Under the pieces are notes generated by a model. That model searched no databases. It was not told where the DNA came from and saw nothing but the letters and a program-made list of their open reading frames with translations. From Candidatus Bathyarchaeota archaeon (GTDB lineage Archaea > Thermoproteota > Bathyarchaeia > Bathyarchaeales > Bathycorpusculaceae): DNA of 64,000 nucleotides. Positions 1-64,000 of the stretch are shown here, piece after piece. Positions within the stretch are counted from its first letter, which is position 1. Each line of letters starts with the position of its first letter. The stretch covers positions 64,001 through 128,000 of the forward strand of contig CAWFFH010000003.1 in assembly GCA_963815095.1 (NCBI GenBank), written 5' to 3'. Made by a program: the position numbers and the translations under genes.

Positions 1-65
1 GGCAACCCCAACTACAACGGTACAACCACAATACGTCTGGATTGGTTGATCTGGACTAAATCAAT

Positions 66-381
66 TGAAAGAAGAACGACAGTTGCTGAAATTAGTTTGT
101 TATTCTTCTAACTAATTAAGAGAAGAAGAAGATTGGAAATTTTGCTCTTCTTCTACTCGCTCAATGGCTGCTTCCACTGATAGGCAGAACAACAACTGAT
201 GGTAGTGCAGTGTTGTTGTTCTTCCATTCAAGTTGAAAGAAGAAAAAATCATTCAAAAAATTGTCAATTTTTTCTTCTTCTAATCGATAATTGTCGTCGA
301 AACAAAAACTGAGGCAACAGAGTTTATCTGAAAGAAGAAGGACAACACTTCCTGTAGGAACAGCGTCCTTCTTCTTCTAAC
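66..381. repeat. Cluster of five related inverted repeats (hairpins) with AGAAGAA...TTCTTCT-type arms
   Basis: Arm pairs: 70-76/103-109; 124-132/146-154; 186-196/212-222 (11 bp perfect); 237-249/267-279 (13 bp perfect); 332-343/365-376 (12 bp perfect). Three units begin TGAAAGAAGAA and end TTCTTCTAA. Confidence 0.75.
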
Positions 382-410
382 AAAAAAGAAAGGAAATGAA
401 TGCAGGATTT

Positions 411-1346
411 CTAAAGTCTGCGGGGTTTCTGGAATGGTTGACTTTTTGGTTGGTCAGGGTTCGGTTTGGTTTCTGCTGTTAAGAGTTGTTTTAGTCGTAA
501 GGATAGTACGTCGCGGTCATTGGGCTGCTGTTGAGTCCATTGTTCACGATATTCTCGGAATTCTTGTCCCGTGATTTTACCTTTTGTTTGCAGCTCGCTG
601 AGTAACTTTACGAAAGCTCTTAGTTCCAGCTGTTCATTGGTTACTATGTTTATGGTTTTTCCTTCTCCTGAGGGGTTAGTTGTGGGTTTTTCGCTGTCTG
701 GCGGGGGATAAGTGTTAAACAAGAAAACCGCAAAGTACAAAGCATCCCAGCCGCGGGTCAATGATAAACTGTTTTTAGCGTTTAGCAATTCAGCATTGTA
801 GTTTTCGTATTCTTGTCCGAGCGAAGAATACTTCGTTTGCCCGCTTGGCACATCAACAACCCGGTTAACGAAATGACGCAAATGTTGATTATTAAAAATA
901 GGCAGTACTTTGCCACCTTCGTAGTTGAAGCAAAATATGATTTCTTTAGCAAGCTGTTTGTCTTGACCTAACCCGCCAATTCTTTCCCATGGGGCGTCGA
1001 TTTTTTGGGCGAGGGACTTTCGGCTATCCACTGCCGCGCGGAGCAGGTTTTTGAATTCTCCGATTTGTAGGCGGGCGTTGCGGTAAACGTTGGAGCTGTT
1101 TAGGGTTGAGCGGCCAAGGGGTTTGAGGGAGCTTTCTAGGAGGCGGAAGAATTCGCCGACTTCATCAGGGTTTATCTTGAAGAGTTTGTCGGCATCCAAG
1201 TATTCTATTGACCGGAGATTTTCGGTGAAAGGATACTTTTGCCTGAACTCTTTGAGTAATGCAAGCGCTCTATCGACTTCTGTGCGGGTTACTTTGACTT
1301 TGTCGTATGCGGTTGCTTTTTCAAGCATAGTGTTGCTTCGTGACAT
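411..1346 (-). CDS. Hypothetical protein; central region resembles N-terminal domains of McrB/HNH-type restriction proteins, with a C-terminal SHOCT-like helix pair
   Basis: 311-aa ORF; LPIFNNQHLRHF...WDALYFAVFLF segment; C-terminal LLSELQTKGKITGQEFREYR. Confidence 0.55.
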   Translation of the reverse strand: MSRSNTMLEKATAYDKVKVTRTEVDRALALLKEFRQKYPFTENLRSIEYLDADKLFKINPDEVGEFFRLLESSLKPLGRSTLNSSNVYRNARLQIGEFKNLLRAAVDSRKSLAQKIDAPWERIGGLGQDKQLAKEIIFCFNYEGGKVLPIFNNQHLRHFVNRVVDVPSGQTKYSSLGQEYENYNAELLNAKNSLSLTRGWDALYFAVFLFNTYPPPDSEKPTTNPSGEGKTINIVTNEQLELRAFVKLLSELQTKGKITGQEFREYREQWTQQQPNDRDVLSLRLKQLLTAETKPNPDQPKSQPFQKPRRL

Positions 1347-1468
1347 TTTCTATCAACCAGAGGTTAAGATACAATAGAAATGCAGGGATAACGGTTAAAC
1401 TTTACCGCGTCAGAACCGACTGAAAAAAGATATTAGTCTTTGCGATTGTTGATTTCACGGTTAACGGC

Positions 1469-1879
1469 ATGAAAAAGCAAGTGTTCATTTCAGGTCCCAT
1501 CATTGGCATGGAGAAAGAGCAGGATTATCGCAAAACCATAACTGACATCTGCACCAATGCGGGTTTTGATGTGATTGACCCTTGGAAAAGGGAACGCGTC
1601 ATCTACAACGGAACTGAGGAGTGCTGGTGGGATAAGGTGCCAGTCTTTGATTTTGTCCAAAGAGACCTCGATGACGCCGATCGATGCGACATCATGGTCG
1701 TTTACTTGCCCATACTTTCAGCTGGCGCCTGCATGGAAATGTTCTACGCCAAACGCAAAGGCAAAAAAGTAATAGTTGTATCGGAAGTAAAGTGTCTGAG
1801 CCCATGGATAGTTTTCCACTCAGATGCAATAATAAAAAGCTTCAGCCAACTTGAGGAAGCGCTAAAAGTGTTCATTTAG
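1469..1879 (+). CDS. Nucleoside 2-deoxyribosyltransferase-like protein
   Basis: VFISGPI, RDLDDADRCD, SAGACMEMFYA motifs. Confidence 0.8.
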   Translation: MKKQVFISGPIIGMEKEQDYRKTITDICTNAGFDVIDPWKRERVIYNGTEECWWDKVPVFDFVQRDLDDADRCDIMVVYLPILSAGACMEMFYAKRKGKKVIVVSEVKCLSPWIVFHSDAIIKSFSQLEEALKVFI

Positions 1880-3485
1880 GCTTGGGATGTTTGAATTCTT
1901 CTCGGATTGACATCTGACGTCGCTTTCGGTTGTATCCCAGCGAAAAATCGTGGGCGGCATCGCGGATTTTTCGGAGGAGAAGCATCATGCGGTTGTTTTT
2001 GTCAAAGGTTCTAGGTGCAGATTCATCCGGCAGATAGATTTCTTCATGCTCTTTAGCTAAGCCAATTAGAGGAAGCTGTAACCCCAATGTTTGCAAAGCA
2101 TGTTTTGCAGCATTAACTTGTCCTGGTCCACCGTCAATGACTACGAGGTCGGGCAATTGGTTTTTCTCTTCGATTTGGCGCGTGTATCTTCTGGCAACGA
2201 CCTCATTGACAGAAGCAAAATCGTCTTGTCCTCTGAAAGTTTTGATTTTGAATTTGCGGTAGTTTTTCTTGTCGGGTTTTGCGTCCTTGAAACTGACCAT
2301 ACCTGAGACAACGTGTTCGGTACCCAAGTTTGATATGTCAAAGCACTCGATGATGTGAGGCAGCACTGGGAGGTTAAGGTTATTTTGCAAATCAACCAGT
2401 GCATTGTCAACTTCTAAGCCTGATTCCAGGTTTTTCTCAGCCAATTGAACGAGCCCCAACTTATTGGCGCGCCTGGGAATCGTCAATGAAACCGGCGCAG
2501 CCCTCTTTGTTGAGAGAAACTCTTCTAAAGCCTTTTTCTCTTCAAAGCCTTGCCAGCAGGGCTTGTTTAGCAAGATTTCCCGAGGAATCGGGTTTGTTGT
2601 GTAATAGGCCTTTAAGAATTCCTGTTCAATTTGGGGCTGCAAGTCCACTCTGAATTCTTTCTTGCCCAAAAGTACGCCTTTTCTCATGCCCATCTGAACC
2701 GCTAGCATCTTCTCGCCGACCTGCCGAAACACCAGCACATCTTGGTCAAAGCGACGCTCTTTATCGACGATTTGGTGCTCTGTTACGAGTCGTATTGATT
2801 GGATTTGGTTGCGGAGTTCAAGCGCATTCTCATACTGTAGTGCTTCAGAGGCGCTTTGCATTTGGGTTTTAAGTTGCTCAATGGTTTGTTGGTAGTTTCC
2901 GTTTAGGAAGCTGCGTGCATGTCGTACTTGGTCGGCGTATTGTTCGGGTGTGGCTTTGCCGATGCAAGGGGCAGTGCAGAGGTGGATGTGGTAGTTTAGG
3001 CAAGCACGTTTGGGCATTGTTTTGCAGGTGCGCAGTTTAAACACCCTTACGACCAAACGTTGAAGGTCTTGGCGTGTGAAGCCATCTGTGTAGGGACCAA
3101 ACGATTCCAGTTTCCGCGAAACCTTTCGGCTAGTTAGAATCCTCGGAAAAGCTTCCCTTGTAAATGAGATGTAAGCGAAGGTTTTGGCGTCTTTGAGGTT
3201 AACGTTGTACTTGGGAGTGTGCTGTTTGATAAGTTTGTTCTCTAAAAGCAACGCTTCAACTTCGGTGTTGACGATAACCCAGTCTATTTGGCGAATATGT
3301 AGCACTAACTGCCGCGTCTTAGCTGGATGATCCTTGCTGGAAAAGTAGCTTTTGACCCTTGAGCGGAGGCTTTTGGCTTTGCCCACATAAATGATTTCGC
3401 TTTGCTCGTCGCGGTAGAGGTAGACGCCAGGGTCAGTTGGGATATCGCTACTTTTGAAGTCTGAGGGCGAAGCTATTTGAATCAT
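1872..3485 (-). CDS. uvrC: Excinuclease ABC subunit C
   Basis: GIY-YIG (PGVYLY...YVGKAKSLRSRV), UVR domain, RNase H-like FDIS and IDGG motifs; appears to lack the C-terminal HhH2; overlaps uvrA stop. Confidence 0.97.
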   Translation of the reverse strand: MIQIASPSDFKSSDIPTDPGVYLYRDEQSEIIYVGKAKSLRSRVKSYFSSKDHPAKTRQLVLHIRQIDWVIVNTEVEALLLENKLIKQHTPKYNVNLKDAKTFAYISFTREAFPRILTSRKVSRKLESFGPYTDGFTRQDLQRLVVRVFKLRTCKTMPKRACLNYHIHLCTAPCIGKATPEQYADQVRHARSFLNGNYQQTIEQLKTQMQSASEALQYENALELRNQIQSIRLVTEHQIVDKERRFDQDVLVFRQVGEKMLAVQMGMRKGVLLGKKEFRVDLQPQIEQEFLKAYYTTNPIPREILLNKPCWQGFEEKKALEEFLSTKRAAPVSLTIPRRANKLGLVQLAEKNLESGLEVDNALVDLQNNLNLPVLPHIIECFDISNLGTEHVVSGMVSFKDAKPDKKNYRKFKIKTFRGQDDFASVNEVVARRYTRQIEEKNQLPDLVVIDGGPGQVNAAKHALQTLGLQLPLIGLAKEHEEIYLPDESAPRTFDKNNRMMLLLRKIRDAAHDFSLGYNRKRRQMSIREEFKHPKPK

Positions 3486-6385
3486 GCAGACTGTTTCACG
3501 GCTAAAACATGTTCTTCAGGCTTAGGGTTAAGTATTTTTTGTAAAAACAGTCCTGTGTAAGAGTTGCTGTTTTTTGAGACTTCTTCAGGTGTGCCCTTTG
3601 CAAGCAGTTCGCCGCCTGCAGCGCCACCTTCGGGACCCAAATCAATGAGGTAATCGCAGCTTTTAATGACGTCGAGGTTGTGTTCGATGATGTAAACGGT
3701 GTTGCCGTTGTCTACTAGTCGATTAAGGACTTTTATGAGGCGTTTAGTATCGTCGAAATGCAGTCCTGTGGTTGGTTCGTCAAGCATGTAAACGGTGTGT
3801 CCTGTTTTGTGTTTGCTGAGTTCGCGGGTAATTTTGATGCGTTGGCTCTCTCCGCCTGACAATGTGGTTGAGCTCTGCCCCATCTTGATGTATCCAAGTC
3901 CCACATCCAGCAGCGTTTCGAGTTTGCGGGAAACACGCGGCGTATTCTCAAAGAACTTGGCTGCTTCCTCAACCGTCATATCCAACACTTCAGCGATGTT
4001 CTTGCCCTTGTAGACTACGCTCAAAGTTTCTTTGTTGTAGCGTTTGCCTTTGCATTCGCTGCACTGAACGTAAACATCAGGAAGGAAGTTCATTTCGATT
4101 CGCAGTACACCGTCACCCTGGCATGTTTCACATCTGCCGCCTTTCACGTTGAAGCTGAATCGGCCTTCTTTGTAGCCGCGTGATTTGGCTTCTTTGGTTG
4201 AAGCGAAAATCCGCCTGATTTCGTCAAAGAGTTTGGTGTAGGTTGCGGGGTTACTTCTTGGGGTTCTCCCGATAGGGTCTTGGTCGATGACTATAACGTT
4301 GCGCACCACGCTTGGGACATCAAGCGATTCATGCTTTCCTATTTTATCCACTTGCTCACCAAACATTTTCCTCAATTCAGGAATAACCGTCAAATTCATC
4401 AATGTACTCTTGCCCGAGCCAGAAACGCCTGTGACACCGCATAACACGCCTAGCGGCAACTGTAAGCTGAGGTTTTTGAGGTTGTTTTCTTTGGCGCCCT
4501 TAACAGTCATGAAGCCGACGGGTTGTCGCCTTGTTTCTGAAACATCGATTTTGAGTTCGCCTGATAGGTATTTGCCTGTGAGGCTTCGGGGGTTTTTCAT
4601 TACTTCTTGCGGAGAGCCTTCTGCAACGATGTGTCCGCCGTGGATGCCTGCGCCAGGTCCCATGTCAACGATGTAGTCGGCGTGGCGCATGGTTTCTTCG
4701 TCGTGTTCAACCACGATTAATGTGTTGCCTAAATCTCGAAGGCGCTGTAAGGTAGCGATTAGTTTGGCGTTGTCCCTCTGATGCAAGCCTATGCTGGGTT
4801 CATCAAGGATATATAGGACGCCCATGAGGTTGCTGCCGATTTGAGTGGCTAAGCGGATACGCTGTGCTTCTCCTCCTGATAGCGTCTTGGCAGCGCGAGA
4901 CAACGAAAGATAACCTAAACCAACGTTCTTAAGAAAACCCAATCGTTCGTTAACTTCTTTTAGCACCTGTTTGGCAATAAAAAGTTCCTTTTCGTTCAAC
5001 TTGGGCGGCAAGTCATGGAAGAAATCCACAGATTCATCGATGGAAAGGTCTGTCACATCAATTATGCTTTTGTCAAGAATTTTCACAGCAAGCACGACGG
5101 GTTGAAGTTTTTTGCCCTTACATGTGGCACAAGGACGAGAAGTCATGTATTTTTCGATGTCTTCTTTGCGCCAATCACTTTCTGTTTGCCGATACAACCG
5201 CATGGTCTGGGGGATTACGCCTTCCCAACCGTCACGCATCCACATGCTGGCGCCGTTTGACCAGTTGCCATTGATTGGTTCTTTATCTCCGTATAGAAGA
5301 ACCTGAAGTTGCTGTTCAGTAAAGTCTTTGATTGGCGTAAAGACGTCAAAGCCGTATTTTTTGCCTACCGTGGCTATTTGTTGTGCTCGCCAACTAAGCT
5401 CCATTGTGCCCTTGTAAACTGCTAAGGCGCCGTCCATGATGGAGAGGCTTGTGTCGGGGATCACTTTGTCTGCGGTTACCTCAGTGATCTCTCCTAGGCC
5501 GTGGCATGTTGGGCATGCGCCAAACGGAGAGTTAAAGCTGAACATCCGCGGCTCGAGGCTTTCAAAGACGATTTCAGGGTGGTTTGGACATGCGCCAAAC
5601 GTGCTGTACATTGTTTCGTCTGCGAATCGTTCAAGCTCCTTTTTCTTTTCGCCTTCAGCTTTTTTAGCGTCGATTATTATCATTGTTCCTTTGCCGACTT
5701 GAAGCGCCTGCTCAACAGCTTCTGAGATGCGTGAGCGCTCTGCATCCTCTATTGTTACGGTATCGATGACTGCTTCAATCCAGTGTTTCTCGTACCGAAC
5801 TAGCTTAACTTCTTCTTTGATGGAGTCGGACTCGTAGATTTTTTGGTCGGCGCGGATTTTGGTGTAGCCTTGTTTTTTGAGGTCTTCGAAGACTTGTTCG
5901 TGTGTGCCTTTTATGCCGCGGATTACGGGCGATAGGAAAGTGAGGGTTTTTGTTTTTTCAGCCATAACGAGGCTGGTGATGTTTTCGGCGCTCTGCGGGT
6001 GGATGCTGCTGCCGCATTTGGGGCAGTGGTGAACGCCTATTCTTGCGAACAATAGCCTGAGGTAATCGTAGATTTCAGTTACTGTTCCGACTGTTGACCG
6101 GGGGTTCTTGCTTGTGCTTTTCTGCTCAATCGAGATTGCTGGCGATAGTCCTTCGATGGAGTCTACATCGGGTTTATCCATGAGTCCCAGAAATTGCCGC
6201 GCATAAGCGCTTAAGCTCTCTACATAGCGCCTTTGTCCTTCCGCGTAAATCGTGTCGAAAGCCAACGTGGATTTTCCTGAGCCTGAAAGCCCAGTTATAA
6301 CTATGAACTTGTTTCGGGGCAACTCTAAATCGATGTTCTTTAGGTTGTGTTCCCGTGCACCTTTAACGGAAATGTTATCTCTCAT
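3482..6385 (-). CDS. uvrA: Excinuclease ABC subunit A
   Basis: [10 protein letters not shown], two ABC cassettes ([21 protein letters not shown]), Zn fingers. Confidence 0.99.
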
Positions 6386-6458
6386 AACTTAAACCAAATT
6401 CCTTCTAATTATTTTGTAGTGTTTGACTGGGGGATTAGAACCTTTTTGCGTTAAATCC

Positions 6459-8417
6459 TTAATTTTCGGGCTGCACTATGTCATTTTCTAGTTTCCGAGA
6501 CAGCGCTTTGTTGAGCTCAGCAATTGCATCCCTCAATTCGATGGCGCGTTCAAAGTCCAATTTCTCCGCTGCTTCCCGCATCTCCGCATCCAACTCTATC
6601 ATCTGGCGTTTTATGTCAGATTTGGGCAGGTGCTTGGTGCCTCTGATTATGCCTTCCTTCTTGGAGACACTTTTAACGATGGTTTTAGGGGTGATGCCGT
6701 GTTCCTGATTGAAGCGTTTCTGGAAGCTGCGGCGGTACCAAGTGGTTTCCACGGCGCGCTTAATCGATTGGGTTTCTATGTCGGCGTAAAGGATTACTTT
6801 GCCGTTGACGTTTCTTGAGGCACGCCCGATGGTCTGGATAAGGCTTCGTTCGTCTCGCAGGAACCCTTCTTTATCAGCGTCCAAGATGAATATGGTTGCG
6901 ACTTCGGGGAGGTCTAATCCTTCGCGGAGCAGGTTGATTCCGACGAGAACGTCGAAGTCGCCTATACGCAGCTGCCGTATGAGTTCGATGCGATCGAGGC
7001 TTTCGATTTCCGAGTGCATGTACCTGACGCGAAAGCCTTCTTTAGACAAGTAGTCGGCGAGATCTTCAGCCATTCTTTTCGTCAAAGTGGTAACCAACAC
7101 CCGATCGCCCCGCGTTATAGTTTTCCTAGCTTCTACCATCAAATCCTGCATCTGCCCTTCGATTGGACGCATCTCCACCTCAGGATCCAAAAGCCCCGTG
7201 GGACGGGTGATCAATTCGACTGGTGGACCGCTCTTTTCCAACTCGTATTCGGCTGGGGTTGCAGAGACAAAAAGAACCTTGCCCATTTTCTTCTCGAACT
7301 CATCAAACTTGAGCGGACGGTTGTCGAGTGCACTTGGAAGCCTGAATCCAAAGTCAACTAGGTTCTTTTTGCGCGCAAAGTCGCCATTGTACATAGCACG
7401 AGACTGGGGAATAGTTTGATGGCTTTCATCGATGATTAACAGGTAGTCTTTTGGGAAATAATCCATCAGAGTGAAGGGCGGCTCGCCAGGTTTGCGCCCG
7501 TCGAAGTGGCGACTGTAGTTTTCCATTCCTGCACAGAAACCCACCTCCTTAATCATTTCTAAATCGTAGTTCGTGCGTTGTTTTAGCCTTTGAGCTTCAA
7601 GCGGAGGCAAATTGGGTAACTGTGCTTCCAGCTCTTTTTTAATAAGCTCAAGGGCTAAGGCATGCTTCTCTTCAGGCACCACATATTGGCGAGCTGGATA
7701 AAGTGTAAATCTGTCGAGCGCCGTTTTTACGTCACCGTTTAGCAGATTTACTTCTTTTATTTTCTTAATTGTGTTTCCTTCGAGTTCGACGCGTAAAATT
7801 TCGTTCTCATACGAGGGAACGACGTCCACCGTGTCTCCCCGGACACGAAACCTTCCAGCCTCAAGAACCATATCGTTACGTTCATACTGCATGTCCACGA
7901 GTTCACGGATAAGCTGTTGCCTCGAAATTTGCTTCCCAACCTCAAGTTCAGCAGCCATGGTCTTGAAATCATCAGGGTTGCCTAAGCTGTAGATGCAGCT
8001 TATGCTAGCGACGATTATGGTATCATTTCGGCTAACGATGCTAGAAACTGCGTGCATACGCATCTTCTCTATCTGCTCATTTACCGTGGAGTCTTTTTCA
8101 ATATACATGTCTTGAGCAGGCAAATACGATTCAGGCTGGTAATAATCATAAAAACTAATGAAGTATTCCACTCGGTTATGAGGAAAAAGCTCCTTTAACT
8201 CCGCATACAGCTGAGCTGCCAGGGTCTTGTTATGAGCGATGAGGAGGGTTGGTTTTTGGAGTTTGTTAATTACATTTGCCATAACAAACGTTTTGCCACT
8301 GCCCGTAATTCCCAAAAGCGTTTGTTTGGGTTTTGTGGAGAAGTTTTTCACTAACTGCTCGACCGCGGTTTGCTGTCCAGGCGAGATTTGAAACGGTGCG
8401 ATAAGTTCGAATTGCAC
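6459..8417 (-). CDS. uvrB: Excinuclease ABC subunit B
   Basis: GITGSGKT, YDYYQPE, DESH, NLLREGLD, C-terminal UVR domain; start likely GTG at 8417. Confidence 0.98.
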   Translation of the reverse strand: MQFELIAPFQISPGQQTAVEQLVKNFSTKPKQTLLGITGSGKTFVMANVINKLQKPTLLIAHNKTLAAQLYAELKELFPHNRVEYFISFYDYYQPESYLPAQDMYIEKDSTVNEQIEKMRMHAVSSIVSRNDTIIVASISCIYSLGNPDDFKTMAAELEVGKQISRQQLIRELVDMQYERNDMVLEAGRFRVRGDTVDVVPSYENEILRVELEGNTIKKIKEVNLLNGDVKTALDRFTLYPARQYVVPEEKHALALELIKKELEAQLPNLPPLEAQRLKQRTNYDLEMIKEVGFCAGMENYSRHFDGRKPGEPPFTLMDYFPKDYLLIIDESHQTIPQSRAMYNGDFARKKNLVDFGFRLPSALDNRPLKFDEFEKKMGKVLFVSATPAEYELEKSGPPVELITRPTGLLDPEVEMRPIEGQMQDLMVEARKTITRGDRVLVTTLTKRMAEDLADYLSKEGFRVRYMHSEIESLDRIELIRQLRIGDFDVLVGINLLREGLDLPEVATIFILDADKEGFLRDERSLIQTIGRASRNVNGKVILYADIETQSIKRAVETTWYRRSFQKRFNQEHGITPKTIVKSVSKKEGIIRGTKHLPKSDIKRQMIELDAEMREAAEKLDFERAIELRDAIAELNKALSRKLENDIVQPEN

Positions 8418-8593
8418 ATTACTTCCCCACAAATGACGAGAAAAGTTCCAATTAAGATTTAAATTAATAAGTATTGTCTAAAAAGATTGTTTTCTTAGCC
8501 AGTTTTTATTAGGGCTGAATATTTAATTTAGTCAGCGATAAAAATATCCGCTTCTATAAATTAGAAAAAGCAGAGCAGATTACTAACCTTTCT

Positions 8594-8887
8594 TTATTCG
8601 ACGGTTAGTTTTCCAAATTTGCCAACGTTAAGCTGAATTTCACTCTTAAAACTCGTAACGTAACCGTTTTCGATTTTTATGTTGTCGCCAACATTGATTT
8701 GGTCAATCTGCTCATTCCAAAGTGTTAGCTTTACGCTGCCAGATTCATCAGCAACTACAGCATCAACTATTCGATAAGTTTCATCTTTGAATCGTGATTT
8801 AACTTCTCGTGGGTCGCCTTTGTCGACAACCTTGGCTTCAACGCTAACCCGCTTCATGCCATCTTGTAAATCTTTAATCGCAACCAT
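8594..8887 (-). CDS. ssb: Single OB-fold ssDNA-binding protein (crenarchaeal-type SSB)
   Basis: DESGSVKLTLWNEQ...IENGY...LNVGKFG; ATG at 8887 with upstream GAGGG. Confidence 0.88.
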   Translation of the reverse strand: MVAIKDLQDGMKRVSVEAKVVDKGDPREVKSRFKDETYRIVDAVVADESGSVKLTLWNEQIDQINVGDNIKIENGYVTSFKSEIQLNVGKFGKLTVE

Positions 8888-9015
8888 CTTAATTCCCTCT
8901 TTTAAACTGTTCACTAACAGTCGGTTTTCAATTGCAAAGGTGACCTGCAATCATATAAATCTTGCTAACTAAAAAAGAAATGAAAAATTGTTGGGTAAAC
9001 GCCAAAAGGCGTTTC

Positions 9016-10383
9016 TTAAACTGATCCGACCAAGAAGATCAAGAGCAGAATCACTATTGCTAAGCTGACTGCAGATATGGCAATGCGTTTAACCATTGAC
9101 AGCTCGGGTTTAAGTGCACCAATAACCATAGCGCCCACCGCACCCAGCCACACGTAGGACACAACGGCCATTCCTGAAACTATAGTTCTGAAAGCAGTAG
9201 TTGCAGCATCAATATTGTGGAAGATAGCCTGTGACATGGCAGGTAATACTCCTAATGCGTCTGGAGGGAAGTACAACGCTGCGAATGGGTCAAAGCGTAC
9301 ACCTAACGATAGGTCGAACGGGTAATAGACGTTTGACAAAGTAAGGCTTGCAGCAAGATTAACTAATGCTCGGACAACCATAATCATCATTGCGAAGCCT
9401 AATGCAGTAAAGAGAGGTTTCCAGAATACTTGACTTTTTAATAGTCTACAGAACAGGTAAATTAATCCAGTAAAGATGAACCAGCCAAAGATGAACTGTA
9501 AGGAGAACAGTTGAAGGAATTGAAGCAAGACTCCAGTGCTATTGTATTGAAGCGGTGAGAGATATTGACCGTGGAAAAATAATGCGCCAATCTGAATTGA
9601 TATGTTGGAGTTTGAGGAGTAAGTGAAGGTGAGTGTAAGTGATGATATATTGCTCCAGGTTGGGTTACCACTACTTGTCCACCCGGTTGCATTGGGACCA
9701 AGAGTTAGGGTCAGATTGTTCCATTGACCGATTAATGACGCGTTTGACATTAAAGGAGTTAAGTCATACTGGAAGTAGTCAGCGTCAGTTAGTGAATACA
9801 ACGTTAAAGCTGCACTTTGTGGTACTGCTTGAGGTTGGTCTTGTTTTAATGTAATCGAGAGGTTCTGGAAAGCACTTGGACTGCAGTCAACAGTTAGGCT
9901 GGAAAGAGGAGTAAGCTTTCGGTTAACCAAACTTTCGTTAAGGCTGTTTAAAGCTGATTTGATATCTAAACCCGCGGCTAAGGAGTTTGTGTTGTTAGCA
10001 GCCATTTCGAGACTGCTGTTTCCAAAGAGCTTATAGTAAGCGTTCGAGTCCGTTGTAGGAAGACCAAAACCAGCGACGTAAACACTATAGTTGAAGAAAT
10101 CGTTAAAGTTGTTGGTTAATGCAACATCGGGGCTACTTCTCCAAACTGCAGTAATATTGTCGCTGCCCGTAAACGTAGCATTGGTAAATGTTCCCAACTG
10201 GTCGATTGATGGATTAGTTTGCTCTGTGTAAGTCTTAGAAAACTGTGAATATTCAAAGCCAACAGACAGGGCTATGAATAAAACTAAAACAAGTACTGCG
10301 CCAAGGTATTTCGGGTTTGCAACAATGTCTTTGAAAACTTTATGCGGCGCATAAATGACTTTTAGTAGGTCATTAAGTATCAA
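9016..10383 (-). CDS. Yip1-like membrane protein with a large inserted extracellular domain
   Basis: N-terminal VIYAPHKVFKDIV plus TM helix; N/S/T-rich insert with many NxS/T sequons; several C-terminal TM helices. Confidence 0.65.
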   Translation of the reverse strand: MILNDLLKVIYAPHKVFKDIVANPKYLGAVLVLVLFIALSVGFEYSQFSKTYTEQTNPSIDQLGTFTNATFTGSDNITAVWRSSPDVALTNNFNDFFNYSVYVAGFGLPTTDSNAYYKLFGNSSLEMAANNTNSLAAGLDIKSALNSLNESLVNRKLTPLSSLTVDCSPSAFQNLSITLKQDQPQAVPQSAALTLYSLTDADYFQYDLTPLMSNASLIGQWNNLTLTLGPNATGWTSSGNPTWSNISSLTLTFTYSSNSNISIQIGALFFHGQYLSPLQYNSTGVLLQFLQLFSLQFIFGWFIFTGLIYLFCRLLKSQVFWKPLFTALGFAMMIMVVRALVNLAASLTLSNVYYPFDLSLGVRFDPFAALYFPPDALGVLPAMSQAIFHNIDAATTAFRTIVSGMAVVSYVWLGAVGAMVIGALKPELSMVKRIAISAVSLAIVILLLIFLVGSV

Positions 10384-10565
10384 TCTTTTCTCTCCCTTTG
10401 CAATGTGAAGTTACTCGGCATTTATTAAGGGTTATTCAGATCTCCAACAAAGCGGACGATAAGCTGCATGATAGCCAGGCCTATAAAAGCTAATTCAATG
10501 ATAACAAGTTTGCGCTGTATAATACAGAAAGGGAAAATAGAATTGAAAAATATTTTGACTTTTGG

Positions 10566-12074
10566 TTACATTCCTGATTTTAGTCGTCGATAGGTTGTGT
10601 AATCCACATATTCTATGAAGGGATTTTCGGCTTGGAATTTTACAGTGATTTTCTGTCGTTTCCGTTTGTCAAGAAGCTGGCTTGTTGTTCTGAGCAGATA
10701 TGAATCGCTGCCTGCGCCTGAGCCGTAACTTGTAACCAGAATGCGTTCATCAGGTTTAGCAACGTCGAGAACTGCAGCTAAACCTACAAGCGAGGCACCT
10801 GAGTAAGTATTGCCGAACTTTGTTATTTGAAGGGCAGGCAAATATTGCTCATCTTTGAATCCGAGTTCTTTTGCAACTCTCACTGGGAAAGTGGGGTTAG
10901 GCTGATGAGGAACGAAATAGTTTAAATCAGCGGCTTTAACGTTGAAGCGTTCCATCAGTTTAGTGGCAGCTTTGCGAACATGTTTATGGTATGCTGGATC
11001 ACCTGTGAATCTTCCGCCATGCATGGGGTATGGTTCACCGTCTCGACGCCAAAAGTCAGGAGTATCAGAGGTGCAGGAGTACCACCCTTCAACTTCAGCG
11101 ATTACATCCTGTTTTCCATAGATGAATGCTGCGGCGCCGTATCCTACAAAAGAATCTAATTCACCACCAGGGCATCCTCGGGGTGCGGCTTGAGAATTAT
11201 CTGCACCAATAACCATTGCATAGTTTATGCCTGACTGGGGGTAACTAACAAGTGCAGATGCATCTTTGAACATACTTGTGGCTGCTTTACAAGCAAACTC
11301 TGTATCCACTGCATCAACGCTTTGAACGTCACCATCTTCTTCACCTAACTGTAGAACCTGAGCTACTTTTGACGCGATTGGTTTAACGGCATAAGGGTTA
11401 GATTCTGAGCCAACGTAAACTTTTCCAACCCACGCACTATCAATTCCTGAATGGATTAGGGCAAGTTTCCCGGCTTCAACCGCCGCTGTCACAGAATCTT
11501 CATCTATGAAAGGAACGGCACGTTCTAATCCACCGTCTTTTATACGGAAACGTGAGGAGTAAGCGCCATAACCCACAATCCCAGGCAACTCATAGTCTTT
11601 TCTTGGTTGAATCACCTTGTATTCCTGATGTGGATAATACTCGTCCGCTAAGGTAAAAGCTAGAGAGATCGTGGGAACAACTTCGCTCTTTCCTACTGAA
11701 TAACGTCTGCGGAACCGGGGAATTACTTCTCGTCCCTCAAGGCTCGCAAAATCCACATCGTCACCATCACAAATCAGTTGGTCTGTTAGCCGTGCAGGCA
11801 CTCGGATTTTGCCGTCATGGAAAGAGACAATGCCGTAAACATAACTGGATAGTTTCATGAATTTGTTTGTGGGCTCGTTAACGTAAGTGCAGAGTTCCAA
11901 TTTGCCCTTGTCATAGAACAAATCGATGCTATCCATTTTACCGAAGCTTTTTCTGCCGCAGTTGCTGCAGTAGTCGCGCACTTCAAAGTATTCTTTGCCG
12001 CAACTTTGACAACGACATGCCTTTAGACGGTCACCTAAGTAAGAAACACGTCGCTCTATTGGTTCACTACTCAT
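10566..12074 (-). CDS. DUF35 (Zn ribbon + OB fold)-hydroxymethylglutaryl-CoA synthase fusion
   Basis: N-terminal CQSCG...CSNCG plus OB fold; HMGS motifs GSESNPYAVKP, EFACKAA, DFWRR, HQPN, GNTYSG, YGSGAGSD. Confidence 0.92.
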   Translation of the reverse strand: MSSEPIERRVSYLGDRLKACRCQSCGKEYFEVRDYCSNCGRKSFGKMDSIDLFYDKGKLELCTYVNEPTNKFMKLSSYVYGIVSFHDGKIRVPARLTDQLICDGDDVDFASLEGREVIPRFRRRYSVGKSEVVPTISLAFTLADEYYPHQEYKVIQPRKDYELPGIVGYGAYSSRFRIKDGGLERAVPFIDEDSVTAAVEAGKLALIHSGIDSAWVGKVYVGSESNPYAVKPIASKVAQVLQLGEEDGDVQSVDAVDTEFACKAATSMFKDASALVSYPQSGINYAMVIGADNSQAAPRGCPGGELDSFVGYGAAAFIYGKQDVIAEVEGWYSCTSDTPDFWRRDGEPYPMHGGRFTGDPAYHKHVRKAATKLMERFNVKAADLNYFVPHQPNPTFPVRVAKELGFKDEQYLPALQITKFGNTYSGASLVGLAAVLDVAKPDERILVTSYGSGAGSDSYLLRTTSQLLDKRKRQKITVKFQAENPFIEYVDYTTYRRLKSGM

Positions 12075-13263
12075 TTTTCTGCACTCCTAAAATGGATACG
12101 TAAGCTTTTGTTCCAAAACCCTCAAACTCCAATACACCGCCATTATGAGGTAAACTATTACCAACGTGAACTTGTCTTTCACCTGCTTCACCACGAAGTT
12201 GGCGGAAAATCTCATAAATCTGTGCTCCTCCAGTTGCACCCAACGGGTTACCATCTGCTTTTAAGCCGCCATCTGTGTTTACATAAAGCGGTTTTCCACT
12301 TATGTCATAACAGTTTTGGCACCCATGAATACTTTTCCAAGCAGTACCAGGTTGGCAGTAGCCCAAGTCTTCAAGAGAAACCATCTCCATCATAGTAGAT
12401 TGATCATAAACTTCAAGAATTTGCAACTCCGAAGGTTTAACCTTAGAGGTTTGGACAGCGTTTTTCATTGCAAGCTCAGCAGCAACAAAATGGGATAAGT
12501 CTTCTCGTTTTGGATAGTTCAAGTAGTCAGTTGCTGAACCGATGGCTAAAACCGAGACGGGGTGTTTAGTCTTTTTTTTGGCGACTGAATCGCTTGTTAG
12601 AATTAAAGCTGAGGCTCCATCCGAGATTGGGGCAAAATCATAGAGTCCCAAGGGTTTATGGGCGGTTTTTCTTGCGTTTAGAACTTGGTCGATGGTGATT
12701 TTTCTTTGAAATTGCGCATATTTGTTTTTAGTTGCGTTCGCATGGTTCTTAACAGTAATCTCTGCCAAAGCCATGTTTAACTTGTCGAGGTTTGCGCCCG
12801 CAATATGGTGTTTCTTTATGTAAGCTCGAAGCATAAGTTCATGGTTCGATTCAGGTGTGCCACCTGCATAATAACTCCATGGATCATCAAGTAACATGAG
12901 GTCGTCGCGAATTTTGTCCCAGCGATCTGTCATCTTCTCTATACCACCTACTAGAACCGTGTTGTAGGCTCCAGCCTGAATCGCGTGGCAAGCGGTTAAT
13001 AGGGCGGCGCTGAAGGAGCGGGTAACTTCCATGGGAACGTGAAGTTCAGTTAATTCGGAGAGAAAACCCTCTTCAAGCCCTAGCTTGTTGGTGATAGGAA
13101 GAAAACAATCTGACAGGTAACAAGCTTCTAGGTCTTTGCGTTCGATGTTACATTCGTTTGAAGCGGCAAGCCAAGATTCCTCAATTAGTTTTTCTGGTTC
13201 TTTGCCGTAGTGTTCTCCAAACTTAGTGCGGCCAACAGCAACGATGGCTGGGCAGTTTTGCAT
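12067..13263 (-). CDS. Thiolase-fold protein lacking the catalytic Cys and His
   Basis: VGRTKFG, GIEKM, KNHANA, PISDGASA, NTDGGLKA motifs are present; no CASG motif; GHP is replaced by GNP; start likely ATG at 13263. Confidence 0.88.
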   Translation of the reverse strand: MQNCPAIVAVGRTKFGEHYGKEPEKLIEESWLAASNECNIERKDLEACYLSDCFLPITNKLGLEEGFLSELTELHVPMEVTRSFSAALLTACHAIQAGAYNTVLVGGIEKMTDRWDKIRDDLMLLDDPWSYYAGGTPESNHELMLRAYIKKHHIAGANLDKLNMALAEITVKNHANATKNKYAQFQRKITIDQVLNARKTAHKPLGLYDFAPISDGASALILTSDSVAKKKTKHPVSVLAIGSATDYLNYPKREDLSHFVAAELAMKNAVQTSKVKPSELQILEVYDQSTMMEMVSLEDLGYCQPGTAWKSIHGCQNCYDISGKPLYVNTDGGLKADGNPLGATGGAQIYEIFRQLRGEAGERQVHVGNSLPHNGGVLEFEGFGTKAYVSILGVQKNE

Positions 13264-13391
13264 TACATTTTCCCCTTTTTGGATAGCATACAAGGTTTTC
13301 CAAAACGACTATTAAGGGTTTGCCATATCCCCACGAAAAATTCGAATAACAAGGTCAAAAGCAAACCATAAAAAAATAACTTAACTCCTCT

Positions 13392-14789
13392 CTATGGGAC
13401 TCCATTAGTTATCTCATTTTTAGTTAACTGAAACCTTGTTGTTTCTACCAGATTCTGAAGGTTTTGACTCAACTCCACTGGATATATTGGAGCATCTGTC
13501 AATGCCTTAAATTTGTCTGGAAGTTTTGATAGATTTTCTGAAGCTGTAGAACGAATTTGCTCAAGCGACGGTAAACTGTAGGACAATTTGCCCTTTTCCA
13601 TGACTTTAACAAGCAAACCTTCACCCGCAACATTCTCATCAGCCAAGGCAATAACATCTTTTCTGAAACAGCCTTCTTCATCTTTGAAACGGTAAACTTG
13701 CTTTCGCCCGGGAAGAGTGATTTTGTCCTTGCTTAGCTTCATAATTGGCGAGAAATTACCGTCAGCTGTCATGGTTTCGCAGAGTTTGTAGATGACATCA
13801 AGGTATGGGCGATCCGCACAAGTACCCATTTTCGTCCCGACGCCAAACGCGTCAATCTTGGTGTCTTCTTTTAGGAGTTGTGTAATTTTGAATTCTTCCA
13901 AGTCGCCGCTAACAAAAATTTTAACGTTCCTCAAACCATTGTCATCCAAGATTTTTCTAACTTTTTTGCTTGTCTCTGCTAGGTCTCCACTGTCCAATCT
14001 GACACCGCCAAGACTGTAACCTTTTGCTTCGAGTTCCTTGGCGACGATGATCGCTTTTTCTGCGCCCGCCATGTCATCGTAGGTATCTATGAGGAGGGTA
14101 GATTTGTTTGGGAAAGTTTTGGTAAACGCGCGGAACGCGTCGATTTCTTTAGGGTAGGACATGATGAACGAGTGCGCCATGGTGCCGAAGACGGGGATGT
14201 CGTAAGCCATGCCTGCTAAAACGTTGCTGGTTCCTTGGCATCCCGCAATGTAGCTTGATCGCGCCACCTTCATACCCGCATCAATTCCAGGTTCTCGCCT
14301 TAAGCCAAATTCAATCACTGATTTGCCGTTTGCTGCATGAACTACACGTGAAGCTTTAGTTGCTATCATAGTTTGCAGGTTGACGGTGTTTAACAAAAAA
14401 GTCTCGATGAGCTGTGCCTCGATTATGGGCGCGGTTACTCGAATTAAGGGTTCGTTGGGAAACGCTACAGTTCCCTCGGGAACAGCCCAAACCTCACCAG
14501 TGAACTTAAACTTGGAGAGATAATTGAGGAAGCCCTTGCGAAAACCCTGCTTTTTTAGATACGCCAAATGTTCCTCAGTAAACTTTGTGCTCTGCAGATA
14601 CTGCAACGCCTCTTCTAAGCCTGCGAAGAGGAAATAGCTGCGGTTTTCGGGCAATCGTCGGATGAAGAGGTCGAATGTTGCAGGCTCAAAGTTTTTGTTG
14701 TCAAAGTAACTTGCGCACATGGTCAATTCGTAGTAATCGGTAAATAAACTGATGTTTTCAGCAGATAAATAGCCGAGAAAACTTTTCAT
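13392..14789 (-). CDS. pncB: Nicotinate phosphoribosyltransferase
   Basis: TDYYELTM, EFGLRR, GTMAHS, LIDTYD, VRLDSGD. Confidence 0.96.
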   Translation of the reverse strand: MKSFLGYLSAENISLFTDYYELTMCASYFDNKNFEPATFDLFIRRLPENRSYFLFAGLEEALQYLQSTKFTEEHLAYLKKQGFRKGFLNYLSKFKFTGEVWAVPEGTVAFPNEPLIRVTAPIIEAQLIETFLLNTVNLQTMIATKASRVVHAANGKSVIEFGLRREPGIDAGMKVARSSYIAGCQGTSNVLAGMAYDIPVFGTMAHSFIMSYPKEIDAFRAFTKTFPNKSTLLIDTYDDMAGAEKAIIVAKELEAKGYSLGGVRLDSGDLAETSKKVRKILDDNGLRNVKIFVSGDLEEFKITQLLKEDTKIDAFGVGTKMGTCADRPYLDVIYKLCETMTADGNFSPIMKLSKDKITLPGRKQVYRFKDEEGCFRKDVIALADENVAGEGLLVKVMEKGKLSYSLPSLEQIRSTASENLSKLPDKFKALTDAPIYPVELSQNLQNLVETTRFQLTKNEITNGVP

Positions 14790-14958
14790 GAATTAGTAGA
14801 GAAGACACTTATGATTTAATTGTTTCTGACCCGACAAGCGGTAAAATGCTTCATTATAGTTTTCACTTTCACTTAACCCCCCACTGCGAAAAATACTCCT
14901 TTGTTCGTGTGTTTTAAATATACCTAACCATACATCAACACTAAATGTGTGAAGATTA

Positions 14959-16005
14959 ATGCCAGAAGACTCCGAAGCTCAACCTCAAGAAGAACATGAA
15001 GAATCTATACTTGAAGCAAACAAGAAAAAATATGAGTTCATAGAAGACCTGCCAGGAGTTGGCCCAGCAACAGCGGCAAAACTCAAAGAACTCGGCTACC
15101 ACACCGTAGAATCCTTAGCTATGGCAACCTACCGTGAACTCGAACCAGTCGGAGTAAGCGAGAAAAAAGCCTTCCAAGTCATCGAAGCCGCACGCTCATC
15201 CATCGGCATCTCATTTATTCGAGCAGACGAACTCTTCAAAATGCGCCAAACTGTTCTGCGGGTAACTACAGGCAGCAAAGCGTTAGATAAAATCGTCGAT
15301 GGCGGCCTAGAAACCCAAACCATCACAGAATTTTACGGTGAATACGGCAGCGGCAAAAGCCAAATGTGCCACCAACTATGCATCAACGTACAGCTACCCC
15401 CAGAAAAAGGTGGACTCGATGGTGCAGCTTTGTACATTGACACCGAGAACACTTTCAGGTTGGAACGCATTGTGCAGATGGCAAAGGGTGCGGGATTAGA
15501 CCCAGCCGAAGCCGTTAAAAAAATCATTTATGCTGAAGCCTACACTTCAGACCACCAGATGTTCCTACTTGAGAACGCTGATGAAATAATCAAGGCAAAC
15601 AACATCAAACTGATAATAGTTGATTCATTAACTGCTCACTTCCGAAGCGAATATATAGGAAGAGAAATGCTCGCGTCAAGACAACAAAAGCTCAACAAAC
15701 ACATGCACAAACTCATCGCCTTAGCTCGAGCATTTAACGCAGTAGCAGTTGTAACCAACCAAGTCATGGCTAAACCAGACCAATTCTTCGGCGATGCAAT
15801 CCACCCAATAGGAGGAAACATCGTCGGCCACACAAGCGCCACACGAATCTATCTAAGACGCGCTTCGCATGGACCAATCCGCATCGCAAGATTAGTTTCA
15901 AGCCCATATTTGCCTGAAGGTGAGGAAATCCTTAAAGTAACCGAGAACGGAATAGAAGATGTCTCTGAAGAAGAGAAAGCAACTAAACCATCTCGTGGAC
16001 GCTAA
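14959..16005 (+). CDS. radA: DNA repair and recombination protein RadA
   Basis: N-terminal HhH (LPGVGPATA), GEYGSGKSQ, YIDTENTF, VDSL, FRSEYIGR. Confidence 0.98.
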   Translation: MPEDSEAQPQEEHEESILEANKKKYEFIEDLPGVGPATAAKLKELGYHTVESLAMATYRELEPVGVSEKKAFQVIEAARSSIGISFIRADELFKMRQTVLRVTTGSKALDKIVDGGLETQTITEFYGEYGSGKSQMCHQLCINVQLPPEKGGLDGAALYIDTENTFRLERIVQMAKGAGLDPAEAVKKIIYAEAYTSDHQMFLLENADEIIKANNIKLIIVDSLTAHFRSEYIGREMLASRQQKLNKHMHKLIALARAFNAVAVVTNQVMAKPDQFFGDAIHPIGGNIVGHTSATRIYLRRASHGPIRIARLVSSPYLPEGEEILKVTENGIEDVSEEEKATKPSRGR

Positions 16006-16007
16006 AT

Positions 16008-16478
16008 ATGCCGATTTCACAAGCCTTAGTTACCAGGTACTTTCAGCTCATAGTTAGCAGGCAATTCACAGAAGCTGAACGTGAGTTGGAACGAGTTAAA
16101 CAAAAAATGCAGAAAACCGAATGGAACAGGGGATACTTCCGAGCACTCTACGGCATGTATCTTTCACGCAAAAACAGTGCCACAGACGACTACGCTTTTT
16201 TTTCAAAAGTTGATTTAACTGACAAAGTAAATTTGCATGCTTACCGAAAAGAATTCCTTGAGCACATGGGCAACGGTTTGCATGGAGACTTTGACCGTGG
16301 ATATTTTTCCGCATGGGCAGATTGCATGCGTATAATTGCGCGCATGGATATTCAAAATCAGAACGGTAACAGCAAATCTGCAGGCGAAGGAGAAAAAATC
16401 GAAACCTTAAGAAGCGATAAAAGTCAGGCAACTATAGCGAATTTTCTGAAGAAAACAGAAGACAAACAAGAAGAGTAA
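16008..16478 (+). CDS. Hypothetical helical protein directly downstream of radA
   Basis: 2-nt gap after the radA stop; internal repeat WNRGYF / FDRGYF. Confidence 0.7.
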   Translation: MPISQALVTRYFQLIVSRQFTEAERELERVKQKMQKTEWNRGYFRALYGMYLSRKNSATDDYAFFSKVDLTDKVNLHAYRKEFLEHMGNGLHGDFDRGYFSAWADCMRIIARMDIQNQNGNSKSAGEGEKIETLRSDKSQATIANFLKKTEDKQEE

Positions 16479-16499
16479 GAATTTTAATTCTTTTTCGAA

Positions 16500-16790
16500 T
16501 TAAAAAGATTTAACTGCGGTGTAGAACAGCACAAAGAAAGATAGCCAAGCAAAGAAGTACATACCTATTGCTGTGCTGAGGATTTTGGATTGTTTCTCGA
16601 TTTTGTCCTTGTAGTATCCTCTCATGATGTAGTAAGTTATGAAGTAGATGAGTAGGGCTACTGTGATGCTGTTTACGAGGGTTGTTATGTCACTTGCGCT
16701 ACCGAATAAACCTGCTAAAACAGCAGTTATTGCCCCTGCAACTATGCCTAATGCAACTCGCAACCAGTAAAGTTGAACAACAGGTGTCAT
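16500..16790 (-). CDS. EMC6/Rab5ip-like three-TM membrane protein
   Basis: 96 aa, 3 TMs, WLRVALGIVAG and AIGMYFFAWLSFFVLFY patterns resembling EMC6. Confidence 0.6.
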   Translation of the reverse strand: MTPVVQLYWLRVALGIVAGAITAVLAGLFGSASDITTLVNSITVALLIYFITYYIMRGYYKDKIEKQSKILSTAIGMYFFAWLSFFVLFYTAVKSF

Positions 16791-16958
16791 GTAAATCGAA
16801 TCCTTGATTTTGTATATTGTTCTTACTTAAAAAAGATGCCTAAGTATTAATCGTTTCTGATACCCAAAAGCTCGATTCCAGCAATTTGACGAGTTTTGGT
16901 GAAAACGGTTAATTTATAGTCAATGACTATAGATTCCATTACAATAGCGGTGCCTACC

Positions 16959-19016
16959 TTGCGCAAAAAAGACTTCTCAAGCTTTGACATTGCCGCAGCA
17001 ATCAAAGAACTAAAAATCACTTTAGCCGATTCCAGAGTGAACAACATCTATCAACTTGACGAGAAAACCGTAATCTTCAAACTCCACAAAACAGACCAAC
17101 CGCCTATTCGATTAGTGATGGAGGCAGGCAGAAGACTACATGTGACTAGTTACGCAGAAGAAAACCCCGCTGAACCCCCAGCATTCTGTATGGCATTGAG
17201 AAAATACTTGCGTAACTCATGGGTAACTGGAATTGACCAATATGAGTTTGAAAGAATCGTAACAGTTACTTTTAGGACCAAAACAGGTTTGTTAAAATTG
17301 GTTGTGGAGCTTTTCGGCGAAGGCAACTTGATACTAACAAATGAACAAAACGTGATTATTCATGCGTTAGCTTTTAAAAAAATGCGTGACCGCGACATCC
17401 TGCACAACATAGTCCTTCAGCTTCCCCCTTCAAGCGGCAAAAACCCCTTCAAAGTAACCCAAAGTGAGCTGGAAGAAGCTCTCAAAAACGCAGGGGAAAC
17501 TGAAGTTGTAAGGTCTATCGCGCGTTTCTTGGGGGTTGGTGGAGTTTATGCAGAAGAAATTCTGCTGCGAGCTAATGTGGATAAAACTAAGCATTGTAAT
17601 ACCGTAACAAGCGAGGAGGTTAAGGGGATTTTTACTGCCCTACAAACTTTACTGGCCGCTGTTTCAGGAGGCAACTTGGAGGCTTGCATAGTTCTGGGTG
17701 ATGACGGAGACTATCTGGATGTTGTGCCTATCAAGCTGAAACGTTATGAAAGCTGCAAACTTCAGGTTTACAACTCATTTAATCAGGCTTTAGACGAATT
17801 TTACCTGAGAGTAATCACCGCAGAGAAAGCGTTTGCAAGCGTTGAAGTTGACAAGTTAAAAAAAGAAGCCGAACGACTCAGACGAATGGTTGCGGAACAA
17901 GAAAAATCCATTCATGAAGATGAAGCCAAATCTGAACGAGACAAACTCGTCGGCGACACCATCTACGCTCATTTTAACGAGCTTCAAACATTCCAAGAGC
18001 AACTGATAAAAGCAAACCAACAAGGACACGACTGGGACATAATCATCACAACGGTCATGGCTGCAAAGAAAACAGGCAAAGTGCCAGCGGCTTATGTTGA
18101 AGGTTTTGATGGCAAAAACCTCGCACTTAACCTCGGCGTAGATAATTTCCATTTCAGTTTCAACTTGCGAGATTCGCTCTTTGATAACGCCAACAGGTAC
18201 TATGAACATGGTAAACACGCTAAAGAAAAAGCTCAAGGCGCTCTCTTTGCTCTTCAGGATTCTAAGAGGAAACTAGCTAAAATCGAGCGCGAGCTGGCTG
18301 AAGCGGAAACGCTCAAGAGCCTAAAACCAGCCGAAATGATAGAAGCACTCTCCAAACGTAAAGTAGAAATGGAAAACAAGGAGTGGTACGAAAAATTCCG
18401 CTGGTATATTTCCTCAGATGGCTTCTTAGTGGTTGCAGGTAAAGACACTGTCAGCAATGAAGTGCTTATAAAAAAATACACTATACAAGAGGATGTAGTT
18501 TTTCACGCAGAAATCACTGGGTCACCGTTTGTAGTTATCAAATCGGAAGGTAGACCAATTAGTGAACAAGCCTTGCGGGAAGCCGGCGAGTTTGCAGCTT
18601 CTTTTTCGCGGGCATGGCGGGAAAACCTTGGAACAGCAGACGTTTATTGGGTAAAAGTTGACCAGCTAACTAAAAGTGGTCCGTCTGGAGAATCAGTTCC
18701 TCATGGAGCGTTTTTTGTTGTGGGTAAACGCAACTGGTTTAGGAACACACCATTAAAAGTGGCAATCGGGATAATCGTCGGTGAAGAAACAACCTTTGTT
18801 GGCGGTCCAGTCGACGCAGTGAAGGCGAAAACCAAAACTTACCTCGTTATCTTGCCTGGAGATTTAGCCGGCAAAGAACTACTCAAGCAAATTCTCAAAT
18901 CTCTCATGCTAAAGTTGCCCAAGGAACAACGCGAAAAAGCAGGAAAAACATCGATTGAACAAGTCCGAGAGTTTGTTCCCTACACGAAAGGCACAATAAA
19001 CCAAAAAGCAACCTAA
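16959..19016 (+). CDS. rqcH: Ribosome quality control factor RqcH/aRqc2 (NEMF, NFACT family)
   Basis: FCMALRKYL, FERIV, ELFGEGN, WYEKFRW, AGKD...NE; start likely TTG at 16959 after GGTG. Confidence 0.93.
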   Translation: MRKKDFSSFDIAAAIKELKITLADSRVNNIYQLDEKTVIFKLHKTDQPPIRLVMEAGRRLHVTSYAEENPAEPPAFCMALRKYLRNSWVTGIDQYEFERIVTVTFRTKTGLLKLVVELFGEGNLILTNEQNVIIHALAFKKMRDRDILHNIVLQLPPSSGKNPFKVTQSELEEALKNAGETEVVRSIARFLGVGGVYAEEILLRANVDKTKHCNTVTSEEVKGIFTALQTLLAAVSGGNLEACIVLGDDGDYLDVVPIKLKRYESCKLQVYNSFNQALDEFYLRVITAEKAFASVEVDKLKKEAERLRRMVAEQEKSIHEDEAKSERDKLVGDTIYAHFNELQTFQEQLIKANQQGHDWDIIITTVMAAKKTGKVPAAYVEGFDGKNLALNLGVDNFHFSFNLRDSLFDNANRYYEHGKHAKEKAQGALFALQDSKRKLAKIERELAEAETLKSLKPAEMIEALSKRKVEMENKEWYEKFRWYISSDGFLVVAGKDTVSNEVLIKKYTIQEDVVFHAEITGSPFVVIKSEGRPISEQALREAGEFAASFSRAWRENLGTADVYWVKVDQLTKSGPSGESVPHGAFFVVGKRNWFRNTPLKVAIGIIVGEETTFVGGPVDAVKAKTKTYLVILPGDLAGKELLKQILKSLMLKLPKEQREKAGKTSIEQVREFVPYTKGTINQKAT

Positions 19017-19124
19017 AATTAAAACTTTAAAATCAGCCCAAGCTATGGATTTTTTTCGGCGTCGATTCTAAATTATGCTAAATCGTTTGAACCTTACCCT
19101 TAGAGCTTGAAATTCGAAAAAGAG

Positions 19125-19448
19125 TTATTTTGGGCATTGAAAAAGCTCTGTTGAGAACACCCGGTAGTTTTCGATTTTGGGAGTTTCCTCAAGTAGTCCT
19201 CTAACTTTGTTTATAGCTTGTGTAAACTCTCCTTTTTCTGAATTCATCATAGTCTCTATATCCTGCCAAAGGGTTAGAACAGTTAATGCATTTGGGTCTT
19301 CATAAGACAATAACGATATGTAACCACGATGACCCCCAGCTACCTGCGCGAGCGTTTTAAGGATACGATCAAGTTCAACGAAGCCTTCTTCACGTTTTCC
19401 GGATTTAAAATGCCAAAAAGATACTCGTGCTAAAACCATACAACTCAT
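19125..19448 (-). CDS. ABM/dimeric alpha-beta barrel family protein
   Basis: ARV...KSGK...GGHRG...LTLW pattern, 107 aa. Confidence 0.65.
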   Translation of the reverse strand: MSCMVLARVSFWHFKSGKREEGFVELDRILKTLAQVAGGHRGYISLLSYEDPNALTVLTLWQDIETMMNSEKGEFTQAINKVRGLLEETPKIENYRVFSTELFQCPK

Positions 19449-19579
19449 CTAAACAAAATTGTAGCCTCTTTCTTTTATAGTTTTAAAGTTAGCATTCTTG
19501 ATGGTCAAGCATTTAGACGATTGCTATCTGCTAGTGCACTAGTTTTTTATTTTCAATTGCTCAGTATAAAAATGGTGGT

Positions 19580-20188
19580 TTGTTGGATAAGATTGACCTA
19601 AAAAAAGAACTGAGAACCCTGTACAACCCTTCAGCAAAAGAAATCACAACCGTGGATGTTCCTGCTATGAATTTTCTGTTGGTTGACGGGGAGGGCTCCC
19701 CTTCATCACCACAATTCAGCGAGGCTATTGAAGCGTTATTTAGTGTCGCGTACACTCTTAAGTTCATGGTTAAGAAAGGCACGGGCATAGACTACGGTGT
19801 TATGCCCCTTGAAGGTTTATGGTGGGTAGATGACATGACAAAGTTTAGTCCAGACCGAAAAGACGAGTGGAAATGGACAGCCATGATTATGCATCCCAAA
19901 TACGCTTCAACGGACAATGTTATTTTGGCGGTTGAACAGGTTAAGAAGAAAAAGAACCCCGTTGCTCTCTCCAAAGTTCGGTTTGAAAGTTTCAAAGAAG
20001 GACTTGCCGCACAAATAATGTACATGGGGCCCTTTTCGGCCGAAGCACCAACGATAAAAAAAATACACACATACATCCAAAACAGCGGACACTTTCTAAG
20101 TGCCAAACATCACGAAATTTACTTAAACAACCCAGCCACAACAGCGCCCGAAAAACTGAAAACCATCTTAAGGCAACCGATGAAATGA
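19580..20188 (+). CDS. GyrI-like small-molecule binding protein
   Basis: DLKKE, PLEGLWW, WKWTAMI, HHEIYL, KTILRQP. Confidence 0.9.
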   Translation: MLDKIDLKKELRTLYNPSAKEITTVDVPAMNFLLVDGEGSPSSPQFSEAIEALFSVAYTLKFMVKKGTGIDYGVMPLEGLWWVDDMTKFSPDRKDEWKWTAMIMHPKYASTDNVILAVEQVKKKKNPVALSKVRFESFKEGLAAQIMYMGPFSAEAPTIKKIHTYIQNSGHFLSAKHHEIYLNNPATTAPEKLKTILRQPMK

Positions 20189-20190
20189 TC

Positions 20191-20706
20191 TTAAGCATCA
20201 ATTGCAGTGATTTGCTTCGCTAATTCACGGATTTGTTGCCTGAATTTTTCGCGCATTTTCGTGAAGCGCATAGCGGCCGAAGGATGAACGATCTGGATAT
20301 ATTCTATTCCATCTATTCGCGGGGTTTCTTTTGCAGATGCCCCCAAAAGCACGATTATTTCTGGCTTAATAAATCTAATTTGAGTAATTAAGTAAGGCAA
20401 GCATGCTTTAACTTCGTCGTCGAATGGTTTGCGGTTTTTGGGAGAAACATGCTTAACAATATTTGTTATGAAAACGTCTTCACGTTTTATACCAAATTCG
20501 CTTAAAGTTTTGGTTAAGTATTTTCCTGCGCGACCGACAAATGGTCTGCCCAATTCGTCCTCGTCTGCTCCCGGATTCTGCCCGACAAACATTACGGTAG
20601 CGCTCAGTGGTCCTTCGCCTGGAACTGCATGTTTTGCGTCTTGCCAGAGCCTACATTTTCTGCATCCATAAATTTGCGCGTTCAATTCGTCCATTGACAT
20701 GTGCAT
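20191..20706 (-). CDS. udg: Uracil-DNA glycosylase family 4-like
   Basis: CRKC, VGQNPG, RPFVGRAG, TNIVK, HPSA. Confidence 0.9.
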   Translation of the reverse strand: MHMSMDELNAQIYGCRKCRLWQDAKHAVPGEGPLSATVMFVGQNPGADEDELGRPFVGRAGKYLTKTLSEFGIKREDVFITNIVKHVSPKNRKPFDDEVKACLPYLITQIRFIKPEIIVLLGASAKETPRIDGIEYIQIVHPSAAMRFTKMREKFRQQIRELAKQITAIDA

Positions 20707-20838
20707 CAGCTTGTTGTTGGCTATTAACAGTCACGCAACCTTAAAAAATAACTCCTAACTACTAGTAAATCAAGTTCTTGTTTGACAAAACAGGAACAGA
20801 CTTGGTAGTTTTAAGGCTTAATTTTACGAGGAAAGAAA

Positions 20839-21140
20839 ATGACAAACGAAGAAACGGTATCTGAGTCCTTAATCAGCAGTGCGATTCGTGTTCTAATGAG
20901 GGTCGCTTTTGTCTTTGAGCCCTAGCGCCAACAGCTATCACGGCTTTGATGAATCAGCAATTGCACAGGTATAAGCAGGCAGGCATAATCGGGGAATACA
21001 AAGCCCATACCAAACGCTTAGGAAAGTACCACTACCGAATCGTAATGGATTTAGATTTGACTGGGATGCAGGCAGTTCATCTTTTGAGTAACTTGTTTCC
21101 TAAACAATTAAGCAGATTCGGGAGGTGGTTCCATGACTGA
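20839..21140 (+). CDS. Hypothetical protein, apparently frameshifted near 20917
   Basis: GAGG-ATG at 20839; adding one base near 20917 joins it to the 20946-21140 frame to give about 100 aa. Confidence 0.45.
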
Positions 21141-21285
21141 AATGCCAGAAAAGAAAGGAAAGTTGAAAGTAACAGTTGAACTCGAAGTTAACGAGGAATT
21201 GATGAGTGTAGTTAAAGACGCAATGTCTAAGGCTTCCACAAAGATTCCTGAAATGATGAGGAGAGGCGGAGAAAACAAACAATAA
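21133..21285 (+). CDS. Small hypothetical protein, 50 aa (MTEMPEKKGKLKVTVELEVNEELM...)
   Basis: Strong GGAGGTGG RBS, overlaps the upstream ORF end, followed by a T-rich tract; not in the ORF track. Confidence 0.65.
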   Translation: MTEMPEKKGKLKVTVELEVNEELMSVVKDAMSKASTKIPEMMRRGGENKQ

Positions 21286-21336
21286 AACATTCACCAAATT
21301 TTCTCTAATATTTTTTTTATTTTTTTAGAAAAACAG

Positions 21337-21576
21337 CTATGATTTGCTCGTTTTATTAAATATTTGTATTATCAATCCGTCGTGGATTCGTTCTGCTTCA
21401 ACTTCCGCTTCTTTTGAGTCTTCTATTTCTTGTATATGGGTCGCAATGTGGACTTCGATTGCTTCGCCCATAAGTTTGGCATCAGGAACTAACATAATCT
21501 TTTTTCCACAAGAGCATTTAATTACAGGCAGACCTTTCTTGCCGCCGATTTTTTTCTTAGAAACTTTACTTGGCAC
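21337..21576 (-). CDS. Small hypothetical protein with CxC...HxxxH possible Zn site
   Basis: IKCSCGKKI...EVHIATH; GAGG RBS. Confidence 0.6.
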   Translation of the reverse strand: MPSKVSKKKIGGKKGLPVIKCSCGKKIMLVPDAKLMGEAIEVHIATHIQEIEDSKEAEVEAERIHDGLIIQIFNKTSKS

Positions 21577-21736
21577 ATCTTTACCTCGACTTTTGATGCC
21601 CCACCCAACCGTTACTTGAATAAAAATTTATTTCCAAATCTCAAATATTGCGCGGGACAAACCACTAGCAAAAAAGATGTTGTTGATTAGAGAAAGACTT
21701 TATACCCTAAAACAGTCACTAATATTAAGGATAATT

Positions 21737-22048
21737 ATGAAGTTTTTAATAATACAAAAAATAAAGCGGGATGTTCCCATAGAAAAATGGGCAAAACTTC
21801 TTCCTCTGCAATTCATATATTTTGAAAACCTGGAAAAAGAAAAAACACTAGAAGTTTACTATCACCTAATTGGGCAACAAGGCAGTATGCTTGTAGTCAA
21901 TGTGGACTCAGACGAGAAACTCTCCAAAATCATCGGACAAGACCCCATGTTCTTCGATTCTGAACGCGAAATTTACCCCTTAACTACGCGACAAACACAC
22001 GAAAAACAAATTCGAGAACTCCTAAAGCCCGAGCCCGCAGGTTTTTAA
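21737..22048 (+). CDS. Muconolactone isomerase/DUF3303-like small protein
   Basis: MKFLII...GQQGSMLVVNVDS...DPMF...EIYPL. Confidence 0.55.
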   Translation: MKFLIIQKIKRDVPIEKWAKLLPLQFIYFENLEKEKTLEVYYHLIGQQGSMLVVNVDSDEKLSKIIGQDPMFFDSEREIYPLTTRQTHEKQIRELLKPEPAGF

Positions 22049-22050
22049 TT

Positions 22051-22605
22051 ATGGGTTGCCATGGCGGATTCAGCCTCGACGAAGCCACACGACGATCGTG
22101 GTACAATCCCCAAGCCATACTGAGTAACTTGCATTCAGGCATGGTGTTTATTGATATAGGCTGCGGGGATGGCTTCTTTAGCATTTTTGCCGCAAAAAAA
22201 ATAGGTGAAAAAGGCAAGGTCTTCGCTGTAGACATAGATACCCAATCAATTGAGAAATTGAAAAATAAAGCAGCTTCTGAAGGCTTGACAAACATTACCG
22301 CCAAAGCGGGCAGAGCTGAAGAGACTGTTTTTTGTAAGCAATGCGCCGACTTCGTTTTTTACAGCATGGATCTTCATGACTTCAACGACCCCTCAAAAGT
22401 TCTGCAAAACGCTAAACAAATGATAAAACCCAATGGGTGGCTAATTGATTTGGATTGGAAAAAAATGGATATGCCTTTCGGTCCACCTACCTCCATAAGG
22501 TTCAGCGAAGAAAAAGCCTCCGAGTTGATATGCTCGGCAGGTTTCACCGTAACAGAAACAAAGGATGCTGGACCGTATCATTACATTCTGACTGCAAAAC
22601 CCTGA
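22051..22605 (+). CDS. Class I SAM-dependent methyltransferase
   Basis: IDIGCGDG, AVDID, LHD, DW..GPP. Confidence 0.9.
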   Translation: MGCHGGFSLDEATRRSWYNPQAILSNLHSGMVFIDIGCGDGFFSIFAAKKIGEKGKVFAVDIDTQSIEKLKNKAASEGLTNITAKAGRAEETVFCKQCADFVFYSMDLHDFNDPSKVLQNAKQMIKPNGWLIDLDWKKMDMPFGPPTSIRFSEEKASELICSAGFTVTETKDAGPYHYILTAKP

Positions 22606-22612
22606 GAGAGGG

Positions 22613-23212
22613 TTATTCCGCATTTGCATAGAGTTCAAGCAAATCATGCTTAAAGCGTTCAGGTTCATCTTTGTAGGCTGAGTGGTTTGAACCGTCGTAG
22701 ATTATGAGTTTTGCATTGGGCAGTTTATCGGCTAGGGTTCGCATGTCTTCGCTTGTGACTATGTTATCTTGGGAGCCCCAAATTATTGTTGTTGAAAACT
22801 TGAATTGGCTGTATTTCTGCACGAGGTCTGGTTCAAGGGCTCTTGCAGGCGAAACTAACAGTAAACCCTTAACTGGAAAACATGCCGCATACCGCAACAC
22901 CATGTTGCCGCCTATACTGGCACCAACGAGTAAAGGAACGGTTGCACCAAAAACAGTTTTGACTGAATCATTTACATATGTAATGTTTTTTTCTGGATCG
23001 CGGGTTTTGGGTTGGCACTGACTCTTCAAGCCGTAAGGCATGTCTAAAGCTAGAAAAGGAATACGTTTTTTCATTAACAAATCTGTTACACCTATTCTCT
23101 GCCAAATGTCGGCGGTGTATGATAATCCGTGAAGAAAAACTATTGGAGTACCAGAAGAAGTGTAATACAAAGCCGGGCACTCGTAGCCCGCCACATTTAA
23201 TGTTTTCTCCAA
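22613..23212 (-). CDS. Alpha/beta hydrolase
   Basis: FLHG, GASIGG nucleophile elbow, WGSQD, NH. Confidence 0.88.
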
Positions 23213-23316
23213 GCCAATCGCTCCATGATTTGCTATGCACACAGCCTCTTATAACATTTAATTCGGTTTGCGAAAAACATAATAGCCCTAAAAAGCCACT
23301 ATGTTACGGTGAATTT

Positions 23317-23793
23317 TTGACAGTTAAAGTCGGCGATAAAGCCCCAGATTTCACACTTCCATCCCAAATGGGCGACAACATCACTCTCTCAGAGTTTTTT
23401 GGCAAAAAGAATGTAGTATTATACTTTTATCCTAAAGATGAATCCCCAGGCTGCACAAAAGAAGCATGCACCTTCAGGGACAGCTATGAAGAACTAACAA
23501 ATTTGGGTGCTGAAGTACTTGGGATAAGTGGGCAGAGTGTAGAATCCCACAAATCCTTCGCCACACATTATGGGTTGCAGTTTATTCTTCTAAGCGACCA
23601 AGGCCACAAAGTCAGAGAACTTTATGATGTGCCTTCAACTATGGGATTAATTCCTGGACGTGTCACATTCATCATCGACAAGAAAGGGGTAGTTCGCCAT
23701 ATTTTCAATTCCCAAACCCAAGCCCAGCGACACGTAGAAGAAGCAAAAAATACTTTAAAACAACTAGAACAAGAAGAGAAAGCCACGGCTTAG
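23317..23793 (+). CDS. bcp: Peroxiredoxin (BCP/PrxQ)
   Basis: [15 protein letters not shown]; start likely TTG at 23317 after GGTGA. Confidence 0.93.
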
Positions 23794-23807
23794 GAGGAGA
23801 AGCAACC

Positions 23808-25043
23808 TTGCTCAATATCTACAATACACTAACACGGAAAACTGAGCCGTTCAAACCTACAGATGACAAAGAGGTTAAGATGTACACTTGCGGCCCATCA
23901 ACATACCAACCAGCCCACATCGGCAACTACCGAACATTCCTCTTTGAAGACATTCTTCAACGCTACCTCGAATATTCAGGATTCAAAGTAACCCGGCTAA
24001 TGACGCTAACCGACGTAGAAGATAAAGCCATTTCACAAGCTAAAAAAGAAAAACTAACCGTTGAAGAGTTAACGCACAAGAACGAGACAGTTTTTTTTGG
24101 GGATTTTAAGCTTTTGAAAATCAAAAATCCCGAATACGCTGTTAGGGCTTCATCAGCGGTGGATCAAGCGGTAAACTTGATTTCGAAACTTGTGGAAAAA
24201 GGCACCGCATACTTTTACGCTTACAATTGTGCAAGAAACGTTTATTTTGACCCTTTAAAATTCGGGGGATTCGGTAAACTTGCCCGTTTAGACATGAGCA
24301 AGTGGCCCAAGAAGAAACGTCGCTTCCACAAAGACACATATCCGGGCACTCCGTGGAACCGCGGTGATTTCGTCCTTTGGCATGGTTGCAACCAAGACGA
24401 CGTATGCTTCGAAACGTCGATTGGAAAGGGGCGACCTGCGTGGAACATTCAGGATGCGGCTATAGTTACTAAGCATCTGGGCTTCTCTGTTGATGTTGGT
24501 TGCGGCGGAATCGACAATTTAGTTAGGCACCACGATTATACGCTAGCGGTTGCGGAGGCCGTTTCGGGTAAACAGTTCTCGCGCTATTGGTTGCATGGCG
24601 GGCATCTGTTTGTGGATGGCAAAAAAATGTCCAAAAGCAAGGGCAATGTGTATTACCCAACTGATTTGTTAGCAAAAGGCTTTAGTGGTGAGCAGTTGAG
24701 GTTCTTTCTTATTTATGGACCGTATAGGAAAAAGCTGAATTTCACATTCGAAAGGTTGGCTCAGAGAATCCAAAAGCTTGATTCATTGAAGGACATGGTT
24801 GCAGAGTTGCAAAATACGAAATCAAATGGACGAATTGAATTGCAAAAAAACTTAACCAGCATCATCGTTTCTGATTTTGAAAATCACATGAATAATGATT
24901 TAGACGTAATATCTGCCTTCGACAGCCTATACAGAACAATCAGTCAACTTTACGAAATGCGGCAATCTTTGAGTTCAATTGACATAAAAAATGTGTTGAA
25001 TGGCTTACGCAAAGTTGACAGCGTGCTACAATGTATTTTTTAA
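23808..25043 (+). CDS. Cysteinyl-tRNA synthetase paralog (class I ligase, altered Zn site, short C-terminus)
   Basis: YTCGPS, HIGN, KMSKS present; WHIEC is replaced by WNIQD and HHENE by HHDYT; 411 aa. Confidence 0.85.
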   Translation: MLNIYNTLTRKTEPFKPTDDKEVKMYTCGPSTYQPAHIGNYRTFLFEDILQRYLEYSGFKVTRLMTLTDVEDKAISQAKKEKLTVEELTHKNETVFFGDFKLLKIKNPEYAVRASSAVDQAVNLISKLVEKGTAYFYAYNCARNVYFDPLKFGGFGKLARLDMSKWPKKKRRFHKDTYPGTPWNRGDFVLWHGCNQDDVCFETSIGKGRPAWNIQDAAIVTKHLGFSVDVGCGGIDNLVRHHDYTLAVAEAVSGKQFSRYWLHGGHLFVDGKKMSKSKGNVYYPTDLLAKGFSGEQLRFFLIYGPYRKKLNFTFERLAQRIQKLDSLKDMVAELQNTKSNGRIELQKNLTSIIVSDFENHMNNDLDVISAFDSLYRTISQLYEMRQSLSSIDIKNVLNGLRKVDSVLQCIF

Positions 25044-25279
25044 ACGAGTTCGCCTATAAGCTTAACTCTAGCGAACGTTTCATCGCGATGCGGCGCCATT
25101 TCAAGTTCTTCAGTTAAATCTTTGCCTGCATCATGCATACCCATGTGGTCGCCTTCCATCCAGAAACTGCTATCTGTAACTTCGTAGACTTTGCCTTTAT
25201 GTGCAATGTAAGCTGGTTTACCGTTTTTTCCATTGTTTTCCTGTAGTTCTTGACGTGTAACTTTTTTTGGTTCTGACAA
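25040..25279 (-). CDS. Cytochrome b5-like heme/steroid-binding protein
   Basis: AYIA..GKVYEVT..W..GDH..HDAGKDLT...APH. Confidence 0.88.
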   Translation of the reverse strand: MSEPKKVTRQELQENNGKNGKPAYIAHKGKVYEVTDSSFWMEGDHMGMHDAGKDLTEELEMAPHRDETFARVKLIGELV

Positions 25280-25347
25280 AAAATTCACCTTTTCTTTAAG
25301 GTCTAAAAGTTTAAGGATAGTTTTAAAGGTTTAGGGATTAAAATAAA

Positions 25348-26418
25348 CTAATTTCTTAAGCTGGGACCAGTTGACGACGCATAGATTGCGTTTATGTTGA
25401 TGCTGCCAAGGTTTGTTCGGCAGTTTATTGCGATGTTGCTGGCTGCTGGGTAATTGTCAGATTGTATAGGTGATTGGTTGCCTGAAAAATGGTGTACATT
25501 CGTATGTATGCTTCCTAAGTTGGTTTGTGAAACGATTTTGGCTCCAACAGCACCATCGAGTTTCAAACCAACGGTGATGGAGCCCAAATCTGTGACAGAG
25601 GTTATCTGAAGATTTCCTTGAAGCGTCTTGGTTTGAGTTATGTCCATGTTTATGGAGCCAGCGTTTGAACGCAAATCAATCGTCTGTTTGCCTAAAACAT
25701 TCGCTTGGCTGGACCCAAAGTACACTGTTCCAGCTTGAGTTTGGAAGGTAAGGTTGCCTGAGATTGTAGCGTTTTGCAGGGTTGCTTCAACATTTCCGGC
25801 ATTCGCATTAAGGTTCAATGATTGAAAAGTTGCAGGTGTCTGAGAGGTTAAGGTGATTTTTCCTGCTTGAGTAGTGACGTTAAGGTTTAGGTTTAAGGCG
25901 GGGTTAACATAGACGGTGCAGATTACGTTGCGTTTGGTAATGAAAGGTGCATTTGTGTCGGTTACTTTTGTGTTGACTGTTAACACGTTGTTTTCTGTTT
26001 CGTTAGAAAAAGTTACAGTTACGAGGTTGGTTGAGCCGAAGATGCTTCTGGATCCTGTTGCTGATGTGGTGATCAAGATGTTTTGGCCATTTACATTTTG
26101 GGTTATGATGTTGACTTGGGCTGAATCAGCTTGTAAATTCAAGTTTAACGTGTCAACGTTGGGGTGGCTATCTTGATTGGTTTGATTAAAATTCAACGTT
26201 GATGCAGGAGCAAAAATTATGGCACTCACAATAATTGCTGCTACCAATAGAACGATTAATGAGATTGCGGCTATCACAAATGGCTCTTTTCTTATTGGTT
26301 TAACAGGTTTTGTTGGAGGTACAGGAACAGGAGCAAAAACCGCGACTGGCGTTCCGCATTTATGGCAGAAATGTGCATCCTCGTCAAGTTTAGTTCCGCA
26401 TCTTCGACAATAAGGCAC
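25348..26418 (-). CDS. Zinc-ribbon, single-TM protein with a beta-helical adhesin-like (DUF4097-type) ectodomain
   Basis: YCRRCG...FCHKCG, TM helix, repeated T/N-xx-G-S/N-I/V turns. Confidence 0.75.
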   Translation of the reverse strand: MPYCRRCGTKLDEDAHFCHKCGTPVAVFAPVPVPPTKPVKPIRKEPFVIAAISLIVLLVAAIIVSAIIFAPASTLNFNQTNQDSHPNVDTLNLNLQADSAQVNIITQNVNGQNILITTSATGSRSIFGSTNLVTVTFSNETENNVLTVNTKVTDTNAPFITKRNVICTVYVNPALNLNLNVTTQAGKITLTSQTPATFQSLNLNANAGNVEATLQNATISGNLTFQTQAGTVYFGSSQANVLGKQTIDLRSNAGSINMDITQTKTLQGNLQITSVTDLGSITVGLKLDGAVGAKIVSQTNLGSIHTNVHHFSGNQSPIQSDNYPAASNIAINCRTNLGSININAIYASSTGPSLRN

Positions 26419-26617
26419 CGTGAATCCTCAGTTAGAGGGTATTACGCCTTGGAAATTTAAGGCTTGCCAAAACAATTTTCGATTTATGATAACTCGGCAA
26501 TAGCAACTTATCTATCTATAATTTGTGCATAGAACCGATATTGGATCTAAAAATAGTCAGGTTAATGCGAATACTTTTTGTTTGCCCCTTGTGCATCTAA
26601 TAGTCAGTGACTATTTG

Positions 26618-27490
26618 GTGCCATTGATTTCAAGCTTTGATCCTTGGCGTTCAGGCCTCTGCACATGCCCTCCTAAGCTGACGTTTAACCCTTACACGGG
26701 ATGCAACCACCAATGCATCTACTGTTACGCATCCAGTTACATACCCAACTTCAAAAACTGCCACCCAAAAAAAGACGCACTCGCTACGCTCAAACGCGAA
26801 GCAGCCAAACTTAAAGGAGAAATCATCTCAATCGCCAACTCATCTGACCCTTACCCTCGTATCGAAGCTACTGAAGGGTTGACCCGACGATGTCTCGAAA
26901 TCTTGGCGGAAAACAACTGCAAAATCCAAATCATCACCAAAAGCAACCTCGTAACCCGAGACGACGACCTCCTCAACAAGATTCCCTCAATGGTCGCATT
27001 AACAATAACCACTGATGACGATAATTTGGCAAGAGTTATTGAGCCATATGCGCCATCGCCTTCCCAGCGTATAAGAGCTGCACAGGACTTAATCAGGGCA
27101 GGCATCCCAGTTTCGGTTCGAATAGACCCGATAATTCCCTCAGTTAATGACCAGCCGCAAAAACTCATCGTAACCCTCGCCAACATCGGCATCAGACACT
27201 TGACCTGCTCAACTTACAAGGCTAAAGCCGACAATTGGATGCGACTCTCGCAAGCAATGCCCAAGGTAGCTGAACAGCTTAAACCGCTCTACTTTGTTCA
27301 GGGAGAAAAAATCAGCGGCAGCGCACTTCTGCCAAAAGAGCTAAGATTCAAAATCCTCAAACATATCCGAGATTTAGCTGAAGCCAACGGAATGAAGTTT
27401 GGGATATGCCGCGAAGGCTTAGCCCAACTAAACACTGCAACATGCGACGGCTCATGGCTCATACCCAAACCTAAAGGAGGTTTAGGCTGA
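26618..27490 (+). CDS. Radical SAM protein, spore photoproduct lyase-like
   Basis: NPYTGCNHQCIYCYA, SSDPYP, TKS, RIDPIIP; overlaps the dinB start. Confidence 0.85.
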   Translation: MPLISSFDPWRSGLCTCPPKLTFNPYTGCNHQCIYCYASSYIPNFKNCHPKKDALATLKREAAKLKGEIISIANSSDPYPRIEATEGLTRRCLEILAENNCKIQIITKSNLVTRDDDLLNKIPSMVALTITTDDDNLARVIEPYAPSPSQRIRAAQDLIRAGIPVSVRIDPIIPSVNDQPQKLIVTLANIGIRHLTCSTYKAKADNWMRLSQAMPKVAEQLKPLYFVQGEKISGSALLPKELRFKILKHIRDLAEANGMKFGICREGLAQLNTATCDGSWLIPKPKGGLG

Positions 27491-28590
27491 TGCAGAACCG
27501 AGTAATAATGCTAGCAGACTTTGACTACTTCTTTGCCCAATGCGAGGAACTCCGCAACCCATCCATAAAAGAAAAACCAGTCGTTGTCGGCGTTTATTCG
27601 GGACGCACTGAGGAGAGCGGAGCCGTCAGCACAAGCAACTACATCGCTCGCAAATACGGCGTCAAATCAGGTATGCCGCTTTTTCTGGCGAAGCGCAAAC
27701 TGGAAGGCACAGAAGTCGTTTTCTTTAAAGTAGACCATGAATACTACGATCAAATCAGTGACCGCATTATGCAGATTTTCCGCGGCTACGCCAGTAACCT
27801 TGAACAAGTCAGCGTTGATGAGGCTTATTTGGATGTTACCGAGCAAGTTGAAGGAAGCTTTGAAAAGGCAAAGGATTATGCCCAGAAAATCAAAGGTGAT
27901 GTCAAAAACCAAGTCGGAATCTCCTTCACAATAGGCATTGGACCAAACAAGCTCATTGCAAAAATTGCGTGTGACAGCCAAAAACCCGATGGCTTAACTA
28001 CCGTCAAACCCGAAGAAGCGCGAGCTTTCCTTGAACCGTTGGATGTTGACCGCCTTTTAGGGGTGGGCAAGAAAACCTCCACCAGGATGGCGGAGTTGGG
28101 CATAAAAACTATAGGAGACTTAGCCAAATATGACTGCCAAAGACTCATAGAAATTTTCGGCAAAGTCTTAGGCATCTATTTCCACAACTCCGCGAACGCA
28201 GTTGACAATGAACCCGTCCAAGAACAGGGCGAAGCAGAATCAATCAGCCGCATCGGCACCCTAAAACAAGACACACATGACCTAGAATTCATCCTGCAAA
28301 AAACAGACGAACTAACCGAATACGTTGCAAAAGAGGCCGCTGAGAAAAGCTTGAGCTTCAAACTGGTATCGATATACGTTGTTAATGTGGATCTAAGCTG
28401 TAAAAGCCGCTCAATAACGCTTGAGCAACCCGCCAAAGACAAAGAAACAATTAAACGTAATGTCCGCATCCTCTTCGAGAAGTTCTTGGCTGACTCACCG
28501 CTTGAAGTGCGCAGAGTCGGCGTTAGAGTCGCTAGTTTTAGCAAAGAAGAACTAAGACAAAAACAGCTAACAAGTTTTTTCCAAACCTAA
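27490..28590 (+). CDS. dinB: DNA polymerase IV (Y family, DinB/Dbh)
   Basis: DFDYFFAQCE, YIARKYGV, SVDEAYLD, KPDG; C-terminal PIP box QLTSFF. Confidence 0.96.
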   Translation: MQNRVIMLADFDYFFAQCEELRNPSIKEKPVVVGVYSGRTEESGAVSTSNYIARKYGVKSGMPLFLAKRKLEGTEVVFFKVDHEYYDQISDRIMQIFRGYASNLEQVSVDEAYLDVTEQVEGSFEKAKDYAQKIKGDVKNQVGISFTIGIGPNKLIAKIACDSQKPDGLTTVKPEEARAFLEPLDVDRLLGVGKKTSTRMAELGIKTIGDLAKYDCQRLIEIFGKVLGIYFHNSANAVDNEPVQEQGEAESISRIGTLKQDTHDLEFILQKTDELTEYVAKEAAEKSLSFKLVSIYVVNVDLSCKSRSITLEQPAKDKETIKRNVRILFEKFLADSPLEVRRVGVRVASFSKEELRQKQLTSFFQT

Positions 28591-28633
28591 GGATAAAGGA
28601 AACTTTTTCTTCCTCCAATACTCTCAGTAATTA

Positions 28634-29230
28634 GTGATGATTTTGTCTTCGAACAAACAAAGGTTGCCGCCTGAGCAACAGGCTACAGACAGAATTTTGC
28701 GTTGGGGCACTGACCACCCAGGAATAACCTCAACCAACCCGCAGCTTAAGCTTGAAGCTTACACGTTAACCGTTACCGGCGAAATCGAAAATCCAACAAA
28801 ACTCAGCTGGAGGGATTTTATGGAACTACCTAAAACGGTTTCTGTTAGTGATTTTCATTGTGTCGAGGGCTGGAGTGTGTTGGATTGTAAGTGGGAGGGC
28901 GTAAAAATAAAAGATATTGAAAAAATTGTCAAACCCAAAGAGGTGGCACGTGCAGTTACTTTTGATTGTGCAGACAACTACACGACGTCGCTTTTTAGAG
29001 AGGAGCTTGCTGATGACGATGTACTGTTAGCCTACAAACTTAATGGTGAGGCGCTGGACGAAGGGCTGGGTTTTCCTGTGCGTCTTATCGTGCCGAAAAA
29101 ATATGCATATAAGAGCGCTTTGTGGGTTGTAGGTTTGCAGTTTACTCGGACTAAGGAGCTAGGATTTTGGGAGCGACGAGGGTATAGTGACAGCGCGGAT
29201 GTTTGGAAAAACGATCGTTACAGGCGTTAA
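28634..29230 (+). CDS. Sulfite oxidase-family molybdopterin-dependent oxidoreductase
   Basis: DFHCVEGWS, WEGV, GFPVRL, KSA, GFWE..GY. Confidence 0.9.
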   Translation: MMILSSNKQRLPPEQQATDRILRWGTDHPGITSTNPQLKLEAYTLTVTGEIENPTKLSWRDFMELPKTVSVSDFHCVEGWSVLDCKWEGVKIKDIEKIVKPKEVARAVTFDCADNYTTSLFREELADDDVLLAYKLNGEALDEGLGFPVRLIVPKKYAYKSALWVVGLQFTRTKELGFWERRGYSDSADVWKNDRYRR

Positions 29231-29380
29231 CTTGAGAGATCTGTTTTGATTTAATCAACCGCTGGATCTTTTTATTTGATATAATAATTATATAGTCTCT
29301 ATTGGACAGTTTTAAAAGCATGGCAACATTTATAAGCATAATCTAATAATTCAGTTGGCTCTTTAAGAGGTTGAAAAAAT

Positions 29381-29530
29381 ATGCCAAAGAAAAGTGAAGT
29401 AAGGAACTGCTCAAAAAGCCAAGTAACCGTTGAAACCACGGTTAGCGTAGCTGACATCAGCAGTTCGAACGTGCCTTCACAGAAGCAAAAAGAAGACGCT
29501 AAACAAATTCTATACTTCAACAGAATATAA
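29381..29530 (+). CDS. Small hypothetical protein, 49 aa (MPKKSEVRNC...ILYFNRI)
   Basis: TTTATAA box near 29329 and GAGGT RBS; fills an intergenic gap. Confidence 0.5.
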   Translation: MPKKSEVRNCSKSQVTVETTVSVADISSSNVPSQKQKEDAKQILYFNRI

Positions 29531-29618
29531 ATTCCCAAAAGTTTCCTAAAAGAACACTTTTGCAAAGTTTAATTCTTTTATATTTGACACTCTCCGTTTT
29601 AGTCCAGAGGCTAAACCC

Positions 29619-30065
29619 TTGAATTACACCGAAGCAAACATAGGAAGAATTTTCATACTAAGACTCCAACCAAACGAAACCCTTCATGTGGAAATAGAAA
29701 AATTCGCAGCTGAAAAACAAATCCAAAGCGCCATCTGCTTCTTTCTCGGAGGCGCTCAAGATAAAAGCAAAGTCGTTGTGGGCCCCAAAGACGGTGAGGC
29801 AGTCACTATTGAGCCAATGGTTACGCTTTTGAAGGGTGTGCATGAGGGCTATGGTGTAGGCACAATCTTCACTGATGAAGCGGGAGTGCCAAAGTTGCAT
29901 ATGCATGCGAGTTTTGGAAGAAACGACAACACAGTTTCGGGTTGCGTGAGGGTAGGCGTGAATATTTGGTTAATAGGCGAAGTGGTTATTCTCGAATTAG
30001 CTGGGAATTCCGCTAAACGATTAAAGGATAAAGCAACTGGTTTTGAATTACTCGAAACAAAATAG
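29619..30065 (+). CDS. PPC/DUF296 domain protein
   Basis: GRIFILRL, GTIF, LHMHASFG. Confidence 0.85.
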   Translation: MNYTEANIGRIFILRLQPNETLHVEIEKFAAEKQIQSAICFFLGGAQDKSKVVVGPKDGEAVTIEPMVTLLKGVHEGYGVGTIFTDEAGVPKLHMHASFGRNDNTVSGCVRVGVNIWLIGEVVILELAGNSAKRLKDKATGFELLETK

Positions 30066-30068
30066 TCC

Positions 30069-31658
30069 TTACCCTAAAAAGCGGACAAGGAAGATTCTGA
30101 ATCCCATGTTACCATAGAATTCGCCCCAGAATGGCTGGTCCTGTGGATCGCCGAAACGGCCAGTTTGGTAAATCATGTTTTCAACTTGTGTGTAGTCAAG
30201 TGTTGTGTTGAAGAATTGGGTGTGGATTCCGTAGTCAAATAGTATAATGTATTTGACGTTTCGTTCTTGGCAGAGATTTACAAATTGGGTAATGTTAAAG
30301 TTAGGTGTGAAAGAGTCAACGGGCAAAGGGGGGTATTGCCAAATTTGGTCGCTCGACATGTTTGCAGGCGTATAAAAGCGGAACATATCTTGACTGAGAA
30401 GGTTGAAACTGCAAACTAACACAGCTGATTGGTTTTGATCAAGATGGGTCGCCAAGTATGCGGTGGCTTCTTGGATTGGAATGTGAATTTGGTCCCGGAC
30501 AGTCATCTGATAAGAATTATAGCTTGCATAAGCAACTGCACCTCCGATTATCGCGATGAAACCGACTGCAGCCAGCTTTTTCAGGCGGTCAGCTTTAATG
30601 CCCACACGTGGAACTTTCCACTCGCGAACTCTACCATAGAGAAACATTATGAAACATGCAGCAGAGATTGCCAAAATCGGGAAAAGCGGAGTCACATAAC
30701 GCCATTGCCTATTGGGAATAAAGGTGAAGAAAACATAAATAACCAAAAACCAGGTTAAGAAGAAGATGTCTTGTTTTTTTCTCCGGAAAGCAAATAACCC
30801 CAAGCCACACAAACCTAAAATCATAATTGGAAGCGAAATCGGGTTCACGGGAATGTCATTGAAGGGCCAAGTCATCTCTACCAAGTAAAAGACGGGTATA
30901 GGCTGGAATCGGTTGCTGTAAGCTGGGCGGTCTTGTCCACCTTCAGTCATTACGTATTGGAGGGTTTGAAATTTTGTTATGCCGTCATATTGGTAGACCA
31001 TTAAAACCCATGGTGCCACAACCAAAGCCACAATAACGATAATCAACAGATACTTTGCCAAATTGATCTTTAGTCGTTTTCGGCACAAAAACAGGATACT
31101 TAACAGCATAGCTATGGCTGCGACGATGAGCTGGTACTTTGCTAAAACACCAATACCTAAAGCTACTCCCGTGAAAATAAGCGTCTTGTAACTATCTTTG
31201 ATTATCCACGAATAAAACCCAAACATTACCAACGTGAAGAAAAATATGAGCATAGTTTCTATCATGGTTACTCTGGAAAGCCAAAAGAACCCAGGCATTG
31301 TGCCCAAAAGAATACTTGCGATTAGCGCATTTCTTTTGCCATATGTTTTTTTGGTGAACTCGAAAAGAACCCAAATTGCCAACACCGAAAAAGTCACTGC
31401 AACCAGACGTCCAGCAACCTGAGATGCCCCAAAAATTTGAATATACAAAACTGTTGAGAAATCAAAAACCGGCGGGTAATAACCGTAAGTAGTCATGTAG
31501 TTCCACGTTTGTCCGCGGATAAGCATTAAGGCGCCGTTGAGGTGAGGCATTTCGTCCCACTGCACTGACATGTAGCCCAGATTGTAGAGGGCAGCAAGGG
31601 TGAAGATAACTAAGAAAACCAACAGCGCCAATGTGTACTGATGTTTTTTTGCGAACAT
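30069..31658 (-). CDS. GT-C (family 39/ArnT-like) membrane glycosyltransferase
   Basis: WDE, YPP, GRL, LAKY, RY motifs and many TMs; exact start uncertain. Confidence 0.85.
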   Translation of the reverse strand: MFAKKHQYTLALLVFLVIFTLAALYNLGYMSVQWDEMPHLNGALMLIRGQTWNYMTTYGYYPPVFDFSTVLYIQIFGASQVAGRLVAVTFSVLAIWVLFEFTKKTYGKRNALIASILLGTMPGFFWLSRVTMIETMLIFFFTLVMFGFYSWIIKDSYKTLIFTGVALGIGVLAKYQLIVAAIAMLLSILFLCRKRLKINLAKYLLIIVIVALVVAPWVLMVYQYDGITKFQTLQYVMTEGGQDRPAYSNRFQPIPVFYLVEMTWPFNDIPVNPISLPIMILGLCGLGLFAFRRKKQDIFFLTWFLVIYVFFTFIPNRQWRYVTPLFPILAISAACFIMFLYGRVREWKVPRVGIKADRLKKLAAVGFIAIIGGAVAYASYNSYQMTVRDQIHIPIQEATAYLATHLDQNQSAVLVCSFNLLSQDMFRFYTPANMSSDQIWQYPPLPVDSFTPNFNITQFVNLCQERNVKYIILFDYGIHTQFFNTTLDYTQVENMIYQTGRFGDPQDQPFWGEFYGNMGFRIFLVRFLG

Positions 31659-31830
31659 TAGCTTACCACTCGGTGGCTTTTCGCTGGTATTGGCGATTTG
31701 GGTGATGTTTAGTGACCCCTTTTTAGAGGGAGAATTAGTAGTGGCATCTAAAAAGAGTTTGCAATAACCCAAAGAATTGTGCTGCCAGATTTTTTGGGGA
31801 AATACACAATTCATTTATGTTTAGAATCAT

Positions 31831-32595
31831 TTGTTTTCCCAGTTTAGAAAGGTCGAAAATGAATTGAAAGGGTGGGTACCGAACAAAGAAATTTCAATCC
31901 TGCTCCCAGCATTTAACGAAGCGGCACAGATTGAAAAATGCGTGCAGGAAGTTGAAGCCGCCGTTAGGTCTTTTTCTAAATCCTACGAAATAATTGTGTC
32001 TGAAGACGGAAGCACAGATGGAACAGAAGTCATTGTTTCAAAAATGGCTAAGTCCAATCCAAACCTTGTCCTACTCCACTCAACCGCCCGTTTAGGGAAA
32101 GGAAAAGCCATAAAAAAAGCTCTCAGCACATCGAAAGGCAAAATCATAACGTTCATGGATGTTGATTTAGCAACTAACCTTGAATGTCTACAGCAGCTTC
32201 TTCAGGTAGTTCAAGAGCATGGGGGGATGGCTATCGGCTCGAGACACATCGCGGGATCACGTGTTCAACGACGGGTCACCCGAACAATGTTTAGTTTAAC
32301 CTACAATTTGGCGGTGAGGATGCTTTTTCTAGATGGCATCCACGACCACCAATGCGGTTTCAAAACAATGAATCGCGAAGTCGCTGAAGCCGTTCTAAAC
32401 GTTTCCAAATCAGACGGTTACTTCTTTGACACGGAAATGATTGTGCGCTGCAAAAAACTTGGTTTCCCCGTTGCTGAAGTGGCAGTGCAATGGTCTGAAC
32501 GCGATAAAGGCGCCTCCAAAGTTAACCCTGTGCGTGATGCTAAAAAGATGGGGTTAGACTTGTTGGCTTTCAGGCTAAATTCTGCAAATAAATAA
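31831..32595 (+). CDS. GT2 polyprenyl-phosphate glycosyltransferase
   Basis: LPAFNEA, EDGSTDGT, GKGKA, MDVD, GSR, DHQCGFK. Confidence 0.92.
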   Translation: MFSQFRKVENELKGWVPNKEISILLPAFNEAAQIEKCVQEVEAAVRSFSKSYEIIVSEDGSTDGTEVIVSKMAKSNPNLVLLHSTARLGKGKAIKKALSTSKGKIITFMDVDLATNLECLQQLLQVVQEHGGMAIGSRHIAGSRVQRRVTRTMFSLTYNLAVRMLFLDGIHDHQCGFKTMNREVAEAVLNVSKSDGYFFDTEMIVRCKKLGFPVAEVAVQWSERDKGASKVNPVRDAKKMGLDLLAFRLNSANK

Positions 32596-32618
32596 TTCGA
32601 TCCAAAATGGAAAATTGA

Positions 32619-33281
32619 TTAAAAGTTGTTTCTTTTTGTTAGCATCCGTTTTACTCTTTCTAACTCCTGCATAAGGTTCAGAGTAAAAGGCACAGGTTGA
32701 CCGAAAGGTTGACAGTGCCCTTCTACAATAGCTCTTGTAATGGCTTCCACACTAGCCTCTTCAGCTTCAATAACAGTGTAGCCGTAGCCAATTTGGGGAC
32801 CATAATGAGCATCGGTTCCCGCCACCCTTGAGAGGTTGAGGTGTTCTGCCATTTCCGTAGCTTTTTTTACGCTTCGCTTAAATGGGAATGCTCGGGCGTT
32901 TATGATTTCTATTGCATCAAAGGTTTCGCAGACGTTTTCTTTGAGACTACCTTTAAAGTAAACGTAGGGGTGGCATGCGATTGCAACTCCGCCTGCCTTA
33001 TGAATCCGAGCGACAGTCTCGGGGGCGCTGTATCCTCTGGGAATAATTTCTTTAACATTTAACGCAACAATGTGACCGTCGAGACTGGAAACTTCCATGC
33101 CAGGTATGACGAGGAAATCTGTTTCTTGGGCAATTTTGTAGGCACCCTCTAACTGATTGTGGTCAGTAACGGCTACCGCGTTCAACCCGCGTTTTTTGGC
33201 ATAATAAATGAGGTCTTTTGGAGTTATTAGTGAATCTTTTGAATAGGTTGTGTGAACGTGGAGGTCCGCTTTTATCTGCAT
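32619..33281 (-). CDS. PHP domain metal-dependent phosphoesterase
   Basis: DLHVHT, TDHN, HP, GTDAH. Confidence 0.9.
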   Translation of the reverse strand: MQIKADLHVHTTYSKDSLITPKDLIYYAKKRGLNAVAVTDHNQLEGAYKIAQETDFLVIPGMEVSSLDGHIVALNVKEIIPRGYSAPETVARIHKAGGVAIACHPYVYFKGSLKENVCETFDAIEIINARAFPFKRSVKKATEMAEHLNLSRVAGTDAHYGPQIGYGYTVIEAEEASVEAITRAIVEGHCQPFGQPVPFTLNLMQELERVKRMLTKRNNF

Positions 33282-33291
33282 TATAAAGCCT

Positions 33292-34995
33292 CTATTTTGG
33301 AGGTGTCTTTGCTCTTATCTGGGTCAGCATCTCTTCGAGTTTTGTTTCGTCGGAGTCGATTTTGTGGAATAGCGGTGTTGGTTTCGCGATTTTGTGCCCT
33401 GCCTCTATGGGCGCTAATGCGTCGCTCCAGTTGTTTTTCTCTACGCTTCCCTCAAGATTTAGGGTTTGCCAAAGCTGCTGTGCTGTCTGCGGCATGAAAG
33501 GCTCAGAAACTACTGCAATTGCTTTAACGACTTGCGCTGCCACGTAAAAGATTGTTCCCGCTTTCTCCTTATCGGTTTTCATGAGGTTCCATGGTTCCTT
33601 GGTATTCAGATACTGGTTACCCATGCGGCTTATGCCGATTAGTGTGTTTGCGGCGGATTGCAGCCATGAATCCTCAATTTCCTTCGCAGCCTGCTCCACT
33701 TTCTCTTTTACTGTTTGCAAAAGTGCTTCGTCGTCTTTGTCGAGTTTGGTTGGTGCTGGGATTTGTCCATCGAATTTGCTATTGATGAATGAGAGTGTTC
33801 GGTGGATGAAGTTGCCAAACGTATCGTTGAGGTCGGCGTTGATTTTCTCCATGAATGCGGTCCATGTGAAGTTAGTGTCTTTGCTTTCAGGTCGGGTGGC
33901 TATAAGGAAGAAACGCCAGTAATCAACCGGGAACATTTCGAGGGCTTCATCTATCCAGATACCGACGCGTTGGCTTTTAGAGGCTTTTTGACCTTTGAAC
34001 TGAAGGAACTCGGTTGCGGAAACGTTCCAGGGCAAGTTGTAGCCTTGACCCGACGCCAAAAGCAGCGCGGGTAAGATGATTGTGTGGAAGGGAATGTTGT
34101 CTTTGCCAACAAAATAGAGAGTTCGGGCTTGTTTATCAAACCAGAATTCGCGCCATTTTTCAGGCTGCCCCAAACGCTGGCACTGCTCGATGGTAGCGGA
34201 AACGTACCCTAAAACAGCATCCACCCAAACGTAGATGGTTTTGCCTTCTGCTCCCTCAAACGGTGCGGGGATACCCCATTCGATGTCACGGGTGACTGCT
34301 CTGGGTTTTAAGCCTTCCTTTATCCAGTTTAAACTAAAGTTTTTCACGTTCGCTGGCAGCTGTTGGTTTTCTTTTAGGTATTCGGTTAATGGTTCGGCTA
34401 GTTTTGAGAGGTCAATGTACCAATGCCGCGTGGTCTTCACCGCTGGTTTGTTTTTGCAGATAACGCAGTAAGGGTCAATCAAGGCGGTGGGTTCCAGAAG
34501 TTTGCCGCAGACATCGCATTGGTCGCCACGAGCTTTCTCGCACCCACAATGTGGACATTTGCCTTCTACAAAACGGTCGGGCAAGAACCGTAGGTCGTGC
34601 TCACAGTAGAGCATCTGAGTATCTTGCGCGAATATGTAGCCGTTCTTTTGAATCTCGAGAAGAGTTTCTTGGACGAATTCCTTGTGGATTGGGCTTTCGG
34701 TGCTGGTGTAATTGTCAAAGGAGGCGTCCCATCGTCGAAAGAGTTCGGCGACTTTCGCGTGGTTGCGGTCGGTTAACTCTTTGGGTTTGATGCCTTGTTT
34801 TATGGCTTCCACTTCTATGGGTGTGCCATGGGTGTCTGAACCGCTCACCATCAACACGTCGCTCCCTTTTAGCCTGTAGTAACGGGCTGTAACGTCGGCG
34901 GACAGGACTGAGCCGACAAGGTTACCCAGATGTGGGGTGACATTGATGTAAGGCCAAGCGGATGTAACTAAAACTTTTTGGGGCAAAGGTATCAT
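33292..34995 (-). CDS. metG: Methionyl-tRNA synthetase (short form without C-terminal tRNA-binding domain)
   Basis: TSAWPY, HLGN, Zn knuckles, YVWVDA, GKDNIPFH, KASKS. Confidence 0.97.
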   Translation of the reverse strand: MIPLPQKVLVTSAWPYINVTPHLGNLVGSVLSADVTARYYRLKGSDVLMVSGSDTHGTPIEVEAIKQGIKPKELTDRNHAKVAELFRRWDASFDNYTSTESPIHKEFVQETLLEIQKNGYIFAQDTQMLYCEHDLRFLPDRFVEGKCPHCGCEKARGDQCDVCGKLLEPTALIDPYCVICKNKPAVKTTRHWYIDLSKLAEPLTEYLKENQQLPANVKNFSLNWIKEGLKPRAVTRDIEWGIPAPFEGAEGKTIYVWVDAVLGYVSATIEQCQRLGQPEKWREFWFDKQARTLYFVGKDNIPFHTIILPALLLASGQGYNLPWNVSATEFLQFKGQKASKSQRVGIWIDEALEMFPVDYWRFFLIATRPESKDTNFTWTAFMEKINADLNDTFGNFIHRTLSFINSKFDGQIPAPTKLDKDDEALLQTVKEKVEQAAKEIEDSWLQSAANTLIGISRMGNQYLNTKEPWNLMKTDKEKAGTIFYVAAQVVKAIAVVSEPFMPQTAQQLWQTLNLEGSVEKNNWSDALAPIEAGHKIAKPTPLFHKIDSDETKLEEMLTQIRAKTPPK

Positions 34996-35097
34996 CAACA
35001 AATCGTTTGGTGCCAACCTTATTAAAATTCCTATAACCCTCGGATCGCCCAATAAGCCTATAGGTAAAGAATAAACTTTAATGGTAAAAGGAAGAAA

Positions 35098-35727
35098 ATG
35101 AGTCAAAACGACAAACCCAAAACCGTTTACTGGCTGGATAACACCCTCTACCTAAACATAACCAACCAATGCTCAAATAGCTGCTATTTCTGCCTCAAAC
35201 GCTACAAACGCGGCGTCGGCGGCTTCAACCTCAAACTGACCCAAGAACCCAGCGTCTCAGAAATCATAACTGAATTATCTTATGTTTTGTATAGGCGAAA
35301 TTGGGAAGGATTAGTTTTCTGCGGTTTCGGCGAACCAACAGAGCGGCTGGATGTTTTGCTGGCGGTTACAAGGTGGGTGAGGCAGCATTATGGGAGATCA
35401 CTACAAATTCGCCTTGATACGAATGGACATGGTTACGTTTTGAATTCTGATAGGAATGTGGCGGCTGAATTGAAACCAGCTGGCCTTGACAAGGTAAGTG
35501 TCAGCCTAAATGTTGGAGATAAGGAAACTTACATGGAGATTTGCAAGCCCTCCTTTCCGAACGCCCATGAAGCCATGCTGGATTTTATCGGCAAAGCCAA
35601 GTTAGTTCTCGAAGTTGAGGTTACAGCTGTGAGAGTACCTGAGGTCGATTTGGAGAAGGTGCAGGCTATTGCGAGCAGTTTAGGGGTGGCTTTAAAGGTT
35701 AGAGAGTACATCCCCTGCTTCTATTGA
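35098..35727 (+). CDS. TatD-associated radical SAM protein
   Basis: LYLNITNQCSNSCYFC, FCGFGEP, TNGHG. Confidence 0.88.
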   Translation: MSQNDKPKTVYWLDNTLYLNITNQCSNSCYFCLKRYKRGVGGFNLKLTQEPSVSEIITELSYVLYRRNWEGLVFCGFGEPTERLDVLLAVTRWVRQHYGRSLQIRLDTNGHGYVLNSDRNVAAELKPAGLDKVSVSLNVGDKETYMEICKPSFPNAHEAMLDFIGKAKLVLEVEVTAVRVPEVDLEKVQAIASSLGVALKVREYIPCFY

Positions 35728-35831
35728 CCCAATCGCCCAAAAAATTCTAATAGTTAAGACTGAGCGGTACAGATTTCTTTTTATTAAATGCTTAATTTAC
35801 TATTTGTAATAAAGGAATTTTTCAGCAGATT

Positions 35832-37808
35832 TTGGATGAGAAAATGGGCGCGTGTGAAGAAAAACCAGAGACGGGAAAAGCCGTAATCGGTGAAGAGGAA
35901 CACAATAGGGTAGTGTTGGTTAGGTTTGCTTCTTGGCTTGGCGTAACTATCCTAGTTAGCGGCTTATTGGACTTGTTTGCTAAAGGGCTGCTGCTTGGTT
36001 TCACCATGCCAGTCCTAAACGCTCCTGCCACCGTATCGATGATTCTTTACTATGTGGCAATCCTCACTGCAGTAATTTATATCGGCGTAATCGGGTTGAA
36101 AGAATTGATTTTGGAGCGACGTTTTAGCGTCGAATTCTTGATGGCAGTCGCGGGTTTAGGTGCTCTTTTTCTCGACTACCGCTTTGAAGCAGCTACCGTT
36201 CTATTTCTCTACTGCGTAGCTGAGTATTTTGAAGGCTACATCCAAGACAGGGCAAAGCGAACGGTAGAGAAAATATCGAAAGTTATTCCTGAAAATGCCC
36301 GCGTAATAAGTGAAGGCACGGAAAAAAGTGTTAAGGTCAACGAAGTGGAAATAGGAGCAGTTCTACTTGTTAAGCCAGGAGAAAGAATCCCCTTAGATGG
36401 TAATGTGACCGATGGATTCTCGCATGTTGACCAAGCGTTGGTCACGGGTGAATCGGTGCCCGTTCCCAAAAACGTTAATGATTGCGTATTCGCAGGCACC
36501 CTAAACACCACTGGCGTCCTTAAGATTATCGTTACCAAGAAAACTACTGAAACTTTGGTTTCGCGGATTGTTCAACTTGTGGTTGAATCTCAAAAGCGAA
36601 AAGCATCAATAGAGCGGTTGGTTGACAGATTTGCGAAGGTCTATGTACCTATAGTAGTTGCGCTTGCTATTTTTACTGCTGGAGCCTTGCCATACCTTTT
36701 TGGCGGGACTTTTCGAACCTGGTTTTACCGCTCGCTAATCCTGCTTGTGGTCTCATGCCCCAGCGCATTCATAATTTCTGTTCCAGCCACCGTTTTCATA
36801 GCCATAACAATCGCAGCCAAAAGAGGCGTAATAATTAAGGGGGGAATTTTCATCGAAAAACTTGCACGCGTCAAGACAGTGGTTTTTGATAAGACGGGTA
36901 CATTGACACTTGGGCGTCAAGCAGTCCATGAAATTAAACGCCCAGATACCTCTACAAGTGAAATTGAAGCATTAACTTACGCTGCCGCTTTGGATCAGTT
37001 TTCTAACCATCCAATCGCGCAGGCTATCGTACGCAAAGCGTTAGAGCGAGGCATTGACCTTAGCAAAGTCAAAGTGACTGATGTTTTGGAGGTTCCAGGC
37101 AAAGGCATCGTGGGTTTAGTGAACGGTAAACACGTAGCAATCGGTAACTTGGAGTTAATGCGTGAGTTGGGCTGCGATTGTACTGAAGCCTTTGAAGTTA
37201 TTGCAGGTGATGCCCATACTGCGGTTTGTGTTTCTGTTGGGAAGACGGGTTTGGCTGCTGTTTGCGTGGTTGACGAAGTTAGAGAAGACGCCTTGAAAGC
37301 TATCCGTTTGTTGAAGCAGTCGAACATAAAGACTGCCATGTTAACAGGCGATAGAGCTGAGATTGCCAATGATACGGCGCATGCGCTAGGTATTGACGAT
37401 GTCCACTCTGGACTGTTCCCCGAAGACAAGTTGCAATGTATCGAAGATATGAAGGGCAAAGGCTCGCTTGTAGCAATGGTTGGCGACGGCGTTAATGATG
37501 CGCCTGCACTGGCGGCTTCAGATGTTGGAATTGCCATGGGCGCACACGGAGTTGACGTTGCCTTGGAATCAGCAGATGTCGTGTTAGTGAAAGATGAGCT
37601 TGCACAAATTCCTTACTTGCTAAAGTTAAGCGACAAAACAATGGTGATTGCAAAACAGAACATTGCAGCGTCGCTGGTTGTTAAGTTGATTTTGGGTGCT
37701 TTGGGCTTGATGGGGTTGACGCCGCTTTGGTTTACGGTGGCTTCGGGCGACGACGGAGTAACCATGTTGCTACTGCTAAATACGCTGCGCCTTGAAAGAA
37801 TAAAATAA
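35832..37808 (+). CDS. Heavy-metal P1B-type ATPase (CPS motif, no N-terminal metal-binding domain)
   Basis: TGES, SCPSA, DKTGTLT, HP, GDGVNDAP. Confidence 0.93.
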   Translation: MDEKMGACEEKPETGKAVIGEEEHNRVVLVRFASWLGVTILVSGLLDLFAKGLLLGFTMPVLNAPATVSMILYYVAILTAVIYIGVIGLKELILERRFSVEFLMAVAGLGALFLDYRFEAATVLFLYCVAEYFEGYIQDRAKRTVEKISKVIPENARVISEGTEKSVKVNEVEIGAVLLVKPGERIPLDGNVTDGFSHVDQALVTGESVPVPKNVNDCVFAGTLNTTGVLKIIVTKKTTETLVSRIVQLVVESQKRKASIERLVDRFAKVYVPIVVALAIFTAGALPYLFGGTFRTWFYRSLILLVVSCPSAFIISVPATVFIAITIAAKRGVIIKGGIFIEKLARVKTVVFDKTGTLTLGRQAVHEIKRPDTSTSEIEALTYAAALDQFSNHPIAQAIVRKALERGIDLSKVKVTDVLEVPGKGIVGLVNGKHVAIGNLELMRELGCDCTEAFEVIAGDAHTAVCVSVGKTGLAAVCVVDEVREDALKAIRLLKQSNIKTAMLTGDRAEIANDTAHALGIDDVHSGLFPEDKLQCIEDMKGKGSLVAMVGDGVNDAPALAASDVGIAMGAHGVDVALESADVVLVKDELAQIPYLLKLSDKTMVIAKQNIAASLVVKLILGALGLMGLTPLWFTVASGDDGVTMLLLLNTLRLERIK

Positions 37809-37919
37809 GATTTGGCAATTAATTATTTTAGCTTAACATACGTTTCGATGCTTCTGGTTGAGCATTATGCTTGACGGTACATGAAATATTAATAAGCGCA
37901 AAACCTCGACTTAACCTTC

Positions 37920-38411
37920 ATGCCTAAGACTCAACCTAAACAATATCCAAAGAAACAGAAAAAGACGCCGCCAAAGAATCAAAATCAACCGCCAAGCCTA
38001 TTCAAAAATAAATACTACTGGATAATTTTGACTTTAACTATTCTAGTTTTCACAGTTGCCTTTGGATATTTAAACCAAGTTTCTGGAGAAAGAGAAACGC
38101 TGCTTTTAGGCTGTGATTTATCGGTGATAGGCTTTGCGTTCTATATCTCGCTCATAGCTACTGCAAATTACGATAAACGAGCAACCTTCATTTTTGCTGG
38201 AGTATCCATAATTGGCTTCAGCATTTGGGCTGCAATAGTGCTTGCCTTAAATGCAACTGGGCTGATAACAAGAGTTGTAAGTTCAATTGGCGACAGCTTC
38301 TTTGCCGTAACAACCCTGATAATATGCTTAAGTATAGGAGCATTAGTCGGTGACTTGATAGGCAAAAACAGAGCGGCCAAAGCGTTGTCTTTGGAAAAAC
38401 CCCGAAAATAA
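37920..38411 (+). CDS. Hypothetical 4-TM membrane protein
   Basis: Basic N-terminal tail followed by four hydrophobic segments. Confidence 0.65.
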   Translation: MPKTQPKQYPKKQKKTPPKNQNQPPSLFKNKYYWIILTLTILVFTVAFGYLNQVSGERETLLLGCDLSVIGFAFYISLIATANYDKRATFIFAGVSIIGFSIWAAIVLALNATGLITRVVSSIGDSFFAVTTLIICLSIGALVGDLIGKNRAAKALSLEKPRK

Positions 38412-38524
38412 TTAGTTACCTTGTCAATAAAGATGACAAAGCCAGTTTTTTCCACGCCCCCCAGAAACTTTAAGAGTACAATCCATCAGCATGTTCTAAA
38501 GACCAACGCGAGGATCGACCAGCA

Positions 38525-39403
38525 TTGAAATTTGGAATAATGACGCGGAACATGGAAGCATGGAGCTCCACGCAAGTTCGGGAAGCACTAACAAAGAGGG
38601 GCATCCCATACGAATGCTTTACTTTTCCAAGACTTGTAGCACGATTAGCATATAGGCCATACTTTAAAGTTAATGGAACCAGCATCCTCGACGACTTGGA
38701 TGCGCTTATCATTCGCCCAATCGGACGTGGTTCATTGGAGGAATTGGTGTTCCGAATGGACATGCTCTACAAGCTGGAACGCAAAGGATTCTACATGGTG
38801 AATCCACCCACAGCAATTGAACACTGCGTCGACAAATACGACATACTTGCCATCCTTGAAGACGTGGGCGTTCCTGTACCACGCACCTTAGCCACCGAAA
38901 GCGTCAACGAAGCGCTTAAGGCTTTTAACGAACTCGGCGGCGACATCGTCGTCAAACCAATCTTTGGCTCACGCGGACAAGGCGCCACACGCGTCAACGA
39001 CATAGACATCGCCGACACCGTCTTCAAAGCCATAACCTTTCACCACGGCGTAATCTACATGCAAGAATTTGTCCCCCACGGAACCTCAGACATACGTGCC
39101 TTTGTCATCGGAGACCAAGTAGTTTCATGCATGCGCAGAGTAGCAACAGGATGGAAAACGAACTACAGCCAAGGAGCCAAACCAGCCCCAGCAACAATCA
39201 GCAAAGAATTCGAAGAAATAGCTGTGAAATCCGCTAAAGCAGTTGGCTGCAAAATCGCGGGCGTAGACATCCTTGAAGGACCAGATGGACCACGCATCGT
39301 GGACGTGAATAGCCAACCAGGCTGGAAAGGACTGCAGGTAGTTGCAAGAGTTAACATAGCCGAAGAAATAGTCAACTTTGTCTTAAAAGAACTGAAAAAG
39401 TAA
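38525..39403 (+). CDS. RimK-family ATP-grasp alpha-L-glutamate ligase (MptN/CofF-like)
   Basis: DKY, KPIFGSRG, QEF, DIR, WKTNYSQG, GVD, DVNSQPG. Confidence 0.88.
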   Translation: MKFGIMTRNMEAWSSTQVREALTKRGIPYECFTFPRLVARLAYRPYFKVNGTSILDDLDALIIRPIGRGSLEELVFRMDMLYKLERKGFYMVNPPTAIEHCVDKYDILAILEDVGVPVPRTLATESVNEALKAFNELGGDIVVKPIFGSRGQGATRVNDIDIADTVFKAITFHHGVIYMQEFVPHGTSDIRAFVIGDQVVSCMRRVATGWKTNYSQGAKPAPATISKEFEEIAVKSAKAVGCKIAGVDILEGPDGPRIVDVNSQPGWKGLQVVARVNIAEEIVNFVLKELKK

Positions 39404-40402
39404 CTACTTTCCCGAAAGAATCCGGGTATATGGGTCTTCGCTGACTTGCGGAAAAGGCGTTTCTTTTCCTTTTCTAATTAAAGTTCGTTCTTTGTTTTCG
39501 GTAAATTCTCCCAAAAAGTGGGCCGAGAGCCCGAGCTCATTTAATGCGGTTTTGACTTTCTTTTGCGCTTCAGGAGCTACAGCCGCCAAAATCGTCCCAG
39601 TCGAAGAAATTGCGAGCAATTGATCATCTGTTAGTTTAAAATGTTCTTTCAACAACCCTGCTTCCTTTGGCACAGGAATTTTTTCCCAATCTACCCTAAA
39701 CCCAACCTTTGAAGCCACAGCCAACTCGTTGAGCGCCGCCACAAACCCACCTTCAGTCGCATCATGCATCGCATGAACACCCACAACATCAGCAAGTTGG
39801 ATAGCTTCTTTAACGCAGCTCTGCATGCAAACCAGTTTGGCGAGTTCTTCTTGTTTGTCAAAGCCGAAGAGCTCCCGCGCCATCTCCGAATAGGTGAGTG
39901 AGAAGTTGGTGATTGTTTCTAACCCCAAGGGTTTTGTGCACAAAATCAGGTCGCCTGGCTTGGCGTTTCCCGGAGTAATCAACTTCGTGGGCTCTACGGT
40001 TCCATAAACGGTGCAGACTCCAAGCATGTCATTGAGGCTGCCGTACATTCCTGTGTGTCCTCGAACGATGGCTATGCCTAATTCGTCGGCGGCACTGCAG
40101 GTTTGACTCATTATTTTTTGGAATCTCTCAGATTTTGTTCCTAATGGTCCAAGGAGATTTATGGTGCAGAATTCAGGTTTTGCCCCAAACAGAGCCACAT
40201 CTGAAGCGGCATAATTGATGAGTAGCCACCCAAACCATTCCTCAGGCACACCGGTACAAGGGTCAGTTGCAACCGCTACATATTTGCCATGTAGGAGATG
40301 AACGCCTGCATCGTACCCAATCGTGGGCGGAACGATGACTCGGAAATCCTTCTTGATGCAATCCAACATTTTTTGGAGTTCTTTAGCTGCAAGTTTTCCC
40401 AA
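39404..40402 (-). CDS. AIR synthase/PurM-like superfamily protein (lacks the HypE C-terminal PRIC)
   Basis: GYDAG, ATDP, SDVA..GA, GHT, GDLI, MHDATEGG; TTG start abuts the thiT stop. Confidence 0.85.
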   Translation of the reverse strand: MGKLAAKELQKMLDCIKKDFRVIVPPTIGYDAGVHLLHGKYVAVATDPCTGVPEEWFGWLLINYAASDVALFGAKPEFCTINLLGPLGTKSERFQKIMSQTCSAADELGIAIVRGHTGMYGSLNDMLGVCTVYGTVEPTKLITPGNAKPGDLILCTKPLGLETITNFSLTYSEMARELFGFDKQEELAKLVCMQSCVKEAIQLADVVGVHAMHDATEGGFVAALNELAVASKVGFRVDWEKIPVPKEAGLLKEHFKLTDDQLLAISSTGTILAAVAPEAQKKVKTALNELGLSAHFLGEFTENKERTLIRKGKETPFPQVSEDPYTRILSGK

Positions 40403-40975
40403 TTACATATACGCTCTCAGCACATTGCTTTTCTGCAATAAGTAAAGTACGAATCCGCTTATTAGAAATTCGGGCAACAGATAGCTGCCGTTGTAGACTG
40501 TTGAGTAAACCCATGGGTTTAGGGTTGGAGCGTAGACTGGCGCCCAGAAGTACACGCCTGAAACGAAATGCATGGTGAAGCGTGCGCTGATACCGACTGC
40601 GGCTCCCACTACCGGGTGCTTAGGGAAGAAACCAGCTAATCCTAACACAGCGAACGCAAGCGGATAGTCAAGCAGCACTTGGATAATTGCATACGGAACT
40701 GGAGCGATATAGGGTAGAGCCGCGAATTGTATTAAGCCATAGATTACGCCCGCGGTTATGCCGACTTTGGGTCCGCGTCGAAGCGCCAGCCAAATAATCG
40801 GGACCATGGACGCCAAGGTGATGGAGCCGCCCTGTGGCAAGGTGTAGATGATTATGAAGCTAAGTGCGGTGGCTAAGGCAGTAAAAATCGCCAATTCAGC
40901 TAAAACTCGTGGGTTTCTAAAGGATGTTTGATATTTTTTTGATTTTTTTATGGAGTCTGGATTGTTTGTTTGCAT
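40403..40975 (-). CDS. thiT: ECF S-component thiamine transporter ThiT
   Basis: PQGGS, MVPI...RRG, QVLLDY, HFVSG, YS..YN; TPP riboswitch directly upstream. Confidence 0.93.
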   Translation of the reverse strand: MQTNNPDSIKKSKKYQTSFRNPRVLAELAIFTALATALSFIIIYTLPQGGSITLASMVPIIWLALRRGPKVGITAGVIYGLIQFAALPYIAPVPYAIIQVLLDYPLAFAVLGLAGFFPKHPVVGAAVGISARFTMHFVSGVYFWAPVYAPTLNPWVYSTVYNGSYLLPEFLISGFVLYLLQKSNVLRAYM

Positions 40976-40981
40976 TTGTTT

Positions 40982-41074
40982 TTCCCTCCGCCAGTATTAC
41001 CTGGTTCAGGTTCCTAAGGGTCGACACCAAACAGGCGTCCTCTCAGCCGAGTCATTTTCCCAGCTCCCCAAGAA
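40982..41074 (-). ncRNA. TPP (THI-box) riboswitch
   Basis: Minus strand reads TTCTT GGGGAGC...GCTGAGAG...GACCCTTAGGAACCTGAACCAGGTAATACTGGCGGAGGGAA, matching the canonical TPP aptamer; ATG lies 8 nt after GGAGGG. Confidence 0.95.
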
Positions 41075-41227
41075 CTACGGAAAATATGCGTTTCTGTAAC
41101 ATATTAGGTTTGCTAAAGCTGATTTTTCTATTTGCTGTCAAAAACCCCTGTTAAATAACAACGAGCAGGTCATGAAGCATACAGCTCTGTGGTAGACCTA
41201 CACACGCAGTTCTTACATTTCTGTATC

Positions 41228-41271
41228 TGGTAGTAGTAGTCTAGTAAATCTCCTAGACGACTACTTCTAAC
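41228..41271. repeat. Hairpin of the same family as those at 66-381
   Basis: AGTAGTAGTCTAG/CTAGACGACTACT stem (one mismatch); preceded by TATCTG and ending CTTCTAAC, like the unit at 329-381. Confidence 0.55.
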
Positions 41272-41452
41272 TTTCAGTTTTTGTTTTGGGAAGATTGGAA
41301 AAATGCTGGCTGTGCAGGGTAAAAGAAACCGATAAGCTGCTTCTCTTTTTCGCTTAAATCCTATTTTTCTTTCTTTTCTTGTTAGGGTAACGTTTTTAGG
41401 TTTTAGCATAGTTTGCTGATAGTCAAACAGTAACTACAGGATATTGATTAGC

Positions 41453-43936
41453 ATGCAGCCTTTGCCTAAAGAATACAATTTTGCAGAGATTGAGCGTAAG
41501 TGGCAGCAGAAATGGGAAGAAATGGGCATTTACCATTATGACTGGAACGATAAGGAGCGGGTTCCTTTCAGCATAGATACACCGCCGCCCTACCCTTCAG
41601 GCGAATTGCACATGGGCAACGTCCTTAACTGGACATACTTTGACATGGTAGCACGGTACAAACGCATGCAAGGCTTCAACGTGCTCTTCCCCCAAGGCTG
41701 GGACTGCCACGGACTGGGCATAGAAATCCAAGTTGAAAAAGCAAGAAACATACGCAAACGCGATGTCCCCCCAGACCAATTCCGAACATGGTGCATCGAA
41801 CTAGTAGAGAAATACATTGCGATGATGAAGGAAGGCATCCTTGAGATGGGTGCAAGCATCGACTGGACCACTGAATACAAAACGATGGATCCAGACTATT
41901 GGCGCCGAACGCAATTGAGCTTCATTTTGCTTCATAGGAAAGATTACATGTATCGGGGCACGCACCCAGTTAATTGGTGTCCAAGAGACGAAACTGCAAT
42001 CGCCGACGCCGAAGTTGACCACATAAAGAAAGAAGGCGCATTGCATTACATTCGTTTTAACCTTGAAGGAAGCAGCGAATACCTCTTAATCGCCACTTCA
42101 CGCCCCGAATTCATTCCCGCATGCGTTGCTGTGGAAGTTAACCCTAAAGATGAACGCTACAACAAATACATTGGCAGAAAAATCGCTGTGCCCCTCATGA
42201 ACCGCGAAGTAACTATCATCCCCGAGGAGTCAGTGGACCCCTGTTTTGGCACGGGCGTCGTCCAAATCTGCACGTACGGCGACAAAGAAGACGTGAAAAC
42301 CGTCATAAAACACAAACTCCCAGTCATCAGGCTCCTAACCACAAACGGACAAATCAGCGAAGCAGGCTGCAAATACTCGGGTTTGTACGTTAACCAAGCA
42401 CGCGCAGCCATAGTTGCCGATTTAACCGCTGCGGGACTGCTCGAGAAAACCGAGAAGATTCAGCAGGAAGTCGGCGTCTGCGACCGCTGCAAAGCCCAAG
42501 TTGAAATCCTCGAGGTTAAACAGTGGTTCATGAAAGTTCTACCATTATCCGACGCCGTAGTGAAAAACGCCCTCGAAATCCCTTGGTACCCCGACTACAT
42601 GAAAAACCGCCTAATCGACTGGACTCGCGCTCTAGATTGGGATTGGGTTGTCAGCCGCCAACGCCTGTTCGCGACGCCCATTCCAGTGTGGTACTGCAAG
42701 AGCTGCGGCGAAGTCATTGTGGCAGAGGAAAGCTGGGTGCCGATTGACCCGCGAATGGAAAAACCAAGAATTGACAAGTGTCCCAGATGCGGCGGAACTG
42801 AATTCACGGGTGAAACCGACGTGCTCGACACGTGGATGGATAGCTCAATCACCTGCGCTGTACACGCTGGCTGGCCCGACCGACCAGACTGGAAACACCT
42901 GTTCCCCGCAAGTATGCACCCTAGCGGCACAGACATCATCCGAACCTGGGCATACTACCTCATGGTTCGCCACCTCGCCCTGTTCGACGAGCGCCCATTC
43001 AACAGCGTCCTCATAAACGGCATGGTCCTCGGCGCAGACGGCAGAAAAATGAGCAAATCCCTCAAAAACTACGCAGCCGCCCCCGAAGTCCTCAACAAAA
43101 GCGGCGCCGACGCAACCCGCCAATGGGCTGCTGGCGGAGGAGCAACAGGCTCAGACATTCCCTTCCGCGTCCAAGACGTCGAATACGGCAGACGCTTCCT
43201 AACCAAGCTCTGGAACGTCGCTGGGTTTGCAAGCAACCTTTTGGCAGACTACGACCCTAAAGCCAACGCCCAAGTTGACCTACAACCGCTTGATAAATGG
43301 ATTTTAAGCAAAACCGAAAATCTAATTAAAAAAGTCACCGAAGCTTATGAAAAATGCCAATTCAACAATGCCATCGAAGAAATCCGCAACTTCACCTGGC
43401 ATGTCTTCTGCGACTACTACATCGAATCAGTCAAAGACCGACTTTACCGCCAAGAAACAGAAAATTCATCGCCCAAAACGGCTGCTCAACAAACCCTCTA
43501 CAACGTCTTCTACAAGATCTTGCAGTTGCTAGCACCCATAACACCCCATTTGACTGAGGAAATCTACCAAAACATGTACGCTCAAACTAAGGGCTTTGTT
43601 AGTTTACAAATCACTCCCTGGCCAAAAATGGATAGCGCACCCGTTGATATGACGGCTGAAGAGGAAGGCGACAAAGTGATGGCATTGATCGAGGATGTGC
43701 GAAGAAAGAAAGCATCTCTAAAGTTGCCGCTGAACATTCCCATACTGTCCCTAGAAGTATACACAACAAACCAAGCAAACGCCGACTTAATCAACCAAAG
43801 CAAAAACGACATAGCAGGAACCCTTAAAGTTGTAGGTGACTTCAAAGTTGTCCCCCAAGCGGGTCAAGGGCAAGAAGTATCGCAGTTTCCAGGGGTCATT
43901 CCTGTCGCTGTCTTCGGAGTGGCAAATAAAAAATGA
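41453..43936 (+). CDS. valS: Valyl-tRNA synthetase
   Basis: DTPPPY, HMGN, GWDCHG, SRQR, DIIRTW, KMSKS. Confidence 0.97.
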   Translation: MQPLPKEYNFAEIERKWQQKWEEMGIYHYDWNDKERVPFSIDTPPPYPSGELHMGNVLNWTYFDMVARYKRMQGFNVLFPQGWDCHGLGIEIQVEKARNIRKRDVPPDQFRTWCIELVEKYIAMMKEGILEMGASIDWTTEYKTMDPDYWRRTQLSFILLHRKDYMYRGTHPVNWCPRDETAIADAEVDHIKKEGALHYIRFNLEGSSEYLLIATSRPEFIPACVAVEVNPKDERYNKYIGRKIAVPLMNREVTIIPEESVDPCFGTGVVQICTYGDKEDVKTVIKHKLPVIRLLTTNGQISEAGCKYSGLYVNQARAAIVADLTAAGLLEKTEKIQQEVGVCDRCKAQVEILEVKQWFMKVLPLSDAVVKNALEIPWYPDYMKNRLIDWTRALDWDWVVSRQRLFATPIPVWYCKSCGEVIVAEESWVPIDPRMEKPRIDKCPRCGGTEFTGETDVLDTWMDSSITCAVHAGWPDRPDWKHLFPASMHPSGTDIIRTWAYYLMVRHLALFDERPFNSVLINGMVLGADGRKMSKSLKNYAAAPEVLNKSGADATRQWAAGGGATGSDIPFRVQDVEYGRRFLTKLWNVAGFASNLLADYDPKANAQVDLQPLDKWILSKTENLIKKVTEAYEKCQFNNAIEEIRNFTWHVFCDYYIESVKDRLYRQETENSSPKTAAQQTLYNVFYKILQLLAPITPHLTEEIYQNMYAQTKGFVSLQITPWPKMDSAPVDMTAEEEGDKVMALIEDVRRKKASLKLPLNIPILSLEVYTTNQANADLINQSKNDIAGTLKVVGDFKVVPQAGQGQEVSQFPGVIPVAVFGVANKK

Positions 43937-44667
43937 AACGCGTCGGGTTAATTGGCTGTGGCGCAATCGGAACAGTTCTTGCGGAAGCAATCGAGCGCAA
44001 ACTGGTGGTCTGTGATGAACTGGCAATTTTCGATTTGGATGCGACCAAAGCAGAGAAACTCAAAGACCAAATAAAATTCCCGGTGAAAATCATGCCAAAC
44101 ATAGACGAGCTGCTCGCAGCCAAACCGACTATAATTGTTGAAGCAGCATCCCAGCAAGCTGTGCGAGAATACTATGATCAAATTTTAGCAACAAACACAG
44201 ACTTCATCATCATGAGCACAGGCGCACTCTTAGACTTAAACACAAACTCCCCTAAACTCCATTTTCCCTCAGGCGCCATCGGAGGTCTCGACGCGCTCTC
44301 GCCAGCAGCCTTAGCTGGAATTAGCGAGGTCACATTGACATCCCGCAAACCCCCCAAAGCATTGGGAAAAACCAACAGACAAGAGGAAACCGTCTACGAG
44401 GGCTACGCAGAGGAAGCCGCAAGACAGTTCCCAAGAGAAATGAACGTTGCAGCAACATTAGCGTTAACCGTTAAACCCGCCAAAGTAAAAGTGCGAGTCA
44501 TCTCTGACCCAGGTGTCACACGCAACACCCACCAAATTCACGTCAAATGGCGCTATGGCGAAATGACAATGCAATTCGCCAACGATCCCCACCCAGACAA
44601 CCCCCACACCAGCGCACTCGCAGCATGGTCAGCCATCAACCTGCTAAAATCACAACTAGAAAAATAA
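43933..44667 (+). CDS. nadX: L-aspartate dehydrogenase
   Basis: GCGAIG, EAAS, SGAIGGLD, RKPP, FP..NVAA, NP.TS.LAA; ATGA-like coupling to valS end. Confidence 0.9.
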   Translation: MKRVGLIGCGAIGTVLAEAIERKLVVCDELAIFDLDATKAEKLKDQIKFPVKIMPNIDELLAAKPTIIVEAASQQAVREYYDQILATNTDFIIMSTGALLDLNTNSPKLHFPSGAIGGLDALSPAALAGISEVTLTSRKPPKALGKTNRQEETVYEGYAEEAARQFPREMNVAATLALTVKPAKVKVRVISDPGVTRNTHQIHVKWRYGEMTMQFANDPHPDNPHTSALAAWSAINLLKSQLEK

Positions 44668-44843
44668 CAACACCAAAAGCTCAGAACATTTAGTAAAGCG
44701 ATTTAATAAAGCAATACCCCATTAAAATCGCATCCATCTCAAATGAGACAAGCATAAACGTAAAGAAAGAAACTGACAGCTAAAACAAAAACAAAATTCA
44801 TATAAACAAAAAGAAAAGAAAGAAGAATACGGTTTTATTTTGC

Positions 44844-47800
44844 TCAGTTGTGTTTTCGTCGTCTGCGTCTGCTTGGGGGGTTTGGTCGTTGTTGTCCGCT
44901 TCCGTTATCAGTTCCGAATGCGCCGCCTGGGACGCTTCTGAAGGGTGGGACGGAATGTGGGCCTCCCTCCACCAATGAAATAGTTTCTATTGCTGGTTCT
45001 TCAAGAACTTTTTCAAGGGTAGTTTCGATTGGAGCTTGCTCTGTTACTTCGAAGGCTTGGAGCGGAGCTTCAATTACGCGTTGTTCTTCGTGAGCTGCTT
45101 CTGCAATTGGCTCGTTTGCGATGATTGCCTCTGCTTGAGCTTCGACTGGTGTTTCAATTATTGGGGCTGCTTCAACAACAGGAGCTTCTGCGATTATTGG
45201 AGTTTCGACTGCTGGAGCCTCAATAACTGGAACTTCTTCCACTGCGATTGTTGGTTGCTCGATTGGAGCTGCTTCAACAACTGCTACTTGAGCTTCCTCA
45301 ACGATTGCAGCTGGCACTTCAACTGGTGCTTCGATGATTGGAGCAGCTTGGATTACTTGTTCTTCGACTATTGGCTCTGCGATTACTGATTCATTTACTA
45401 TTTCAACTGCTGCTTCTGGCTCAGCTACAACTACTTGAGCCTCTTCTATTGGGGCAGCTTCTACAATTGGAGTTTCTTCAACGATTGGAGCTTCAATTAC
45501 TGGAGCTTCTAATATGGTTTCAACTGCTGGAGCCTCAACTGGTGCAGCTTCCTCAACAATTGGAGCTGCTTCTGTTGGGGCAGTTTCAACTGGGGCTTGC
45601 TCGATTGGAGCGGCTTCTTCTATGATTATTGCGGGAGCTCCTTCAACAATTGCCACTGGAGCTTCAATTGGTGTTTCAATTATTGGGGCTGCTTCAACAA
45701 CAGGAGCTTCTGCGATTATTGGAGTTTCGACTGCTGGAGCCTCAATAACTGGAACTTCTTCCACTGCGATTGTTGGTTGCTCGATTGGAGCTGCTTCAAC
45801 AACTGCTACTTGAGCTTCCTCAACGATTGCAGCTGGCACTTCAACTGGTGCTTCGATGATTGGAGCAGCTTGGATTACTTGTTCTTCGACTATTGGCTCT
45901 GCGATTACTGATTCATTTACTATTTCAACTGCTGCTTCTGGCTCAGCTACAACTACTTGAGCCTCTTCTATTGGGGCAGCTTCTACAATTGGAGTTTCTT
46001 CAACGATTGGAGCTTCAATTACTGGAGCTTCTAATATGGTTTCAACTGCTGGAGCCTCAACTGGTGCAGCTTCCTCAACAATTGGAGCTGCTTCTGTTGG
46101 GGCAGTTTCAACTGGGGCTTGCTCGATTGGAGCGGCTTCTTCTATGATTATTGCGGGAGCTCCTTCAACAATTGCCACTGGAGCTTCAATTGGTGTTTCA
46201 ATTATTGGGGCTGCTTCAACAACAGGAGCTTCTGCGATTATTGGAGTTTCGACTGCTGGAGCCTCAATAACTGGAACTTCTTCCACTGCGATTGTTGGTT
46301 GCTCGATTGGAGCTGCTTCAACAACTGCTACTTGAGCTTCCTCAACGATTGCAGCTGGCACTTCAACTGGTGCTTCGATGATTGGAGCAGCTTGGATTAC
46401 TTGTTCTTCGACTATTGGCTCTGCGATTACTGATTCATTTACTATTTCAACTGCTGCTTCTGGCTCAGCTACAACTACTTGAGCCTCTTCTATTGGGGCA
46501 GCTTCTACAATTGGAGTTTCTTCAACGATTGGAGCTTCAATTACTGGAGCTTCTAATATGGTTTCAACTGCTGGAGCCTCAACTGGTGCAGCTTCCTCAA
46601 CAATTGGAGCTGCTTCTGTTGGGGCAGTTTCAATTGGGGCTTGCTCGATTGGAGCGGCTTCTTCTATGATTATTGCGGGAGCTTCTTCAACAATTGCCAC
46701 TGGAGCTTCAATTGGTGTTTCAATTATTGGGGCTGCTTCAACAACAGGAGCTTCTGCGATTATTGGAGTTTCGACTGCTGGAGCCTCAATAACTGGAACT
46801 TCTTCCACTGCGATTGTTGGTTGCTCGATTGGAGCTGCTTCAACAACTGCTACTTGAGCTTCCTCAACGATTGCAGCTGGCACTTCAACTGGTGCTTCGA
46901 TGATTGGAGCAGCTTGGATTACTTGTTCTTCGACTATTGGCTCTGCGATTACTGATTCATTTACTATTTCAACTGCTGCTTCTGGCTCAGCTACAACTAC
47001 TTGAGCCTCTTCTATTGGGGCAGCTTCTACAATTGGAGTTTCTTCAACGATTGGAGCTTCAATTACTGGAGCTTCTAATATGGTTTCAACTGCTGGAGCC
47101 TCAACTGGTGCAGCTTCCTCAACAATTGGAGCTGCTTCTGTTGGGGCAGTTTCAACTGGGGCTTGCTCGATTGGAGCGGCTTCTTCTATGATTATTGCGG
47201 GAGCTCCTTCAACAATTGCCACTGGAGCTTCAATTGGTGTTTCAATTATTGGGGCTGCTTCAACAACAGGAGCTTCAACTACTGGAACTTCTGCTGCAAT
47301 TTCAACTGCTTGAGCCTCAACAATTGGGGCTTCCTCAACTGGGATAACTTCAATTGGAGCTGTCTCTATTGGGGCGGCTTCTTCGACAACTGGAGTTGCT
47401 TCAACTGGTGCAGCTTCCTCAACAATTGGGACTGCTTCTGCAACGATTTCAACTGCTGGAGCCTCAATAACTGGGGCTACTTCAACAACTGGAGTGCTTT
47501 CAACTACTGGAGCGGTTTCAACTGGGGCTTCGATGGTGGCTTGCTCAACTTGAGCTTCCACTGGGGCCTCTAAAGGGACCGCTGTCTCCACTGGAGCCGC
47601 TTCAACGATTGGAGCTTCAACTGGAACAGTTCCTACTGGAGCACACTCAACTGGGGCCGCTTCGGCTACTGGAGCTTCTGCAGGGGCAGTTTCAATTGGC
47701 GCTGTTTCGATTGGAGATGCTTCTTCAACCAGAGCGACTGGAGCTTCTTCTGCGATTGCTACTGGGGCTTCGACTGGTGTTTCAATTATTGGGGCTGTTT

Positions 47801-48815
47801 CAACAACTGGAGCTTCTGCGATTATTGGAGTTTCGACTGCTGGAGCCTCAATAACTGGAACTTCTTCCACTGCGATTGTTGGTTGCTCGATTGGAGCTGC
47901 TTCAACAACTGCTACTTGAGCTTCCTCAACGATTGCAGCTGGCACTTCAACTGGTGCTTCGATGATTGGAGCGGCTTCTTCAACCACTGGAGTTGCTTCT
48001 TCAATAACTGGAACTGCTTCGACTACAGGAGCTTCTATTGCTATAGATTCAACTACTGGAGCTTCTTCAACAATTGGTGTGCTTTCGATTACTGGAGCGG
48101 TTTCAACTGGGGCTTCGATGGTGGCTTGCTCAACTTGAGCTTCCACTGGGGCCTCTAAAGGGACCGCTGTCTCCACTGGAGCCGCTTCAACGATTGGAGC
48201 AGTCTCTGCTGGAGCACACTCAACTGGGGCCGCTTCGGCTACTGGAGCTTCTGCAGGGGCAGTTTCAATTGGCGCTGCTTCAACTGGACAAGTTTCAATA
48301 ACTGGCGCAGTTTCAACAGGTGTAGCTTCCACGGGGACCTCTAAAGGGACCGCTTCTACCGCCGTCGGTTGAGCTGCTGGAGCTTCCATTATTGGAGCTG
48401 GTTCAGGAGCTTGAATTTGTTGTGCGCAGGGAAAAATTTGGTCAATTGCTTGTTTTATTACGCCTAATTCTGTTCTGGTTGTTTCGAGCGTGTTTGAGAG
48501 AAGATTTATTTCCCGACCATAGCTTTCCTCGTCGATTTCTCCTACGACGTGTTGGATTTCGTAGTTAGCGAGGAGGGTTTCTAAGGTTTTTAGTTGGCCT
48601 TCTAGTTCCAGGGTTTTTGTTTGCATTTTTTCTGCGAGGTCTTTTCTTTGTTTTTCGATTTCAATTATTGCTGAGCTTATGTCGCCTGTGAATGAGTCGC
48701 GTGTTGCTTGTGAGATTTTGCCTGAAGTAAAAAGGTTGTCTAAGGCTTGCTTCTTTTTATTTGCTATTTCGTATTCTTCATTTAATCGTTTAAATGTATA
48801 TTTCCATGAAATCAC
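44844..48815 (-). CDS. CdvA-like coiled-coil protein with a very long acidic E/A/P/V/I low-complexity repeat tail
   Basis: N-terminal ISWK..F..L.EEYE...KKKQALDNL...GKIS...YEIQHVVGEI; GTG at 48815 after GGTG; C-terminus probably frameshifted near 44966. Confidence 0.75.
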   Translation of the reverse strand: MISWKYTFKRLNEEYEIANKKKQALDNLFTSGKISQATRDSFTGDISSAIIEIEKQRKDLAEKMQTKTLELEGQLKTLETLLANYEIQHVVGEIDEESYGREINLLSNTLETTRTELGVIKQAIDQIFPCAQQIQAPEPAPIMEAPAAQPTAVEAVPLEVPVEATPVETAPVIETCPVEAAPIETAPAEAPVAEAAPVECAPAETAPIVEAAPVETAVPLEAPVEAQVEQATIEAPVETAPVIESTPIVEEAPVVESIAIEAPVVEAVPVIEEATPVVEEAAPIIEAPVEVPAAIVEEAQVAVVEAAPIEQPTIAVEEVPVIEAPAVETPIIAEAPVVETAPIIETPVEAPVAIAEEAPVALVEEASPIETAPIETAPAEAPVAEAAPVECAPVGTVPVEAPIVEAAPVETAVPLEAPVEAQVEQATIEAPVETAPVVESTPVVEVAPVIEAPAVEIVAEAVPIVEEAAPVEATPVVEEAAPIETAPIEVIPVEEAPIVEAQAVEIAAEVPVVEAPVVEAAPIIETPIEAPVAIVEGAPAIIIEEAAPIEQAPVETAPTEAAPIVEEAAPVEAPAVETILEAPVIEAPIVEETPIVEAAPIEEAQVVVAEPEAAVEIVNESVIAEPIVEEQVIQAAPIIEAPVEVPAAIVEEAQVAVVEAAPIEQPTIAVEEVPVIEAPAVETPIIAEAPVVEAAPIIETPIEAPVAIVEEAPAIIIEEAAPIEQAPIETAPTEAAPIVEEAAPVEAPAVETILEAPVIEAPIVEETPIVEAAPIEEAQVVVAEPEAAVEIVNESVIAEPIVEEQVIQAAPIIEAPVEVPAAIVEEAQVAVVEAAPIEQPTIAVEEVPVIEAPAVETPIIAEAPVVEAAPIIETPIEAPVAIVEGAPAIIIEEAAPIEQAPVETAPTEAAPIVEEAAPVEAPAVETILEAPVIEAPIVEETPIVEAAPIEEAQVVVAEPEAAVEIVNESVIAEPIVEEQVIQAAPIIEAPVEVPAAIVEEAQVAVVEAAPIEQPTIAVEEVPVIEAPAVETPIIAEAPVVEAAPIIETPIEAPVAIVEGAPAIIIEEAAPIEQAPVETAPTEAAPIVEEAAPVEAPAVETILEAPVIEAPIVEETPIVEAAPIEEAQVVVAEPEAAVEIVNESVIAEPIVEEQVIQAAPIIEAPVEVPAAIVEEAQVAVVEAAPIEQPTIAVEEVPVIEAPAVETPIIAEAPVVEAAPIIETPVEAQAEAIIANEPIAEAAHEEQRVIEAPLQAFEVTEQAPIETTLEKVLEEPAIETISLVEGGPHSVPPFRSVPGGAFGTDNGSGQQRPNPPSRRRRRKHN
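45147..47276. repeat. 522-bp (174-aa) tandem repeat, about 4.1 copies
   Basis: Identical shadow ORFs start at 45338/45860/46382/46904; I see only two substitutions, in one unit (near 46633 and 46684); partial copy at about 47776-47970. Confidence 0.93.
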
Positions 48816-48921
48816 GTTTAGGGCACCGTAGCATCCATAGGATAGTTGAGAATTAACGTTTGTTAACATGCGCATATATCGCTAACTATTAATTTCGGGT
48901 GGGTTAGCAGAAAAATGGAAA

Positions 48922-48935
48922 TTTTAACGTTAAAA
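48922..48935. promoter_or_regulatory. 14-bp perfect palindrome TTTTAACGTTAAAA, candidate operator
   Basis: Lies in the divergent region between the CdvA-like gene and padR; TGTTAACA (48861) and TGTTATAACA (49153) are nearby. Confidence 0.35.
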
Positions 48936-49228
48936 CGAGTTGGGTTTGTATGGGTTTATGTAAATAAATAGTGAAATTTTTCTTGAAATTAAGCCTAATA
49001 AGATAACACTTCTATGTTAACTATCATGTGTGCAGGGCGATGTTATGTAGCTATATATGAAAACCCGTTTGAGGATATTCATGATTGTTTTTCTTTTGGT
49101 TCGATGGGTTGAGGTTCTGGGGTAGTTTAGTTTATCATTACTTTTCTATGTTTGTTATAACATTTTATTCTAAATCAGAATAAATCTTATATGTCTAAAC
49201 AAGAATAAACAATAATGGAGAGAAAAAA

Positions 49229-49600
49229 ATGGTAGCATTAACAATTACAGTAAACGGAGAAAAATCCGAAGCAAGAATAATCAAAAAAATGCATGAACGC
49301 GTAATCAAAAGCTTCATGGACACAATAATATTGTCTGAATTACGAAATGGACCCATAAGCGGATACGACGTCATTTCGTTCATACACAACAAATTTGGGT
49401 TCCTCGCCAGCTCTGGAACAGTGTATTCACTACTCTACTCGCTTGAACGCAATGGATTAGTCGAGGGAATATGGATCGAGCGTAAAAGAGTCTACAAACT
49501 CACAGAAAAAGGAGCAAAAACAATCGCAACCATCCTCAACTCACAGGAAAAAATCAAGGGTTTCATGTCAACAATCCTCTCAGCCCAAATAACCCATTAA
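49229..49600 (+). CDS. PadR-family transcriptional regulator
   Basis: SGYD, SSGTVYSLLYSLERNGLV, KRVYKLTEKG. Confidence 0.9.
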   Translation: MVALTITVNGEKSEARIIKKMHERVIKSFMDTIILSELRNGPISGYDVISFIHNKFGFLASSGTVYSLLYSLERNGLVEGIWIERKRVYKLTEKGAKTIATILNSQEKIKGFMSTILSAQITH

Positions 49601-49680
49601 CTGTTTCTTTTTATCACTAAAGCAATAGAAATACTAAAAAACCCCTTCGTGTTTTCCTATCAGCCGCAACGAATCTTTGC

Positions 49681-49758
49681 GGGTCCGTAGCTCAGTCAGG
49701 CTAGAGCATCGGACTTTTAATCCGAGGGTCGCGGGTTCAACTCCCGTCGGACCCGCCA
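49681..49758 (+). tRNA. tRNA-Lys(TTT), intronless, CCA encoded
   Basis: Acceptor stem GGGTCCG/CGGACCC, anticodon arm TCGGA-CTTTTAA-TCCGA, GGTTCAA T-loop. Confidence 0.97.
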
Positions 49759-49930
49759 AAATTTCGTTACTCGTGTTTTTGTTAGCTCGTCCAATTTGGT
49801 GCGCAGCAGATATGGCTCACGCGCTTAAAAACAACTTTTAGGGCAGCCCTTAAGATTTTGAAATTCGCATTTAGGTCTTATGACTGCTCAACGGGTGACT
49901 TACCATTCTGTTATCGCCAGCTGGCTCATG

Positions 49931-52156
<2,226 letters not shown>

Positions 52157-52292
52157 TTAAGTCTTAATTATATTAGATAAAATACGTTATTGAATAATGA
52201 AAGTAGTCCCTTTGCCGCTTTGCTTTCAAAAGATATTGTAACACGATCAAGTGATGACAACAATTTCGCTAACGGCAACGCTGGATAGCAGA

Positions 52293-52535
52293 TTATTTTT
52301 TCTTTTTAAAAATAACTACTCGTTCTTTATAATTTACCTTACAAGTGTAACTTGAGGAAAGCCCAAGAAGACTTTGAACGCGTTTTTTATTCTTAGGATT
52401 TTCCCAAAACACCCGGTAATTAATCGCTGTTTTAGGCAACTGCAAACCCAGCATAGCTCTAAATTCTTGAGATGTGAATGTAACCGTTTCATCTGGATTA
52501 CCAAAATGACCTGAATATGACTGGTTTTTGTACAT
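52293..52535 (-). CDS. Hypothetical protein
   Basis: 80-aa ORF with upstream GAGGT; no recognisable motif. Confidence 0.4.
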   Translation of the reverse strand: MYKNQSYSGHFGNPDETVTFTSQEFRAMLGLQLPKTAINYRVFWENPKNKKRVQSLLGLSSSYTCKVNYKERVVIFKKKK

Positions 52536-52673
52536 CCGCCAACCTCGACTAATATTGTTTGAATGTCTCGGATTAATGCTAAAAGACTTATGAATTCAAG
52601 ATTCACAAAAAAGGCACACAATACTCTGTTAATAATCCGTAAGATAGAAAAAGGCATCCACTGACATACAATT

Positions 52674-53444
52674 ATGCCAAAACCTAATCAAGTCCATGAA
52701 GCCCCAAAGTCCCGTTGCCTATGGCTCGACGAATTAAGCACGGTTGAAGCAGAAGAAGCCGCAAAAGATGGCTCAGTCGTGATTTTTCCTGTAGGAAGCG
52801 TCGAGGAACACGGCGACCATTTGCCCCTTTGCACCGACAGCATCCAGCCAGAATACATCGCATTAGAAGTTGCCAAAAAAACCGGCTGCATCGTTGCGCC
52901 CCCCTTCAGGTACGGCATCTGCAACGCCACCCGCAATTTTCCTGGAACCCTAACCATAGAGTTCGATACGCTCTATAGGGTAGCGCATGATGTTTTGTCG
53001 GAGCTTGTCCGCAATGGCTTTTGCCGAATCATTGTGTTAAGCGGTCACGCCGGAAACTCGCATATGGTTGCGTTGAGGCTTGCAGCCCAAGACATAGTCG
53101 TAAAAAATGATGAGTCACAGGGTGTGGGTAAAGTGCGGATTATGGTGTTGTCTGATTTTGATTTTGCGGAAGAATTAACTCCCAAATACACCAGCGTAAA
53201 CGACGGGCACGCAGGTATGCTTGAAACATCACGGGTTATGGCGATTAAGCCTGAACTAGTTAAAGCTAAAGGCAAAGCAGATGTTTGGCGTATGCCCCGT
53301 TTTGAGGTTGTGTCGCATCCTGAACTTTATTTTCCAAGCGGAGTCAACGGAGACCCAACAGCAGCATCTCAAGAGAAGGGACAAAAAATAAACGAGTACA
53401 TCATTAAGCAGGTTGAGAAGCTAGTAAAAGAGCTTAGACAATAA
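52674..53444 (+). CDS. Creatininase/amidohydrolase family protein
   Basis: PVGSVEEHGDHLP..TD, FPGT, GHAGN, HAG..ETS. Confidence 0.92.
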   Translation: MPKPNQVHEAPKSRCLWLDELSTVEAEEAAKDGSVVIFPVGSVEEHGDHLPLCTDSIQPEYIALEVAKKTGCIVAPPFRYGICNATRNFPGTLTIEFDTLYRVAHDVLSELVRNGFCRIIVLSGHAGNSHMVALRLAAQDIVVKNDESQGVGKVRIMVLSDFDFAEELTPKYTSVNDGHAGMLETSRVMAIKPELVKAKGKADVWRMPRFEVVSHPELYFPSGVNGDPTAASQEKGQKINEYIIKQVEKLVKELRQ

Positions 53445-53497
53445 TTAGTTTGGATAAAGAAAAAGGAAAAATAGTATGAAAAGCGATGAATGTTTGG

Positions 53498-53677
53498 TTA
53501 CTTCTTAGGCTTCACTGGAGCTTTTGAAGCAGCACTTTTTGCTGGAGCTTTAACTGGCTTCATGGGTTCTTCGCAACAAATTAGTTCGCATGTTTCGTCA
53601 CATTCGCATGGATTCTCGATCAAAACGACAAGCCCGCATTCATCACACTTGTACTGTTCACCTTTCTTTTTTGCCAA
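53498..53677 (-). CDS. Desulforedoxin-like small Cys-rich protein, 59 aa
   Basis: MAKKKGEQYKCDECGLVVLIENPCECDETCELICCEEPMKPVKAPAK...; GAAGGTGA RBS; not in the ORF track. Confidence 0.8.
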   Translation of the reverse strand: MAKKKGEQYKCDECGLVVLIENPCECDETCELICCEEPMKPVKAPAKSAASKAPVKPKK

Positions 53678-53824
53678 AAAATCACCTTCTAAAAAGCAGC
53701 TACATATTGGATTGTTTTCTGAAAATATAAGAATTTCTAGTTGACTAATTTTCTACCTAACTTAAGTTTTGGTATAACAGAAAAAGTTTAAAGGTCACCC
53801 AAAAGATAATTAATTAGTGATTTT

Positions 53825-54256
53825 ATGCAGTTTTTCACTTTAACGGACCAATCAAGCGTTAAGCATAAGGTTCTCGTCGTACCCTTGAGCCAAACAGAAA
53901 TGAATGAACTCGTAGGTAAATGCGAGAAATGTATGCCCTCAATCTCTATTTCGTCTATAATTCAAATAGGACACCCATACCTGACCGTCGATTTCGGCGG
54001 TGCTGATGCATGGAAAACAGCTATCGCTCTTGACAAAGAATCTGAAGATGGACATAAAATTGGAGATGAACTTGAGATTGGAGACATTTTAAATGTGATT
54101 TTAACCTCAGACCCTAAGGCTCTAAATGTTTCGAATGAAAAGGTTTACATGAACGTGCCTTTGGAAGCGGTTTTAGCGTTCAGTATACTCTACACTGCAG
54201 ACATCGCAGAGAACTATGCATTGTTCAAGATGATTAAGCAGCCTAAAGCCGAATAA
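53825..54256 (+). CDS. Hypothetical protein
   Basis: 143-aa ORF filling the gap, with an upstream TTTAAA box. Confidence 0.6.
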   Translation: MQFFTLTDQSSVKHKVLVVPLSQTEMNELVGKCEKCMPSISISSIIQIGHPYLTVDFGGADAWKTAIALDKESEDGHKIGDELEIGDILNVILTSDPKALNVSNEKVYMNVPLEAVLAFSILYTADIAENYALFKMIKQPKAE

Positions 54257-54266
54257 AGGATCTTCG

Positions 54267-54917
54267 TTAACGAAGATAACGCAGAAACCAATCAGCTGAA
54301 TACTTTGCTACCTCTTCAAGCGTGCCAGGCTCCTCAAAAAGATGCGTAGCACCAGGAACAATGACCAGTTTCTTTTCATTAGTCATTTGATCCATGGCAA
54401 GTCGATTTAATTCAATAACTTCAGTGTCCAAACCGCCTACTAACAGTAGAGTTGGCGCTACAACTTTTGGAAGGTATTCTCCTGCAAGATCAGGACGCCC
54501 TCCACGCGAAACCACCGCCACAATCTCGTCTGGAAGTTTTGCAGCTGCAATCAAAGCCGCAGCCGCCCCTGTGCTTGCCCCAAAGTACCCAAAAGCTAAA
54601 CTTTTTGTCAGAAGATCATTTCTCAGCCACTCTGTTGCTCCGATAAGGCGTTTAGCTAGTAAGGTAATGTTGAACCTATATTCAGCAGTTACGATATCTT
54701 CTTCTTCCTCTTCGGGAGTAAGAAGATCAAAAAGTAAGGTTCCGATTTTGGCTTTGTTAAATTCTTTTGCAACATATTGGTTTCTTGGGCTAAACCTGCT
54801 GCTACCGCTGCCATGGGCAAATAAAACAACTCCTTTAGCACCAGATGGCAAAGTTAATGTGCCTTCCACTATTACGTTGCCGACTGGAATTTTCATTTCT
54901 GTTTGGTTATGAATCAT
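54267..54917 (-). CDS. Dienelactone hydrolase-like alpha/beta hydrolase
   Basis: FAHGSGSSRFSPRN, GASTG, SRGGRPDLA, GATHLFEE. Confidence 0.92.
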   Translation of the reverse strand: MIHNQTEMKIPVGNVIVEGTLTLPSGAKGVVLFAHGSGSSRFSPRNQYVAKEFNKAKIGTLLFDLLTPEEEEEDIVTAEYRFNITLLAKRLIGATEWLRNDLLTKSLAFGYFGASTGAAAALIAAAKLPDEIVAVVSRGGRPDLAGEYLPKVVAPTLLLVGGLDTEVIELNRLAMDQMTNEKKLVIVPGATHLFEEPGTLEEVAKYSADWFLRYLR

Positions 54918-55585
54918 ACCACTACCGTCCTTGTTGACTTGCGCGCTGTTTGTTTACTTTCGTGTAGCAGTTTTATTACTTCTTCATCTTCAGTTTGGGA
55001 AAAATTAGAGTAGAATTCGCCTATAGCTTGGAAATATTCAGGAGTGTACAGACACACCACGCGGTCAGCTATTTCATTTAACTCTTCAATGGTTGATGGT
55101 GGACCAACTGGAATCGCAACTGTCACGCTGACGGCGCCCCTATTTTTCACTGAAGCCAATGCAGCTTTCATGGTTGACCCAGTTGCTATCCCATCATCCA
55201 CAACGATAACGTCAAGCCCTTTCAAGTTGGGGTAAGATGTATCATGTCTGTACAATTTTAGCCTGCGCTCAATTTCCCTTTTTTGTCGTGCAGTCTCTTC
55301 CTTGATATATTCTTTGCTGACGCCCAAGTAAGCGATTAAGCGATTATCAAGAATAGCTGTTCCATCTTCGGCAACGGCACCTATAGCCAACTCTGGGTTA
55401 TCAGGGGCTCCAATCTTTCGGGGAATTATTACATCGAGCGGCAGGTTGAGCACTTTAGCAATCTCGTAGCCTACAACTACGCCGCCTCTCGGAATCGCCA
55501 AAACAATCCCTTTTTTGCCGGAAAAATTCTTCAAAGAAGAAGCTAAACGCTTGCCAGCGTCAACGCGGTCAGTAAAAAAAGCCAT
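54914..55585 (-). CDS. Phosphoribosyltransferase (Rv0571c-like)
   Basis: FTDRVDAG, PRGG, RKIGAP, VDDGIATGST. Confidence 0.92.
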   Translation of the reverse strand: MAFFTDRVDAGKRLASSLKNFSGKKGIVLAIPRGGVVVGYEIAKVLNLPLDVIIPRKIGAPDNPELAIGAVAEDGTAILDNRLIAYLGVSKEYIKEETARQKREIERRLKLYRHDTSYPNLKGLDVIVVDDGIATGSTMKAALASVKNRGAVSVTVAIPVGPPSTIEELNEIADRVVCLYTPEYFQAIGEFYSNFSQTEDEEVIKLLHESKQTARKSTRTVVV

Positions 55586-55860
55586 TAAAATTCCTCAATA
55601 CCCTTATAAAATAAATAGTGAAAGGAAATATAAAAAGTGGATACCAACAATTTTTCTTTGCAAAAAGAGGTTCACATCGCTCTCAACAAGTACAAGCACG
55701 AGAGATTGAGTATTTTTCTTTCAAAAAAATTTAGCATACATGTAAAAAAAAGTGAGTTTCCAAAATTCTAAATTAAATAATTCTGTCTAATTTTGCATGC
55801 TTGAAAGGACAAAAGATAAGAGAATTCAAGCGTTCTACAAGTGTGGCACAGTGGCAACTA

Positions 55861-56790
55861 ATGGAAGTCGTAAATGTCCGTTTACCCGACAAATTAACCG
55901 CAGACATAGACAAACTAGCAAAAAAACATAACCTCACCCGATCAGAAGTCATGCGTCAAGCATTAACCATCTATCTGCACCTTACAGAAAACGTTGGCAC
56001 CATGCTAAGACCAATAGTTTTTCAAGTAAAACCAGCACAAATAACCTACACTCGCAGAGGCGATGTCTCCATCCTAAAAGTTCCCACAGGACACGCCATA
56101 GTGGTAGGCTCAACCTCAAGTGGCGCTGTTGGCCCCAAAAAAATGGACAAGGTTCAAGTGGAGGGGCAGGTGCTGGGAAAGTTTTTGGCAAGAGTTGCCT
56201 TAATGGATGTGATCGCAACGGGCGCGTTTCCACTTCTTTTGTCTGTAACGTTAGGCGTAGAAAAAGAACCCAGTGGCAACTCGATAATTGAGGGAATTCG
56301 ACGTGAAGCTAGAAGCATAGGTCTTGACGCAAATCAAGCTCTTATGGAGAACACTGAAGACAATTTTGAAACAGTACAAACCGGCGTTGGATTAACCGTA
56401 GTTGGTTTTGCAAATGATGAAGAGCTCAGGCTTGGAAAAACCATGCCGGGCGACTTAATAGTAGCAATTGGCAAACCCAAAGTTGGAGACGAAGTACTAG
56501 TCGCAGAAACACGCGGAGAAATTGCGGACCTCAAAAACGTCACACAACTATCCCAGAGAAAATATGTACACGATATTGCACCAGTTGGGGGGTTTGGGAT
56601 TGCAAGTGAAGCAAGAATGATGGCGTATGGCGTTGGGAGACAACTAAAACTCTACGAGGTGCAAGGGTTGGATTTGAGTAAGTCAGCGGGTCCAGCAACA
56701 GTTGTTCTTGCAACAATTGACAAAGAGAAGCTTGAAGATTTAACTTCGTTAATTCCTAAACCAATTAATGTTGTTGGAGAAATAATCTAA
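55861..56790 (+). CDS. Ribbon-helix-helix (CopG/MetJ) + CblS/PurM-like domain fusion, putative regulator
   Basis: MEVVNVRLP...IDKLAK...TRSEVMRQAL, then SSGAVGPK..D...ARVALM...GA, TEDNF.TVQTG.G, GKP.VG, KSAGPAT; ATG at 55861. Confidence 0.8.
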   Translation: MEVVNVRLPDKLTADIDKLAKKHNLTRSEVMRQALTIYLHLTENVGTMLRPIVFQVKPAQITYTRRGDVSILKVPTGHAIVVGSTSSGAVGPKKMDKVQVEGQVLGKFLARVALMDVIATGAFPLLLSVTLGVEKEPSGNSIIEGIRREARSIGLDANQALMENTEDNFETVQTGVGLTVVGFANDEELRLGKTMPGDLIVAIGKPKVGDEVLVAETRGEIADLKNVTQLSQRKYVHDIAPVGGFGIASEARMMAYGVGRQLKLYEVQGLDLSKSAGPATVVLATIDKEKLEDLTSLIPKPINVVGEII

Positions 56791-56798
56791 ACAAAAAT

Positions 56799-57281
56799 TT
56801 ATTTTTGAATGCTCTTTAGCATGTGCCCGTTACGGTCGATTTCTCCACTGCGAATCCGAGTGGTCGAGATAGGAGTTTTATTTTCTGCCTCTACCATGTC
56901 CACTGCGACAATTTCGAGCGGTGGCAACCCAGCTTTTCCGCGTGTTGAATTAATAGCGCCTGCCGTTCGGGCAGTTTCTTTGCTCACCACTAACGCCTCT
57001 AACCCTCTGCCCTTAATTGTCAAGCCATACGAGTCCGTTAACGGCACAATTTCAGCTCTATCGGCTAAACCCATTTCTGTCAAATAAGTGGCTAATTCAT
57101 CTCGGCGTTCAGCGTAAGACGCAGTTATGTGAGGTTTGCCCATTTTCTTGACGAACTCATCAGAAGATAAGCCTATGACAACTTTGTCTCCGACTTCAAA
57201 AGCTCTGCTGAGTAACGCTTTGTGGCCTCTATGGAGTTCATCAAAAGTTCCTCCGACTGCAACTTTCTTGTATTTTTTCAT
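56799..57281 (-). CDS. coaD: Phosphopantetheine adenylyltransferase (archaeal/eukaryal type)
   Basis: GGTFDELHRGH, YG, VVSKET, ISTTRIR.GEID. Confidence 0.93.
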   Translation of the reverse strand: MKKYKKVAVGGTFDELHRGHKALLSRAFEVGDKVVIGLSSDEFVKKMGKPHITASYAERRDELATYLTEMGLADRAEIVPLTDSYGLTIKGRGLEALVVSKETARTAGAINSTRGKAGLPPLEIVAVDMVEAENKTPISTTRIRSGEIDRNGHMLKSIQK

Positions 57282-58214
57282 TTTACCAGCCTAACGCCCT
57301 GAAAATCAATCTTGCTAACTATCACTTGTTTTGAGGGCAAGGTTTGCTTAAAAGCTTCTGCTACCGAGTAAGCGTTATTTTCATGTACGACAGCGTGAAC
57401 TGCTTCCCCAATCATGTTTTGGGCTGCACCGACCGCACCAGCCTTCTTCGCCACCGCCACCAGATCCCTTATGTTTTGGGTTGCGAACCCTGCTTTCTGC
57501 GAGAAGTCCCAGCAGCAATCAAGAAAATTCTCCAAGCTCGGCTCCGCGAGGATAGCGTCTAAGGCTTTTTTGCCGTAGCGATTTATTTCCTGCTTTTTCT
57601 TTACTGAGGAAAGGACTGATTTTTTGCGGATGTTAGTTTTAAGAAAGCCCGCGACAACCATATAATCTGGCGTAATGGGTATGCGGTCGATTTGGCAGAT
57701 GCCTGGAGCGCCAGGTTCCACAACGAGAACGCAACCACCACTAAAAGTCAAAGAACTTACCGTGCCCAAACCTGTTAGGCATTGAATCTCGGCAACATGC
57801 GCTATTTTGCCAATCTGATTATACGTTAAGGGCAACCCTAAAGCTTCTCTAAGCGCCAATCCTGCGGTTAACGCTCCTCCTGCACTGGTGCCAAACCCGG
57901 TGCCAATCGGGACTTCAATTTGATGTTCGACTGTGATAGCATAGTTTGCGTTTGTTTTGGTCAGAAGGGTCGCTATTACTTGCCTTGTGGTTTTTGCTTC
58001 GGTGACGGGTTTAGAATTAATGAAAATGTTAATGCTGTTTGTCTGTGCTTCTTCAGCGGTCGCTGTTGTTGTGACGCCTCTTTTCTAGCCCAAAACCTCC
58101 ACCTATAGCACCAACTTTCTCCAAATCAGTAATCGGTTTGCCGTCTTCGGTGTCGTGGATTTCAAAAAAGCTAGAGATTGCCGCTGGAGCGAAAGCTTTG
58201 GCGGTTTTTTTCAC
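57278..58214 (-). CDS. pok: Pantoate kinase (GHMP family), frameshifted near 58082
   Basis: GTG at 58214 gives KAFAPAAISSFF...GAIGGG; after the shift, PIGTGFGTSAGG, AHVAE, TGLG, AAQNMIG. Confidence 0.85.
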
Positions 58215-58942
58215 TGAGTTTCACTTTGGTTCTTTTTAGCTAATGTTGGAAACGCTTTGTTGGCTGCTGCAATGATTGGTGGTCCAAGGATTAGTATAAA
58301 CGGGATTTCGGTGAAGAAGGTAAAGAAAAAAGTTATCAGCGCTATAGGGGCAGTAAACGGTGTGGCAGCTTTGGTAAAGTATTGAATGAAAAGTGGTACA
58401 GTTACCCCTATTATGGCTGAGCCAAGCAACATACCAATTATTGAACCAACTTCAAAGCTGCGCCATCTCGAGTTTCTTAAAATCACTACTGGAACTAAAA
58501 ATATTACATAACTTGCTGCAACAACACTCATGAAAGCGATTTTAGTCCAGAAATCCAAACCAGTATAGGCGTAACCAATCCACATGAATAATGCCGTAGC
58601 TATGCCATAAGCTACAACAGGTGCTGCCCACCGAATTTTCTTCTTGGCTATGTACCCGATTAAGAAGAAAGCGACAAAGTTGCTAGTTACCCCTGCCAAC
58701 AGACTTAGCAACAGGTTGTTTCCAAAGATGGCATCACTTATGAAGATACCGACTGCTGCGCCGATTCCTCCAACAAGTGGACCAAACACAACGGCGAAGA
58801 CTGCGGGGACAATGACTGGAGGCCAGAATCTAACTCCGCCATACGATATTGGGATTAAGCTGTAGAAAATGTAGCCGACTGCTACATACAATGCTATGTT
58901 TAACGCTAAACCGGCAACATCGATTGATCTAAGTTTCAGCAT
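58211..58942 (-). CDS. ECF transporter S-component-like membrane protein (probably pantothenate/pantoate)
   Basis: ALY, VRFWP, FGP.VG.IG.A.G...SD; stop overlaps the pok start (GTGA). Confidence 0.75.
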   Translation of the reverse strand: MLKLRSIDVAGLALNIALYVAVGYIFYSLIPISYGGVRFWPPVIVPAVFAVVFGPLVGGIGAAVGIFISDAIFGNNLLLSLLAGVTSNFVAFFLIGYIAKKKIRWAAPVVAYGIATALFMWIGYAYTGLDFWTKIAFMSVVAASYVIFLVPVVILRNSRWRSFEVGSIIGMLLGSAIIGVTVPLFIQYFTKAATPFTAPIALITFFFTFFTEIPFILILGPPIIAAANKAFPTLAKKNQSETQ

Positions 58943-59014
58943 CTTAACTTTTGCTTCCTTGTTGTTTAATTGTTAACGCCGTTGAGAGTTGGCGTTTATA
59001 GATAAAACTTCCCT

Positions 59015-59046
59015 TTGAATTGTTTAAACATGTTTAAACAAATCAA
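59015..59046. promoter_or_regulatory. 32-bp near-perfect palindrome containing tandem TGTTTAAACA x2
   Basis: TTGAAT-TGTTTAAACA-TGTTTAAACA-AATCAA with a 22-bp perfect core, just upstream of a minus-strand GGGAAG-TTTTATCTATA promoter-like element. Confidence 0.6.
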
Positions 59047-59136
59047 CATAATCTTACCTCAACAGACTTTACAACCCTAAAACTACTGTAACCCTGAAAA
59101 ATCTACGACTAATATAGGGAAATAAAGAAAAGGACT

Positions 59137-59481
59137 CTATTTTTTGTGTCTTTTGATTCTGTCTTGCCGTTGAGTTTTTTTGCGCCAGTCTTTCTTTCGT
59201 TGAGTCTGCATTGAGAATCTTTCTTGGCGGGGAACATCTAACTTTCTGAAACGAGAGACATTTCCATAAAAGGTTTCAGCTGATATTTTGTTCTCTTTCA
59301 AATCTTGAAGATTCTGGTTTAATTCCTCTTTAGATTCAGCATCGCTTGTCTTGTCGAATGCTTCTTCATAAACAAGGTACGCGGCATGGAACTGAAAGTT
59401 CGAGAGGTCATCAATTAAAAGTTTCTCAGTTTGAGGGGGAGATTCATTATTGTTGTTTTGCTCATTGGGTTGTTGAGTCAT
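59137..59481 (-). CDS. Hypothetical protein
   Basis: 114 aa, acidic N-terminal half and basic C-terminal tail. Confidence 0.7.
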   Translation of the reverse strand: MTQQPNEQNNNNESPPQTEKLLIDDLSNFQFHAAYLVYEEAFDKTSDAESKEELNQNLQDLKENKISAETFYGNVSRFRKLDVPRQERFSMQTQRKKDWRKKTQRQDRIKRHKK

Positions 59482-59641
59482 GTATTATCCAGCTTTTTGA
59501 ATAGTGCAATGATTGTTTTTCACCCTTTTATAGGTGTGCCTAATTTTCTGGCAAAAGAACCCGTCTTACTGTAGCCTCTCAGAGAGCTACCCTCGCCCAT
59601 ATATGAATTCAAGCGCTTGTTGAACATAGTTTACTTTAAGC

Positions 59642-60100
59642 TTAATTGATTTGTTCTTGATTCTGTAACCCAATTTGATTCCTAATTTTTTGGGCATCTT
59701 GTTCCAATGCTTCTGAATCACGCGGATTTGTGAGGTCTCGATAAGCCTTGCCATGACTGAAACCTTCGTGGGGCTTCATTGGGATAACATGTACATGTAA
59801 ATGAAAGATCACTTGCCCAGCTGCCCAACCATTATTTTGAACAATCCGAATGCCTTCTACCTCCATGGCATCCCTTACCGCATGAGCAACTCTTTTAGCA
59901 ACTCTAAAGAGGTAAGCTGCTTCTTCCTCAGAAATTTCATAGATGTTTTTGTAATGTTTTTTGGGAACTACCAATGTATGCCCTTCGTTTACTGGGCGGT
60001 TACTCAAAAAAGCAATAATCTGATCATCCTCGTAGACTACGCTTGCAAGGGCTTCTTTGCGGATTATCTGGCAGAATATACAATCAGACATGGTGGTCAT
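59642..60100 (-). CDS. HIT family hydrolase
   Basis: CIFC, GHTLVVPK, AGQVIFHLHVH. Confidence 0.93.
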   Translation of the reverse strand: MTTMSDCIFCQIIRKEALASVVYEDDQIIAFLSNRPVNEGHTLVVPKKHYKNIYEISEEEAAYLFRVAKRVAHAVRDAMEVEGIRIVQNNGWAAGQVIFHLHVHVIPMKPHEGFSHGKAYRDLTNPRDSEALEQDAQKIRNQIGLQNQEQIN

Positions 60101-60163
60101 ATCTTTCAGCTGTTTGTTGGTAGCATATAGCTTTAATAGAATTTCGTCAGTCAATAATACTTT

Positions 60164-61195
60164 ATGGAAACTTTAGTTGACGATATTGGCAGTTTTCCGT
60201 TACCAACAGGAATCAAAAGAGAAACCTTTAGCAAGTCCTATGAACTTGCAAGAGAAGCAATCCTCGAAGGCAAGGACATAACCAAAGACGATTTTTTGCA
60301 AGAAAATTTCTGCAAAGTTGTGGTTAACTCCTTTAGGAAAAAATTGTCTACAGGCTTAGACGTTATAAATTTCCCTCAACATTATAGTGGAATCAAACAA
60401 GTTGGTGACGCAGTTCATGAAGCTATGGCGAAAGGCTCCTTTGTTGTCGACAAAGAAAAAGCATTCCTCCCCGAAATCTACGTGCTCAACCAAGAAGCCA
60501 AGCATCTGAGCGAAGAATTTGGCAAGAAAATCCAGTTGCGCGTTTCAATTTTTGGCCCCATCGAACAATATTTGGCTGAAGTCGGAACAACAGCGTTTCC
60601 AGACGTATTAGACGGGTTTGCCCAAACGATAAATCGGTTTGCCAAAAACTCTATTTTAAACAACAAATACATTGAAACCAAAGTAATTTCCATCGATGAA
60701 CCGAGCCTAGGCCACACCAACCTCTCAGCTACCCCAGATTTAATTCGTGAAACGCTCGAGAAAGCATACGACTTTCAAGGACCAATAAAACAGATTCACC
60801 TACACTTCGCCTCAGGAATACATGATTTACTCGCCGTGAAAGGTCTTGATGTTTTGTCGTTTGAGTACGCGGGGTCTCCAAAAAATATCGATGCAATCCC
60901 AAAAAGTATACTTGAAAAAGCTAACAAGCAAATTCGAGTGGGCATCTCAAGAACAGACATCGACTCTATTTGGGCGGAACTCTACGAGAAAGGCATAACC
61001 AAACCATCCAATGAACATTTAGTTGAGACGATAGAAGCGATAACAAAACGATACCGTATTGCCAAAGAGAAGTATGGAGATCGGATGACTTTTACTGGTC
61101 CTGACTGTGGACTTGGCGGTTGGCCCAATCAAGAATCAGCCGCATTGCTGCTGGAGCGCTCAGTGAAAGCTGTAAAATCAAACCTTCAATTTTAA
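60164..61195 (+). CDS. Core (single-domain) MetE-like methionine synthase family protein
   Basis: DIGSFP, GP, IDEP, HLH, E, GPDCGL. Confidence 0.75.
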   Translation: METLVDDIGSFPLPTGIKRETFSKSYELAREAILEGKDITKDDFLQENFCKVVVNSFRKKLSTGLDVINFPQHYSGIKQVGDAVHEAMAKGSFVVDKEKAFLPEIYVLNQEAKHLSEEFGKKIQLRVSIFGPIEQYLAEVGTTAFPDVLDGFAQTINRFAKNSILNNKYIETKVISIDEPSLGHTNLSATPDLIRETLEKAYDFQGPIKQIHLHFASGIHDLLAVKGLDVLSFEYAGSPKNIDAIPKSILEKANKQIRVGISRTDIDSIWAELYEKGITKPSNEHLVETIEAITKRYRIAKEKYGDRMTFTGPDCGLGGWPNQESAALLLERSVKAVKSNLQF

Positions 61196-62109
61196 TTTCT
61201 TTTTAGCCACAAACAAAAAGGAAAGAAGAAAAAATCTTCTATTCTGGAGTTTCTTCGGATGGTGAAGGCGGCATGGGTTCTTGTCGAGGCATCGGTTTTT
61301 TCTTTGCCTAGAGCCTGTTGCGCTTGAGTTAGGTCTTTGAAGCCGTAGGTTCCAATTGGAGGCCAACCTGCTTCAGGCATAGATGCTGGAATAAGCATTA
61401 TGGTGTTTGTTTGTGATTGTTGACCTAACTCGTAGAGTATGTTCATCCACCTAAGTCTTAGACCTTCTGGGCTTGATTCATATGCTTTTGCTGCTTCAAT
61501 CATTTTTGTCGATGCTTCAAACTCGGCGGTGGCTAATGTTACCCTTGCTATGCGTTCCCGTTCAGCCTGTGCTTGGCGGCTCATAGCGTCTTGCAGGTTG
61601 GCTGGAATAATTACGTCTCGGACTTCGACAGAGGTGACTTTTATTCCCCATGACTCCGTTTTTTCGTCGATAATTTCTCGTAGACGAGCTCCGACTTTCT
61701 CGCGTTCTGCGAGCAACTCGTTTAAGCTAACTTTGCCGATGACTTCCCTGAGGGTTGTTTGCGATGCCAATTGTGTAGCTTGGTAATAATTTTCTACTGC
61801 CAGTACTGCCTTCTCCAAATCTACCGGTTTCATGTATAACACTGAGTCAACATTTACGGGAACATTATCTTTGGTTAAGGTGGATTCTGTTCGAAATTGT
61901 ATGGTGTCTAGTCTGGTGGAGATTTTTAAGGGCGCTCTATCAATTAATGGAACTAGATAGATTATTCCTGGACCCTTCAAACCTACGTAGCGTCCAAGCC
62001 TTAAAACGGGCATTCGTTCCCATTCTTTAAGCACTCGAATGCCGCTTAACAGGAAAAGTGCAACAACTATAGCTATAAAACCAATAATAGGAGTTAAAAC
62101 ATCAACCAA
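61192..62109 (-). CDS. SPFH/stomatin (slipin) protein; true stop probably near 61239
   Basis: LRLGR, GPG, TKDNV, QTTLR.VIG, AMSRQA.AERE; apparent frameshift in the homopolymer at 61296-61301. Confidence 0.92.
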   Translation of the reverse strand: MVDVLTPIIGFIAIVVALFLLSGIRVLKEWERMPVLRLGRYVGLKGPGIIYLVPLIDRAPLKISTRLDTIQFRTESTLTKDNVPVNVDSVLYMKPVDLEKAVLAVENYYQATQLASQTTLREVIGKVSLNELLAEREKVGARLREIIDEKTESWGIKVTSVEVRDVIIPANLQDAMSRQAQAERERIARVTLATAEFEASTKMIEAAKAYESSPEGLRLRWMNILYELGQQSQTNTIMLIPASMPEAGWPPIGTYGFKDLTQAQQALGKEKTDASTRTHAAFTIRRNSRIEDFFFFPFCLWLKRN

Positions 62110-62148
62110 TCTTTATTCCTCGACTAGTGGTATGTTATGATTGGGGAA

Positions 62149-62544
62149 TTAAGCTTTATGCTCGGTCGGTTTCACCAAAAGAAACATACCATCCATGCCT
62201 ACAACTTCGACGTCTTGACCACTGGCTATTTCGCCCTCTTTGGTTGTGGCTTCCCAAAACTCCCCCATCACGCGGATTTCACCTTTGGGCTTAAGATCTG
62301 TTGTTGCTACGCCTTTGGCACCGATTAATGCTTCTTTACCTGTTTTTACCCTCCTAAACTGAGCTTTAACTCCAACGTAGAAAATGACTGCAACAATCAA
62401 GGCAACAATTATGAGAGTTATTCCAAGAGTCACTTCAACCGAAACAGCTAACCCATAATAGGTTGTACCAGAAATTCCAGCGTAAAATAGAAACGCCGCT
62501 ATGGTTGCTAAGATGCCTGTGATGAAAGCCAATCCAGCGTGCAT
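62149..62544 (-). CDS. NfeD C-terminal domain protein
   Basis: Two TMs, TGKEALIG, L.PKG...GE.W. Confidence 0.88.
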   Translation of the reverse strand: MHAGLAFITGILATIAAFLFYAGISGTTYYGLAVSVEVTLGITLIIVALIVAVIFYVGVKAQFRRVKTGKEALIGAKGVATTDLKPKGEIRVMGEFWEATTKEGEIASGQDVEVVGMDGMFLLVKPTEHKA

Positions 62545-62695
62545 GTAAATTCCTTAAACTGTGATAGGTTGAATGTGCTTATAAGGTATTTCAGATAGCA
62601 ACCATCCAAGTTTTAAAAACCAATTTGCAGTTAGAAATGATAAAGAACACAAAATTTGGTTTAAGGTATATTAAAAAAAGAAGAAATTGTTTGTT

Positions 62696-62833
62696 TTAGT
62701 TCCAGCGCTCGTTTATGAATAATCGGAGCGATGGGTCTTCTCTTGGGACGATACTAAGTTGGAGCATTGGGGATGGTCGTCTGCGTAGTGGCGGCGCTGG
62801 CATGGGTGATGGTGGATCGATTTCTAATGGCAT
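62696..62833 (-). CDS. Small Pro-rich peptide, 45 aa
   Basis: ATG 8 nt after the htrA stop; MPLEIDPPSPMPAPPLRRRPSPMLQLSIVPREDPSLRLFINERWN; T-rich tract follows. Confidence 0.5.
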   Translation of the reverse strand: MPLEIDPPSPMPAPPLRRRPSPMLQLSIVPREDPSLRLFINERWN

Positions 62834-62841
62834 TTTGTTTA

Positions 62842-63774
62842 TCAGTCTTCTTCGCCTCCATGAACGGTTGGGACAATGCTTGTTTCGATTAGGCTCTCTC
62901 TGCGTATGATTGTTAAGGTGGTTTCCTTGTTAATGACATCTTCAGCGAGCAGTCTTGGGAGGTCGTAGAATTCGGTGACGGGTTTGCCGTTGAATTTGAC
63001 AAGTACGTCGCCCATAGCTAATCCTGCTTTGCGTGCGGGTGAGCCAGCTTCGACACTGAAAATCATAACGCCTGTTTCTTGTTCTAGGCCTGCTTGTTCA
63101 GCGATTTCTTCGGGGATTGCGACTGTGTTTGCGACTATGCCGAGGTATCCTCTTTGTGCGACTTTGCCTGTCATTAGGCGATCAGTGATAGCTTTTATTT
63201 TGTTTACTGGAATTGCGATGCCTCTTTGCCATACGTAAGCGGTGTTTATTCCGATTAGTCTGCCTTGGATGTCTATGAGTGGTCCTCCGCTGAAGCCGGG
63301 GTTTAGTTGGGCGTCGGTGGCGATGACGTTTTCCATTGCAGTTGATCCTCGCCAACCGCGGATGCTGCTGTTTACGCTGGTTACCATGCCGCTGGTTGCA
63401 GTGGGTTGATTTCGGTTGAATGGATTAGCCAGAGCCAGAACATATTGACCTACATTGAGTTTTTCTGAATCGGCTAGCTCTATTGGTGTAAATTCGCCTT
63501 TCTCGGCTTTGAGTACGGCTACGTCGTTGTATGGGTCGGTGCCCACTATTGTTGCGTTGAAGGTTTTTTCTCCTTGCCCAATTTTGATTGCATTGCACCC
63601 TTGAAGGACGTGGTTACAAGTAACTATGAAGCCGTCTTTGGTTAAGACAACGCCTGTGCCCCTTGACATTTGCGCTTTTACGCTAACAACTGACTCGGAA
63701 GTTATTTTGATGAGTGTGCTTGTTGCTTCTGAGAGCGATTTTAAGACTTCTAATGGGTTAACTAATTGAGTCAT
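62842..63774 (-). CDS. HtrA/DegP-like serine protease with one PDZ domain, no signal peptide
   Basis: TCNHV, DVAVL, TDAQLNPGFSGGPL, PDZ SPARKAGL..GD. Confidence 0.93.
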   Translation of the reverse strand: MTQLVNPLEVLKSLSEATSTLIKITSESVVSVKAQMSRGTGVVLTKDGFIVTCNHVLQGCNAIKIGQGEKTFNATIVGTDPYNDVAVLKAEKGEFTPIELADSEKLNVGQYVLALANPFNRNQPTATSGMVTSVNSSIRGWRGSTAMENVIATDAQLNPGFSGGPLIDIQGRLIGINTAYVWQRGIAIPVNKIKAITDRLMTGKVAQRGYLGIVANTVAIPEEIAEQAGLEQETGVMIFSVEAGSPARKAGLAMGDVLVKFNGKPVTEFYDLPRLLAEDVINKETTLTIIRRESLIETSIVPTVHGGEED

Positions 63775-63837
63775 ATTTTTCCCAGAAGTACTAATAGCCA
63801 AAAAGGTATTTGTTGACTAAGGAATAGGCAAAGTTAG

Positions 63838-63999
63838 TCACAAAGTTATGAGGGCATCATTGAGTCGCCATAGTAACCAACGTTTCTCGTCATAACTTGT
63901 CTTCTGGATTGTGAAGTTATGCAGAGTTTGCCGATATGCGACATTAGCTGGTAGGAAGCTTTCAATGCCAAGTTTAGGTTGTTGTTGGTTAAGAATTTG
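63838..63999 (-). CDS. Possible 3' end of a gene running off the window
   Basis: Open frame of 53 codons up to TGA at 63838. Confidence 0.3.
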   Translation of the reverse strand, partial: QILNQQQPKLGIESFLPANVAYRQTLHNFTIQKTSYDEKRWLLWRLNDALITL

Positions 64000-64000
64000 G

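Follow-up and report, generated by a model that had tools for sequence, protein, structure and literature searches.

What does a thiolase subunit do beside HMG-CoA synthase (HMGS) once its catalytic residues are gone? The question is raised by a gene pair in a 64,000-nucleotide stretch of a Candidatus Bathyarchaeota archaeon genome (contig CAWFFH010000003.1; hereafter the window). Isoprenoid lipids are essential to all archaea, Bathyarchaeia are abundant in sediment and soil, and the thiolase/HMGS/DUF35 complex is the textbook case of archaea pulling the uphill thiolase reaction through channelling. Across one order of Bathyarchaeia, the thiolase half of this complex is dead but kept. Our literature searches found no paper reporting an active archaeal HMGS that is accompanied by a dead thiolase subunit.

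A thiolase fold without catalytic motifs

The pseudo-thiolase (12067..13263, minus strand) is a protein of 398 residues that starts at an ATG; a TTG at 13293 would extend it by 10 residues. Pfam assigns Thiolase_C_1 (1.2e-27) and Thiolase_N (6.2e-10), the AF2 model reaches a pLDDT of 93 and a pTM of 0.94, and the top Foldseek match is 6esq_A (TM 0.90/0.92, rmsd 2.0 Å, 31% identity). All three place the protein in the five-layer thiolase fold, of the SCP2/archaeal type.

Alignment with the solved archaeal thiolases 6esq_A (E 1.4e-47) and 7yvy_A sets a gap and TRSF against the CASG nucleophile loop, EVYDQS against EVHDCF, and GNP against GH(A/P). More specifically, the Cys of the CxS loop has gone through a four-residue deletion that leaves the remnant MEVTRSFSA (13006..13032); when active relatives are aligned with it by MAFFT, TEAACASSG becomes TR----SFS, and no Cys is invariant in 30 orthologues. 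The HDxF motif, with its essential His and acid/base Cys, reads YDQS within EVYDQS (12397..12414; His to Tyr, Cys to Gln, Phe to Ser). GHP is replaced by GNP (12244..12252), with N339 in 121/121 pseudo-thiolase sequences, and the HNxGG loop by LEFEGFG (12112..12132), in which E379 and E381 are invariant across the clade. All four sites lie on the minus strand. Every NCBIfam cut-off is missed (best NF004720, 274.8 vs 420 bits; AcCoTHIOL_METTL, 218.5 vs 600). All thiolase catalytic positions are lost from this protein. According to section 10 of PMC12960953, little or no activity is left when this His is substituted, by H284A in the archaeal thiolase or by H294Y in PfACAT.

The initial annotation had already read the four motif replacements at these positions, as well as an intact frame overlapping the DUF35-HMGS gene, and both readings hold. 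It had also named two findings that would speak against its reading, a Cys at the nucleophile position or, as a sign of local decay or error, Cys and His retained in all close orthologues; the nucleophile position carries no Cys, and the orthologues lack the Cys and His.

An intact DUF35-HMGS partner

The TAG stop of the pseudo-thiolase and the ATG start of the DUF35-HMGS fusion overlap by 8 nt (ATGAGTAG, 12067..12074, minus strand), and the two genes are probably translationally coupled. The fusion, on the same strand, begins with a DUF35 domain (residues 1-150, 11625..12074; Pfam zf-ChsH2, 9.6e-06) containing a CxxC...CxxC zinc ribbon (11955-12011), which shares 30% identity with a stand-alone DUF35 protein encoded on contig C8 of the same genome. 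It continues as an archaeal HMG-CoA synthase domain (residues 151-502, 10566..11624; NF003274, 367.3 bits, cut-off 244) that aligns to 6esq_I (E 1.2e-74). The E-C-H-N tetrad is intact in GSESNPY (11391-11411), EFACKAA (11280-11300), VPHQPN (10896-10913) and FGNTYSG (10797-10817). No second HMGS was found in the genome besides this fusion.

Conservation and selection across the order

Conservation was assessed on 121 sequences, comprising the query and 120 homologues of 79-100% identity. T81, R82, S83, S289, E379 and E381 are, like N339, invariant in 121/121, and Q288 is present in 120/121. The same dead motifs, with the Cys loop deleted and HDCF, GHP and HNxGG replaced, recur in 30/30 genome-derived orthologues. 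The dead motifs are not a product of chance or sequencing error. Furthermore, 12 positions conserved across active thiolases are fixed to different residues in the pseudo-thiolase clade, with charged residues among them, including R82, E379 and E381. Tyr286 is variable, both in the full set (Y 97, N 20, C 4; n=121) and among the genome-derived orthologues (Y 26, N 3, C 1; n=30). The N variants belong to the window's own genus.

Orthologues of the pseudo-thiolase occur in 53 of the 61 sampled genomes of the order. The DUF35-HMGS fusion lies directly downstream in 29/30 ortholog loci, the thirtieth of which stops at a contig end. Over 9 unsaturated pairs out of 15, dN/dS is 0.033-0.097 for the pseudo-thiolase vs 0.030-0.076 for the neighbouring HMGS. 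The pseudo-thiolase is held by strong purifying selection.

Probable other sources of acetoacetyl-CoA

An intact thiolase+DUF35 pair is encoded elsewhere in the genome, on contig C8 (G000:C8:1690-3293), and its thiolase clears the NF004720 cut-off (510.9 bits). Thiolases of this C8 type are only 33-37% identical to the pseudo-thiolase. Their orthologues, at 65% identity or more, are found in 45/61 genomes of the order. Four of the 61 carry a bacterial-type thiolase II, and 0 of these 4 have a C8-type orthologue. The bacterial-type enzyme is the sole companion of the dead thiolase in three genomes (G020, G114 and G161); in G020, the C8-type pair has been cleanly deleted, leaving its flanking genes 5 bp apart. 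Overall, a candidate active thiolase is present in 50 of the 53 order genomes carrying the dead one, where catalytic motifs were inspected in 13 of the sequences called active and the others were assigned by similarity alone. A further thiolase is present and is replaceable. One further genome, G026, was rejected as a case without active thiolase, the region syntenic with the thiolase of its congener lying exactly at the break between contigs C83 and C92, an assembly gap.

The exception is genus g5, which belongs to the same family. An active thiolase of either type was not found in 2/2 species (G082, 95% complete; G183, 93% complete), and searches of both genomes for a CoA-transferase, a KAS III-type enzyme, PF01144 and an acetoacetyl-CoA synthetase above cut-off were likewise negative. 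Weak ACP_syn_III_C and 3HCDH matches, considered as a hidden condensing enzyme, are PLP enzymes and prephenate dehydrogenase. The genus has HMG-CoA reductase and keeps the dead-thiolase/DUF35-HMGS pair, on which purifying selection acts (dN/dS 0.076 and 0.053). A g5-specific gain of a catalytic residue was not found among its seven genus-private residues, 0 of which lie in the motif loops. In G082, a conserved neighbour gene sits mid-contig without the thiolase, in a family whose gene order is too variable for proof of deletion. There is a small chance that the mevalonate pathway of g5 begins without a thiolase, started by the remodelled complex or by some enzyme from a family not yet recognised. 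The genus makes the first step of lipid synthesis a directly testable question.

Neither the dead thiolase nor archaeal HMGS is present in three genomes (G014, G044 and G050), which carry only HMGS of the PF01154/PF08540 type, the bacterial/eukaryote type; the C8-type thiolase is still present in all three. They come from one family, and the co-loss may be a single event. In G151 (98% complete), the dead thiolase, archaeal HMGS and PF08540 HMGS were all not found, and this genome was left out of the evidence.

Descent from an active partner

In a maximum-likelihood tree, all DUF35-HMGS fusion partners form a single clade (UFBoot 100 / SH-aLRT 99) that includes three with complete catalytic motifs (from G006, G060 and G108); the C8-type thiolases are placed outside it. 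Within this clade, the dead thiolases are grouped with support of 100/100 on a long stem (0.74), and 20 clade-specific residues are common to the dead and active fusion partners. In this tree, the pseudo-thiolase descends from the active thiolase with which the fusion is paired in other Bathyarchaeia. It is orthologous to the HMGS-partner thiolases and adjacent to HMGS and DUF35.

A probable structural subunit of the HMGS complex

We consider it likely that the pseudo-thiolase is an obligate structural, non-catalytic subunit of the HMGS complex, that it is no longer a source of acetoacetyl-CoA, and that this substrate is supplied in trans. Most likely, the dead subunit has kept its docking on the DUF35 domain, which is now joined to HMGS in one protein. 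By analogy with published work on the Methanothermococcus complex, the short archaeal HMGS would need a thiolase-fold partner for activity and to complete the CoA site where the subunits meet, and the dead subunit would be retained because of this need. Parts of PMC12960953, citing Vogeli 2018, describe archaeal HMGS as inactive and the thiolase as insoluble when each is expressed alone, and locate the fused CoA site at the interface between HMGS and ACAT; excerpts of PMC11522927 give archaeal HMGS as 50-100 residues shorter than its bacterial and eukaryotic counterparts. A separate active thiolase, here that of the C8 thiolase+DUF35 pair, would make acetoacetyl-CoA, and HMGS would receive it as a free metabolite, so that the original channelling would be lost.

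The initial annotation had offered an inactive scaffold or a neofunctionalised enzyme as alternatives and had pointed out that acetoacetyl-CoA would then need another source. The lost catalytic positions, together with purifying selection, bear out this choice of alternatives, the evidence favours the scaffold, and the C8 pair would offer the source. Two observations count against a scaffold. The g5 genomes keep the pair under purifying selection without a detected active thiolase, and the loops that once formed the active site show no relaxation (there is no or almost no variation at R82, S85, D287, Q288, S289, N339, E379 and E381), a constraint that a pure scaffold does not obviously need.

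Both bear on the possibility of a neofunctionalised enzyme, whose remodelled pocket would run another reaction feeding HMGS, such as Ltp2/Sal-like aldol chemistry via Tyr286 or the formation of acetoacetyl-CoA or HMG-CoA by a route that needs no thiolase. The 12 pocket positions fixed to new, partly charged residues speak for it, as does g5, which retains the pair and HMG-CoA reductase although neither an active thiolase nor a CoA-transferase nor a KAS III-type enzyme could be detected there. Furthermore, a Tyr occupies the catalytic-Tyr position of Ltp2, Sal and SLP (YDHF, YDCY and YDCF, according to PMC12329534). However, Tyr286 is not conserved, the third motif position is Gln whereas these aldolases need His or Cys, and no Cys or His is invariant inside the four catalytic motif regions. 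An active thiolase is moreover retained or replaced in 50/53 genomes, and the pseudo-thiolase vanishes along with archaeal HMGS. We therefore regard a new catalytic function as unlikely.

A heterodimer of the dead thiolase and the active C8-type thiolase, in which one live site would still channel acetoacetyl-CoA into HMGS, is very improbable. Thiolases are dimers within the solved complex, as portions of PMC11522927 report, and C8-type orthologues are widespread in the order. However, the C8-type thiolase comes with a DUF35 gene of its own, is distant in sequence from the pseudo-thiolase, and persists in the three genomes without dead thiolase or archaeal HMGS, while G020, G114 and G161 pair the dead thiolase with a bacterial-type thiolase only. 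A decaying pseudogene or an assembly or sequencing artefact would account for the missing catalytic residues and nothing else, and is already refuted by the intact frame, motifs identical across 120 independent homologues, dN/dS below 0.1 and a gene found in 53/61 order genomes.

If the pseudo-thiolase is a structural subunit, the complex is needed by HMGS itself, beyond channelling, and these cells run the uphill thiolase step via a free-standing, exchangeable thiolase. Public annotation labels the pseudo-thiolase proteins acetyl-CoA C-acetyltransferase, and pathway reconstructions therefore count a non-thiolase as a thiolase.

Comparison with known systems

The archaeal thiolase/HMGS/DUF35 complex (6esq) is the best sequence match of both genes and the best fold match of the thiolase, and shares with the window three modules, adjacent genes and an HMGS with the E-C-H-N tetrad. 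In contrast to 6esq, the thiolase module of the window lacks the Cys nucleophile, the His and Cys of HDxF and the His of GHx, and its DUF35 is fused to the HMGS N-terminus; the channelling described there, which starts from acetyl-CoA, cannot operate in it. The thiolase-like protein ST0096 of Sulfolobus tokodaii (PDB 4YZO; E 8.6e-41) has an archaeal thiolase fold with a Ser instead of Cys aligned at the nucleophile position, but retains HD and GHP (ELHDMA, GHPIGA), which the pseudo-thiolase does not.

The aldolases Ltp2, Sal and SLP (PDB 6OK1, 9MYR, 5AB4) resemble the pseudo-thiolase in an SCP2-thiolase fold without nucleophile Cys, a DUF35 partner and a Tyr replacing the HDCF His; their Foldseek TM to it is about 0.8. 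Sections of PMC12329534 define these enzymes by an invariant catalytic Tyr in YD(H/C)(F/Y) and a second residue, giving YDHF plus a second Tyr (Tyr344) in Ltp2 and YDCY with Cys304 in Sal. The pseudo-thiolase instead reads YDQS, with a variable Tyr and Gln at the third position, and carries Asn339 and Gln288 at the candidate second positions; by way of the RGYP of P0161, Ltp2 Tyr344 would be equivalent to the GHx position. The aldolases are partnered by a hydratase rather than HMGS, and similarity ranking sets them far from the pseudo-thiolase clade (6ok1_A, E 1.6e-11). The earlier statement that the protein does not match Ltp2-type enzymes was right in substance.

A parallel in architecture comes from the bacterial complexes PhlACB, MucABC and PfACAT/HMGS-DUF35 (PDB 5M3K, 9VBO), which, in the sections of PMC12960953 that describe them, are tripartite and keep one dead thiolase-superfamily subunit, with an HMGS-DUF35 fusion in one of them as well. 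These complexes left primary metabolism, whereas the fusion in the window is the only HMGS found in its genome. In the bacterial complexes, the HMGS-like subunit has lost the tetrad and ACAT keeps its Cys. The window holds the natural mirror image of these Phl/Muc acyltransferases, whose HMGS half died: its ACAT is dead, and the HMGS tetrad is kept.

Fold and catalytic motifs of the pseudo-thiolase

The pseudo-thiolase is encoded by an intact ORF of 398 aa with an ATG start (window 12067-13263, minus strand). It is a thiolase-fold protein with Pfam matches to Thiolase_C_1 (1.2e-27) and Thiolase_N (6.2e-10). Its nearest solved relative is 6esq_A (E 1.4e-47), the thiolase of the Methanothermococcus thermolithotrophicus thiolase/HMGS/DUF35 complex, on which the AlphaFold2 model (pLDDT 93, pTM 0.94) superposes with TM-scores of 0.90/0.92 and an rmsd of 2.0 Å. 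The protein reaches no NCBIfam cut-off (274.8 versus 420 bits).

In alignments, a 4-residue deletion takes out the CxS nucleophile loop (TEAACASSG to TR----SFS), EVHDCF is changed to EVYDQS, GHP to GNP, and HNxGG to LEFEGFG, confirming all four changes described in the initial annotation. All catalytic elements have thus been lost. According to PMC12960953, the substitutions H284A (archaeal thiolase) and H294Y (Pseudomonas homologue) each eliminate activity completely or almost so; the pseudo-thiolase carries the same His-to-Tyr swap as the latter, besides its other losses. In this thiolase family Cys-less members are common and loss of all four catalytic positions is rare: among the 128 nearest full-length cluster representatives, Cys is absent in 45 and all four positions are lost in two, one of which is the pseudo-thiolase family.

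The stop codon shares 8 nt (ATGAGTAG) with the start of the DUF35-HMGS gene, in keeping with the overlap and otherwise intact ORF noted earlier. The 502-aa fusion keeps the E-C-H-N tetrad in its HMGS domain (alignment to 6esq_I), which passes the NF003274 cut-off (367 versus 244 bits), and is the sole HMGS found in the genome (2.69 Mb, 98% complete). The surrounding genes are ordinary housekeeping genes, encoding nicotinate phosphoribosyltransferase (13392-14789, minus strand), RadA of the Rad51 family (14959-16005, plus strand; 285 bits) and Rqc2-like NFACT (16923-19016, plus strand). A 156-aa ORF at 16008-16478 has no Pfam match.

Conservation and descent

Sampling of the class gave orthologues of the pseudo-thiolase (at least 57% identity) in 32 of 151 genomes, and sampling of the order gave them in 53 of 61. 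The fusion lies directly downstream in 29 of 30 ortholog loci, and the 30th stops at a contig end. Among the 120 top-ranking homologues (79-100% identity), of which two are named by source as Bathyarchaeia or Bathyarchaeota, the new motifs hardly vary. The 30 orthologues share 97 invariant positions out of 398, with no Cys among them. The dN/dS values (NG86) are 0.033-0.097 in the 9 of 15 pairs with unsaturated dS, compared with 0.030-0.076 for the neighbouring HMGS. These values, and the motif conservation that the initial annotation had singled out for checking, indicate that the gene is maintained rather than decaying.

In a maximum-likelihood tree (67 rows, LG+C20+F+G4), all thiolases adjoining DUF35-HMGS fusions form one clade (UFBoot 100, SH-aLRT 99). 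Three of them (G006, G060 and G108) have full CAS/HDCF/GHP/HNxGG motifs. The partner in G004 (L045:5897-7081) is partly degraded, with a deleted Cys loop, HDAT and GHP, and both His retained; since it groups with active partners, it may represent a second, independent inactivation. P0124, a homologue with SASG, EIHDSY and DGNP, belongs to the same clade as the G004 protein. The dead clade itself (support 100/100) is set off by a long stem (0.74). Dead and active fusion partners have 20 clade-specific residues in common, and 12 positions conserved throughout the active thiolases carry new, fixed residues in the dead clade (R82, L125, S130, P137, E138, N140, A211, Q288, S289, N339, E379 and E381). 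By its place in this clade of active, partly degraded and dead states, the dead subunit descends vertically from the original HMGS-partner thiolase. In G159 the genes are unfused, in the order HMGS, active thiolase, DUF35.

Link to archaeal HMGS

The dead thiolase is lost along with archaeal HMGS. Neither was found in G014, G044 and G050 (95-98% complete, one family), which retain the C8-type thiolase+DUF35 pair and carry a 455-aa-class bacterial/eukaryote-type HMGS (PF01154 + PF08540; L071, L070:913-2280 and L072, respectively) instead of the archaeal fusion. In G151 of the order sample (98% complete), dead thiolase, archaeal HMGS and PF08540-type HMGS were all not found, and there are four thiolase matches.

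Published passages on the archaeal complex fit this linkage. Those in PMC12960953, citing Vogeli 2018, state that, expressed separately, archaeal HMGS is inactive and thiolase insoluble, and that their interface contains a fused CoA site. Those in PMC11522927 describe two HMGS dimers, two thiolase dimers and four DUF35, and an archaeal HMGS 50-100 residues shorter than other HMGS.

Source of acetoacetyl-CoA

The initial annotation reasoned that acetoacetyl-CoA would need another source, and the genome search bore this out with exactly one further thiolase-family gene, on contig C8 (G000:C8:1690-3293, with the stand-alone DUF35 gene that follows it). This thiolase has intact motifs (CASS, EVHDCF, GHP, HNVGG) and falls in another clade of the tree. 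Of the 61 order genomes, 45 are listed with a C8-type orthologue (at least 65% identity), and the motifs are intact in those checked (G038, G032, G008, G106, G174, G014, G044 and G050). Two genes downstream of the pair lies a 1891-aa ORF (G000:C8:4250-9925, L059), conserved in G038 (1895 aa). In G008, two tandem Cys-less thiolase-like genes with DUF35 (C7, L056:4812-9416; GGGTG/EPYDPF/GNP and SGDG/EVNDLF/GYG) stand back to back with a canonical thiolase+DUF35 pair and may encode a heteromeric thiolase-like enzyme.

With the archaeal query, the dead type alone was seen in 6 of the 53 genomes with a dead thiolase (G114, G020, G161, G026, G168 and G082). G026 was rejected as a case, an assembly gap lying exactly at the syntenic site, and G168 is only 59% complete. 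Bacterial-type thiolase II is present in G114 (L041:502-1800, G114:C32:9097-10392; PF00108 308 bits, PF02803 166 bits; Cys, GHP and CxG present), G020 (C3:80527-81810) and G161 (C39:4717-5694). Together with G177 (C3:43314-44600), of the same genus as G020 and so not independent of it, they make 4 of 61 order genomes, none with a C8-type orthologue, which looks like non-orthologous displacement.

G020 (100% complete) is a clean deletion of the thiolase+DUF35 pair with non-orthologous replacement: the two genes flanking the pair in its congener G106 are separated by 5 bp, and tblastn detects no remnant. This argues that the active thiolase acts in trans and does not have to dock onto the complex. 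Of the five genomes searched, G020 alone has a strong 3-hydroxyacyl-CoA dehydrogenase (225 bits).

Genus g5 is the genuine exception. In both of its sampled species (G082, 95% complete; G183, 93%), PF00108 matches only the dead thiolase (40 and 46 bits), which has the same dead motifs, adjoins DUF35-HMGS and gives dN/dS of 0.076 and 0.053 at dS 0.40-0.46. HMG-CoA reductase is present. No CoA-transferase, KAS III-type enzyme besides HMGS, or acetoacetyl-CoA synthetase above cut-off was found in either, nor a bacterial-type thiolase in G082, the g5 genome searched for it. Either both assemblies miss a thiolase gene or the mevalonate pathway of this genus starts in an unrecognised way.

Proposed role and comparison with known systems

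We consider it probable that the pseudoenzyme is kept as an obligate structural subunit, presumably bound in the DUF35-HMGS complex, while a separate, exchangeable thiolase would supply acetoacetyl-CoA as a free metabolite. A plain scaffold would not demand that the former active-site loops be conserved in new form, as they are across the homologues; these loops may block the old pocket or give the shared CoA site its form. Aldolase-like chemistry fits poorly: Tyr286 occupies the catalytic-Tyr position of the Ltp2, Sal and SLP aldolases (passages of PMC12329534), but 24 of 121 close homologues and 4 of 30 orthologues have Asn or Cys there, and the remaining aldolase residues are missing, so that the mismatch with Ltp2-type enzymes noted initially stands.

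Our literature search, with most subscription journals outside it, turned up no account of an active archaeal HMGS accompanied by a dead thiolase. Among known systems the Methanothermococcus complex comes closest; the present one differs from it in its dead thiolase and DUF35-HMGS fusion. The mirror image is seen in the bacterial PhlACB, MucABC and PfACAT/HMGS-DUF35 systems, in which, as described in passages of PMC12960953, the HMGS is dead and the thiolase live.

Follow-up and report, generated by a model that had tools for sequence, protein, structure and literature searches.

The thiamine-phosphate kinase ThiL (TIGR01379) belongs to the same pathway as the protein analysed here and shares with it the fold, the acidic Mg-ATP motifs and the arm of thiamine that is modified. 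A key difference is the acceptor, which is the phosphate of thiamine monophosphate (TMP) for ThiL, while the acceptor proposed for the present protein is the hydroxyl of free thiamine. HypE carries a KDPTRGG motif resembling the HD.TEGG motif of our protein, which has no PRIC tail, and both HypE and SelD are found in a hydrogenase or selenium context, in contrast to the thiamine context of the present gene. SelD has a lysine in its N-terminal loop of which the invariant N-terminal lysine in our protein is reminiscent. The proposed step itself, the phosphorylation of salvaged thiamine, is performed by ThiK (YcfN; APH fold) and by TPK/THI80, but the folds of these enzymes are unrelated to that of the present protein; the thiamine kinase activity is classified as EC 2.7.1.89. 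To our knowledge, none of the characterised superfamily members compared (PurM, PurL, ThiL, SelD and HypE) phosphorylates an alcohol, and alcohol phosphorylation, if true, would be new to the PurM superfamily as far as these members show.

The arrangement of genes also has precedents, since CblT with CblS and PnuT with its trapping kinase follow the same logic, in which the carrier of a vitamin or precursor is paired with a kinase that traps its cargo. CblS may be a member of the PurM/AIRS fold, as an earlier note on this DNA has it. In published work, CblT is described as a transporter that is paired with the alpha-ribazole kinase CblS (PMC6461909), metabolic trapping of thiamine is described for PnuT (PMC5749112), and the term 'PurM-like' denotes AIR synthetase itself (PMC4215014). 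No description of a PurM-fold thiamine kinase, of a ThiT-linked kinase or of the family formed by clades T and N (see below) was found in the literature searched, outside which most subscription journals lie. The activity (that of ThiK), the operon logic of a carrier with a trapping kinase, and the fold are already known; what appears to be new is that a distinct PurM-fold clade, misannotated in public sources, is assigned a place in thiamine salvage, and that its large sister clade is strongly associated with thiamine genes. Many environmental microbes are thiamine auxotrophs and predictions of vitamer use from genomes depend on the known salvage enzymes, and the gene described here is a concrete candidate for the conversion of thiamine to TMP in an order of Bathyarchaeia that has both ThiT and ThiL, but in which no known enzyme for this conversion was found.

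The window, i.e., the whole stretch of DNA analysed (64,000 nucleotides from a Candidatus Bathyarchaeota genome), contains a TPP riboswitch, thiT and a PurM/AIRS-superfamily gene in this order (Table 1). The operon of thiT under a TPP riboswitch that the earlier note had read from the letters was borne out by matches to RF00059, PF09515 and TIGR02357 (Table 1). The PurM-like gene was found to belong to the TPP-riboswitch regulon, with the aptamer lying upstream on the same strand, and a genome-wide scan with RF00059 showed this aptamer as the sole TPP riboswitch found. The 3' end of the aptamer spans a GGAGG-like stretch and the ATG of thiT, and the overlap between aptamer and first gene was also observed in L034, L036, L143, L146 and L140, a recurrent layout which fits translational control. 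The junction DNA reads TAT ATG TAA TTG GGA AAA, so that the TTG start, which had been proposed to follow the thiT stop immediately, is the first codon past it; in an alignment of 104 family members the third residue (K3) is invariant and the second (G2) is at least 90% conserved, and this conservation indicates that the TTG start is real and speaks against initiation at the ATG of codon 12. The stop codon of the PurM-like gene abuts the convergent RimK/MptN-like gene, and the operon thus consists of two genes. ThiT working alone without an ECF module was ruled out by the two EcfT/CbiQ homologues located elsewhere in the genome. In terms of expression, one 151-base RNA contig (40159-40309) lies inside the PurM-like gene and was present in two RNA libraries, possibly from one data set, while the expression search matched the stretch only in part, in 8 runs, which is too little for statements on transcription, co-transcription or regulation.

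Table 1. Positions of the features discussed; numbers without a prefix are positions in the window, the others refer to the genome, contig or locus named.
Feature	Position	Strand	Family assignment and remarks
TPP riboswitch aptamer (THI element)	40966-41080	minus	RF00059, 61.4 bits vs gathering score 54.3
thiT, thiamine-specific S component of ECF-type transporter, 190 aa	40403-40975	minus	PF09515, E 1.3e-40; TIGR02357, 125.7 bits vs cut-off 108.45
PurM/AIRS-superfamily gene (clade T), candidate thiamine kinase, 332 aa	39404-40402	minus	PF00586, PF02769; TTG start
RimK/MptN-like gene, convergent	38525-39403	plus	Its end abuts the stop of the PurM-like gene
ORF of 1343 aa, repetitive	44844-48875	minus	
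ECF-type S component, same genome	L002:2471-2998	minus	PF07155, 103.5 bits
Clade S paralogue, same genome	G000:C3:1138388-1139260 (L002:1441-2532)	minus	Directly downstream of the S component
KaiC-like gene separating thiT from the PurM-like gene, relatives	L034:776-1486; L035:766-1485		Equivalent gaps in L044, L048, L051, L053, L054, L056, L057

The protein is clearly a member of the PurM/AIRS superfamily, with 43.8 bits for PF00586 (cut-off 24) and 83.7 bits for PF02769 (cut-off 23.1). An AlphaFold2 model built with the 104-sequence alignment reached a mean pLDDT of 96.3, and a Foldseek comparison of the model with SelD, HypE, ThiL and PurM structures returned a probability of 1.00 for the PurM-superfamily fold. 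The SelD, HypE and ThiL structures were about equally close (TM 0.66-0.82), the nearest being HypE at up to 0.82 with SelD at 0.76, and no solved structure was closer. All the motifs listed in the earlier note were located, namely D31-A, T46-D47-P48, S67-D68-V-A, G115-H116-T117 and H213-D214-A-T-E-G-G, and the absence of a HypE PRIC terminus also held, as the protein ends in RILSGK. The sequence further contains D68-VALF-G73-A-K-P76, with invariant D68 and G73 and with P76 conserved to at least 90%, and this stretch corresponds to D-x4-G-A-x-P, the conserved ATP motif of the superfamily.

In comparison to the curated families, the window protein scored below every equivalog cut-off. The ThiL model TIGR01379 gave 86.9 bits against a cut-off of 184.15 (256.7 bits for the genome's own ThiL), the SelD model TIGR00476 gave 86.2 bits against 125, and the HypE model TIGR02124 gave 82 bits against 251.6, while the genome's own HypE scored 357.9 bits and ends in PRIC; identity with each of the three was rejected. 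The window protein had no match to the ThiK model TIGR02721, and its resemblance to ThiK lies in the proposed function only. Nearly all source names among the best 120 hits of a word-indexed protein search were HypE or 'hydrogenase maturation factor', and a protein atlas names the relatives generically as 'HypE family' or 'AIR synthase family'. Judged by these scores and the missing terminus, the HypE label is wrong for the window protein. Such naming can inflate the counts of hydrogenase maturation genes, and in many phyla it keeps a member of the TPP regulon out of sight.

The thiamine pathway of the genome (98.45% complete) was then compared with this candidate. A separate canonical ThiL is present and no thiamine pyrophosphokinase (TPK) was found in the genome, which answers a point raised in the earlier note as bearing on its proposal. 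ThiN was likewise not found in the genome, the best ThiE match was 16.4 bits against a cut-off of 27, and the best ThiD match was 21.4 bits against 27 in a search that covered this genome and five relatives. The best ThiK match in the genome was 23.1 bits against 299.45 and lay outside the window gene, and there are weak matches to APH-type kinases which could conceal a ThiK-like enzyme. Since no ThiN, ThiE or ThiD was found, the organism appears to be a thiamine auxotroph, which cannot build TMP out of precursors and depends on imported thiamine. The conversion of thiamine to TMP is the step without any known gene in this genome, though ThiL, which needs TMP, is kept.

Based on the observed parts, their order and conservation, the fold, and the absence of alternative genes, we consider it reasonably probable, from sequence and model comparison, that the gene product is a thiamine kinase with the PurM/AIRS fold that uses ATP and would trap imported thiamine as TMP for use by ThiL. 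When TPP is scarce, the riboswitch would carry no ligand and would leave the ribosome-binding stretch and the start codon (ATG) of thiT free, so that thiT and the abutting kinase gene would, as we infer from their arrangement, be translated together. ThiT, probably with a shared ECF module, would import thiamine, and the kinase would move the gamma-phosphate of ATP onto the hydroxyl of the thiamine hydroxyethyl arm (thiamine + ATP to TMP + ADP), which is the substrate and reaction that we infer. The enzyme would presumably be a homodimer like its relatives, with an acidic Mg-ATP site formed by D31, D47, D68, D214 and E217 and with the invariant Lys3, and the separate canonical ThiL would then turn TMP into TPP. 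ThiT proteins also bind TMP and TPP, the import of which would make a thiamine kinase unnecessary. The earlier note had proposed a ThiT-linked kinase acting on imported thiamine or on a precursor; the first half of this proposal gained from the missing TMP step, the phyletic pattern and the context of the sister clade, while the second half is disfavoured, because phosphorylated thiazole or hydroxymethylpyrimidine (HMP) would be useless without a TMP synthase.

The results also showed that the arrangement is strongly conserved among relatives. Orthologues with 52-100% identity have thiT directly upstream in 30/30 loci and in 22 out of another 23, with the remaining locus cut at its 5' end; the genomes behind the two sets may overlap. 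A TPP riboswitch was detected in 18 of 20 scanned orthologous loci (29 were available, and one of the misses lies at the edge of its locus) and in 4/5 further loci. The co-occurrence with thiT and the THI-box, which the earlier note had named as a check of its proposal, is thus a conserved one, and the arrangement of riboswitch, thiT and gene is not due to chance. Of 401 genomes drawn evenly from the phylum, 28 were found to have an orthologue, and each of these belongs to the same order as the window; there was also one weaker hit at 40% identity which was ThiN-linked. As a separate observation, nine loci of deeper-branching lineages have a gene for a single-domain KaiC/RecA-like P-loop ATPase of about 236 aa (PF06745) between thiT and the PurM-like gene, with the KaiC assignment confirmed by Pfam in two of the nine. 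The order-wide conservation of TPP riboswitches in Bathyarchaeia, with the aptamer over the start codon, is also an observation in its own right, and a literature search found nothing on riboswitches in Bathyarchaeia.

The distribution of the gene was further set against that of the known thiamine enzymes in 61 relatives, of which 36 carry it, all 36 with ThiT hits. ThiN or full-length ThiE was found in 0/36 carriers versus 20/25 non-carriers, a contrast which overstates the number of events as the relatives are not independent. The non-carriers have ThiN in 15 cases, in frames of ThiD-ThiN size, and ThiE in 5. Carriers and non-carriers both occur within families f1 and f7, indicating that more than one switch has taken place. 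ThiL was over its cut-off in 57 of the 61 relatives, including 43/43 high-quality genomes, and TPK was found in 0/61. Five relatives (G037, G038, G048, G056 and G059) have thiT without the PurM-like gene. One of these, G059, is 97% complete and has thiT with neither the PurM-like gene nor a TMP synthase, a pattern which suggests that thiamine is usable by other means there and that the PurM-like gene is not the sole possible route. In G014 and G028 (L031), the gene has internal stop codons and only fragments of thiT remain, with ThiN and ThiE also lacking; the gene and thiT decay together in these two genomes, where an assembly error is possible.

The family extends far beyond this order: the word-indexed protein search gave 1725 matches at E <= 1e-5, and a HMMER search against clusters at 50% identity gave 113 representatives at E <= 1e-30. 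A phylogeny was calculated with FastTree from 126 sequences, after L031, L059, L082, L097 and L114 had been dropped because of wrong-frame or truncated ORFs. The ThiT-linked sequences formed clade T with a support of 0.887, which rises to 1.0 if the clade takes in L060, a locus with a convergent thiT and a riboswitch. Its sister, clade N, had a support of 0.978 and the node joining the two 0.996, while the labelled members of a further group, clade S, fell outside T and N with poor support as a group (0.118). Clade N is widespread in archaea and bacteria. Thiamine linkage was found for 36 of 57 loci of clade N type or more distant, a number composed of the 30 loci with ThiN, ThiE, ThiD, Thiamine_BP or ThiT within two genes (out of 56 with callable flanking ORFs, L061 having none), of further ThiN fusions, and of L082, which has the riboswitch only. 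Pfam-confirmed ThiN fusions are N-terminal in L064, L067 and P0167 and C-terminal in L101, L104, L106, L111 and P0175, and L110 resembles L111 by eye. Of the 56 loci scanned between L061 and L117, 9 have a TPP riboswitch upstream, and the scans around family members showed no cobalamin riboswitch. The true ThiL is present in 5/5 clade N genomes tested, so clade N is no substitute for ThiL; a true ThiM is present in 11/44 sister-clade genomes, including all five with C-terminal ThiN fusions, and TPK in 4/44. As regards other fusions, P0216 is joined to a HAD-type phosphatase domain and P0205 to a YacP-like NYN domain.

Residues K3, D31, D47, D68, D214 and E217 are conserved in clades T, N and S. 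By comparison, H35, W56, Y64, F94, Y133, N166, Q194, N225, T268 and Y325 are invariant residues specific to clade T, a set rich in aromatics, and position 268 is Thr in clade T, always Glu in clade N and always Ser in clade S. The residues specific to clade T are candidates for the substrate pocket. A shift from thiazole alcohol in clade N to thiamine in clade T could be a small step, as thiazole kinase acts on the same hydroxyl.

Elsewhere in the same genome, beyond the window, lies another non-canonical PurM-like paralogue, which is 33% identical to the window protein, belongs to clade S and likewise follows an S component (Table 1); the organism therefore has two pairs of an S component with a PurM-like gene. 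Out of 20 related loci, at least 10 also have this pair of a PF07155 S component with a clade S gene, and a riboswitch was not detected beside it. A further cassette, consisting of a PF07155-like S component, a SAM methyltransferase, a PurM-like gene and ThiE, was observed in the relatives G015, G042 and G022 (L140, L146 and L147). A TPP riboswitch heads it in L140 and L146, and in L147 it adjoins the same RimK gene as the thiT pair of the window. ThiD, true ThiM and true Thi4 were not found in these three genomes (the matches of the Thi4 search were short, N-terminal and of the dinucleotide-binding type only), which leaves their ThiE without a known source of substrate.

These wider data bear on the alternatives to thiamine kinase activity. 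The protein may carry out some other ATP-dependent step on a thiamine compound, such as making TPP directly from thiamine, phosphorylating TPP, repairing or activating a damaged or analogue vitamer that ThiT has taken up, or assisting the transporter, and we regard this as rather unlikely on balance. The chemistry of the superfamily is diverse and includes the conversion of ATP to AMP by SelD, the riboswitch cassette with the methyltransferase and ThiE shows that the family takes part in chemistry outside the standard pathway, and the phosphatase fusion of P0216 points the same way. However, direct TPP synthesis would make ThiL dispensable, yet ThiL is kept in all the high-quality relatives; in addition, the riboswitch control shared with the importer fits a step that is needed when TPP is low, and no further partner gene is conserved in the operon.

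The possibility that the protein is a second thiamine-phosphate kinase, ThiL-like and co-regulated with the importer, which turns imported or endogenous TMP into TPP, seems to us still less probable. A phosphate as the target of phosphorylation is established chemistry in the superfamily, ThiL is among the three nearest curated families and of the same fold, and TMP is among the ligands of ThiT. Such an enzyme would nevertheless be redundant beside the canonical ThiL of this genome and of nearly all the relatives, as it would be in the five sister-clade genomes with a true ThiL, and it would not account for the restriction of the gene to genomes that lack the TMP synthase. A kinase of a thiamine precursor (hydroxyethylthiazole or hydroxymethylpyrimidine), ThiM- or ThiD-like, is very improbable for the window protein, for while the sister clade adjoins or is fused to the TMP synthases ThiN and ThiE, L093 has its PurM-like gene in the usual ThiM place of ThiD-ThiE operons and full-length ThiM was not found in 33/44 sister-clade genomes, phosphorylated precursors could not be joined without ThiN or ThiE in the window's genome or the 36 carriers, the partner transporter scores as a thiamine-specific ThiT equivalog, and the five genomes with C-terminal ThiN fusions have a true ThiM besides.

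With thiamine kinase activity as the preferred reading for the window protein, a broader and tentative possibility, which we put forward with less confidence, is that clades T, N and S together might form a widespread unrecognised class of PurM-fold small-molecule kinases for vitamin salvage. The Bathyarchaeia members might then pair one-to-one with ECF S components for import and trapping, where ThiT with clade T would trap thiamine, the PF07155-type S component with clade S would trap another cargo, and the riboswitch-controlled cassette, in which the kinase stands with an S component, a methyltransferase and ThiE, might handle another vitamer. Clade N, often ThiN-fused, could be an overlooked member of the TPP regulon in many bacteria and archaea, phosphorylating the hydroxyethyl arm of the thiazole alcohol and/or of thiamine.

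Apart from the thiamine locus, the window contains a 1343-aa ORF (Table 1), nearly all of which consists of repeats rich in Pro, Val, Glu and Ala after a coiled-coil-like N-terminus, and its product is probably a surface or low-complexity protein.

Follow-up and report, generated by a model that had tools for sequence, protein, structure and literature searches.

Can a TPP riboswitch aptamer hold the Shine-Dalgarno (SD) sequence of its own target gene within the ligand-binding fold, and which part of the aptamer would do so? TPP riboswitches are the most widespread riboswitch class, and the question is raised here by the leader of a thiT gene of Candidatus Bathyarchaeota, located on contig CAWFFH010000003.1 (assembly GCA_963815095.1) in a window of 64,000 nucleotides, which is the whole stretch of DNA that was analysed (positions 64,001 to 128,000). 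Using cmscan with Rfam, a region of the minus strand matches RF00059 (TPP) over model positions 1-105 with 61.4 bits and an E value of 1.3e-9, the gathering score being 54.3 bits, and it is the single RF00059 match in this 2.69-Mb, 98%-complete genome. The match runs into the AUG (40975-40973, minus strand) of an ORF that matches PF09515 with 139.9 bits and TIGR02357 with 125.7 bits (cut-off 108.45). The first-pass annotation had described a full archaeal TPP aptamer immediately 5' of thiT, on a strand that it did not state, with a GGAGGG placed 8 nt before the thiT AUG. The full-length match above the cut-off, its overlap with the start codon, the equivalog score of the ORF and the GGAGGG found at 40989-40984, with the 8 nt AAAAACAA between it and the AUG, bear out this part of the description and set it on the minus strand. 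The coordinates of the features are collected in Table 1.

Table 1. Coordinates of the features in and around the thiT leader, numbered from the first letter of the window.
Feature	Position	Strand	Basis or remark
TPP riboswitch aptamer	40966-41080	-	RF00059 match; helices span 41069-40985
P4 5' strand CCU	41008-41010	-	Rfam alignment; partner of AGG inside the SD
Shine-Dalgarno GGAGG	40985-40989	-	Rfam alignment; GGAGGG extends to 40984
A-rich spacer AAAAACAA	40976-40983	-	Rfam puts the P1 3' strand (AAAAC) here
thiT, thiamine-specific S component of ECF transporter, 190 aa	40403-40975	-	PF09515, TIGR02357
AIR-synthase-family (ThiL-like) gene	39404-40402	-	PF00586, PF02769; abuts thiT
Putative BRE/TATA-like promoter element, GCAAACC then TAATATGT	41099-41113	-	TATA-like part at 41106-41099; motif in relatives
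Predicted transcription start	41076	-	TATA position and known TATA-to-TSS distance

The product of thiT has relatives of 58-83% identity in records of Candidatus Bathyarchaeia, Bathy-6 and Candidatus Bathycorpusculum. Furthermore, two EcfT genes (CbiQ, PF02361) are present elsewhere in the genome, and the assignment to ThiT is thus made on both an equivalog score above the cut-off and the presence of an ECF T component. In the case of the gene that abuts thiT, the top NCBIfam match is thiL with 86.9 bits, under the cut-off of 184. This ThiL-like gene is probably co-transcribed with thiT; a relative of it was detected by tblastn in 45 of 58 loci, and in loci L030-L051 it starts at most about 20 nt from the end of the thiT match. 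Public annotations for relatives of the ThiL-like gene read HypE or 'AIR synthase-related'. On the other side of the aptamer, an ORF of 79 aa at 41170-41409 on the minus strand matches no family and is unlikely to be a gene.

The position of the SD within the aptamer can be read from the cmscan alignment, in which the 3' end of the aptamer runs in the order P5 CUGG, J5-4 bulge CG, P4 GAGG, GA and P1 AAAAC. Indeed, 40989, the first G of GGAGG, is the G of the J5-4 'CG' bulge, 40988 is a variable base, and the AGG at 40987-40985 forms the 3' strand of P4 by pairing with the CCU of the 5' strand. The aptamer domain itself contains the ribosome-binding site, as in riboswitches of the direct-occlusion group. 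In E. coli thiM, C77 and G78 of J5-4 are in contact with the pyrophosphate and its metals, and A80-U59 is a P4 pair, according to the accessible parts of PMC7824784 and PMC3764141, and by way of the Rfam consensus CG-u-AGG the SD GGAGG would be equivalent to thiM G78-G82. The alignment also gives the window aptamer helices P2 (GGGG/CCCU), P3, P3a, P4 and P5, as well as J3-2 CUGAGA at 41046-41041 on the minus strand. The ligand-contact motifs, namely this J3-2 CUGAGA, the J5-4 CG and the U-A pair of P4, whose roles are taken from the same portions of the two papers, are all present in the window and invariant in 72 relatives.

The genome itself makes use of such SD sequences. Its 16S rRNA ends in CACCUCCU, with a longer reading of the 3' end as ...GAUCACCUCCU, and carries a CCUCC tail. 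Across its 1524 long ORFs, GAGG is most frequent 7-10 nt ahead of the first ATG, with 44 occurrences at 7 nt, 42 at 8, 26 at 9 and 26 at 10. Given this peak and the CCUCC tail, SD-led initiation is in use in the genome, and the 9-nt spacing of the riboswitch SD falls inside the genome's own 7-10 nt peak.

Upstream of the aptamer, the BRE/TATA-like element has counterparts in the related loci, 40 of 53 of which display the motif AA[AC]C..T[AT]5 (in the form GCAAAAC-CTAATAT). The T of this motif lies 36-45 nt before the P2 GGGG in 28 of the 40 loci and at -37 in the window. Archaeal promoters have a known geometry, with a distance of about 26-27 nt from TATA to the transcription start, and by comparison with it the element is a putative promoter. 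Given the TATA position and this usual distance, transcription is predicted to start near 41076, about 7 nt before P2, and with an mRNA beginning only a few nucleotides before P2 the 5' UTR, of about 100 nt, would be essentially the aptamer alone. A sigma-70 promoter scan is not applicable because the host is archaeal.

In order to assess the fold comparatively, a collection of RF00059 matches was assembled from two scans, the first of 41 genomes of relatives and the second of 151 genomes spread over the class, and comprises all matches that reach the cut-off, together with one at 53.7 bits. Leaders in which the start codon is found at most 12 nt after P4 are called compact here, and the alignment comprises 72 distinct ones. 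Pairing reaches 98% of cells in P3, 95% in P3a, where 5 of 5 pairs vary on both sides, 88% in P4/P5 and 70% in P2. The three CCU/AGG pairs of P4 are unchanged in 72 of 72 relatives, while one P5 pair switches between A-U and G-C in 10 sequences. For the whole structure, 79.9% of cells are paired compared to 31.7-49.4% when the strands are slid. Thus the helices P2 to P5 expected of a TPP riboswitch (P2, P3, P3a, P4 and P5) are supported in the relatives, with covariation in P3, P3a and P5. Moreover, all 29 matches of the first scan carry the invariant ...CTGGCGGAGGGAAA, and 28 of them have an in-frame start codon 4-11 nt after AGG, the remaining one, L008, showing no ORF that passes the filter.

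The closing helix gives a different picture. In characterised TPP riboswitches P1 is held to close the junction, and the first-pass annotation had proposed that a ligand-stabilised P1, formed by UUCUU (41074-41070) and GGGAA (40986-40982), hides the SD and its spacer; the P1 of Rfam, GUUCU/AAAAC with a C-A mismatch in the window, could do the same. In classical riboswitches it is the forming of P1 that does the switching. Both pairings can be drawn, since UUCUU needs only two U-G wobbles to pair with GGGAA, and 5 of 6 positions pair between GUUCUU and AAAAAC; within the genus GUUCUU flanks are seen, by eye and uncounted, mostly together with AAAA(A)C tails. However, the register of the first-pass annotation conflicts with the Rfam alignment, which puts the AGG of GGAGG in P4, because two G's of GGGAA already belong to the P4 3' strand, which is invariant in 72 of 72 relatives. 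In these relatives the first-pass register is paired in 49.2% of cells, against 40-50% for slid controls, and displays no covariation; for the register of Rfam the figure among the 72 compact relatives is 42.5%. In the window, the duplex AGUUCUU/GAAAAACAA is worth only -0.7 kcal/mol. A permutation test, in which the 5' flank is paired with its own 3' tail or with the tails of other sequences, gave no P1 signal in compact leaders, with a native mean of -2.6 kcal/mol against -2.8 kcal/mol for permuted tails (191 of 200 permutations as low). A P1 energy of -2.25 kcal/mol for the compact class against -2.39 kcal/mol for permuted flanks (166 of 200 permutations as low) agrees with this, and no flank pairing appeared in compact leaders with 30-nt flanks and 35-nt tails either (-8.27 against -8.40), so that the duplexes are no better than permuted ones with 12-nt or with 30-nt flanks. 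In the 46 non-compact leaders with a start more than 12 nt after P4, by contrast, P1 was detected (-5.1 against -3.86 kcal/mol, 0 of 200 permutations). Since the test finds P1 in these long leaders, the method works and the compact class is really without a conserved P1. Both registers, with pairing at the level of slid controls and no signal above permuted flanks, were dropped; a P1 joining the 5' and 3' ends, as is usual in TPP riboswitches, is found neither in the window nor in the compact class, and P1 is apparently vestigial in the compact design, as judged from the aligned leaders. Sequestration of the SD by P1 is hence unlikely. We know of no TPP aptamer without a stable P1 that has been shown to bind TPP, which counts against the switch proposed below.

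The SD could also be controlled by elements beyond the aptamer. No terminator-like site was found in 40300-41500, the sequence 3' of the aptamer is A-rich on the RNA and not U-rich, and the thiT start codon follows 9 nt after P4; as in the direct-occlusion group, there is no separate expression platform, and the anti-SD and anti-aptamer strands that thiM-type strand exchange places downstream of P1 were not seen. Thus the first-pass view that the SD is held in the aptamer without a separate platform stands, but the SD is located in the J5-4 bulge and the 3' strand of P4, and not in P1. A strand exchange might nevertheless be hidden, with the SD alternating with the CUCC of codons 8-9 (about 40953-40950) or with the 5' flank acting on J2/4 as an anti-aptamer. 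Indeed, the MFE folds of the window RNA display both pairings, and in 64 compact relatives the SD-to-coding duplexes reach -4.6 kcal/mol compared to -4.18 kcal/mol when the coding sequence is shuffled, only 3 of 100 shuffles being as low. This signal is marginal, as it comes from a mononucleotide shuffle and from related sequences, and makes the SD-to-coding pairing the sole candidate for strand exchange, but an importer whose SD were paired in the apo state would be regulated in the wrong direction. The 5' flank-J2/4 helix (GUUCUU with UUAGGAAC) was rejected, being paired in 48.1% of cells against 48.0% in shuffles, and so was an outer helix of the first MFE fold (UUUUCC/GGAAAA with GCAU/AUGC), which lies upstream of the predicted transcription start and gives no signal with 30-nt flanks. 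Furthermore, the UYCUYAG element, which is complementary to J3-2 CUGAGA and is found in 20 of 47 non-compact Bathyarchaeia junctions, occurs within 60 nt in 0 of 73 compact leaders, that is, the platform element of the long class is missing from the compact aptamers. A separate SD-like 4-mer is found before the start in 22 of the 47 non-compact junctions. Hidden strand exchange is, on this evidence, quite improbable. Archaeal termination needs only T-tracts, which counts for a TPP-binding aptamer that acts mainly on transcription or on mRNA stability, through premature termination or RNase access. Bacterial TPP riboswitches, according to the accessible text of PMC10907184, use termination and dual control as well. 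Yet the A-rich sequence after the aptamer and the lack of a terminator-like site in the scanned region speak against such an action, and the fixed, SD-like distance of 6-11 nt to the start in compact leaders is required by a translational device but not by a transcriptional one; we regard this possibility as just as improbable as hidden strand exchange. The leader could finally be a decaying or constitutive remnant kept only as an SD and leader for thiT, as the loss of P1 and a bit score near the cut-off might suggest, but the ligand-contact motifs are all invariant and P3, P3a and P5 covary in 72 sequences from many families. Such invariance and covariation imply selection on the fold, beyond the five SD bases, and make a remnant very improbable indeed.

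We therefore favour, as the probable reading, a TPP-OFF translational switch for thiT that works through direct occlusion, lacks an expression platform and has a vestigial P1. In the absence of TPP, the 3-bp P4 could open and the CCUCC of the 16S 3' end would pair with GGAGG. Binding of TPP-Mg would clamp the P4/P5 arm against the P2/P3 arm, thereby locking P4 and the J5-4 G, and a 30S subunit would be unable to load onto an SD held in this fold. Indeed, the first G of the SD would be the J5-4 base that matches thiM G78, a pyrophosphate contact, and its last three bases the P4 3' strand, so that a second domain, a terminator and an anti-SD strand would all be unneeded. The ThiL-like gene behind thiT would probably come under the same TPP control. 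What the analysis shows is that the leader belongs to the TPP aptamers, where the SD lies in it, that platform elements and P1 are lacking, that the design is conserved in the class and that the genome uses SD sites; ligand binding, the ligand-dependent block of initiation and the transcription start are inferred. The proposed switch is weakened by nearest-neighbour folding, which without ligand forms no P4 and gives the SD another partner. For the window RNA, the ligand-free ensemble assigns a probability of about 0.01 to the P4 pairs, and the SD pairs with the CUCC of codons 8-9, a pairing whose opening costs 4.8 kcal/mol.

The distribution of the aptamer was examined in the two scans. Of the 41 genomes in the relatives scan, 29 contain RF00059, and among them are 22 of the 24 other genomes of the window's genus (counted below as the window's family, f1). 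The class-wide sample gave matches in 93 of its 151 genomes and in 48 of its 79 genera. In a sample of the phylum, 30 of 151 genomes have a match, 20 of them outside the class, in four families, and 6 of 8 examined out-of-class loci have a strong P1 and separate platforms. Archaeal TPP riboswitches were first reported in Thermoplasmata; the archaeal scans here cover the window's class and phylum. The first-pass annotation had called riboswitches rare in archaea, which agrees with the very few archaeal riboswitches in the accessible part of the McCown 2017 census (PMC5473149) but does not hold for Bathyarchaeia, given their 93 positive genomes.

In 73 of 120 aptamer-gene junctions, the start is compact. 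For these counts 15 matches were dropped, 11 of them for having no ORF that passes the rule (L008, L066, L072, L087, L092, L105, L118, L130, L134, L138, L153) and 4 because the pattern match failed (L136, L139, L145, L150). Start codons were called by a simple ORF rule and some are probably wrong, for example L077 and L089; the counts are descriptive and are not statistics, because many of the loci are close relatives and not independent. The variable base is G, which gives GGAGG, in 64 of the 73 compact junctions, A in 5 and T in 4, compared to 20 G, 15 A and 12 T in the other 47. When the window's family is left out, the numbers are 33 G, 4 A and 4 T in 41 compact junctions and 19 G, 15 A and 11 T in 45 others. 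The compact GGAGG form is present in 9 of the 17 families with RF00059 matches. Moreover, compact leaders have 6-11 nt between AGG and the start, with modes at 7-9 nt, which matches the GAGG-to-ATG peak of the window's genome. On Pfam, the genes downstream of the 120 junctions are ThiT in 71 cases, ThiW in 11, a PF07155-like S component in 7, an NCS1 permease in 4, ThiC in 3, ThiD in 2 and DUF2284 in 1, with no family at E 1e-5 in 21. A compact TPP riboswitch with a built-in SD and without P1 is thus apparently common in Bathyarchaeia, as far as the aligned leaders tell. Taking the mechanism together with this distribution, we propose more tentatively that Bathyarchaeia widely use a minimal TPP riboswitch, lacking P1 and platform, in which the SD lies within the pyrophosphate-binding arm and TPP and the anti-SD would compete for five nucleotides.

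The first-pass annotation had further suggested that the riboswitch-thiT unit was acquired from Firmicutes. PF09515 is present in 43 of 121 sampled Bacillota genomes and in 15 of 201 genomes of the window's phylum, only 3 of these 15 being outside the class. A quick, unrooted maximum-likelihood tree of 105 ThiT sequences (IQ-TREE, LG+G4, SH-aLRT only) was built from 67 Bathyarchaeia, 2 other Thermoproteota, 1 MAG labelled Thermococci and 35 Bacillota. A branch with an SH-aLRT of 90 has the 70 archaeal ThiTs all on one side, and the window's ThiT is nested in clades formed by Bathyarchaeia only (97 and 99). Hence a recent transfer finds no support, while the tree is compatible with a single old exchange of thiT with Firmicute-like bacteria, the direction of which is not given because the tree has no real root.

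As for the aptamer, a pattern ending in GCGGAGG is found in 100 of 401 Bacillota genomes, a reversed control giving 0. The 30 of these Bacillota loci that were examined show a strong P1 strand (GAAGTGG...), followed in most by a hairpin with a U-run; by the ORF rule only 4 of the 30 have a start within 21 nt, and at least one ORF runs through a terminator-like hairpin. The idea that the variable-base G is an archaeal adaptation to serve as SD is weakened accordingly, and this G is not specific to the compact design because it occurs both in these 100 of 401 genomes and in 20 of 47 non-compact Bathyarchaeia leaders. As the base completing GGAGG, it is an ordinary aptamer variant, which serves as an SD only where the platform was lost and the start moved up to P4. 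Firmicute thiT TPP riboswitches (loci L057, L058, L059 and L052) show the same pairing of a TPP aptamer with a following thiT; L057, L058 and L059 differ from the window's leader by their terminator hairpins with U-runs. The leader of L052 (Peptoniphilaceae) is compact too, but its SD, GGAGGA, comes after a 9-nt P1 strand, outside the aptamer core.

The thiamine genes of the host were searched in the same genome. At 98% completeness, no ThiC, ThiE, ThiN or TPK was found, ThiD gave one match of 21.4 bits, under the cut-off, and the Thi4 matches are short, covering 32-48 residues inside longer ORFs. Since there is no ThiN-domain match in the genome, there is no ThiR-type regulator. With ThiC, ThiD, ThiE, ThiN and TPK missing from these searches, TPP-repressed uptake is physiologically sensible, and from its gene content the host looks like a thiamine auxotroph that would regulate its importer with TPP. 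The ThiL-like gene is a candidate for the missing salvage kinase.

Compared to known systems, the window aptamer shares with the TPP riboswitches (THI element) of E. coli thiM/thiC and B. subtilis tenA the core of CUGAGA T-loop, P4/P5 arm and J5-4 CG. Characterised TPP riboswitches are also associated with thiamine transport and follow an OFF logic, as is proposed for the window switch. They differ by their separate platform and strand exchange (PMC10907184, accessible part), the window having no platform and an unsupported P1. In its accessible portion, the same 2024 review gives SAM-II, SAM-III/SMK box, SAM-V and preQ1-I/II as direct-occlusion riboswitches, with TPP as the exemplar of strand exchange and no TPP example named under direct occlusion. 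Direct-occlusion riboswitches have the ribosome-binding site in the ligand fold, which makes a single unit of aptamer and platform, and act on translation, as would the window switch, but their fold and ligand are different. The nearest idea within thiamine regulation is the HMP-PP riboswitch (thiS motif), which, as described in the available text of PMC6478431, embeds a terminator in its aptamer, whereas the window aptamer embeds an SD; it is bacterial and senses HMP-PP, while the window has intact TPP-contact motifs. The fluoride riboswitch of Thermococcus kodakarensis is archaeal and thought to be translational but belongs to another riboswitch class, and was, as of 2021, the only natural archaeal riboswitch tested experimentally (PMC8241225, in the part available). 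Our literature search found no bench-tested archaeal TPP riboswitch, and in full-text literature it found no TPP riboswitch in Bathyarchaeia and nothing on the THI element with Thermoplasma; Rodionov 2002 (JBC) and Gupta and Swati 2019 may describe an archaeal SD overlap. In PMC9723716 the word riboswitch occurs in the reference list only, and a Bacteroides TPP preprint has nothing on a ribosome-binding site inside the aptamer.

If the proposed switch is true, the TPP class would gain its first member that works by direct occlusion, which would also be the smallest natural TPP switch. A natural TPP switch without P1 and with the ribosome site in the ligand pocket would show that an aptamer alone can be a complete gene switch, and, at about 100 nt, it would be a very small portable sensor. 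With it, archaea would also have a general route to riboswitch control that dispenses with expression platforms of the bacterial style. The presence of RF00059 in 93 of 151 genomes changes the picture of archaeal riboswitches for a large, uncultured and environmentally abundant class, and marks thiamine uptake as a regulated trait in organisms seemingly unable to make vitamin B1.

In seven relatives of the window's genome, the compact TPP riboswitch, in which the start codon lies at most 12 nt after P4, was found upstream of a gene for a PF07155-type S component (loci L004, L019, L023, L026, L029, L099 and L119). These S components are 175-182 aa long, match PF07155 (ECF-ribofla_trS) with 27-40 bits and are not ThiT, and they may represent a non-orthologous importer replacement under one switch. 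At L129, in the relative's genome G091, the gene directly downstream of a compact GGAGG TPP riboswitch encodes a DUF2284 protein (predicted metal-binding), a family that is not known to be linked to thiamine.

Several relatives, but not the window, have a conserved AACATTATCC(C) box downstream of the TATA-like element and ahead of the aptamer; it could serve as a further promoter element or as a site where a protein binds. Among the non-compact Bathyarchaeia TPP leaders, a UYCUYAG element, often as UUCUCAGC, was observed in 20 of 47. This element is complementary to GCUGAGA of the aptamer's ligand-contact segment J3-2 and looks like the anti-aptamer strand of a strand-exchange platform. Both designs, compact and long-leader, occur together in 6 of the 103 genomes. 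In other classes of the phylum, the TPP riboswitches of six loci (L167-L170, L173 and L174) have strong P1 helices as well as separate SD platforms. The proteins encoded downstream of them, of about 283-306 aa with a membrane anchor at the N-terminus, could be lipoproteins that bind thiamine or the substrate-binding proteins of ABC transporters.

Features of the window, its genome (G000) and the related leaders
Feature	Location	Strand	Remark
AIR-synthase-family gene	window 39404-40402	-	adjoins thiT
RimK-family ATP-grasp gene	window 38525-39403	+	convergent with thiT operon
Thi4-motif places	G000 C3:26611-26712; C9:51920-52021
AACATTATCC(C) box	L014, L016, L020, L021, L029, L068, L076, L097, L102, L133
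UYCUYAG, long leaders	L094, L095, L098, L101, L103, L110, L112, L123 and others

The two Thi4-motif places have identical scores, each within a 474-aa ORF, and may reflect a duplicated stretch or assembly redundancy between the contigs C3 and C9. The RimK-family gene matches MptN (tetrahydromethanopterin:glutamate ligase) best, with a score of 262 bits where the cut-off is 350.

Of 58 loci searched by tblastn, 45 have a relative of the AIR-synthase-family gene. Public annotations name it HypE or 'AIR synthase-related', and its top NCBIfam match is thiL, with a score under the cut-off. Since ThiC, ThiD, ThiE, ThiN and TPK were not seen in the window's genome, this gene may encode a salvage kinase for thiamine or TMP that has so far gone unrecognised.

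Follow-up and report, generated by a model that had tools for sequence, protein, structure and literature searches.

The 64,000-nucleotide stretch of bathyarchaeal DNA analyzed here (the window) carries, on its minus strand at 44844..48815, a gene for a CdvA-like paralog of 1,323 codons, with a GTG start at 48813-48815 and a TGA stop at 44844-44846. The gene lies in a single open frame that extends from 44844 to 48875 on the same strand and counts 1,343 codons from its first ATG. From sequence comparison, GTG 48815 is a better start than this upstream ATG, because residue 2 of the database relatives pairs with residue 22 of the longer frame, gene callers elsewhere begin the protein at the residue equivalent to this GTG, and a stop is present within 20 codons upstream of the start in seven orthologous loci. 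Counted from the GTG, the protein consists of a head (residues 1-128), a tail (residues 129-1249), and a C-terminal module (residues 1250-1323). A preliminary description of this DNA had placed a head of about 125 aa and a long tail at these coordinates, and this was borne out by a head of 128 aa and a tail of 1,121 aa. The frame is the fourth longest in the genome and the only one among the 2,190 of at least 150 aa to contain a 100-aa stretch that is this acidic, this rich in proline, and this low in basic or aromatic residues. We conclude that 44844-48815 is one real gene and that its product is a second, PRC-less CdvA-type protein of this soil bathyarchaeon. We call it a second copy because a complete cdvB-cdvA-cdvB(wH)-cdvC operon, with a canonical CdvA, is present on another contig (C5, the paralog being on C3).

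The paralog lies outside the cdv locus in all loci examined. The preliminary description had noted no ESCRT-III or Vps4 genes next to it, which holds for its whole contig in a profile search of the genome; the four Snf7-like matches of the genome are found on C5 (two), C1, and C4, and CdvC/Vps4 on C5. Divergently oriented, 413 nt upstream, is a PadR-family regulator (49229..49600, plus strand; Pfam PadR). A PadR gene accompanies the ortholog in 15 out of 17 loci of the genus and in none of three loci from other families (tblastn). The neighbors conserved in the genus are this regulator, a tRNA-Lys, and an aspartate dehydrogenase, none of which is a division gene. Contigs in two RNA libraries, which resemble one data set, only hint at transcription of the paralog.

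The head (48432..48815, minus strand) has three helices (residues 3-30, 36-90, and 96-127), and profile searches and structural modeling both indicate that it is a true CdvA coiled-coil domain of three helices. This domain matches Pfam PF18822 with 47.2 bits (cut-off 30), and the NCBIfam CdvA profile at positions 69-192 of 235 only; the canonical CdvA of the same genome matches that profile at positions 3-212. The predicted model of the head (pLDDT 91) retrieved S. islandicus CdvA in all of the top nine Foldseek matches (TMq 0.74-0.78). In a VIA comparison with the S. islandicus CdvA filament (9S9G), residues 1-128 of the model aligned with residues 67-194 of the chain (Z 13.5, rmsd 2.2, 128 residues), and phmmer against the PDB gave an ungapped alignment (E 8.3e-5). 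No PRC domain was detected in the paralog by Pfam, by the NCBIfam profile, or by the structural alignment, which begins at chain residue 67. The upstream codons are non-coding, with stops in the seven orthologous loci, and the next gene in that direction is the divergent PadR. Both the CdvA-like head and the missing PRC barrel, which had been read from the sequence beforehand, are therefore confirmed by the profile searches and the structural comparisons.

The tail (45069..48431, minus strand), delimited by composition and lag-5 autocorrelation, consists of 22.7% Ala, 21.5% Glu, 17.0% Val, 15.0% Pro, 12.9% Ile, 4.7% Thr, and 3.3% Gln. The preliminary claim that nearly everything after the head is made of these seven residues holds for the tail (97%) and fails for the last 74 residues, which consist of a conserved module and, after it, a basic end. 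The tail contains one Arg and no Lys, Asp, Phe, Trp, or Tyr, resulting in a net charge of -240 and 241 carboxylates per chain. It is built from degenerate units of about five residues of the A-P-V/I-E type, with a lag-5 periodicity. One 174-aa unit, modeled from the single sequence, showed no secondary structure (pLDDT 56, pTM 0.10), and the tail is predicted to be disordered, in agreement with the acidic disordered tail first proposed. Extensin_1 (PF02095) scored 121.6 bits (cut-off 105) over five stretches inside the Pro/Val/Glu/Ala polymer. We take this as a probable low-complexity match and do not assign the protein to that family, since its CdvA head is cytoplasmic, a leader is lacking, and the same match recurs in the tails of relatives.

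Much of the tail is repetitive. A tandem array at 45134..47281 (minus strand) holds 4.1 copies of a 522-bp (174-codon) unit, of which copies 2 and 4 have the same sequence; relative to these, copy 3 has 2 nt changed, and copy 1 has 3 nt changed at the edge of the array. Internal sequence comparison revealed older, diverged duplications at 47448..48296 (minus strand), namely 47448-47615 versus 48033-48200 (92%) and 47622-47723 versus 48195-48296 (90%), together with a further copy of the 522-bp unit (81%) at 47762-48061. Three sister species carry differing in-frame repeats (4x522, 4x579, and 2x1122 bp). Tandem duplications, recent and in frame, enlarged the tail to about 1,120 residues. The copy number of the 522-bp unit rests on the assembly, as none of the public short-read contigs (151-881 nt) reaches across the array.

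The tail is not a free, featureless end, because it is followed by a conserved C-terminal module. Motif 1 (residues 1250-1283; 44967..45068, minus strand), of the form P-L-Q-x-F-E-V-T-E ... E-T-T-L-E-K-V, is retained here and has nine invariant columns in an alignment of 13 genus orthologs. An HMM of the module (motifs 1 and 2) matches 49 out of 263 stored family proteins, including the paralog, and motif 2 alone occurs in about six more distant family proteins; the module was unrecognizable in orthologs of other families. At 44965..44967 (minus strand), one extra G (AGGAGG to AGGGAGG), which this genome shares with genomes G009 and G001, shifts the reading frame, as seen from DNA alignment and three-frame translations, with which short-read contigs of two DNA runs agree. 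The resulting basic C-terminus (residues 1284-1323; 44847..44966, minus strand) ends in five Arg followed by Lys-His-Asn and replaces the motif 2 and acidic end of the family; in the old frame, both can still be read. Precisely the three giant-tailed species share this 1-nt insertion. The E3B end peptide of canonical CdvA, which binds the CdvB winged helix and reads L-P-E-P-P-V-V-V-Y-V-K-E in 21 out of 23 genus loci, is absent from the paralog, and motif 1 bears only a loose resemblance to it.

Across genomes, the paralog is present in 36 out of 39 sampled from its order and in none of 111 elsewhere in the class, and it occurs together with canonical CdvA in 32 out of 40 relatives. It was not found in 7 out of 24 genomes of the genus, four of which are 93-98% complete, suggesting that it may be dispensable. 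Its close homologues (heads 69-76% identical) are listed by NCBI as 'CdvA-like protein' from Candidatus Bathycorpusculum sp. or Bathyarchaeia archaeon. The comparison of tail length among orthologs, which the preliminary description had proposed, showed that length varies, from 243-604 aa in total for intact orthologs to 1,137-1,323 aa in the three sister species; database members reach at most 590 aa among the matches listed. The tail studied here exceeds in length, by a factor of about 2 to 10, those of the other members seen among the matches listed and the sampled orthologs, and the protein is the longest example of its type found in this analysis. Every ortholog tail examined was acidic, with 19-36% Glu and almost no Lys or Arg. 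Tail composition is conserved and tail sequence is not, as expected if bulk physical properties are under selection.

The proposed function draws on the residues that connect CdvA subunits. In S. islandicus CdvA, the longitudinal contact is made by A90, L94, I100, I149, M153, and I156 (Drobnic 2025, bioRxiv 10.1101/2025.09.15.676241). Residues A24, L28, I34, A83, I87, and V90 of the paralog pair with these six without a gap. Among 41 family members, hydrophobic residues make up at least 95% of each of the six columns, a level reached by just 30 out of 128 head positions. At these positions, the residues of the genome's canonical CdvA are A, L, I, A, I, and E, so that five out of six are identical between the two proteins, against 23% identity overall; position 90 is Ala in 14 of the 41 family members. 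By sequence, the six filament-contact positions are conserved in the paralog, and binding through them is a prediction. Conserved hydrophobic residues in a coiled coil can also serve folding instead of an interface.

The preliminary description proposed a self-assembling head. Our findings do not support this as stated, as the same source reports that the PRC domain of Sulfolobus CdvA makes the lateral and cross-strand contacts and that CdvA without it was unable to polymerize (Drobnic 2025). Joining canonical CdvA filaments is likelier than assembling alone, because the paralog lacks the PRC domain and yet keeps the six contact residues. We tentatively favor, at somewhat less than even confidence, a model in which the paralog co-assembles with canonical CdvA through its coiled coil while its tail projects as a spacing anionic brush. 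The coiled coil retains the six hydrophobic residues through which CdvA subunits are linked head to tail, and given that five of them are identical to those of canonical CdvA, we infer that the paralog may insert into, or add onto, CdvA protofilaments of the division apparatus. A double filament would not be expected from the paralog alone, since the PRC-mediated cross-strand contact is missing. In the solved filament, the PRC domain is inside and the coiled coil outside (Drobnic 2025), so that the tail would project from the filament. Many such tails could give rise to a dense polyanionic brush, stiffened by proline, that keeps DNA, ribosomes, and neighboring filaments away and sets the spacing about the CdvA structure. 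By rough estimate rather than computation, each chain would span tens of nm as a coil and have a contour length of about 380 nm, and tail length would be a property of the brush that evolution can tune. A stronger version is doubtful, and we consider it quite improbable: that the bathyarchaeal CdvA polymer has the paralog as its obligate second subunit, which copolymerizes through the head-to-tail contact common to both and forms a polyanionic bottle-brush that excludes the nucleoid and spaces filaments like neurofilament side-arms. The thickness of this brush would follow from tail length and be tuned by rapid expansion of in-frame repeats, and in the giant-tail clade the frameshift-derived poly-Arg tip would act as a sticker, cross-linking the brush or attaching it to DNA or membrane.

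The same conservation of the interface would also fit a capper or negative regulator, which binds the ends of CdvA protofilaments and, having no PRC domain and a bulky anionic tail, stops their growth or bundling and so controls when and where CdvA polymerizes; the tail would then be a steric block and not a structural brush. Such a role would suit filaments that are constitutive, very stable, and have no known regulator, and that require the PRC domain to polymerize (Drobnic 2025). Absence from some near-complete genomes of the genus likewise suits a modulator better than a core part. However, capping does not call for a tail of 100 to 1,100 residues, the repeated expansion would be unexplained, and both halves of the contact (A24/L28/I34 and A83/I87/V90) are conserved where a pure capper needs one. 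We therefore regard this explanation as rather unlikely.

The conserved C-terminal module suggests a specific partner at the far end of the protein, and on this point a tether fits better than a free brush. The coiled coil would dock on CdvA or self-associate, the module would bind another partner, be it a Cdv component, DNA, or membrane, the tail would provide reach, and the basic end of the giant-tail proteins would bind nucleic acid or anionic lipid. Beyond the nine invariant columns of motif 1 in 13 orthologs and the matches in 49 out of 263 family proteins, the order of coiled coil, linker, and end peptide in canonical CdvA parallels this architecture. Against it, the frameshift destroyed motif 2, the more widely conserved of the two motifs, in just the giant-tail species while the gene stayed open, the module is unrecognizable in the orthologs of other families, and the canonical end peptide is absent. 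Overall, a flexible tether or adaptor seems quite unlikely to us.

A role independent of division, with CdvA ancestry being history only, would see the paralog as a homo-oligomeric coiled coil whose polyanion acts as a cytoplasmic buffer or store of cations, or as the scaffold of a charge-driven condensate. The gene is never in the cdv locus, its PadR, tRNA-Lys, and aspartate dehydrogenase neighbors are not division genes, and 241 carboxylates per chain would suit such a function. We nevertheless consider it very unlikely, as the CdvA contact residues are more conserved than the rest of the head, the PadR synteny stops short of the other families, and the high Val/Ile/Ala/Pro content of the tail is not known to be typical of cation-storage proteins.

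Finally, a long tail created by repeat mis-assembly, or a pseudogene decaying after the frameshift, would agree with the 99-100% identity of the four 522-bp copies, with short-read contigs that fall short of the array and in one case join repeat segments in a different order, and with closely related short-read assemblies in which broken forms, about 230-280 aa long, run out of frame at their ends, but it is extremely improbable: three species-level genomes (9-20 contigs each) keep frames of 1,137-1,323 codons with repeat units that differ and are all multiples of 3, copy 3 has two substitutions of its own, an array reduced to one copy still leaves about 600 tail residues, above any other ortholog, the frameshift is common to three species and lies in contigs of two DNA runs that show no differences there, the old-frame stop is missing in two of the three, and 7 out of 15 substitutions are at third positions in the new frame. 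Assemblies from short reads repeatedly cut the gene short or break its frame in this clade, and databases therefore under-report its real size.

Within the archaeal ESCRT-type division machine, CdvA is the part understood least. The structure of its filament dates only from 2025, and its regulation, spacing, and attachment are described as open (Drobnic 2025). A natural CdvA that has the longitudinal contact and lacks the lateral PRC domain offers a ready probe of how the polymer is built and controlled. In addition, the post-head tails of close relatives, from 110 to about 1,190 residues, form a natural series of lengths for studying what a polyanionic brush or tether does when carried by a cytoskeletal filament in a prokaryote.

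The type of protein is already in print: one sentence in Makarova 2024 (bioRxiv 10.1101/2024.02.06.579148) describes bathyarchaeal CdvA-like proteins with a Glu-rich unstructured tail (example KPV61682.1). Our paralog fits in every respect stated there (organism group, head, kind of tail, presence in addition to canonical CdvA, and position outside the cdv locus), by description and not by the sequence of KPV61682.1. It differs in its far longer tail and in the C-terminus rewritten by a frameshift. The same work proposes a likeness of CdvA to the 'steadiness box' of ESCRT-I Vps23/Vps37 (Makarova 2024). The VIA scores of the head against steadiness-box hairpins (6VME, Z 10.2, 65 residues; 2F6M, Z 9.6, 63 residues) do not speak for membership, as they are usual for any helical hairpin and the matches cover only half of the head. 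Compared to S. islandicus CdvA (9S9G, 9S9I), the paralog shares the coiled-coil domain end to end at 18% identity, all six contact positions are hydrophobic (three identical), and both proteins have a flexible C-terminal extension after helix 3; in contrast, the paralog lacks the PRC domain and the CdvB-binding end peptide, lies outside the cdv operon, and has 1,121 acidic residues in place of a linker of about 30. Its own canonical CdvA (C5, 238 aa; 23% identity over the coiled coil, E 1e-10) differs by its N-terminal domain, by a linker that is short and not acidic, and by ending in L-P-E-P-P-V-V-V-Y-V-K-E; its gene is flanked by two cdvB genes and lies upstream of cdvC. Possible functional analogies are brushes and disordered spacers such as neurofilament side-arms, MAP projection domains, the PopZ linker, titin PEVK, and trypanosome EP procyclin. 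Without any sequence relationship, these and the paralog combine an oligomerizing or filament-binding coiled coil with a long, charged, proline-rich, disordered chain of conserved bulk properties, although the tail of the paralog is unusually high in Val, Ile, and Ala and, unlike PEVK and neurofilament tails, purely anionic.

An ORF scan identified a single long open frame on the reverse strand of the window, at 44844-48875. We rejected the ATG at 48875 as its start, as the first 20 codons of the frame are non-coding, and assigned the start of the conserved protein to the GTG at 48815. Residue 2 of relatives found in a database search aligns to query residue 22 of the longer frame, gene callers elsewhere begin the protein at the residue equivalent to this GTG, and a stop lies within 20 codons upstream of it in 7 orthologous loci. 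The product has 1,323 residues, of which 1-128 form a head, 129-1249 a tail and 1250-1323 a C-terminal module. The tail consists largely of A (22.7%), E (21.5%), V (17.0%), P (15.0%), I (12.9%), T (4.7%) and Q (3.3%), with one Arg and no Lys, Asp or aromatic residue; its net charge is -240 and it shows a five-residue periodicity. The preliminary description of a CdvA-like gene with a long acidic tail at 44844-48815 is thus correct in ORF, composition and start site. Among the 2,190 open frames of at least 150 aa in the 2.69-Mb genome, this is the fourth longest and the only one with such an acidic stretch (100 aa including 18 or more acidic residues and 8 or more Pro, with no more than 2 basic and no more than 2 aromatic ones). 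Single-sequence folding of one 174-aa tail unit predicted no secondary structure (pLDDT 56), which is only a rough guide because a single sequence was used, and tail residues 160-700 gave no usable match in a protein atlas. A Pfam Extensin_1 match in the tail was set aside as probably compositional, and plus-strand open frames of 75-136 aa, recurring at 522-bp intervals across 44848-48301, were discarded as repeat shadows.

The head had been described as CdvA-like and without a PRC barrel, and both statements held. It matches the CdvA coiled-coil domain (Pfam PF18822) with 47.2 bits (cut-off 30), and it covers only positions 69-192 of the 235 in the NCBIfam CdvA profile, compared with 3-212 for the canonical CdvA of the same genome. 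A head model built from 41 family members (pLDDT 91) contains three helices (3-30, 36-90 and 96-127). The nine top-scoring Foldseek matches to this model in the PDB are without exception CdvA chains from S. islandicus, from the filament (9S9G) or a non-polymerising mutant (9S9I), with TMq 0.74-0.78; the next match has an E-value of 0.3. VIA-align superposes model residues 1-128 on residues 67-194 of the S. islandicus chain (Z 13.5, rmsd 2.2 Å), and phmmer reproduces this ungapped register. Together, these results indicate that the head is the entire CdvA helical domain and nothing more, the PRC domain being absent.

Going by the source names of close homologues, the organism belongs to Bathyarchaeia. 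Its genome carries a complete cdv operon on a different contig, C5 (locus L003, 1-3370), in the order cdvB, cdvA (238 aa), another cdvB whose C-terminus resembles a winged helix, and cdvC, whose MIT-AAA domain order resembles that of Vps4. The window gene therefore adds a second gene of the CdvA type, and its product is 23% identical to the canonical CdvA over the coiled coil. The operon itself is Crenarchaeota-like, its winged-helix-like CdvB adjoining cdvC, and the canonical CdvA end peptide L-P-E-P-P-V-V-V-Y-V-K-E is found in 21 of 23 loci of the genus, the other two being broken. The window gene is flanked by genes for an aspartate dehydrogenase (convergent), a PadR regulator (divergent) and a tRNA-Lys. 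This arrangement is kept in 15 of 17 loci of the genus and in none of 3 loci from other families; because the synteny is confined to the genus, we take PadR as a mere neighbour and not as a functional partner.

S. islandicus CdvA forms an antiparallel double-stranded helical filament in which the PRC domains lie inside and make cross-strand contacts, and the coiled-coil domains, on the outside, are linked head to tail via six hydrophobic residues, A90, L94, I100, I149, M153 and I156 (Drobnic 2025, bioRxiv 10.1101/2025.09.15.676241). Changing these six to Asp abolished polymerisation, and the PRC positions are said there to account for earlier reports in which CdvA lacking PRC failed to polymerise (Drobnic 2025). 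In the ungapped alignment, their equivalents in the window protein are A24, L28, I34, A83, I87 and V90. All six columns are at least 95% hydrophobic in the 41 family members, a level reached by just 30 of the 128 head positions; four of the six vary little or not at all. The canonical CdvA of the genome has A, L, I, A, I and E at these positions, so that the two proteins are identical at 5 of 6 contacts compared with 23% overall. The paralog may therefore be pictured as fitting longitudinally into CdvA protofilaments or onto their ends, and the double filament would be beyond its reach alone. Its tail would begin at the end of helix 3 and point outward from the filament. On these grounds, a brush or spacer on CdvA filaments is tentatively the most likely function. 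The same contacts, if occupied at a filament end, would also suit a capper or regulator of CdvA filaments, a reading that gives no reason for the repeated expansion of the tail and that we consider unlikely.

Orthologs within the genus share a conserved C-terminal module, made up of motif 1 (P-L-Q-x-F-E-V-T-E ... E-T-T-L-E-K-V; residues 1250-1283 in the window protein), motif 2 (V-E-E-A-H-x-P-A-H-P-x-E-A-P-x-Q-A) and an acidic T/D/E-rich end. An HMM of the module matches 49 of the 263 family proteins, and motif 2 alone persists in roughly six members that are more distant. In the window gene and in two sister species (G009 and G001), an extra G directly after motif 1 (AGGAGG to AGGGAGG, window 44965-44967) leads into a 40-residue basic end finishing in five Arg. 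Motif 2 and the acidic end are still legible in the old frame of all three, and the old stop codon is mutated in two of them. Contigs from two DNA runs cover the site with zero differences. Of 15 variable sites past the frameshift, 7 fall at third positions of the new frame and 4 at those of the old, which leans toward the new frame in numbers too small for significance. The shared extra G, the lost stops, the codon positions and the DNA contigs indicate that the frameshift is ancestral to this small three-species clade, in which translation now apparently follows the new frame. A tether acting through the C-terminal module would fit the conservation of the module in the genus and sits less easily with its replacement in this clade; we regard it as quite unlikely. 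A complex prediction of the CdvB winged-helix domain (19-row alignment) with motif 1 (13 rows), run without controls, scored 0.00 and is uninformative either way. Motif 1 was not adopted as a diverged E3B, the CdvB-binding end peptide of canonical CdvA, to which its likeness is loose.

Paralog-type matches (E 1e-24 or better, 38-93% identity) occur in 32 of 40 relatives: 17 of the 24 genomes in the genus and 15 of the 16 from other families of the order. They coexist there with a canonical-type CdvA of about 240-260 aa. Completeness is 58-98% in the 7 genus genomes that lack a match. CdvB is most divergent (62-73% identity) in four genus genomes with no paralog-type match (G005, G016, G017 and G023; 88-97% complete), and these absences could reflect lineage-specific loss or a repeat gene that was left unassembled. 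Across the class, 150 genomes, each at least 80% complete, were sampled; the paralog is present in 36 of 39 genomes of the order and in none of the 111 outside it; 14 of these 111 gave only weak matches (E 1e-12 to 1e-15, 24-32% identity), in frames of 236-280 aa, the size of canonical CdvA. In some other families of the order (genomes G034, G080, G085, G099 and G027), two or three CdvA-like matches accompany canonical CdvA, for example two of 144 and 206 aa on one contig of G034 and one of 451 aa in G085, and further duplication of the paralog may have occurred there. A profile-free search of 1.84 billion representatives returned 263 family clusters. The tail is acidic with few basic residues in every ortholog examined (19-36% Glu, 0-10 K+R), and its length varies widely: intact orthologs are 243-604 aa long overall, open frames elsewhere extend to 618 aa, and database members have at most 590 aa among the matches listed (120 of 368; 150 of 263). 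Only three of the genomes examined exceed 1,100 aa, namely the source genome of the window (1,323) and the two sister species G009 (1,223) and G001 (1,137), whose heads are 92-93% identical to the window head. A division-independent polyanion would leave the conserved filament contacts aside and seems improbable to us.

The length of the window tail stems in part from 4.1 tandem copies of a 522-bp unit (45134-47281, reverse strand), with older diverged duplications upstream. Copies 2 and 4 have the same sequence, from which copy 3 departs at 2 nt. The tail of G009 has its 4 x 579 bp array elsewhere along its length, and that of G001 has 2 x 1,122 bp; every unit is a multiple of three. Three independent in-frame expansions in three separate assemblies (9-20 contigs each) argue that the giant tails are real, and an artefactual tail or a pseudogene is very hard to credit. 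Reduced to one copy of the 522-bp unit, the tail would still have about 600 residues. The public runs compared (X1 and X2, DNA; X5 and X6, RNA libraries) consist of short contigs of 151-881 nt, none of which spans the array, and large parts of the gene lack cover, so the copy number is neither confirmed nor refuted by them. In one 881-nt contig, repeat segments are joined in another order; it is uninformative, since 111-164 letters fit both sides. Contigs of the RNA libraries fall on 46722-47344 and 48536-48750 and hint only weakly at transcription; they are identical between X5 and X6, which are therefore probably one data set. In fragmented assemblies of close relatives, forms of 230-280 aa end out of frame within the repeats and resemble assembly breaks. 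Across several related assemblies, such shortened orthologs measure about 230-440 aa (L009 in G022, L010 in G011 and L016 in G014; proteins P0002, P0152 and P0154) and are probably assembly or consensus errors, not short isoforms. At L016 the conserved C-terminal motif lies downstream in another frame, and a cdvB of G022 contains 6 internal stops as well.

Several other features of the window deserve mention. A TPP riboswitch (40966-41080, reverse strand; Rfam RF00059; score 61.4 bits, gathering threshold 54.3) immediately precedes a Thia_YuaJ thiamine transporter gene (40403-40975, reverse strand) in this archaeal genome, followed by a ThiL-like AIR-synthase-family gene (39404-40402). A KatG-type catalase-peroxidase gene (49931-52108, reverse strand; Pfam peroxidase, 242.8 bits) lies within a 2-kb block of 53.8% G+C, compared with roughly 41-48% across most of the window, and may have been acquired horizontally. 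Finally, a 329-aa open frame (55801-56790, forward strand) joins a ribbon-helix-helix (CopG) N-terminus to an AIR-synthase-related N-terminal domain, an unusual fusion.

Genes of this kind are the subject of a single sentence in Makarova 2024 (bioRxiv 10.1101/2024.02.06.579148), and relatives carry the NCBI name 'CdvA-like protein'; the window gene therefore belongs to a known but uncharacterised kind. We found no further description in the literature covered, chiefly outside subscription journals, and a supplementary family or arCOG listing may exist. New here are the extreme length of the tail and its independent expansions, the confinement of the paralog to one order as sampled, and the conserved C-terminal module with its replacement through a frameshift. 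It is also new that the filament contact residues are conserved despite the missing PRC domain.
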